Shown piece by piece: positions 1 to 28,392 of a DNA stretch of 28,392 bases (positions are counted from its first letter, which is position 1; the number at the start of each line of letters is the position of its first letter). The translations under genes and the position numbers were made by a program. The notes below the pieces were generated by a model. That model had not been told where the DNA came from. It worked only from the letters and a program-made list of their open reading frames with translations, and did no database searches. The DNA comes from Tubiluchus corallicola (Eukaryota > Animalia > Priapulida), in NCBI GenBank assembly GCA_030141605.1, contig JAQGDQ010001708.1:1-28392 (forward strand), written 5' to 3'.

Positions 1-211
1 AACCTTGATCCCAACAAGACCTTAACCCTAATCCTAATCCCCTTCAGGAACTAATCTCTTGTGCTTGGGGAATTGTAAACTTTAGCCAAATTGTTTTATA
101 GAAGATGTAGTCGCCATATTAAATATCTAACTGTGTATGTCTGTAAAATTCTTTCCCCTACAAGTAGAGGAACTATATGTATTTGACAGTATAAAATAAA
201 AATTTATTGTT

Positions 212-414
<203 letters not shown>

Positions 415-420
<6 letters not shown>

Positions 421-960
421 CATTGTGTATTGTTCACTATCTTCAAACACTCTCACGTAAAAGCAGCAAGTTAAAATGGCGTCTGAAACTGTCTAGCAAA
501 CGCATCATCGTCATTGTGTATTGTTCACTATCTTCAAACACTCTCACGTAAAACCACCAAGTTAAAATGGCGTCTGAAACTGTCTAGCAAACGCATCATC
601 ATTATTGTGTATTGTTCACTATCTTCAAACACTCTCACGTAAAAGCAGCAAGCTAAAATGGCGTCTGAAACTGTCTAGCAAACGCATCATCGTCATTGTG
701 TATTGTTCACTATCTTCAAACACTCTCACGTAAAAGCAGCAAGTTAAAATGGCGTCTGAAACTGTCTAGCAAACGCATCATCATCATCATTGTCTATTGT
801 TCACTATCTTCAAACACTCTCACGCAAAACCAGCAAGTTAAAATGGCGTCTGAAACTGTCTAGCAAACGCATCATCATTATTGTGTATTGTTCACTATCT
901 TCAAACACTCTCACGTAAAAGCACCAAGTTAAAATGGCGTCTGAAACTGTCTAGCAAACC
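415..960. repeat. Minisatellite, ~91-bp unit x6
   Basis: Unit CATTGTGTATTGTTCACTATCTTCAAACACTCTCACGTAAAAGCAGCAAGTTAAAATGGCGTCTGAAACTGTCTAGCAAACG(CAT)n recurs six times. Confidence 0.95.
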
Positions 961-1207
961 CATTAACGTTGCTAATGCCACAAATGTAAATATAAATAAA
1001 CAATTTTGAATAAATCCTCTATCTCAATGCTCTTGTAGTATAAACGTTTATCCCTGGAGGGTTTTACACACTGATGAGTGAAACGCCTCTTTAATAAGCT
1101 AATGGTTACTGGTCAGTTAGAGTTCGAATGTCCAACCCTAAAGGTCAATTGTTATTTTTAACCCAATCACAACAGTGACGTATATGTTTTGTGGTCAACG
1201 TAGCTCA

Positions 1208-1470
1208 TGTCACACCACCGTCATCACCGTCGTCATCGTCATCATCATCATCGTCGTCGTCGTCATCATCATCATCGTCATCATCATCAAAGTCATCATC
1301 ATCATTGTCATTGTCATCGTCGTCGTCACATCATCATCATCGTCATCGTCATCATCATCAAAGTCATCATTATTGTCGCCGTCGTTGTCGTCGTCGTCGT
1401 CGTCGCCGCCGTTATCATAATTTTTTTTGTCATATCTTCATCGCCATCATCATCATCATCATCATCATCG

Positions 1471-1516
<46 letters not shown>

Positions 1517-1625
1517 TATCATATTATCTTCATCATCATCGTCATCATCATCATCAAAGTCATCATCATCACTGTCATCGTCATCGTCGTCGTCGTCACA
1601 TCATCATCATCATCATCATCCATTA
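1208..1625. repeat. Compound (CAT/CGT)n microsatellite
   Basis: Mixed CAT/CGT triplets with a recurring CATCAAAGTCATC interruption. Confidence 0.95.
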
Positions 1626-2414
1626 CTTTCTTACCCTTTTCATTTTTGTTTCTATATATTATTCTTCAGAAGAAACCGGAAGTACTTAGATTTTGAGAGA
1701 AACCAACAAACAATTTTCTTAACGAATTGTAAAGACGGGAAATCTTTTACTTTATCTGATCTAGAAGCAAAAGAAGTCGGTTGACATTGTTTTTTGCAAA
1801 AATTGCCCAAAGAACCCATTTTATACTATTCACAAAACATGTTAGTGAAAATGTAGTTCGGTTGGTGCATGTGTGCCAGTGTTTGTGTTTTCTTTCAGAA
1901 CAGCTGTTGCATGTAGTAGCTTTTACCGCACAACGCAGCGTGATCAACGAAACAGATAAAGTCATACGTTTTGAAACAACGACAAATTTCGACTTTTTAT
2001 GGCTTGAAATAGGTTAGTAGCTGTCGCTGACGATAGATGGCGCTTCCTCACAGTTCAATGGCCAAGTCTCTAGACAGATGTTTGACCAACACGCGTTGAC
2101 CATTACCCATGTGTTAACTCTTTCAAAACAAGCAAACTGTCTGGCATTTCCGCTCATTCGGCACCAATAATCAATAAACAAACTGATTACAAATGGATTC
2201 CTGATCAGAGGTTTAAATGTCACGCATGCGCAGAAGAATCTATATGTGAAAAATAATAACGAAAATGTGTTTTCATTGCTCGGAAGTGGTGCTGACAAGC
2301 CACTGGCGTAGCAGTGTCTACTTTTTTGCTGGATTACTGCTGTGTTTACCTGTCTGAAGGCAGATTTCTTTTATTTTGGAATTTTGCCTGTCTACAATAG
2401 ACGTGACGGACATA

Positions 2415-2662
2415 TGCTGCTGCTGCTGCTGCTGTGGCTGATGCTGCTGCTGCTGATTATGATGATGTGATGAGAATAATGATGATGATGATGATGATGG
2501 TGATGATAAGGATGATGACAATGATGATGATGATGATGACGATGATGATGATGAGGATGAGGATGATGACGATGATGATGATGATGATGATGATGATGAC
2601 GATGATGATAAGGATGATGACAATGATGATGATGATGATGATGACGATGATGATGATGATGT
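2415..2662. repeat. (CTG)n followed by (GAT)n microsatellite
   Basis: Direct inspection. Confidence 0.95.
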
Positions 2663-3384
2663 TGTATGACAAACATTGGGTGCCATGTTGTGATAAATGC
2701 CTTTTCTCAGTTTCGTTGTGTGCATGCGCTGCTGCTGCAGGTCAAAGGTTAAGTGAGCCACTGCAACTCGTCTTAAATACAACCGTTGCGAGACACGTAG
2801 GCAAAGAGTTATAATAACACGTGGGCAAAGCAAAGCTGTCTGCAGCTTCAGTAACTTCAGATGTTTTACATGAACTTTACTTAATTATCCATTAGTCTTT
2901 GCGTAAAGTGATTTACTAACAGGATCTTGCTTAGGAACAAGAAAAAATGAACTAGATAAAGTTCCAGCTAGCTGTTAAAACTGTTGCTATTACAATAGCT
3001 TGGCTGTGAGGCGTTGTCAAGTGTACACAAACGCATTGTCTGCTACACTTAACCTTTGACCTTTTCACCATCATAAAAAGCTGATACAAAAACCGCATTG
3101 GGCTGTATTGCAAAAAAACAGTCCTTGAACGACAAACTTGAAGTTGTTGAAGCATTCTGTCTCTGCGCATGCGTGGTATTTAAATCTACGAATTGCATTG
3201 TGAATGTTGCAATCGTTGACGAAACGTTTAGCAAACTGAGAGTGATCATGCTCACAATTTTCTCGGCCTTGGTCAGTAGTGATCAAAATAAGTGCGCCAG
3301 ACTAAATTATATTTTGCTCGGTGTCCAGCAGTGTGTATGGGCGTGACTAATATGAGCCAGTGGATCTGCAGATGTGTCTTGTCA

Positions 3385-3414
3385 CTCTCTCTCTCTCTCT
3401 TTGTCTCTCTCTCT

Positions 3415-3464
<50 letters not shown>
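3385..3464. repeat. (CT)n microsatellite
   Basis: Direct inspection. Confidence 0.97.
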
Positions 3465-3466
<2 letters not shown>

Positions 3467-3774
3467 GAGGAAATCAGCTGGAATCAGTGTTACAAATAAA
3501 ACATCGCATAGCGGGTATCGAAACCTGACATTTACGGACGAGTAACGTAAAGCACAACACCTGACCACTCGGCTATGAATGCCGCCACAATTAATTTTGT
3601 TAACATTGCCTTGTCGCACAGGCCAAGTTTAAGTGTTGACCACACGTGTGTCGCCATCTACTGAACTACTGTTAAACTAATAAAATTTCCTTGTATTTAA
3701 CTATGTACACGTATGGTTGATGCATTTCTAAATTGCTCAGAGCTTTCTAAATTGCATCAGTTTCCAAGCGGCAA

Positions 3775-3803
3775 TTCTAATGGGACGTTCTTTTGTCTTT
3801 CAG
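3775..3803 (+). promoter_or_regulatory. Candidate splice acceptor for the GPCR coding exon (5' UTR intron)
   Basis: Branch-like TTCTAAT, then TTCTTTTGTCTTTCAG, about 1 kb upstream of the ATG. Confidence 0.35.
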
Positions 3804-3940
3804 CCTTCAAGTCACGTGTGCAATTGACCTCTACGTCACGTTTTAATGAAGCCACGTATTTTTTAATGAAACCATAGCGGATTCCACGAAGACCGTTGCT
3901 GACATCTGTGAATTTTGATGTGCGATAATGTTGCAAGCCG

Positions 3941-4029
3941 CAGAAATGTTGTCGGATGCTACAGAAATGCTCTCGTATGCTACAGAAATGTTGTAGTATG
4001 CAAGAGAAATGTTCTCGTATGCAGGAGAA
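3941..4029. repeat. 21-bp tandem repeat x4
   Basis: CAGAAATGYTSTMGKATGCWA-like unit. Confidence 0.85.
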
Positions 4030-4538
4030 TAATGGTTTGAATCATGTTACCTGAAAGATAGGTAAAATCTTCAAGTGCTCCACCTAAATTTGCTAAACTT
4101 GATGACTAACTTTACTAAGTGTTCTGTCTCAAATCACTTCCCAGAAAAGAACTTTCTTTTTTTGTTGAAAAGTGCACCTAACGTAAATAAATATAGTTGA
4201 GTAAAATTTTCTTATTCAATAATTCAAGAACAGAAATAACGTGCGTTGTTTTGTGGTGGGAACACGTGTTTTTTTCGAGAAGCTCACAGAACAAGTAAAT
4301 AATCGATGCGCGCCATCTAGCGCGCTGTTGTGTTTAATTCAATTCGGTTTTGTTAACTTGATGCGTCGGAAAATTTCTCTCTTCGTGGTGTCTCACAATG
4401 GAGAGTCATTACCACTTCACCACCGCGTGTCATTAACGTTTTCTACGGTGTAAAAATCTAATTTCCTTGTCGGGGGAAGAATAGCTGTGCGGAACAATAA
4501 TTGCTCCTTGTCAAACGCCTGAATGGACAAATCAGCGT

Positions 4539-4858
4539 GAAACAGTTTCACACGCCAATAACAATCTTCCTCTGCTTAAAAATTGGCTCTAGTTTAATAG
4601 ACGCGCCGCCAGGGGTCGCCAAGGTCGACCTGCGTTGCCACGACAACCAATTGTCAATGTCATGTCGTACGCGTCGGACATTTTGGCGTCCCGAAACAGT
4701 TTCAAACACCAATAACAATCTTTTTCTGATTAAAAACGATTCTGATCAATTGGCTCTAGTTTAATAGACGTGCCGCCAGGGGTCTCAAAGGTCGACCTGC
4801 GTTGCCAAATACGGCCAATTGCCAATGTCATGTCGTCCGCATCTGACATTTTATCGTC
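4539..4858. repeat. Tandem duplication (~155-168 bp) spanning the GPCR start codon
   Basis: AATTGGCTCTAGTTTAATAGACG.GCCGCCAGGGGTC...GGTCGACCTGCGTTGCCA...CAATGTCATGTCGT occurs at about 4581 and 4749. Confidence 0.92.
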
Positions 4859-6437
4859 AAACTTGACCGAAATTTTCTTCGGACAATTTAACAGCAACGC
4901 TTTCGACGGTTGCGGCAACGGTGTTCCGTATCCCAACACGTGGCAGGCCGCCATCACTTTGCTCATACTCGTCATCATCAACATCCTGATCATCATCGGC
5001 AACACGCTGGTCATCACCGCCGTGTTCGTCACGAAGAAGTTGCGGACGACGACGAACCTGTTCATCATGTCGCTGGCCATTGCCGACTTCTTCGTAGGCG
5101 TGGCCGTGTTGCCGTACTCGCTGTCCCTGGAGGTCCTCGATGCGTGGATATTCGGGGACGTCTGGTGCAGCCTGTGGTTGGCCATTGATGTCCTGCTCTG
5201 CACGGCGTCCATACTCCACCTCTGCGCGATCAGCCTGGACCGTTACTTGGCCATCACTCACCCGATCAGTTACCCGCGGCTGATGAGCCGAAAGCGGAGC
5301 CGGATACTGGTGACGGCGGTGTGGTTGGCCGCTTTTGCCATCTCCATCCCTCCGTTGCTCGGCTGGAACGAGACCGGCGCGGTTCTGCGGGGTTCCGTTC
5401 GGGAGGCAGTCGCGCAGAATGGTTCCGCCGACGTGATAAAGAGCGTCGAAGAAGCCACGGTGGTCGTTGATGCGCCATGTTACCCAACCTGTGATTTGAT
5501 TGCCGACAAAGGTTACAGGATCTATTCTGCCTTGGGAAGTTTTTTTATCCCCATGTTCGTGATGGTATTTTTTTACTGGAGGATTTACATTGAGGCCACC
5601 AAAAGCACCAAAGCCATGAAGAGGGGATTTAAGGAGGTGAGCGGAGGAAATCTAAAAGGAGAAGGTCTTCGAATTCACCGCGGTGGTGCCAGCCACAGGA
5701 CGAGCAACGGCAGCACTTCGGGGTCTCAATACGGGCGAAGTTCTTCAGTGATTAAAGTGGACACGATCACGTGTGTATCGTCCAGCCCGCCGAGTCCGTC
5801 CTCCTGCTCGGACGACCAGAAGTCTCTGGTCGTCACGAAGAACAGAAGAACCGGACTGCAAACGGTCAGATCGGCCGGCCAACTGGACACGATAAAAAAG
5901 ACGCTGCCGATGTCGCGGAAGTTTTCCACTCCCAACGTCGTCAACGGCGGGACGCGACGGTCGTCCAATCTGAGCGTAAACTGTGATAGCTTGGACACGC
6001 TGGACAGCGAGAGCCTAAGTGGACGGGACAGCATACGGCAGGACAGCCGCTTCTACAAGGTGGTCAAGTTGCGTCGAGACTTTCGCAAGTTTTCGCACGA
6101 GATGAAGGCGGCCAAAACGCTGGCCATCATCGTGGGCGGGTTCATCATCTGCTGGCTGCCCTTCTTCACCATCTACTTCATCGGGGCTTTCTGCGAGGAT
6201 TGCATCGACCCCCTCCTCTTCAGCGTCTGTTTCTGGTTGGGCTACTGCAACTCTGCGCTCAACCCCATCGTCTACGCCCTCTTCAACAAGGACTACCGCT
6301 ACGCTTTCCAGAAGATCGTCAGGTGCAATTTTAACAGGAATTCTCCCAGCCGGGTCACGTACGGCAGCGGCGACTCGTTGACTCTTTACAGGATGCCGTC
6401 TAGCAGGAGGCAGAACGGCAAGATGCCCGCGTGCTAA
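4830..6437 (+). CDS. Oamb: Intronless class A aminergic GPCR, alpha-adrenergic-like octopamine receptor (OAMB/Oct-alpha1R type), 535 aa
   Basis: Seven hydrophobic segments with GN (TM1), LAxAD (TM2), D3.32 in WLAIDVLLCTASI plus DRY (TM3), YSALGSFFIP (TM5 serines), KAAKTLAIIVGGFIICWLPFF (TM6) and FWLGYCNSALNPIVY (TM7). The LRIHRG motif in ICL3, the long ECL2 and FCEDCIDPLLFSV in ECL3/TM7 resemble OAMB-type receptors as I recall them. First in-frame ATG is 4830 (MSSASDILSSNLT, with an N-glycosylation site); the ORF-track start at 4770 is a GTG. Subtype assignment needs a phylogeny. Confidence 0.88.
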   Translation: MSSASDILSSNLTEIFFGQFNSNAFDGCGNGVPYPNTWQAAITLLILVIINILIIIGNTLVITAVFVTKKLRTTTNLFIMSLAIADFFVGVAVLPYSLSLEVLDAWIFGDVWCSLWLAIDVLLCTASILHLCAISLDRYLAITHPISYPRLMSRKRSRILVTAVWLAAFAISIPPLLGWNETGAVLRGSVREAVAQNGSADVIKSVEEATVVVDAPCYPTCDLIADKGYRIYSALGSFFIPMFVMVFFYWRIYIEATKSTKAMKRGFKEVSGGNLKGEGLRIHRGGASHRTSNGSTSGSQYGRSSSVIKVDTITCVSSSPPSPSSCSDDQKSLVVTKNRRTGLQTVRSAGQLDTIKKTLPMSRKFSTPNVVNGGTRRSSNLSVNCDSLDTLDSESLSGRDSIRQDSRFYKVVKLRRDFRKFSHEMKAAKTLAIIVGGFIICWLPFFTIYFIGAFCEDCIDPLLFSVCFWLGYCNSALNPIVYALFNKDYRYAFQKIVRCNFNRNSPSRVTYGSGDSLTLYRMPSSRRQNGKMPAC

Positions 6438-6781
6438 AACGTGTTGTGTACACAGAAAGTGATGACGAAACAACATGCATACTGAGCATGCTCACAGTGA
6501 ATAGAGTCTGCGTAGCGTGCTAAACACGGTGTTGCGTACACAGAAAGTGCTGACGAAACGGCATGCATACTGAGCATGCGCACAGTGACTAGAGTCAGCG
6601 TAGCATTCTAAAAACGGTGTTGCGTACACAGAAAGTGCTGACGAAATGGATGCATACTAAGCATGCGCACAGTGACTAGAGTCAGCGTAGCGTCCTAATT
6701 ACAGTGTTGCGTACACAGAAACTGCTGACGGAACGGCATGCGTATTGAGCATGCGCACAGTGACTAGAGCCTGCGTAGCAT
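6429..6781. repeat. 88-bp tandem repeat x4 at the start of the GPCR 3' UTR
   Basis: CACAGAAA anchor at 6451, 6539, 6627 and 6714. Confidence 0.93.
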
Positions 6782-6848
6782 TCGACATGCAAAGGCTTTC
6801 AGTACAAAATACCCAATCCAAGGAGTAAAATATCAATGATGAACTTTC

Positions 6849-7000
6849 AATCGATATCACGTTATTTTCGAATTCATTATAATCGATATCACGTTATATT
6901 CGAATTCATTATATTCGATATCACGTTATATTCGAATTCATTGTAATCGATATCACGTTATATTCGAATTCATTATATTCGATTTCACGTTTTATTCGAC
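6849..7000. repeat. 32-bp palindrome-rich tandem repeat x~5
   Basis: Unit AATCGATATCACGTTATATTCGAATTCATTAT. Confidence 0.93.
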
Positions 7001-7259
7001 GTTATTACAGTAACTTACAAGACGTGTGGTGTAAATCATGCATTATTGCGCATGCGTACGCTGTGCACTGTGTACGCATGCATTTGAAGTGTACCTGTAT
7101 TTCTTATTGAATTCGTTCTTTGTAAATGCATGAAAATTTGGCTAAATGATAGTTGTAGCTCGTTAAGACAATGTGAAATTTACTAAACCGTTTCAAATAG
7201 AAAATGTTTATGACTTTATTGCCGGGAAACTTTTGTGCAGTGTGATGTGATAAAATAGT

Positions 7260-8190
<931 letters not shown>

Positions 8191-8524
8191 GCAGAAATCA
8201 GTCTTCACTGATTGGTTTACAAAATGCTCGAACAATGAATTGGAAAACTCCAACTTGAGACAATCCTTGAATTTATAGCCCAAATACACAATTAGACAAG
8301 CAGCAAACTTACATACAAAAAAGCCTTTAAATCCATTGTAATTGCAACAACCTTTTCAATTTGACAGAAACCTCCTGCTTCGTTAGCTCTTCAACTTTTC
8401 TTGACCTGACATTTCATCAATAATTTATCCACCGGAAGAAAACGAAAATTTCTTCAACCAAGATGGTGCTAGATGGCGCAGCAGTAAGAGGCGCTTGTAA
8501 CCACATCTTCCGTGAGGAGACGTC

Positions 8525-9230
8525 CTCTGTCTCAGACCTCTTGTTACTCATTGTTAAATGATAACAGTTCATCGGACTTCTTATATGTGGAATTCTCTAA
8601 GAGAAAATTGTTTATTGATAATAACAGTCTCAAAGCCCCTTGTCACGCGTTGTTGATGCTAATTGTTTCATCATATCTTGACATTACTAGAAGTGCAGCG
8701 CCCTTTACGGCAAATTTTTTCATCGGACTTCTTATATGTGGAATTCTGTGAGAGAAAATTATTTCTTGCCAGTAAAAATCTCAGAGCCTCTTGTCACTCG
8801 TTGTTAAACGATAACACTTTCATATCTTGACATTACTGGACGCACAGCATCATATACTGCAAGCTTTTTCATCGGACTTCTTATATGTGGAATTATCTAA
8901 GAGAACATTGTTTCTTGATAATGACAGTCTCAAAGCCTCTTGTCACGTGTTGCTAATGCAAATTGTTTCATCATATCTTGACATTACTAGAAGCGCAGGA
9001 TCTTATAGGCAAGATTTTTTCATCGGACTTCTTGTTTGTGGAATTCTCAAAGAGAAAATTGTTTCTTGATAATAACAGTCTCAGAACCTCTTGTTACTGG
9101 TTGTTAAACGCTAACAGTTTCATCATATCTTGACATTACTAGATCCACAGCACCTTATACGGCAAGATTTTTCATCGGACTTCTTTTATGTGGAATTGTC
9201 TACCAAAAAAGTTTCCTTGTTAATAATAAC
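8525..9230. repeat. ~150-bp tandem repeat x~4.5
   Basis: CATCGGACTTCTT anchor near 8570, 8721, 8870, 9021 and 9173. Confidence 0.92.
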
Positions 9231-9676
9231 CGCTACTTTGTAATTGGTTCATTAACAACTGACACTGATAATGATTCAAGCAAGGGTGCTAGTGATGCAT
9301 TAACATATTAAACAATGGAATTCTTTATACGAAACATTAAGAAAGCAATAGATGCATTAATGGGAAGTGGTGCTGACATAGCAGCGTCTAGTTTATTACG
9401 TGTGTTATAACTGTATTCATTATTTTGCTTCAGAAATATTTCACCAGTATTTGCTTTAGTGTAAATGTGACAATGCACCCTGCTTCAGGCACTGGCATAA
9501 TGGGCCAGTAAAACTGACGAAACACATGTGAACTAGCCTTTATAATTGTCGCTTGACGCGCTCGTTAATCAAGAAATCTGTGACACTAGTCGGTTTTTAA
9601 AATACTACTTGAGTTTCTAAATCCCTTAGAGCAGCTGTTATAGCAATGAAAAGTTGTGCTCGTGTTTTGGCAATTG

Positions 9677-9749
9677 GGGGGATTAGCTCAAATGGTAGAG
9701 CGCTCGCTTAGCATGCGAGAGGTAGCGGGATCGATGCCCGCATCCTCCA
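9677..9749 (+). tRNA. trnA-AGC: tRNA-Ala (anticodon AGC)
   Basis: 73-nt cloverleaf. Acceptor stem GGGGGAT/ATCCTCC with the G3:U70 alanine identity pair, D arm GCTC/GAGC, anticodon stem CTCGC/GCGAG with loop TTAGCAT, T arm GCGGG-ATCGATG-CCCGC, discriminator A. Confidence 0.97.
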
Positions 9750-9750
9750 A

Positions 9751-9757
9751 TTTTTTT
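9751..9757 (+). terminator. RNA polymerase III oligo-T terminator of tRNA-Ala
   Basis: Run of 7 T starting 2 nt after the discriminator base. Confidence 0.85.
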
Positions 9758-9914
9758 CAAAATTGATATGCTACAAAACACTGTCCAGGTACGCATTAAT
9801 ATTTGAATAAAATTTTACACGTTCACGGGTTTATTAATTATGATACATTTTTCCATAAAGTTGGCACTCTGCAAGCTGGAAGCTGAAACTGTTTGTATGG
9901 CGGGACTGGTACTA

Positions 9915-10240
9915 TTTATTATCGAGAATAAAATGAGATACTGGACTGGCCGAGTTGACTGGCTGCATTAAACTTTGTCATTAGTCATTGATGAAAGATA
10001 CATATGTAACAGCTACTGCCAATTGGTGGTCAACAATCCATTTATAGAACAGAGTTGGTGTTGCACAACCACCGAGTTATTGTCAAGAATAAAATGAGAT
10101 ACTGGACTGACCGAGTTGTTTTGCGGCATTCAACTTTGTCATTAATCACTGATGGAAGAAACATATGTACAGCTACTGCCAAAAAGCAGTTGTCGAGGTT
10201 GTCAACTATCCATTTACTGATCAGACTTGGTGTTGCACAA
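9915..10240. repeat. ~160-bp tandem duplication
   Basis: AGAATAAAATGAGATACTGGACTG.CCGAGTTG and ACAGCTACTGCCAA each occur twice about 160 bp apart. Confidence 0.85.
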
Positions 10241-10770
10241 CTGCAGTGTGTGTAAACAAAGATATTAAAAAACAGGAGAACAGAATATTTTGTAGTGTTC
10301 ATATGCTACTCAGTAGGACAAGTAAGAAACCACATATTTAACTCAGGTTGATATTAAATTATTTTAATACATTGTTTAATTAAATTATAATTAAATTAAT
10401 TAAATTTTTATGCCATTTTCTTTCAATTTTGACAAATTTATGCAATTGTGAAAAGTTCCTGATGAAAAGAAAGCAATCAGTGGATCATGCGCACACTTCT
10501 TGTCTTCTGTCTCAATGCTAACATACCACAAACAGTTGGTGAGAAGTCGGCAAACAACCAACACGCCACAAGCAGTTGTGGCATTGCATTCTACATAACC
10601 GACACCCCGTTTAAAAACATCTCCAAACGTTTTTTATGCAAGAAGTTTCGGAGTTTCAGAAACAATAAATATTTTTATTGAATTGAATAGGGAAAAACTT
10701 CTTATTAAATTTTCCATACGTCATTAAAGCTCCTAATCGATACTGCAGTTATTTAGTATTTGTAAGTTAA

Positions 10771-11481
<711 letters not shown>

Positions 11482-11918
11482 GTGTCATTTCTCAAATTTT
11501 CCAAACAATAATTAGTTTTGTTTAGTTTATTCCATTTACCACATAACACATAAGTACGATGAAAATACAAAATACAAAATTGAAAAAAAAACAGCATGTA
11601 AATAATAAAGTTGATCAATAAATTATACAGGCTGTCCGAAAAAAAAACTTGTAAAGATCATGCCCAATAATGGCAAACGGAAAGAAAAGTGAAAGTGCAA
11701 AAATAAAAAAGTGGCTTTGAGGAGGAAGAGAAGAATGAAAAGTGAAAAAATACTTTTTAATAAAATTACAGAACAGGTAATTTGACTGGATGCCATGTTT
11801 CAGTTTTTAGTTTTTATGTTTCTTAAATAATTGCATTCATGTGAGTTTCATAAACAAATTTGAAGCAAAAATATTTTTCGGAGTTTGTTAAATTTTGTTT
11901 ATTTTGAGTTGCTTCTAC

Positions 11919-12337
11919 TAGGCGTGGGCATCGAACATTCGAATTCGATTCGAACGAGTTTTTTTTAGTTCGAATCCGATTCGAACCTAAATTATGTATT
12001 CGAATAATTCAGCACTTCAGCCACATACGTTCTTTATCATTGAAATGTTTAAGACAACATACAGTTAGCACAATTTAGCTGCAGTTTCTGTGCAACAGTT
12101 AGCACAATTTAGCTCCAGTTTCTGTGCAAAATTTTTAACAAACTACTGCAGAACAAAATCAAGTAACATGCATGATATTCGTACGACCATATTTCACTGC
12201 TGGTTCGTAAACTTGTTCGAAAATCTTTCAAACTCAATTCAAATTTTATTGGGATTCGAAATACTGAAATTCAATTTGAATTCTGGAGTCACAAATTCGA
12301 TTCGAATTCACTTTCTGGTGGAGAATGCTCACTTCTA
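11919..12337. mobile_element. hAT MITE, older copy of the same family as 15851-16248
   Basis: Colinear homology throughout (CGAATAATTCAGCACTTCA, GAGAATGCTCAC), degenerate TIRs TAGGCGTGGGCAT/ATGCTCACTTCTA, decayed TSD, internal ~34-bp duplication near 12060-12128. Confidence 0.85.
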
Positions 12338-14254
12338 GTTAGTACTTAAACTTGTCGTCAAAAATATGAAAGGATTACTATGTACTTAAATTGCTACTAT
12401 TTAAAATTTGTGTCCACAAAACCAAATGCCTCAGCTTTGTTGATTCACTATAATTCAATATCAAACTACTGACTTTTATGACGACAAATTAAATAAACTG
12501 ATGACAAATATAATAAATTAATATTTATCTAAGGTCATATGTGTAGGTACAGTATTAAAAACAGAAGCTTCTAATAACATTTGAAACGACCGAAAAAGAA
12601 AAAACAAAAAACAGCAAAGCACGCTGATATGGCAGTTCGTTCTTTTTGGCTTAGGCCAGTAAGAATGCGCTCGATGTGCAAAATGAGAAATTGAGCAAAA
12701 AGACTAAAATAATTTACAGTTAAGTATTTACTTGAAGTCGTGCACGGAAAATGAATAGCGTTGAATAAAATGCAGACGACTGCGCTCGAAGAGTATTCTT
12801 ATTGCCGCCGTCGGAAATTACAGAGATTCTGTAATTCCGTTTGTATATCAGGAAGAAAGTTGAAAATAAAAACGTTTCAGTGATCTGACGCCATTAAAAA
12901 AAGGCAGGACTATACTTTACATTGAGGTTACAATGCAAGTTTCAACGGATAGATGTCTTGTGTTTTGGTAGGCGTGTTTTAAATTTTAAACTTTTGAAGT
13001 TTTAAGGAGAAAATGCGTTTGCATGCAGAAAATTTGTTGTGCATTAACTGGCACTTACGTTGCTGATTCTTATCCTTATAATCGTTTATTTAAGTTTGGG
13101 CTTCAATTTTTCAATTTATTTATTAACTCCGCAAGAATGATCAAAATACAGTATCAGGTATACATGCAACATTATGTAAAAATGGAGAATGGCAGCGTAG
13201 AACACGTAGGTTATCTAGTCAGCCACCTTTAAATAGCTAGGATTAAATAAAATTAATTATGGCATCGTTATCAATTTAAATTTGTATTCGGTTGATGTGT
13301 GTAATTGGCAATTAAATGATGGGTATCGTAATACTGTAGAACATAATAATTCAAATAACGAAAGATTTACAATTTACTGTGAATCATGCAAAGCAAACAC
13401 AATAAAAATAACTTGAGATTTAAAAAATAAAAAAACAGTAGAATGATCAACCAAAGCTGTCGAGAAAAAAATATAATAAATTAAATTTCTGTCTTTCATT
13501 TTGAAGGCCTGGTCGTCTCCTGATGCTGATGGTAGACCTTTTAAGGGCGCTATTACACGTTCGCACCTTCTAGTTTTTTCTAGGTTATTACTTGTTTGTA
13601 GGCTCGTAGGTTATTATTCTATTATTCTCACATCATCGGTGAATGTTTCCGCTAATCTCGTGGTAATTTACTCATATATTTAGTGTATAATTACCAATAA
13701 TTACGTTGTATTCACAGTTCGTATCGCCCTCATGTTTGTGTGTGTAGTCACGTGACGAATTTCGTACTAGTTTATGCATTGTCAGGGCTTAGCTTAAAAG
13801 GCACGTGACACACTTTTATCTTAACCACATTTACGAAATAAAGAAAAATCTAATAATACTTCAGTAATAAATAAAATTAATGATAAATAACTATAGTCGT
13901 CTAAAATAATTTCCTCGTATATGCCAGCTTGGGGCTGACTATACAGTGAAGACGAAACAAAAAATTTGGGAAGTCTTTTGAAGAAAAGACAATGACTAAC
14001 ACAGGACTAATAATGGCATTTTAGGTTTATAAACTCATTATCACCTCCATTATTGCAATGTTAGTTTTATCGTTATCGTCATCACTACCACTATTCTGAT
14101 GTCATCGAAACTGCGAAGATACCACGATAAATATTTTACATTAATATTTTTGAAGTAGCGAGGGAACACTGTAATATGATACAAACTCCCGTGGCTGCCA
14201 CCATAATGATCATAAATTATGCAAAGAAACTAAAAATACAGGTTAAGGGCCACA

Positions 14255-14345
14255 ACGTCACTGCGCGAGAGCGATTGCGCATGAGTGGTGTAAACACAGT
14301 TATTCACGTGGAGCTTCTTGCGTGTTGGTGACGGTGACGGTAAGT
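14255..14345 (+). promoter_or_regulatory. Candidate promoter and non-coding first exon with a consensus splice donor
   Basis: CpG-rich patch with ACGTCA, TGCGCATG (NRF1-like) and CACGTG, ending in CG|GTAAGT at 14340. Confidence 0.35.
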
Positions 14346-14393
14346 AATATATGTATGACTTTAATCTGGAATTGTAAGGCCTATAAACCAATA

Positions 14394-14938
14394 CAGTCTA
14401 GCCTCGTTATCTCACCCCTCGTTATGCCGCCAAACTCATCTCTCACCATAGAAAGTACCAGAACGGATTTCCTGCTTTGATATTTACCTCGTTAAGTCGC
14501 CACCCTCGCTTCTCGCCCTAGCCACGTCATGCTAGGATGAGTGCTTATGTAAACTATATTTGTTATGTCGCCAAACTGACAAACTCAGAGGTGAATCGAT
14601 CAATACTGTACATATACTGCGTGTCGATCAATATAACCGCGGTATGTAGACAATGCTGCTTGTAGACAATGCTGCTGTACTTGGTTAATGCGCAGAGAAA
14701 CTAAAGCGCCAAAGCTGCGTTTAAGTTTGAGATTCCACAAAGTGTGAGCAACTTTACATGATGTCTCTGAAGCGAAAACTGTTTTGTCTTAATCCTGAAC
14801 AAAAAAAGGAAATTTGTGTTTATCATACGAATAATTCTTCAAAGACACAGCAGGACATATTCCCGTTATCTCGCCATACTCGCCTCTCGCCAAAAATTTG
14901 CCCTAGACGGACAGTGGCGAGATAACGAGGTTAGACTG
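14394..14938 (+). mobile_element. Internally deleted pogo/Tigger-like (Tc1/mariner superfamily) transposon
   Basis: 23-bp TIR CAGTCTARCCTCGTTATCTCRCC, TA on both sides, subterminal TCGCC repeats. Remnant ORF 14758-14925 (MMSLKRKLFCLNPEQKKEICVYHTNNSSKTQQDI...) resembles the CENP-B/pogo N-terminal HTH. Confidence 0.87.
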
Positions 14939-15110
14939 TAATATCATGGGAATATGGTGTATATTACGCCTGTTGGTCTGCTTTCTGGCGTGAAAACAAA
15001 CAATAGGCCAGAAAAAACTAGGAGGTGCGAAAGTGTAATAGCGCCCCTTTTAAGTCTTCTTGCAGAGTTTTTGTAATGCAGCAATTAAGTCTAAAATACT
15101 CCTACTATAG

Positions 15111-15525
15111 GTTTCACACTTCAAATGTAGACACAGGAAAGTTCAAATGTGACTTACGTAAGTCAAATGTAGATGCGGTACTTTGAATAAATCGGTAATT
15201 AACTCATTTAAGTACAAATTACAAAAAGATAAAACCAAATTAAAATGATATTTTATGGTCATGGTGCTATCGATACAATGATAATTCGGTGGACAAATAT
15301 AATGCAACGTCGACAAATTATAGTATAGACCTATAAAGTTATTATTTTCACAGTCTTAAGAGCAATTATTAAATTAAGATTAAATTTAACATCCTTAAAC
15401 TTTACCAGCTATCCACATTTGACTTACCAAAAACGCTTAAGATTTCTGGAAAACCATTGTTAGCACATTTGAACTACCTAAGTCTACATTTGAACTTTCC
15501 TGTGTCTACATGTGAAGTATACTAC
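15111..15525. mobile_element. Foldback-type MITE with long modular TIRs
   Basis: About 55-bp inverted repeats (ACTTCAAATGTAGACACAGGAAAGTTCAAATGT...) built from TCAAATGT subrepeats, flanked by direct repeat ATACT(C/A)CTACTATAG (15096-15110, 15519-15533). Confidence 0.78.
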
Positions 15526-15850
15526 TACTATAGTGAAAAAATATAAATTAATCCCTTGTCTATGACTGAATCGAAATTAAACTACTCCAACTCCAAAACG
15601 GGCATAATTACGATAACCTGAGTTATGGGTTTGGCAACCATTTGTACCGGTACTGCATACCAATTTTCAATTCAATTCAAAACGTGCATTTATTTCCATA
15701 TTCATGATATATCTGAGGCAAGTAAATGTATTTAATTGTCACAATGGAAATAGGATGGCGAAAGACCAAGAAGGTCAACTAGTCAAACCATCCTTCAATG
15801 GATGTATGTGATTATTGGGATGACACTGTAGCTATTTCACTCATGAATAG

Positions 15851-16248
15851 TAGGGGTGAGCATCGAAAGTTCGAGTTCGAACGAGTTTTTTAGTTCAAAC
15901 TCGATTCGAATCCAAAACTATAGATGCGAATAATTCAGCACTTCAATCACATATGTTCCTGATCACTAAAACGATTGAAACATCATGCAATTAGCGTAAT
16001 TTAGCTGTGATTTCTGCACACAATTTTAGAGAAATTACTAGTCGTTTATTGTAGAACAAAATCTAGTGATACACATGATCTTTGTAAGACTAATTTTTAC
16101 TGTTGGTTCGAAAACCTGTTCAAAAATCATTCAACCTCAATTCGAATTCGGTTCGAATTCGAAACACTGAAGTTCGGTTCGATTCAAATTCGAAAGTCAA
16201 ATTCGGTTCGATTCAAATTCGCTGTCTGGTAGAGAATGCTCACCCCTA
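15851..16248. mobile_element. hAT-superfamily MITE (TTCGAA-rich family), intact copy
   Basis: Perfect 13-bp TIR TAGGGGTGAGCAT/ATGCTCACCCCTA, perfect 8-bp TSD ATGAATAG (15843-15850, 16249-16256), subterminal TTCGAA/TTCGAT repeats. Confidence 0.93.
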
Positions 16249-17351
16249 ATGAATAGTAGTGAAATGACATTATTACTATTTTACTTAGCAACTTGATCTG
16301 TTTAAAAGTCACTAATCAACTTTAAATAACTGAAGGTTGAAAATGCAGTCAAAAATATCTAAAAATACGAGAAAATGATGAAGAAAAAGCAATGGTAAGT
16401 AAAAGCCAAATAATGTGGTAAAAATGAATATAAAAATGATCAAAATTCAAGCTGTCGTATCGTCCATGCATAACTCAAAATGAGAAAAACATGCAAAATA
16501 ATAACGATAATATTAAATAAAAAATAATAAAAAACAAATTAAATGAAGTGAAAAGTAAGCTAGCCAAACAGAAATTTAAATAAACTTTCAAACAGGGAAC
16601 TGAATCAAACTGCAAAATACATGCATTAAAATATTAACGAACGTGTCTGATTAATAAACAAAACAAAAGAAAAACAAATAAGATCAGCTAAGTTTGAGTC
16701 GTACCAGTGTTGCCCTTCTCAACCAATAAACTGTGGTGCAGTTAAGCGGCTTATTAGCAGCTAAAATAAGATTTCCACGCTTGCCATTGCAAGGTGATTA
16801 TGATAATAGGCTGGACACAAAAAATTGTTTCTGTCCGGCCTCATCAGCTGAAAAATGTCAGTAGGGAGGAAGAAAAAAATAAAAAAAGTTACTTTAAAGT
16901 TTTGTGAATGTTTAAAGCTGAATCGTGGAATATTTGAAAATCAGTTGAAATCAAAGTTTGTTTATTTCCCGCTGCTTAGCAGGAATTGTTCAATGCACAT
17001 TTTTCACGCTTTGTTTTTTTAGTTTCGCATTAGTTATGTAGCAAACTTAGCTTTTTTTTGTTAACTTTCCTTACAAATTCGTGCGCGAGGCGCCATCTGT
17101 GGCGGGAATGTAAAGCTTTTGGTTTTGGCCAGTTTTTCTGCTAGTCACCTGTCTGTTTCCCTCACCTGTGCTCTGAACAGTCAGGTTAATCCACTTTATG
17201 GGATCTGTGAGACATTTATGTACTGATTATGTTACAATAAAGCATTCAGTGGTGTTAACCTCTGTTAAAAGTGTTTCTGTGACTACAAGTAAATTATCGT
17301 AGAATTGTCAGTTATTGTATAGCCTCTTTTTTGCATCATGAACGTGTATGT

Positions 17352-17812
17352 CAGGGGTGTGCAAATTGCGGCCCACGAAGAGATTTGTCGACCTAATGAA
17401 AGTGCGGCCCGGGCGATTAATTGAGTGTATCCAGCTGAAGTCTGTGCCACGATCCCAAAGATAGTGCAGGTAGTTTTTTCTACTAGATCGGATGCCATTT
17501 ACCCTTACAAGACGGTTGTAGCTTAATGTCACTGTACTACACAGACTGTGTGATACACGTTACTAATATGCATTGTAATGAAATTACCACTATCTGTCCT
17601 GAAAGTAGAAATATATGGTTTGTAATATAAATTTTAGTAACTTCTAAAATAGTTTCTTGAGTGTAGTAGTAATGATGTACGCAGGTCGGATGCAAAAAAA
17701 ATCGTTATTAGGTCCTACTGTACTTGGCTCCTTGATCAAACTGCCTGTGGCCCGCAGGAATTGCGGGAAAGTTTAATGTGGCCCAGCTAGTCAGATAATT
17801 TGCACACCCCTG
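17352..17812. mobile_element. hAT (Charlie-like) MITE
   Basis: Perfect 16-bp TIR CAGGGGTGTGCAAATT, 8-bp TSD GTGTATGT/GCGTATGT (7/8), subterminal GGCCC motifs at both ends. Confidence 0.9.
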
Positions 17813-18104
17813 GCGTATGTTCCTATAGTTATGATATAAGCGGCAACACTACTCAGGTGTTAATACACCGGCTTGGTGGAAAATTCCGTACTTTTTAGCC
17901 CAATAACTGGAATAAAATAAGTGCCCGAGTAAAAATACACAAAACTATTTATAGTTTCTAAAAGTACTTGAAAAGGACCATTTTTGATTCATACTTATAA
18001 TACAATTTTTGATGGTTCCATGTCTCATGCAGTTGCAATATATGGCCTCCAATCAATTATAATGCTATTTTAATATAGCTCTAAGTAAATTACACATGCA
18101 CTGT

Positions 18105-18608
18105 GGTCATTTCTCCCTCTTTTCCTTCTTCCTATCCCTAATCTTACTATTTTTTTCCATTTCATCATTTCTTCTGACCCTAACCCTCCCTTCTTTCTTC
18201 CTATCCCTAATCTTACTATTTTTTTCCATTTCATCATTTCTTCTGACCCTAACCCTCCCTTCTTTCTTCCTATCCCTAATCTTACTATTTTTTTCCATTT
18301 CATCATTTCTTCTGACCGTAACCCTCCCTTCTTTCTTCCTATCCCTAATCTTACTATTTTTTCCATTCCATCATGTCTACTAACCCTAACCATTCTTTCA
18401 TTCACTCATCCTCCCCTCCCTTCCTTCTTCCTAACCCTAATCTTACTATTTTTTTCCATTCCATCATGTCTACTAACCCTAACCATTCTTTCATTCACTC
18501 ATTCTGCCCTCCCTTCCTTCTTCCTAACCCTAATCTTACTATTTTTCCATTCCATCATTTCTTCTGACCCTAACCATTCTTTCATTCACTCATTTCTGCC
18601 ACCCTAAC
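18105..18608. repeat. Pyrimidine-rich minisatellite, 69-bp units then ~91-bp variants, containing TAACCC motifs
   Basis: CCTATCCCTAATCTTACTATT at 18131, 18200, 18269 and 18338, with longer variants after that. Confidence 0.92.
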
Positions 18609-19116
18609 AAGCCAAGCTTTCAAGGTGTCATACAGCAACTCTTTTATTTGGTTAATTTGACGTTTTTTTACCTATACTGTTTCTTTTTGTTTCAATAATA
18701 TTGTATGTTGATGTATTGTATATGTATTGCTGGAGTGAAATAAATTGATTGATTGATTGAACCTCCAACACAGTGACCGTCATACAAAATGGCAACGCTG
18801 GCCGAGAGTTAGCTGTAAAAAAACATGGCCGCACCCTGCATCCCCGAAAGAATGATGTTATAATAATTATTGCGTTTTTCGTTTTAATTTAAAAAACATA
18901 CGCTTTTATATGACTGCATCAAGAAAGTGTATGTATGAATGTACAAAAAAATGATAAAATGAAGTGGATGTAGTCTGTACCTTGGTGTTCTTTTCCATTT
19001 TGTAAACTTAGAAATGTACAAAACATTTTTTGTAAGAATTTTTCATCAGGTGCCTAAATTAAGAAGTACCATAGTTAAGGTGGGTAGATACTGTAAGTAA
19101 GTCCAAAGAAAAGAAG

Positions 19117-19600
19117 CAGGGATGAGAATTTTCCGCGGATACACGGAATTCGTTGAGAAAATTTTTATGGACCCATTACATTATTTCACAAGCTGACCGC
19201 TAGTTGGCAGGCCGTCACTTTGTTTACATCACGTACATCAGTGTAACCACGTGTATATCTCTATGTATAAAAATATAGAATCAATTGTGCGGAGTTATTT
19301 GAGTCAATTGCAGACAGTTTTTATATATTTTTGCATAGGAGCGGCCAGTACTTAGGCGTTTTTGAGACAATTATGTATCATGTATCCTTGATAGTTGGGT
19401 ATTTTAAATTATGCATGAAACAAGGTAACTGATATTTTAAGTCCACTTAGAGGCTCTCTGTGGTCACAAAATTGCAATTTGTTGCTGACTCCAAGAGGGG
19501 GTTTCGTCCCCTCTCCCTTGAACACCCATGGGGGCCTACGCGGCCCCCAAACCCCCGGCCTGTTTCAGAGTTTTTTGCAATTTGTCATTCTCGACTAAGT
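19117..19600. mobile_element. Possible decayed hAT-like MITE upstream of the SIRT6 start exon
   Basis: Begins CAGGGATGAGAATTTTCCGCGG and has a GC-rich GGGGG/CCCCC block at 19496-19560. The right TIR and TSD are not recognisable. Confidence 0.3.
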
Positions 19601-19735
19601 GATGATTTGCTAAACGACTTTTTGATTTTATGGAGTGCTTATTGCTATTTTCTTTTCTAGCGCTCTGTTACTTTGAACCATGCTAGACACTTGCCGTGAC
19701 CGTTTCCAGTATTCGTTGCAAGCCGTGTGTTAAGA

Positions 19736-19801
19736 ATGTCAGTCAACTATGCAGAGGGGCTTTCGCCGTATGATAACAAAGGAAAATGTGGTCAGCCGGA
19801 G
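19736..19801 (+). CDS. SIRT6: SIRT6 coding exon 1 ([22 protein letters not shown])
   Basis: ATG at 19736, donor GTAAAG at 19802. Acceptor TTTTCTTTTCTAG ending at 19660 suggests the exon starts at 19661. Confidence 0.95.
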
Positions 19802-22800
19802 GTAAAGATCTTACTTTTGTGCATTTTCATTCATATTCGTAGCGTATTCTTAACTCCTTAACAACCGTAAGTGTTTGTTGTGTGTTATCGTTCACATTTG
19901 TAGTGTATTCCTAACTTCTTAAAGGAAAACCGGATGATTGTGTAAACACGAGTTCAGAATAAAGAATGCTCTAAAATGTTGAAAACTAAAATAGTATTTT
20001 TAAACCAAAGCTCACTGATTTTCTCAAGGTTATATTTTTCAGTGCACAGCCTGCACCTCAACTTCAATGTGGATTATCTCAGCTTAGAAATAACATAGAG
20101 TGATGAACTTGGTATCAAAATGATGCTCATGAAATAGAGATTCAGGATGTGTGAATTACTAGAAAAGCTTAATTGCTGCACACATATAGTTATACATTTC
20201 ACGCTTACTACTGATTGTTTGTTACAGATTTTGGAATCGCCGGACGTGATTCGTGACAAAGTCAAGCAACTGTCGGACCTAATCAAGTCATCCAATCATG
20301 TTGTCGTCCACAGCGGAGCGGGGGTCAGCACCGCTGCCGGAATTCCTGACTTTAGGTATGTCTATCGTCTAGAGTTTATAGATTATTAAGTGTTGGCTGA
20401 TCGATTGCCTTGCCTTATTATTTCCTTCTGCATGCGTGTGCGGTCAGTATGGTTGTCGAGGTGTGCCGACCACAGTGTGCGGTCAGTATAGCTGTCGAGG
20501 TGTGCCGACCACAGTGTGCGGTCAGTATAGCTGTGGAGGTGTGCCGACCATCGTGTGCGGTCAGTATAGTTGTCGAGGTGTGCCGACCACCGCATGCGGT
20601 CAGTATAGCTGTGGAGGTGTGCCGACCATCGTGTGCGGTCAGTATAGCTGTAGAGGTGTGCCGACCACCGCATGCGGTCAGTATAGCTGTCGAGGTGTGC
20701 CGACCACAGTGTGCGGTCAGTATGGTTGTCGAGGTGTGCCGACCACAGTGTGCGGTCAGTATAGCTGTCGAGGTGTGCCGACCACAGTGTGCGGTCAGTA
20801 TAGCTGTGGAGGTGTGCCGACCATCGTGTGCGGTCAGTATAGTTGTCGAGGTGTGCCGACCACCGCATGCGGTCAGTATAGCTGTGGAGGTGTGCCGACC
20901 ATCGTGTGCGGTCAGTATAGCTGTAGAGGTGTGCCGACCACCGCATGCGGTCAGTATAGCTGTCGAGGTGTGCCGACCACCGTGTGCGGTCAGTATAGTT
21001 GTCGAGGTGTGCCGACTACCGCGTGCGGTCAAATATAGCTGTCGAGGTGTGCCGATCACCGCGTGCGGTCAGTATAGCTGTGGAGGTGTGCCGACCACCA
21101 CGTGCGGTCAGTATAGCTGTCGAGGTGTGCCGACCACCGCATGCGGTCAGTATAGCTGTCGAGGTGTGCCGACCACCGCGTGCGGTCAGTATAGCTGTCG
21201 AGGTGTGCCGACCACCGCATGCGGTCAGTATAGCTGTCGAGGTGTGCCGACCACCGTGTGCGGTCAGTATAGCTGTCGAGGTGTGCCGACCACCGTGTGC
21301 GGTCAGTATAGCTGTCGAGGTGTGCCGACCACCGTGTGCGGTCAGTATAGCTGTGGAGGTGTGCCGACCATCGTGTGCGGTCAGTATAGTTGTCGAGGTG
21401 TGCCGACCACCGCATGCGGTCAGTATAGCTGTCGAGGTGTGCCGACCACCGTGTGCGGTCAGTATAGCTGTCGAGGTGTGCCGACCACCATGTGCGGTCA
21501 GTATAGCTGTCGAGGTGTGCCGACCGCCGTGTGTGGTCAGTACAGCTGTCGAGGTGTGCCGACCACCGTGTGCGGTCAGTATAGCTGTCAAGGTGTGCCG
21601 ACCACCATGTGCGGTCAGTACAGCTGTCGAGGTGTGCCGACCAGCGTGTGCGGTCAGTATAGCTGTCAAGGTGTGCCGACCACCATGTGCGGTCAGTATA
21701 GCTGTCGACCACCGTGTTTCATTAATTGTAATGTTTTTGTGGATAACGGCACACTTCTGATTTTAGTCATCCAACTTTAGTTGAATCAGCATGTTTTACG
21801 GTGATGCGACTGTAGCCATTCAACCGTCATTTTTTGCAATTTTTTTTCTTTTTTTTGAAGCCAAATTTTTATCTTATCAGAAATTTTTTTACTCGACTTC
21901 ATGCATTAAACGGTACATATTGCATTATTGTGTTCTGAAAACCCATTTGCAACAGTGCAGTTATACAAATGCACATTTTTGCATCCCAACTGACCACTGA
22001 ATGCTAGCCGTCTGTGTCAAGCGAGACCTGGGAGCAAGGAATCTGTTGCCATAGTAACAAGACTACTTAAAATTCCCAAGGTCGCCCATGGCTAGGTTCT
22101 GTGTTTATTGTTTAACCGCTGTCTAGAATTAAATGTTCACAAAAGAGAAACTGCTAGCAGGTAAGCAAGATATATGGGTGGTTTCAAATAAACAGAAAGA
22201 AATTTTTTTTAATCTTTTCTAATTATACAGAATAAATCAATTTGATTAATTACGCTGCTGTCCCTGTTGGAATCCATCGCGTTGCTGGCTATGCCAATTT
22301 TTACATTTCTATAGTTATAAGTTATATAAGTATATAAGTTTATTTATTTCCACTCTGCAGTAAATATAAATATAAATGCAGTATTATCCAGAAATTACAA
22401 AATGCAGCATATACAGTTGCAAATTACATTACACGTTTGGTTTTTTGCTACCCCCCCCCCCCCGGTAAGTTTAATAACCATAATATGAGTGGTTTTGCTT
22501 CTCTTAAGATTTCCTCCATGATGTAGAAGGAGAGTGTATAATGTGCATTACTGGTCTGCCAACTTTACTGCTTACTTTATTGCCAAATAGGTAATGAGAG
22601 CTGCTTATTCTTTACCTATTTGGCTCCTGGGAAATACTTAATTAGTACATCATAGCCTCTGCCTATATGAACTGGTTGTATGTTTGTAAAATCTACCACT
22701 GATGATGACAGCAGTAGCCTGTCGAAACGTTTGGCATGATTTTAATTATGTAAAGTAAAAGTTTTAATAAAGTTATGTTCTGTTTAATTATAAATAGTTA

Positions 22801-25726
22801 TAAGTTTATTTATTTCCACTCTGTATCTAACAGTTATAATAAAAATACAGATAATTTCACTGAAGTAAATATAAATATAAATGCAATATTATCCAGAAAT
22901 TGCAAGAGATTCTTATGCAGCATATACATGTACAAATTACATTACAGAGTAATTTTGATGCATACAGTTTGAGCTTAAAAGCATAGCTTGACAGGCCAAA
23001 CTGTACATGGAAATCTTAAAGAAAGTTACTTCATACAGATATCATCACATCTTTCTCTTGTGCAAAATTTAGGACGATTTTAGTTGGCACCCGACTAACT
23101 TTAGTCGTAAGTGTGCCAATAGCGGTCGGTCTCTCATATCGTTGTGCATTCTTTCTTTCAGAGGTCCGAAGGGGGTTTGGACCTTGGAGGAAAAGGGGTT
23201 GAGGCCGGAGGTAAACGTGACGTTCGACGGAGCACGCCCGACGTTCACGCACATGGCGCTCGTCGGTCTGGAGCGAGCCGGATTCATCCACTACGTCATC
23301 AGTCAGAACATCGACGGGCTCCACCTGCGCTCCGGTTTCCCGCGGAACCGGCTGAGTGAGCTGCACGGGAACATGTTCGTGGAGCAGTGCCGCACTTGCG
23401 ACAAGTACGTGGAGAATGTTGTTTAGACCTTGAAAGAGAGAAAGAGGAAGGAGAAGAGGAAAGAACAGAGAAAGACGAAGGTCGAAAAAGAGGGTAGAGG
23501 AGGAAAAAAGATGGGGAAAAGGTGAAAGGTTTTAGGAAAATTTAGCTTAATAAAGTTCTAAAAAGAAATAGAGAGAGAAGGACAGAAGAGAGAGAAAAGA
23601 AAGCGAGGAGGAGGAAAAGAGAGGCAGAGTAAAGGAGGGACGAAAGAGTGAAGCGGAGGAAAGGTGAGCAGAAATTGGAGAGGGCGAGTGAGCGACCGTA
23701 GGGAAATTTAACTTATTAACTTACTAATAATAATAAACGGAAATTTTGTTTTGGTAAAATCCCCGGTTAAGGGAAGGTGTCATGTTTTTTCGAAAACCAT
23801 TTCCTGTTTGCTCAAGCGTAAATCTCGAGGTAATCTTAGTTAATGTTTGTCATTGTTGTCTCTTTGGTTGTTAAACATGCTGTTTTGTCAAGTTGGCCAT
23901 TTTTGCAGGCAGTTTGTGCGTTCGGCGGCCGTGAAAACCTTGGGTCTGAAACCGACCGGAAATAAGTGCGGAGATAAGAAGAGAAACGGACGCATTTGCA
24001 GGTACGCATTGTTTGATTTACCTGCATTGTTTCATTTACCTGTGGAAATTACGTAAAGAATAAACGAAGTTTTATTTACTGACTTAACAGCAGACTAAAC
24101 TATGAACTAAGTGTTTTTGCAGTTTTTTTGTAAAATTGCTATTTCAAATAAACACTGCTACCCGATAAAGTTCTGCATTCCTGGGGCATATCTTTGCTTA
24201 AAGGAAAGAAGAAGTCATTCTGCATGTTGAGTTTATTTTACTGTTATCACTTAAACTGTTTGTGGTGTGCTAAAGGAAAGAACAAGTCATTCTGCATGTT
24301 GAGTTTATTTTACTGTTATCACTTAAACTGTTTGTGGTGTGCTAAAGGAAAGAACAAGTCATTCAGTATGCTGAGTTTATTTTACTGTTATCGCTTAAAC
24401 TGTTTGTGGTGTGCTAAAGGAAAGAACAAGTCACTCAGCATGTTAGGTTGATTTTACTGTTTTCACTTAAACTGTTTGTGGTGTGCAAAAGGAAAGAACA
24501 AGTCACTCAGTATATTGGGTTTATTTTACTGTTATCACTTAAACTGTTTGTGGTGTGCTAAAGGGAAGAACAAGTCACTCAGTATGCTGAGTTTATTTTA
24601 CTGTTATCACTTAAACTGTTTGTGGTGTGATAAAGGAAAGAACAAGTCATTCAGTATGCTGAGTTTATTTTACTGTTATCACTTAAACTGTTTGTGGTGT
24701 GCTAAAAGAAAGGACAAGTCACTCAGCATGTTGGGTTGATGTTACTGTTATCACTTAAACTGTTTGTGGTGTGCAAAAGGAAAGAACAAGTCACTCAGTA
24801 TGTTGGGTTGATTTTACTGTTTTCACTTAAACTGTTTGTGGTGTGCAAAAGGAAAGAACAAGTCACTCAGTATATTGGGTTTATTTTACTGTTATCACTT
24901 AAACTGTTTGTGGTGTGCTAAAGGGAAGAACAAGTCACTCAGTATGCTGAGTTTATTTTACTGTTATCACTTAAACTGTTTGTGGTGTGCTAAAGGAAAG
25001 AACAAGTCACTCAGTATGCTGAGTTTATTTTGCTGTTATCACTTAAACTGTTTGTGGTGTGATAAAGTTCTGCATTCCTGGGGCTTATATTTGCTTAAAT
25101 GTGTATCTCAGCTCAGATGTGTTAGTTTGTGACACATTGCACACATGCGACATCTCATGCATGAGTACAGCGGTAAATTTGAAATTTGGATTTTTATCTT
25201 AAAACTTGCCTAGTTTTACTACAACACACTGAATCTCTTACAGTAACGCTGTACTTCAATTTTCACTTTTGCAAATATGTACAACACGCTCGTGGAATAT
25301 TTTTGCTGTTGAAAATTATGTTAGTTTGTGATGTCATCGATAGTTACGCTCGTCCCTCATTAATTAAGATTTTAATCTATTTTTTAATTATCAGAAATAC
25401 TTTTCCAGTATTACTGTTGTTGAAATGTATAATTTTTTACTGTGCTTGAAACTGCGGTAAATATATGAAAAATCGTCCTGTCTTCGTTTAAAAGGAAAAT
25501 CTTTAATGTACCACTTGTAATTTACTTTGTGCAGAGGAAATCTTCATGATACTATCCTGGACTGGGAGGATTCCCTACCGGGAAAAGATCTGGAATTAGC
25601 TGATGCTCACTCACGGTATGCTGCTCCCGTTCATTTATATTTGTTACGATGATGATGATGACGATGATGATGGTGATGTGATGATGTTGATGATGATGAT
25701 GGTGATGACGATGGTGATGATGATGT

Positions 25727-25761
<35 letters not shown>

Positions 25762-25771
25762 ATGATGGTGG

Positions 25772-25802
<31 letters not shown>

Positions 25803-25859
25803 AATGATGATGATAGTAATTTCGTTTTGGACATAGTCCAGGGATAACAGCTTATAGTA

Positions 25860-25890
<31 letters not shown>

Positions 25891-27056
25891 TGCAAATGAT
25901 AATAATAATAATAATAATGACAATAATAATAATTTTGTTTTGGACATAGTCCAGGGATAACAGTTAAGGTATTCAATACTTACTTCTAAAAATGTACCGA
26001 TTATTATTATCCTCGCGTTACCACTTTTTATCGCAGAACCAACCGTACCATTTTTTAACTCTTTGGTATGATTCGGTCGAGGTTTGAACTCACGACCTCC
26101 CGGGTGGGAAATGGGCATGCTAGCATTAGACCTAAGAGAGCTCAAACTAAAACAACGTTAATAATATCAGCTATACCTCCGGAAGGTTTATGTTAATGTT
26201 TCTTTAGCTTGAGCTCTTTCGGGTCTTTTTGTCACGTGCGCGCCACCGACAAATAGGTGCTGTACCGTGATAAGCAAGATCACGAACTGCAGTGTTCGTT
26301 TGTGACATCAGTGTGACGTAGAGCTCATTTTTGTGACATCACATCAGCATCACATCGCTTACTCAAACGTGCTTGACATGCAGGGAAGATGCTTGCCCTT
26401 GCACGAACTGTGGTTAGTTTGTGACATAAGTGATAGCCGCGTTTGGTAGCTAGTAATTAACTTTCCAAAGGTAATTATTCAAATATAAGAAATAACTGCT
26501 AACTTTTATCGACAGGAAAATGTATAATTTGGACAGTAAAATGAGCTTGAGTCTAAATAATCGACCGCTTCTCCTTTAAATGAAAAATAGAATGACAGTA
26601 GCCACTAGTTGTTAATGCCTATGAAGTGATACATTACCATTGACACATGTATTCATACATTGTGAACGTTGTTGTCAAAGGTTAACACATTTCTAGTACT
26701 CTTCTCAACCCACGCAATGTTCGGCAAAGCTGCTGGGAATGCAAAAGATCTGGGTTCGAATCCTCTTTGAGATTGAAATTTTTCTCTACGTTAAATTTAT
26801 TTGCTCTTGCACGCTTGACGAGTTAACTGACGTTTGTTACAGGAACGCAGATGTGAGTATTTGCCTGGGTTCATTTACCAGATGGTGATGATGATGATGG
26901 TGGTGATGATGATGATGATGATGATGTTGATGATCATGATTATGGTGATGATGATGATGGTGGTGATGATGATGATGTTGAAGATGATGTTGATGTTGTT
27001 GATGATGATGATGATGATGATGTTGTTGTTGTTGTTGTTGGACTTTAAAAAGTCTA

Positions 27057-27145
<89 letters not shown>

Positions 27146-27331
27146 GATGTTGAAGATGATGTTGATGTTGTTGTTGTTGATGATGATGATGATGACATTT
27201 GTTACAGGAACGCAGATCTGAGTATTTGCCTGGGTTCGACGCTTCAAATCGTTCCCAGCGGAAATCTGCCTCTCGCGACGAAGAAAAATGGCGGAAAAAT
27301 CGCGATAGTGAATCTCCAGCCAACGAAACAC
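19736..27331 (+). CDS. SIRT6: NAD-dependent deacylase sirtuin-6, spliced and 3'-incomplete: join(19736..19801,20228..20355,23162..23404,23909..24001,25535..25615,27208..27331)
   Basis: Six GT-AG-bounded exons (66+128+243+93+81+124 = 735 nt) splice in frame. The product has the SIRT6 N-terminus [35 protein letters not shown], catalytic ELHGN, four Zn-binding Cys (CRTC, GNKC, RIC), ILDWED, LGSTLQI and VNLQPTKH. No stop codon is reached within the window. Confidence 0.96.
19923..20010 (+). mobile_element. Kolobok-like element, left-end fragment in a SIRT6 intron
   Basis: TTAA|AGGAAAACCGGATGATTGTGTAAACACGAGTTCAGAATAAAGAATGCTCTAAAAT is identical to the sequence at 10771. Confidence 0.7.
20228..20355 (+). 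CDS. SIRT6: SIRT6 coding exon 2 (ILESPD...[14 protein letters not shown])
   Basis: Acceptor TTTGTTACAG, donor GTATGT at 20356, NAD-binding GAGxS motif. Confidence 0.95.
20436..21717. repeat. 39-bp GC-rich minisatellite x~33 in the SIRT6 intron after coding exon 2
   Basis: Unit GTGTGCGGTCAGTATAGCTGTCGAGGTGTGCCGACCACC, with one 1-nt deletion near 21030. Confidence 0.97.
22691..22740 (+). ncRNA. Minimal type I hammerhead ribozyme motif (Penelope-like-element class)
   Basis: CCA-CTGATGA-T-[GACAG CAGTAGC CTGTC]-GAAA-CG-TT-TGG. Both core strands are present, with a 5-bp stem II, a palindromic loopless stem III (ACGT) and stem I CCA/TGG extendable by ATC/GAT. Confidence 0.7.
23162..23404 (+). CDS. 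SIRT6: SIRT6 coding exon 3 (GPKGVWT...SQNIDGLH...[15 protein letters not shown])
   Basis: Acceptor CTTTCTTTCAG, donor GTACGT at 23405, catalytic His. Confidence 0.95.
23432..23690. repeat. Purine (GA)-rich low-complexity tract
   Basis: Direct inspection. Confidence 0.8.
23909..24001 (+). CDS. SIRT6: SIRT6 coding exon 4 ([20 protein letters not shown]...GRIC)
   Basis: Acceptor TTTTGCAG, donor GTACGC at 24002, phase-compatible with both neighbours. Confidence 0.93.
24197..25066. repeat. 72-bp minisatellite x~12 in a SIRT6 intron
   Basis: Unit AAAGGAAAGAACAAGTCAYTCAGYATGYTGRGTTTATTTTACTGTTATCACTTAAACTGTTTGTGGTGTGCT. Confidence 0.97.
25535..25615 (+). CDS. SIRT6: SIRT6 coding exon 5 ([26 protein letters not shown])
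   Basis: Acceptor TTTGTGCAG, donor GTATGC at 25616, ILDWED motif. Too short for the ORF track. Confidence 0.93.
25648..25933. repeat. (GAT)n followed by (AAT)n microsatellites
   Basis: Direct inspection. Confidence 0.95.
26010..26140 (-). mobile_element. tRNA-derived SINE fragment with Meta/MESC-like core
   Basis: Minus strand reads degenerate A box TAGGTCTAATGC, B box GAGTTCAAACC, then ATCATACCAAAGAGTTAAAAAATGGTAC, which resembles the conserved Meta-SINE domain as I recall it. Confidence 0.62.
26235..26575 (+). mobile_element. Kolobok-like element, body plus right end
   Basis: Body is homologous to 10950-11160. Ends ...CTTCTCCT|TTAA, and the last 34 nt match the reverse complement of the 10771 terminus at 24/34. 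Confidence 0.62.
26881..27195. repeat. (GAT/GTT)n compound microsatellite
   Basis: Two tracts separated by GGACTTTAAAAAGTCT. Confidence 0.95.
27208..27331 (+). CDS. SIRT6: SIRT6 coding exon 6 ([21 protein letters not shown]...VNLQPTKH)
   Basis: Acceptor TTTGTTACAG, donor GTAAGT at 27332. Confidence 0.94.
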
Positions 27332-27430
27332 GTAAGTAGCCAAGTTTCTTAGTGCAGCGAATGCAAATCCGATGTGTAACTGTGTGGGCGTGTAACATAA
27401 TATCAGTAATCATAGTGTAAGCTTAGATAT

Positions 27431-27498
27431 GAAAGTTGAACTGTGCCGAGCCTGTGTACATAATGGATGGGTGACTGCCTGGAATGTTGTCTGCTGCA
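27431..27498 (+). pseudogene. 5S rRNA-derived fragment (pseudogene or SINE remnant)
   Basis: AAGTTGAACTGTGCCGAGCCTGTGTACATAATGGATGGGTGACTGCCTGGAAT...TGCTGC aligns to the 3' half of metazoan 5S rRNA (box A to box C TGGATGGGAGACCGCCTGGGAAT), followed by a T-rich tract. Confidence 0.62.
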
Positions 27499-27696
27499 AT
27501 ATTTCTTTTTTCCTTTTTCTGTTTGTAAGTGAAAAACGTATCTGTATTCGTATGTAGCTAAAACATCTCCACTGGTATCAGCAATTTTATTGAATTATTG
27601 AACTATTCATCGTTGTTCTTTAATAGTGAACTAGTCTCCAGTACTGCCACAAATATCTATCTTAAGCATACCTGTCACTGATTGCTAGATCTCTTC

Positions 27697-28392
27697 TTAA
27701 CATCTAAGGTTGGGCAGTCAATGTATTATGTGTTATGTCTGTAGTTATCAGTTTAACATCTAAGGTTGAGCAGTCAATGTATTATGTGTTATGTCTGTAG
27801 TTATCACTTTAACATCTATGGTTGGGTAGTCACTGTATTATGTGTTATGTCTGTAGTTATCACTTTAACATCTAAGATTGGGCAGTCACTGTATTATGTG
27901 TCATGTCTGTAGTTATCAGTTTAACATCTAAGGTTGGGTAGTCAATGTATTATGTGTTATGTCTGTAGTTATCACTTTAACATCTAAGGTTGGGTAGTCA
28001 ATGTATTATGTGTTATGTCTGTAGTTATCAGTTTAACATCTAAGGTTGGGTAGTCAATGTATTATGTGTTATGTCTGTAGTTATCACTTTAACATCTAAG
28101 GTTGAGCAGTCAATGTATTATGTGTTATGTCTGTAGTTATCACTTTAACATCTAAGGTTGAGCAGTCACTGTATTATGTGTCATGTCTGTAGTTATCAGT
28201 TTAACATCTAAGGTTGGGTAGTCAATGTATTATGTGTTATGTCTGTAGTTATCACTTTAACATCTAAGGTTGAGCAGTCACTGTATTATGTGTCATGTCT
28301 GTAGTTATCAGTTTAACATCTAAGGTTGAGCAGTCAATGTATTATGTGTTATGTCTGTAGTTATCACTTTAACATCTAAGGTTGAGCAGTCA
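27697..28392. repeat. 56-bp minisatellite x>12, running off the window end
   Basis: Unit TTAACATCTAAGGTTGRGYAGTCAMTGTATTATGTGTYATGTCTGTAGTTATCAST. Confidence 0.97.

What the first reader, a model, noticed from the sequence alone, without database searches (positions are those of the whole stretch)
22560..22790. Minimal hammerhead ribozyme in a Penelope-pLTR-like cassette, sense to the SIRT6 pre-mRNA
Seen: CTGATGA (22699-22705), stem II GACAG/CTGTC (22707-22723), GAAA (22724-22727), CG-T-T, and stem I CCA/TGG with an ATC/GAT extension. Predicted cleavage is after GUU at 22731. Upstream are a perfect 13-bp inverted repeat (GCCAAATAGGTAA 22582-22594 / 22612-22624) and a TATA-like CCTATATG; downstream is AATAAA (22766-22771). 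Known: minimal type I hammerheads with a palindromic stem III occur in Penelope-like element pLTRs and retrozymes and cleave mainly as dimers. Inference: this is a solo pLTR or retrozyme relic that is co-transcribed with SIRT6 and could cut or terminate the nascent intron. With only one copy, activity may be weak or need a trans partner.
Basis: partly seen in the sequence, partly recalled or inferred. Interest (0 to 1): 0.8.

Follow-up and report, generated by a model that had tools for sequence, protein, structure and literature searches.

The report
Penelope-type hammerhead relic in SIRT6 intron
An intron of the SIRT6 gene of an invertebrate animal holds one intact minimal hammerhead-ribozyme motif inside a copy of a high-copy repeat, likely a leftover end piece of a Penelope-like retrotransposon; such motifs are common in animal genomes and a lone copy is predicted not to cut its RNA.

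Summary
The motif is real: a complete minimal type I hammerhead at 22696-22734 (+), not matched by any of 300 shuffled windows under the strict descriptor. It lies on the sense strand of SIRT6 intron 2. It is not a unique element. Hundreds of contigs of this repeat family lie on it in public DNA runs, and this copy is part of a ~708-nt insertion (22317-23024) in another repeat. In other animals' DNA the same hammerhead architecture recurs with compensatory stem II changes, and in one contig it sits in the pLTR of a complete Penelope-like element (RT plus GIY-YIG), 91% identical over 43 nt. No coding remnant is left in the window, and the autonomous partner in this genome was not seen, so PLE origin is inferred. 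A role in cutting or ending the SIRT6 pre-mRNA is not supported: there is no second hammerhead in the window, a published minimal PLE hammerhead was inactive as a monomer, the TATA box is mutated in this copy, and the AATAAA is at background density. A new member of a known kind. The scan's index held no look-alike stretch on other DNA.

The parts
22696..22734 (+). Minimal type I hammerhead: 3-bp stem I, core CUGAUGA, unpaired U at 22706, 5-bp stem II, GAAA, palindromic ACGU in place of stem III, U17 at 22731 (predicted cleavage 3' of 22731)
   Evidence: architecture shared with 73 family-type matches in other animals' DNA
22688..22743 (+). Distal 6-bp extension of stem I (22688-22693 with 22738-22743) beyond a 2x3 internal loop
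   Evidence: the family mostly has T at 22693, giving a U-G pair
22605..23024 (+). High-copy repeat segment that carries the hammerhead; likely 3' part (pLTR-like) of a Penelope-like element
   Evidence: summed contig depth about 4,900-39,700 against 8.5-13.8 in unique bins of run X1; 783, 1018, 173 and 8 contigs laid on 22660-22770 in X1, X2, X3, X5
22664..22671 (+). Mutated copy of a family TATA box about 30 nt upstream of stem I (G at 22669 here, A in about 98% of summed depth)
   Evidence: promoter function not tested
22766..22771 (+). AATAAA, also seen in family loose-end letters; background density in this AT-rich DNA
22582..22624 (.). 13-bp perfect inverted repeat at the 5' edge of the high-copy segment; left arm mostly locus-specific; likely an inverted 5' junction piece
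   Evidence: z -4.3; depth 237 in 22548-22604 against 4,862 in the next bin
22434..22547 (.). Single-copy-depth spacer inside the insertion; origin unexplained
   Evidence: depth 8.5-8.8 in X1
22317..22433 (+). Second, partial copy of the same repeat (matches 22789-22946 with deletions); holds no hammerhead
   Evidence: 83-91% identity in two blastn pieces
22206..22316 (.). Left part of an older host repeat interrupted by the insertion; resumes at 23025-23060
   Evidence: joint 22316 to 23025 skipping 708 nt in 2 contigs of X1 (depth 792) and 1 of X3, with 3 other letters between
20356..23161 (+). SIRT6 intron 2 (GT-AG), between exon 2 (20228-20355) and exon 3 (from 23162); predicted cleavage site 430 nt before the 3' splice site

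Best explanation
The motif is an intact minimal type I hammerhead carried by one dispersed copy of a high-copy repeat, likely the non-coding 3' end (pseudo-LTR) of a Penelope-like retrotransposon, that lies on the sense strand of SIRT6 intron 2 and is predicted to be a passive passenger there. In the parent element the hammerhead would cut tandem element transcripts as a dimer, two copies pairing through the ACGU palindrome to build stem III (inferred from the literature and the anatomy). Reverse transcription that stopped early would leave 5'-truncated pieces with the hammerhead but no ORF, often with a second partial copy and a short inverted piece at the 5' side; this locus has that layout (shown in sequence, mechanism inferred). 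Alone in the pre-mRNA it lacks a stem III partner, so the intron would be spliced out uncut (inferred, untested).
For: Motif unique and above chance in the window. It has the hallmarks listed in PMC4209133: unpaired base between positions 9 and 10.1, G10.1-C11.1, palindromic 15.2-16.2, short stem I. The same architecture was found 81 times in 78 metagenome loci; 66 of 81 have at least 4 contiguous bp in stem II, which the search left free. In 14 chosen sequences 92.9% of stem II cells pair and 23 cells change on both sides. L001 is a complete PLE: 814-aa frame with RT (E 7.6e-7) and C-terminal GIY-YIG (E 0.005, under the curated cut-off), then the hammerhead 261 nt after the stop, then the ORF's first residues again; its hammerhead is 91% identical to the window's over 43 nt. 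5 of 70 family-type loci have an RT or endonuclease frame 160-261 nt upstream on the same strand. 11 of 44 family-type matches with enough flank have an inverted piece of 13 nt or more upstream, against 3 of 150 random window positions and 0 of 8 chance matches. In this organism the segment is a high-copy repeat inserted in another repeat, and copies carry changes in the catalytic core, e.g. G12 in 4-6.5% of depth, like the neighbouring CpG positions. Active dimer -19.5 kcal/mol against -27.8 for two folded monomers.
Against: No RT or GIY-YIG remnant in the window (0 tblastn hits from 120 PLE proteins, no HMM hit), and no genome was held, so the link of this family to an autonomous PLE was not seen. 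Similarity to L001 is limited to the 43-nt ribozyme. Compensatory changes inside this organism's family could not be phased from the tables. The upstream partial copy ends 78 nt short of the downstream one, and 22434-22547 is single-copy, which a simple partial tandem does not explain. No clear target-site duplication. Folding energies ignore tertiary contacts and proteins.
Confidence: 0.8

Rival explanations
1. It is a dispersed monomer of a non-LTR retrozyme: a non-autonomous tandem family that makes circular RNAs by hammerhead cleavage and borrows PLE proteins.
For: High copy number without any ORF; family TATA box and AATAAA flank the hammerhead; direct repeat with about 500-nt spacing at this locus; bioRxiv 10.64898/2026.07.22.740005 reports many monomeric copies and derives retrozymes from PLE pLTRs, so the two readings overlap.
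Against: No tandem unit with two hammerheads here; no high-depth head-to-tail joint through the hammerhead (one search shows one short back-joint at depth 5.8); the hammerhead is the minimal PLE type, whereas PMC7229834 ties retrozyme arrays mostly to canonical type I motifs.
Confidence: 0.12
2. This copy acts on SIRT6: it cleaves the nascent intron with a family RNA as trans partner, or ends transcription early at its AATAAA.
For: Sense orientation and intact core; hundreds of family copies could supply partner RNA; the locus-specific segment also stands in a second study's run (X3 record 10).
Against: No cis partner in the window; active dimer disfavoured; monomer inactive and dimer weak for a tested minimal PLE hammerhead (PMC4209133); GUU is a slower triplet than GUC (recalled); AATAAA at background density; about 44% of Xenopus tropicalis retrozyme copies lie in introns (bioRxiv 10.64898/2026.07.22.740005), so an intronic position is ordinary.
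Confidence: 0.06
3. The motif is a chance match in AT-rich intron DNA.
For: No Rfam hammerhead model matched 20000-25500 at E up to 10; the monomer's lowest-energy fold is not the hammerhead fold (z -1.9).
Against: 0 of 300 shuffles under the strict and medium descriptors; same architecture with compensatory stem II changes in other animals, next to PLE ORFs; Rfam models expect a real stem III, which this type lacks (inference).
Confidence: 0.02

Closest known systems
Minimal type I hammerheads (min-HHR) in pLTRs of metazoan Penelope-like elements (Cervera and de la Pena 2014, PMC4209133)
   Same: Short stem I, unpaired base at the 5' side of stem II, G10.1-C11.1, palindrome in place of stem III, many dispersed single copies; pairs on opposite strands seen in 3 of 78 fetched loci.
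   Different: Stem II is 5 bp (7-8 bp in the Schistosoma motifs); stem I has a 6-bp distal extension; no ORF at this locus and no autonomous partner seen in this genome.
EN+ Penelope-like elements with C-terminal GIY-YIG (Craig et al. 2021, PMC8557442); example here: locus L001
   Same: 5' truncation, a partial upstream copy, a short inverted piece at the 5' side, hammerhead near the 3' end.
   Different: No RT or endonuclease sequence left; about 290 nt of repeat follow the hammerhead, against about 55-110 nt in the L001 family.
Non-LTR retrozymes of animals (PMC7229834; bioRxiv 10.64898/2026.07.22.740005)
   Same: Non-coding, high-copy, type I hammerhead, low GC, often intronic.
   Different: Not in tandem at this locus; minimal rather than canonical hammerhead; no circular RNA data.
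Ultraconserved intronic hammerheads of amniotes and the CPEB3 HDV-like ribozyme (PMC6765202 passages)
   Same: Self-cleaving motif in the sense strand of a host intron.
   Different: Those are few-copy, conserved motifs; this is one of many variable copies of a repeat and is predicted to need a dimer.

Membership tests
Minimal type I hammerhead (PLE type) | Core CUGANGA, GAAA and U-H with stems I and II, ends joined in stem I | tested here: met
Minimal type I hammerhead (PLE type) | Unpaired base between positions 9 and 10.1, G10.1-C11.1 pair, palindromic 15.2-16.2 | tested here: met
   against PMC4209133
Minimal type I hammerhead (PLE type) | Compensatory changes in stems across related motifs | tested here: met
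   stem II across about six families from other animals; stem I was fixed by the search pattern and is not evidence; not phased within this organism's family
Minimal type I hammerhead (PLE type) | Self-cleavage as a dimer | not testable with these tools
   needs an in vitro assay; only folding energies computed
Penelope-like element (autonomous copy) | RT plus GIY-YIG ORF next to the hammerhead | tested here: not met
   no remnant in the window; met for L001 in another animal
Penelope-like element (truncated or non-autonomous copy) | Dispersed high-copy repeat carrying the hammerhead | tested here: met
Penelope-like element (truncated or non-autonomous copy) | Partial tandem and inverted 5' pieces | tested here: inconclusive
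   partial upstream copy and 13-bp inverted arm present, but the copies do not share a 3' end and 3 of 150 random positions reach 13 bp
Penelope-like element (truncated or non-autonomous copy) | Same repeat found as the pLTR of an ORF-bearing copy in the same genome | not testable with these tools
   no genome held; read-laying tables give only 30 letters of flank
Non-LTR retrozyme | Head-to-tail units, each with a hammerhead | tested here: not met
   one hammerhead in the window; arrays elsewhere in the genome not excluded
Non-LTR retrozyme | Unit-length linear and circular RNAs | not testable with these tools
   no usable RNA run

The most novel reading that the evidence does not exclude
Transcripts of this abundant repeat family pair in trans with the many intronic copies, using the 8-nt palindrome AAACGUUU (created by the U17 kept in 73 of 73 family-type matches) to nucleate the dimer, and so cut host pre-mRNAs such as SIRT6: a transposon-driven, ribozyme-based control of host transcripts.
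Probability: 0.05. Interest if true: 0.7.

Novelty: new member of a known kind. Interest (0 to 1): 0.2.

Why it matters
As read here it adds one more animal family to the thousands of minimal PLE hammerheads already described, and matters mainly for repeat annotation of this genome. It would matter more if a lone intronic copy were shown to cleave with a trans partner, since the in vivo role of PLE hammerheads is still open (PMC4209133, PMC8557442). The constant U at the cleavage site across several families is a small, testable lead on how these dimers form.

Tried and rejected
Rfam scan of 20000-25500: no hammerhead family at E up to 10, four weak unrelated matches. Whole genome not held. 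No RNA holder listed; the one run guessed to be RNA laid 0 contigs; neither says anything on expression. Pattern scans of viral contigs and of prokaryote genome contigs: 0 matches. PLE protein remnants in the window: none; the 72-codon open frame at 22754-22972 matched no PLE profile and is treated as chance. Eight of the 81 metagenome matches (L008, L011, L028, L046, L059, L063, L075, L076) have 0-1 bp of stem II and lie among long ORFs; they were set aside as chance before the U17, inversion and alignment counts. The 'goes back about 500' joints are read as family contigs switching between the two partial copies, not as tandem arrays. The frequent changes at 22719 and 22720 (35-42% of depth) would weaken or rearrange stem II in a subfamily; they could not be phased, so no covariation claim rests on them. 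The 13-bp hairpin as a conserved RNA element: rejected, its left arm is at low depth. Lunse et al. on PLE hammerhead dimers was not held; it is cited only through PMC6765202. A search for papers with 'Penelope-like', 'pLTR', 'TATA' and 'hammerhead' found 0; one for 'GUU' with these terms listed no paper holding all four. Earlier scan notes: none near this place, none by sequence.

Full report
Observation. The motif reads: 3-bp stem I, core CUGAUGA, one unpaired U (22706), 5-bp stem II closed by G10.1-C11.1, GAAA, the palindrome ACGU in place of stem III, U17 (22731), and a 6-bp distal extension of stem I. It is the only descriptor hit on both strands of the window. 0 of 300 dinucleotide shuffles gave a hit with the strict or medium descriptor and 7 of 300 with the loose one. 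A covariance model built from this motif and 13 related ones finds no second copy in the window (next best E 0.53; the motif itself matches by construction). Rfam gave no hammerhead match, and the monomer's lowest-energy fold is not the hammerhead fold.

Gene context. Exon 3 (from 23162) translates to a sirtuin piece whose best-named relatives are SIRT6 of brachiopods, molluscs and echinoderms at up to 80% identity, so the host is likely an invertebrate animal. Six SIRT6 coding pieces map on the + strand from 19736 to 27331. The motif is in intron 2 (20356-23161), 430 nt before the 3' splice site. The mapped pieces cover only the first 245 of 413 residues of the query, so the gene may run past the window, and a later hammerhead in the pre-mRNA is not excluded.

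It is one copy of a high-copy repeat. No genome was held, so public runs were used. On 22660-22770, at 80% likeness, 783 contigs were laid from X1, 1018 from X2 (same sample as X1), 173 from X3 (another study) and 8 from X5. Most are 90-99% alike to this copy. In X1 the summed depth is 8.5-13.8 in unique bins and 4,900-39,700 across 22605-23060. The tool warns that summed depth is no copy number; hundreds to a few thousand copies is my estimate. Contigs join 22316 to 23025, skipping 708 nt (2 contigs at depth 792 in X1, 1 in X3), so the whole cassette sits in an older repeat. Inside it, 22317-22433 is a partial second copy of 22789-22946, 22434-22547 is single-copy, and the high-copy part begins near 22605. 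The left junction shares 6 letters with the repeat's own sequence and there is no clear target duplication.

The flanking motifs. The TATA-like word is a mutated family TATA box: A instead of this copy's G at 22669 in about 98% of depth in X1 and X3. The AATAAA appears in family loose ends, but such words occur once per ~355 nt nearby and 4 times in this intron. The 13-bp inverted repeat folds well (z -4.3), yet its left arm lies in a low-depth bin. Among fetched family-type matches with 150 nt of upstream flank, 11 of 44 have an inverted piece of 13 nt or more, against 3 of 150 random window positions. PMC8557442 describes inverted 5'-truncated pieces as typical of PLE insertions. I read the repeat as an insertion by-product (inference; 13 bp is at the edge of chance).

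Related motifs elsewhere. A scan of metagenome contigs with stem I and the core fixed and stem II free gave 81 matches in 78 loci. 66 of 81 have at least 4 contiguous bp in stem II; 8 with 0-1 bp lie among long ORFs and were set aside as chance. In an alignment of the window motif and 13 of the 73 family-type matches, chosen by me to span the stem II variants, 92.9% of stem II cells pair, 4 of 5 pairs change on both sides, and 0 of 500 shuffles reach the covariation score. These sequences come from about six families, so the counts are inflated by kinship and by my choice. [quoted passage not shown] Its hammerhead is 91% identical to the window's over 43 nt, with no similarity outside it. 5 of 70 family-type loci have an RT or endonuclease frame directly upstream on the same strand (L001, L049, and the mutually identical L014, L034, L074); most of the rest are short solo pieces, and 3 of 78 loci have two hammerheads on opposite strands. 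All 73 family-type matches have U at position 17 although C was allowed, and about 96% of depth in this organism does too, so GUU is the normal state and not decay.

Mechanism. Shown: an intact minimal hammerhead in a dispersed, non-coding repeat copy, with no PLE protein remnant in the window (0 hits from 120 proteins and from a 45-sequence profile). Inferred: the repeat is the 3' end of a Penelope-like element or a non-autonomous derivative; in the parent the motif would cleave tandem transcripts as a dimer. For this copy, a single tested minimal PLE hammerhead showed no cleavage and dimers or trimers only low cleavage (PMC4209133). The computed active dimer (-19.5 kcal/mol) is less stable than two folded monomers (-27.8), than a dimer using the 8-nt palindrome (-22.5) and than the best dimer fold (-30.2) (no tertiary terms). 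Genomic copies carry changes at the catalytic G12 in 4-6.5% of depth, like neighbouring CpG sites, which fits neutral decay after insertion. I therefore expect no effect on SIRT6 (about 6% for the opposite), though nothing here tests it.

Literature seen. PMC4209133: parts 1-2 of 4 of the text (results, discussion). bioRxiv 10.64898/2026.07.22.740005: parts 1-2 of 5. PMC8557442, PMC7229834, PMC6765202: keyword passages. Others: search listings only. Supplements were not read; the supplementary alignments of PMC4209133 may already show motifs with U17 or a close family. That GUU cleaves more slowly than GUC is recalled.

Verdict. A real, well-formed motif of a known kind in an ordinary setting. 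New member of a known kind; interest 0.2.

Noticed in passing
L001:50-2900 (also L049, L048, L029): Complete Penelope-like element from animal DNA in a metagenome: 814-aa RT plus GIY-YIG frame, hammerhead-bearing pLTR and a repeat of the ORF start; many solo pieces of the same family end about 55 nt after the hammerhead.
   Followed up: partly
L014:1043-3464 (same as L034, L074): Divergent PLE-like RT frame (26% identity to L001 over 459 aa) with no GIY-YIG match, followed after 160 nt by a minimal hammerhead with a 4-bp stem II; may be an endonuclease-lacking element.
   Followed up: no
window 22725-22732 and loci L001-L078: U17 is kept in 73 of 73 family-type matches; it extends the stem III palindrome to 8 nt, which could nucleate or trap dimers.
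   Followed up: partly
window 22206-22316 and 23025-23060: Another high-copy repeat family, split by the hammerhead-bearing insertion; not identified.
   Followed up: partly
window 20435-21708, 24199-25067, 27697-28392: Minisatellite arrays of 39, 72 and 56 nt units inside SIRT6 introns.
   Followed up: no
window 9677-9749 (+): tRNA-Ala(AGC) gene followed by a T run, about 10 kb upstream of SIRT6.
   Followed up: no
window 11986-12279 and 15912-16182: Two diverged copies (73-77%) of a dispersed repeat rich in TTCGAA words; possibly a MITE-like element.
   Followed up: no
window 21864-22205: Moderately repeated segments with several internal joints in runs X1 and X3, probably another small repeat family in the same intron.
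   Followed up: no
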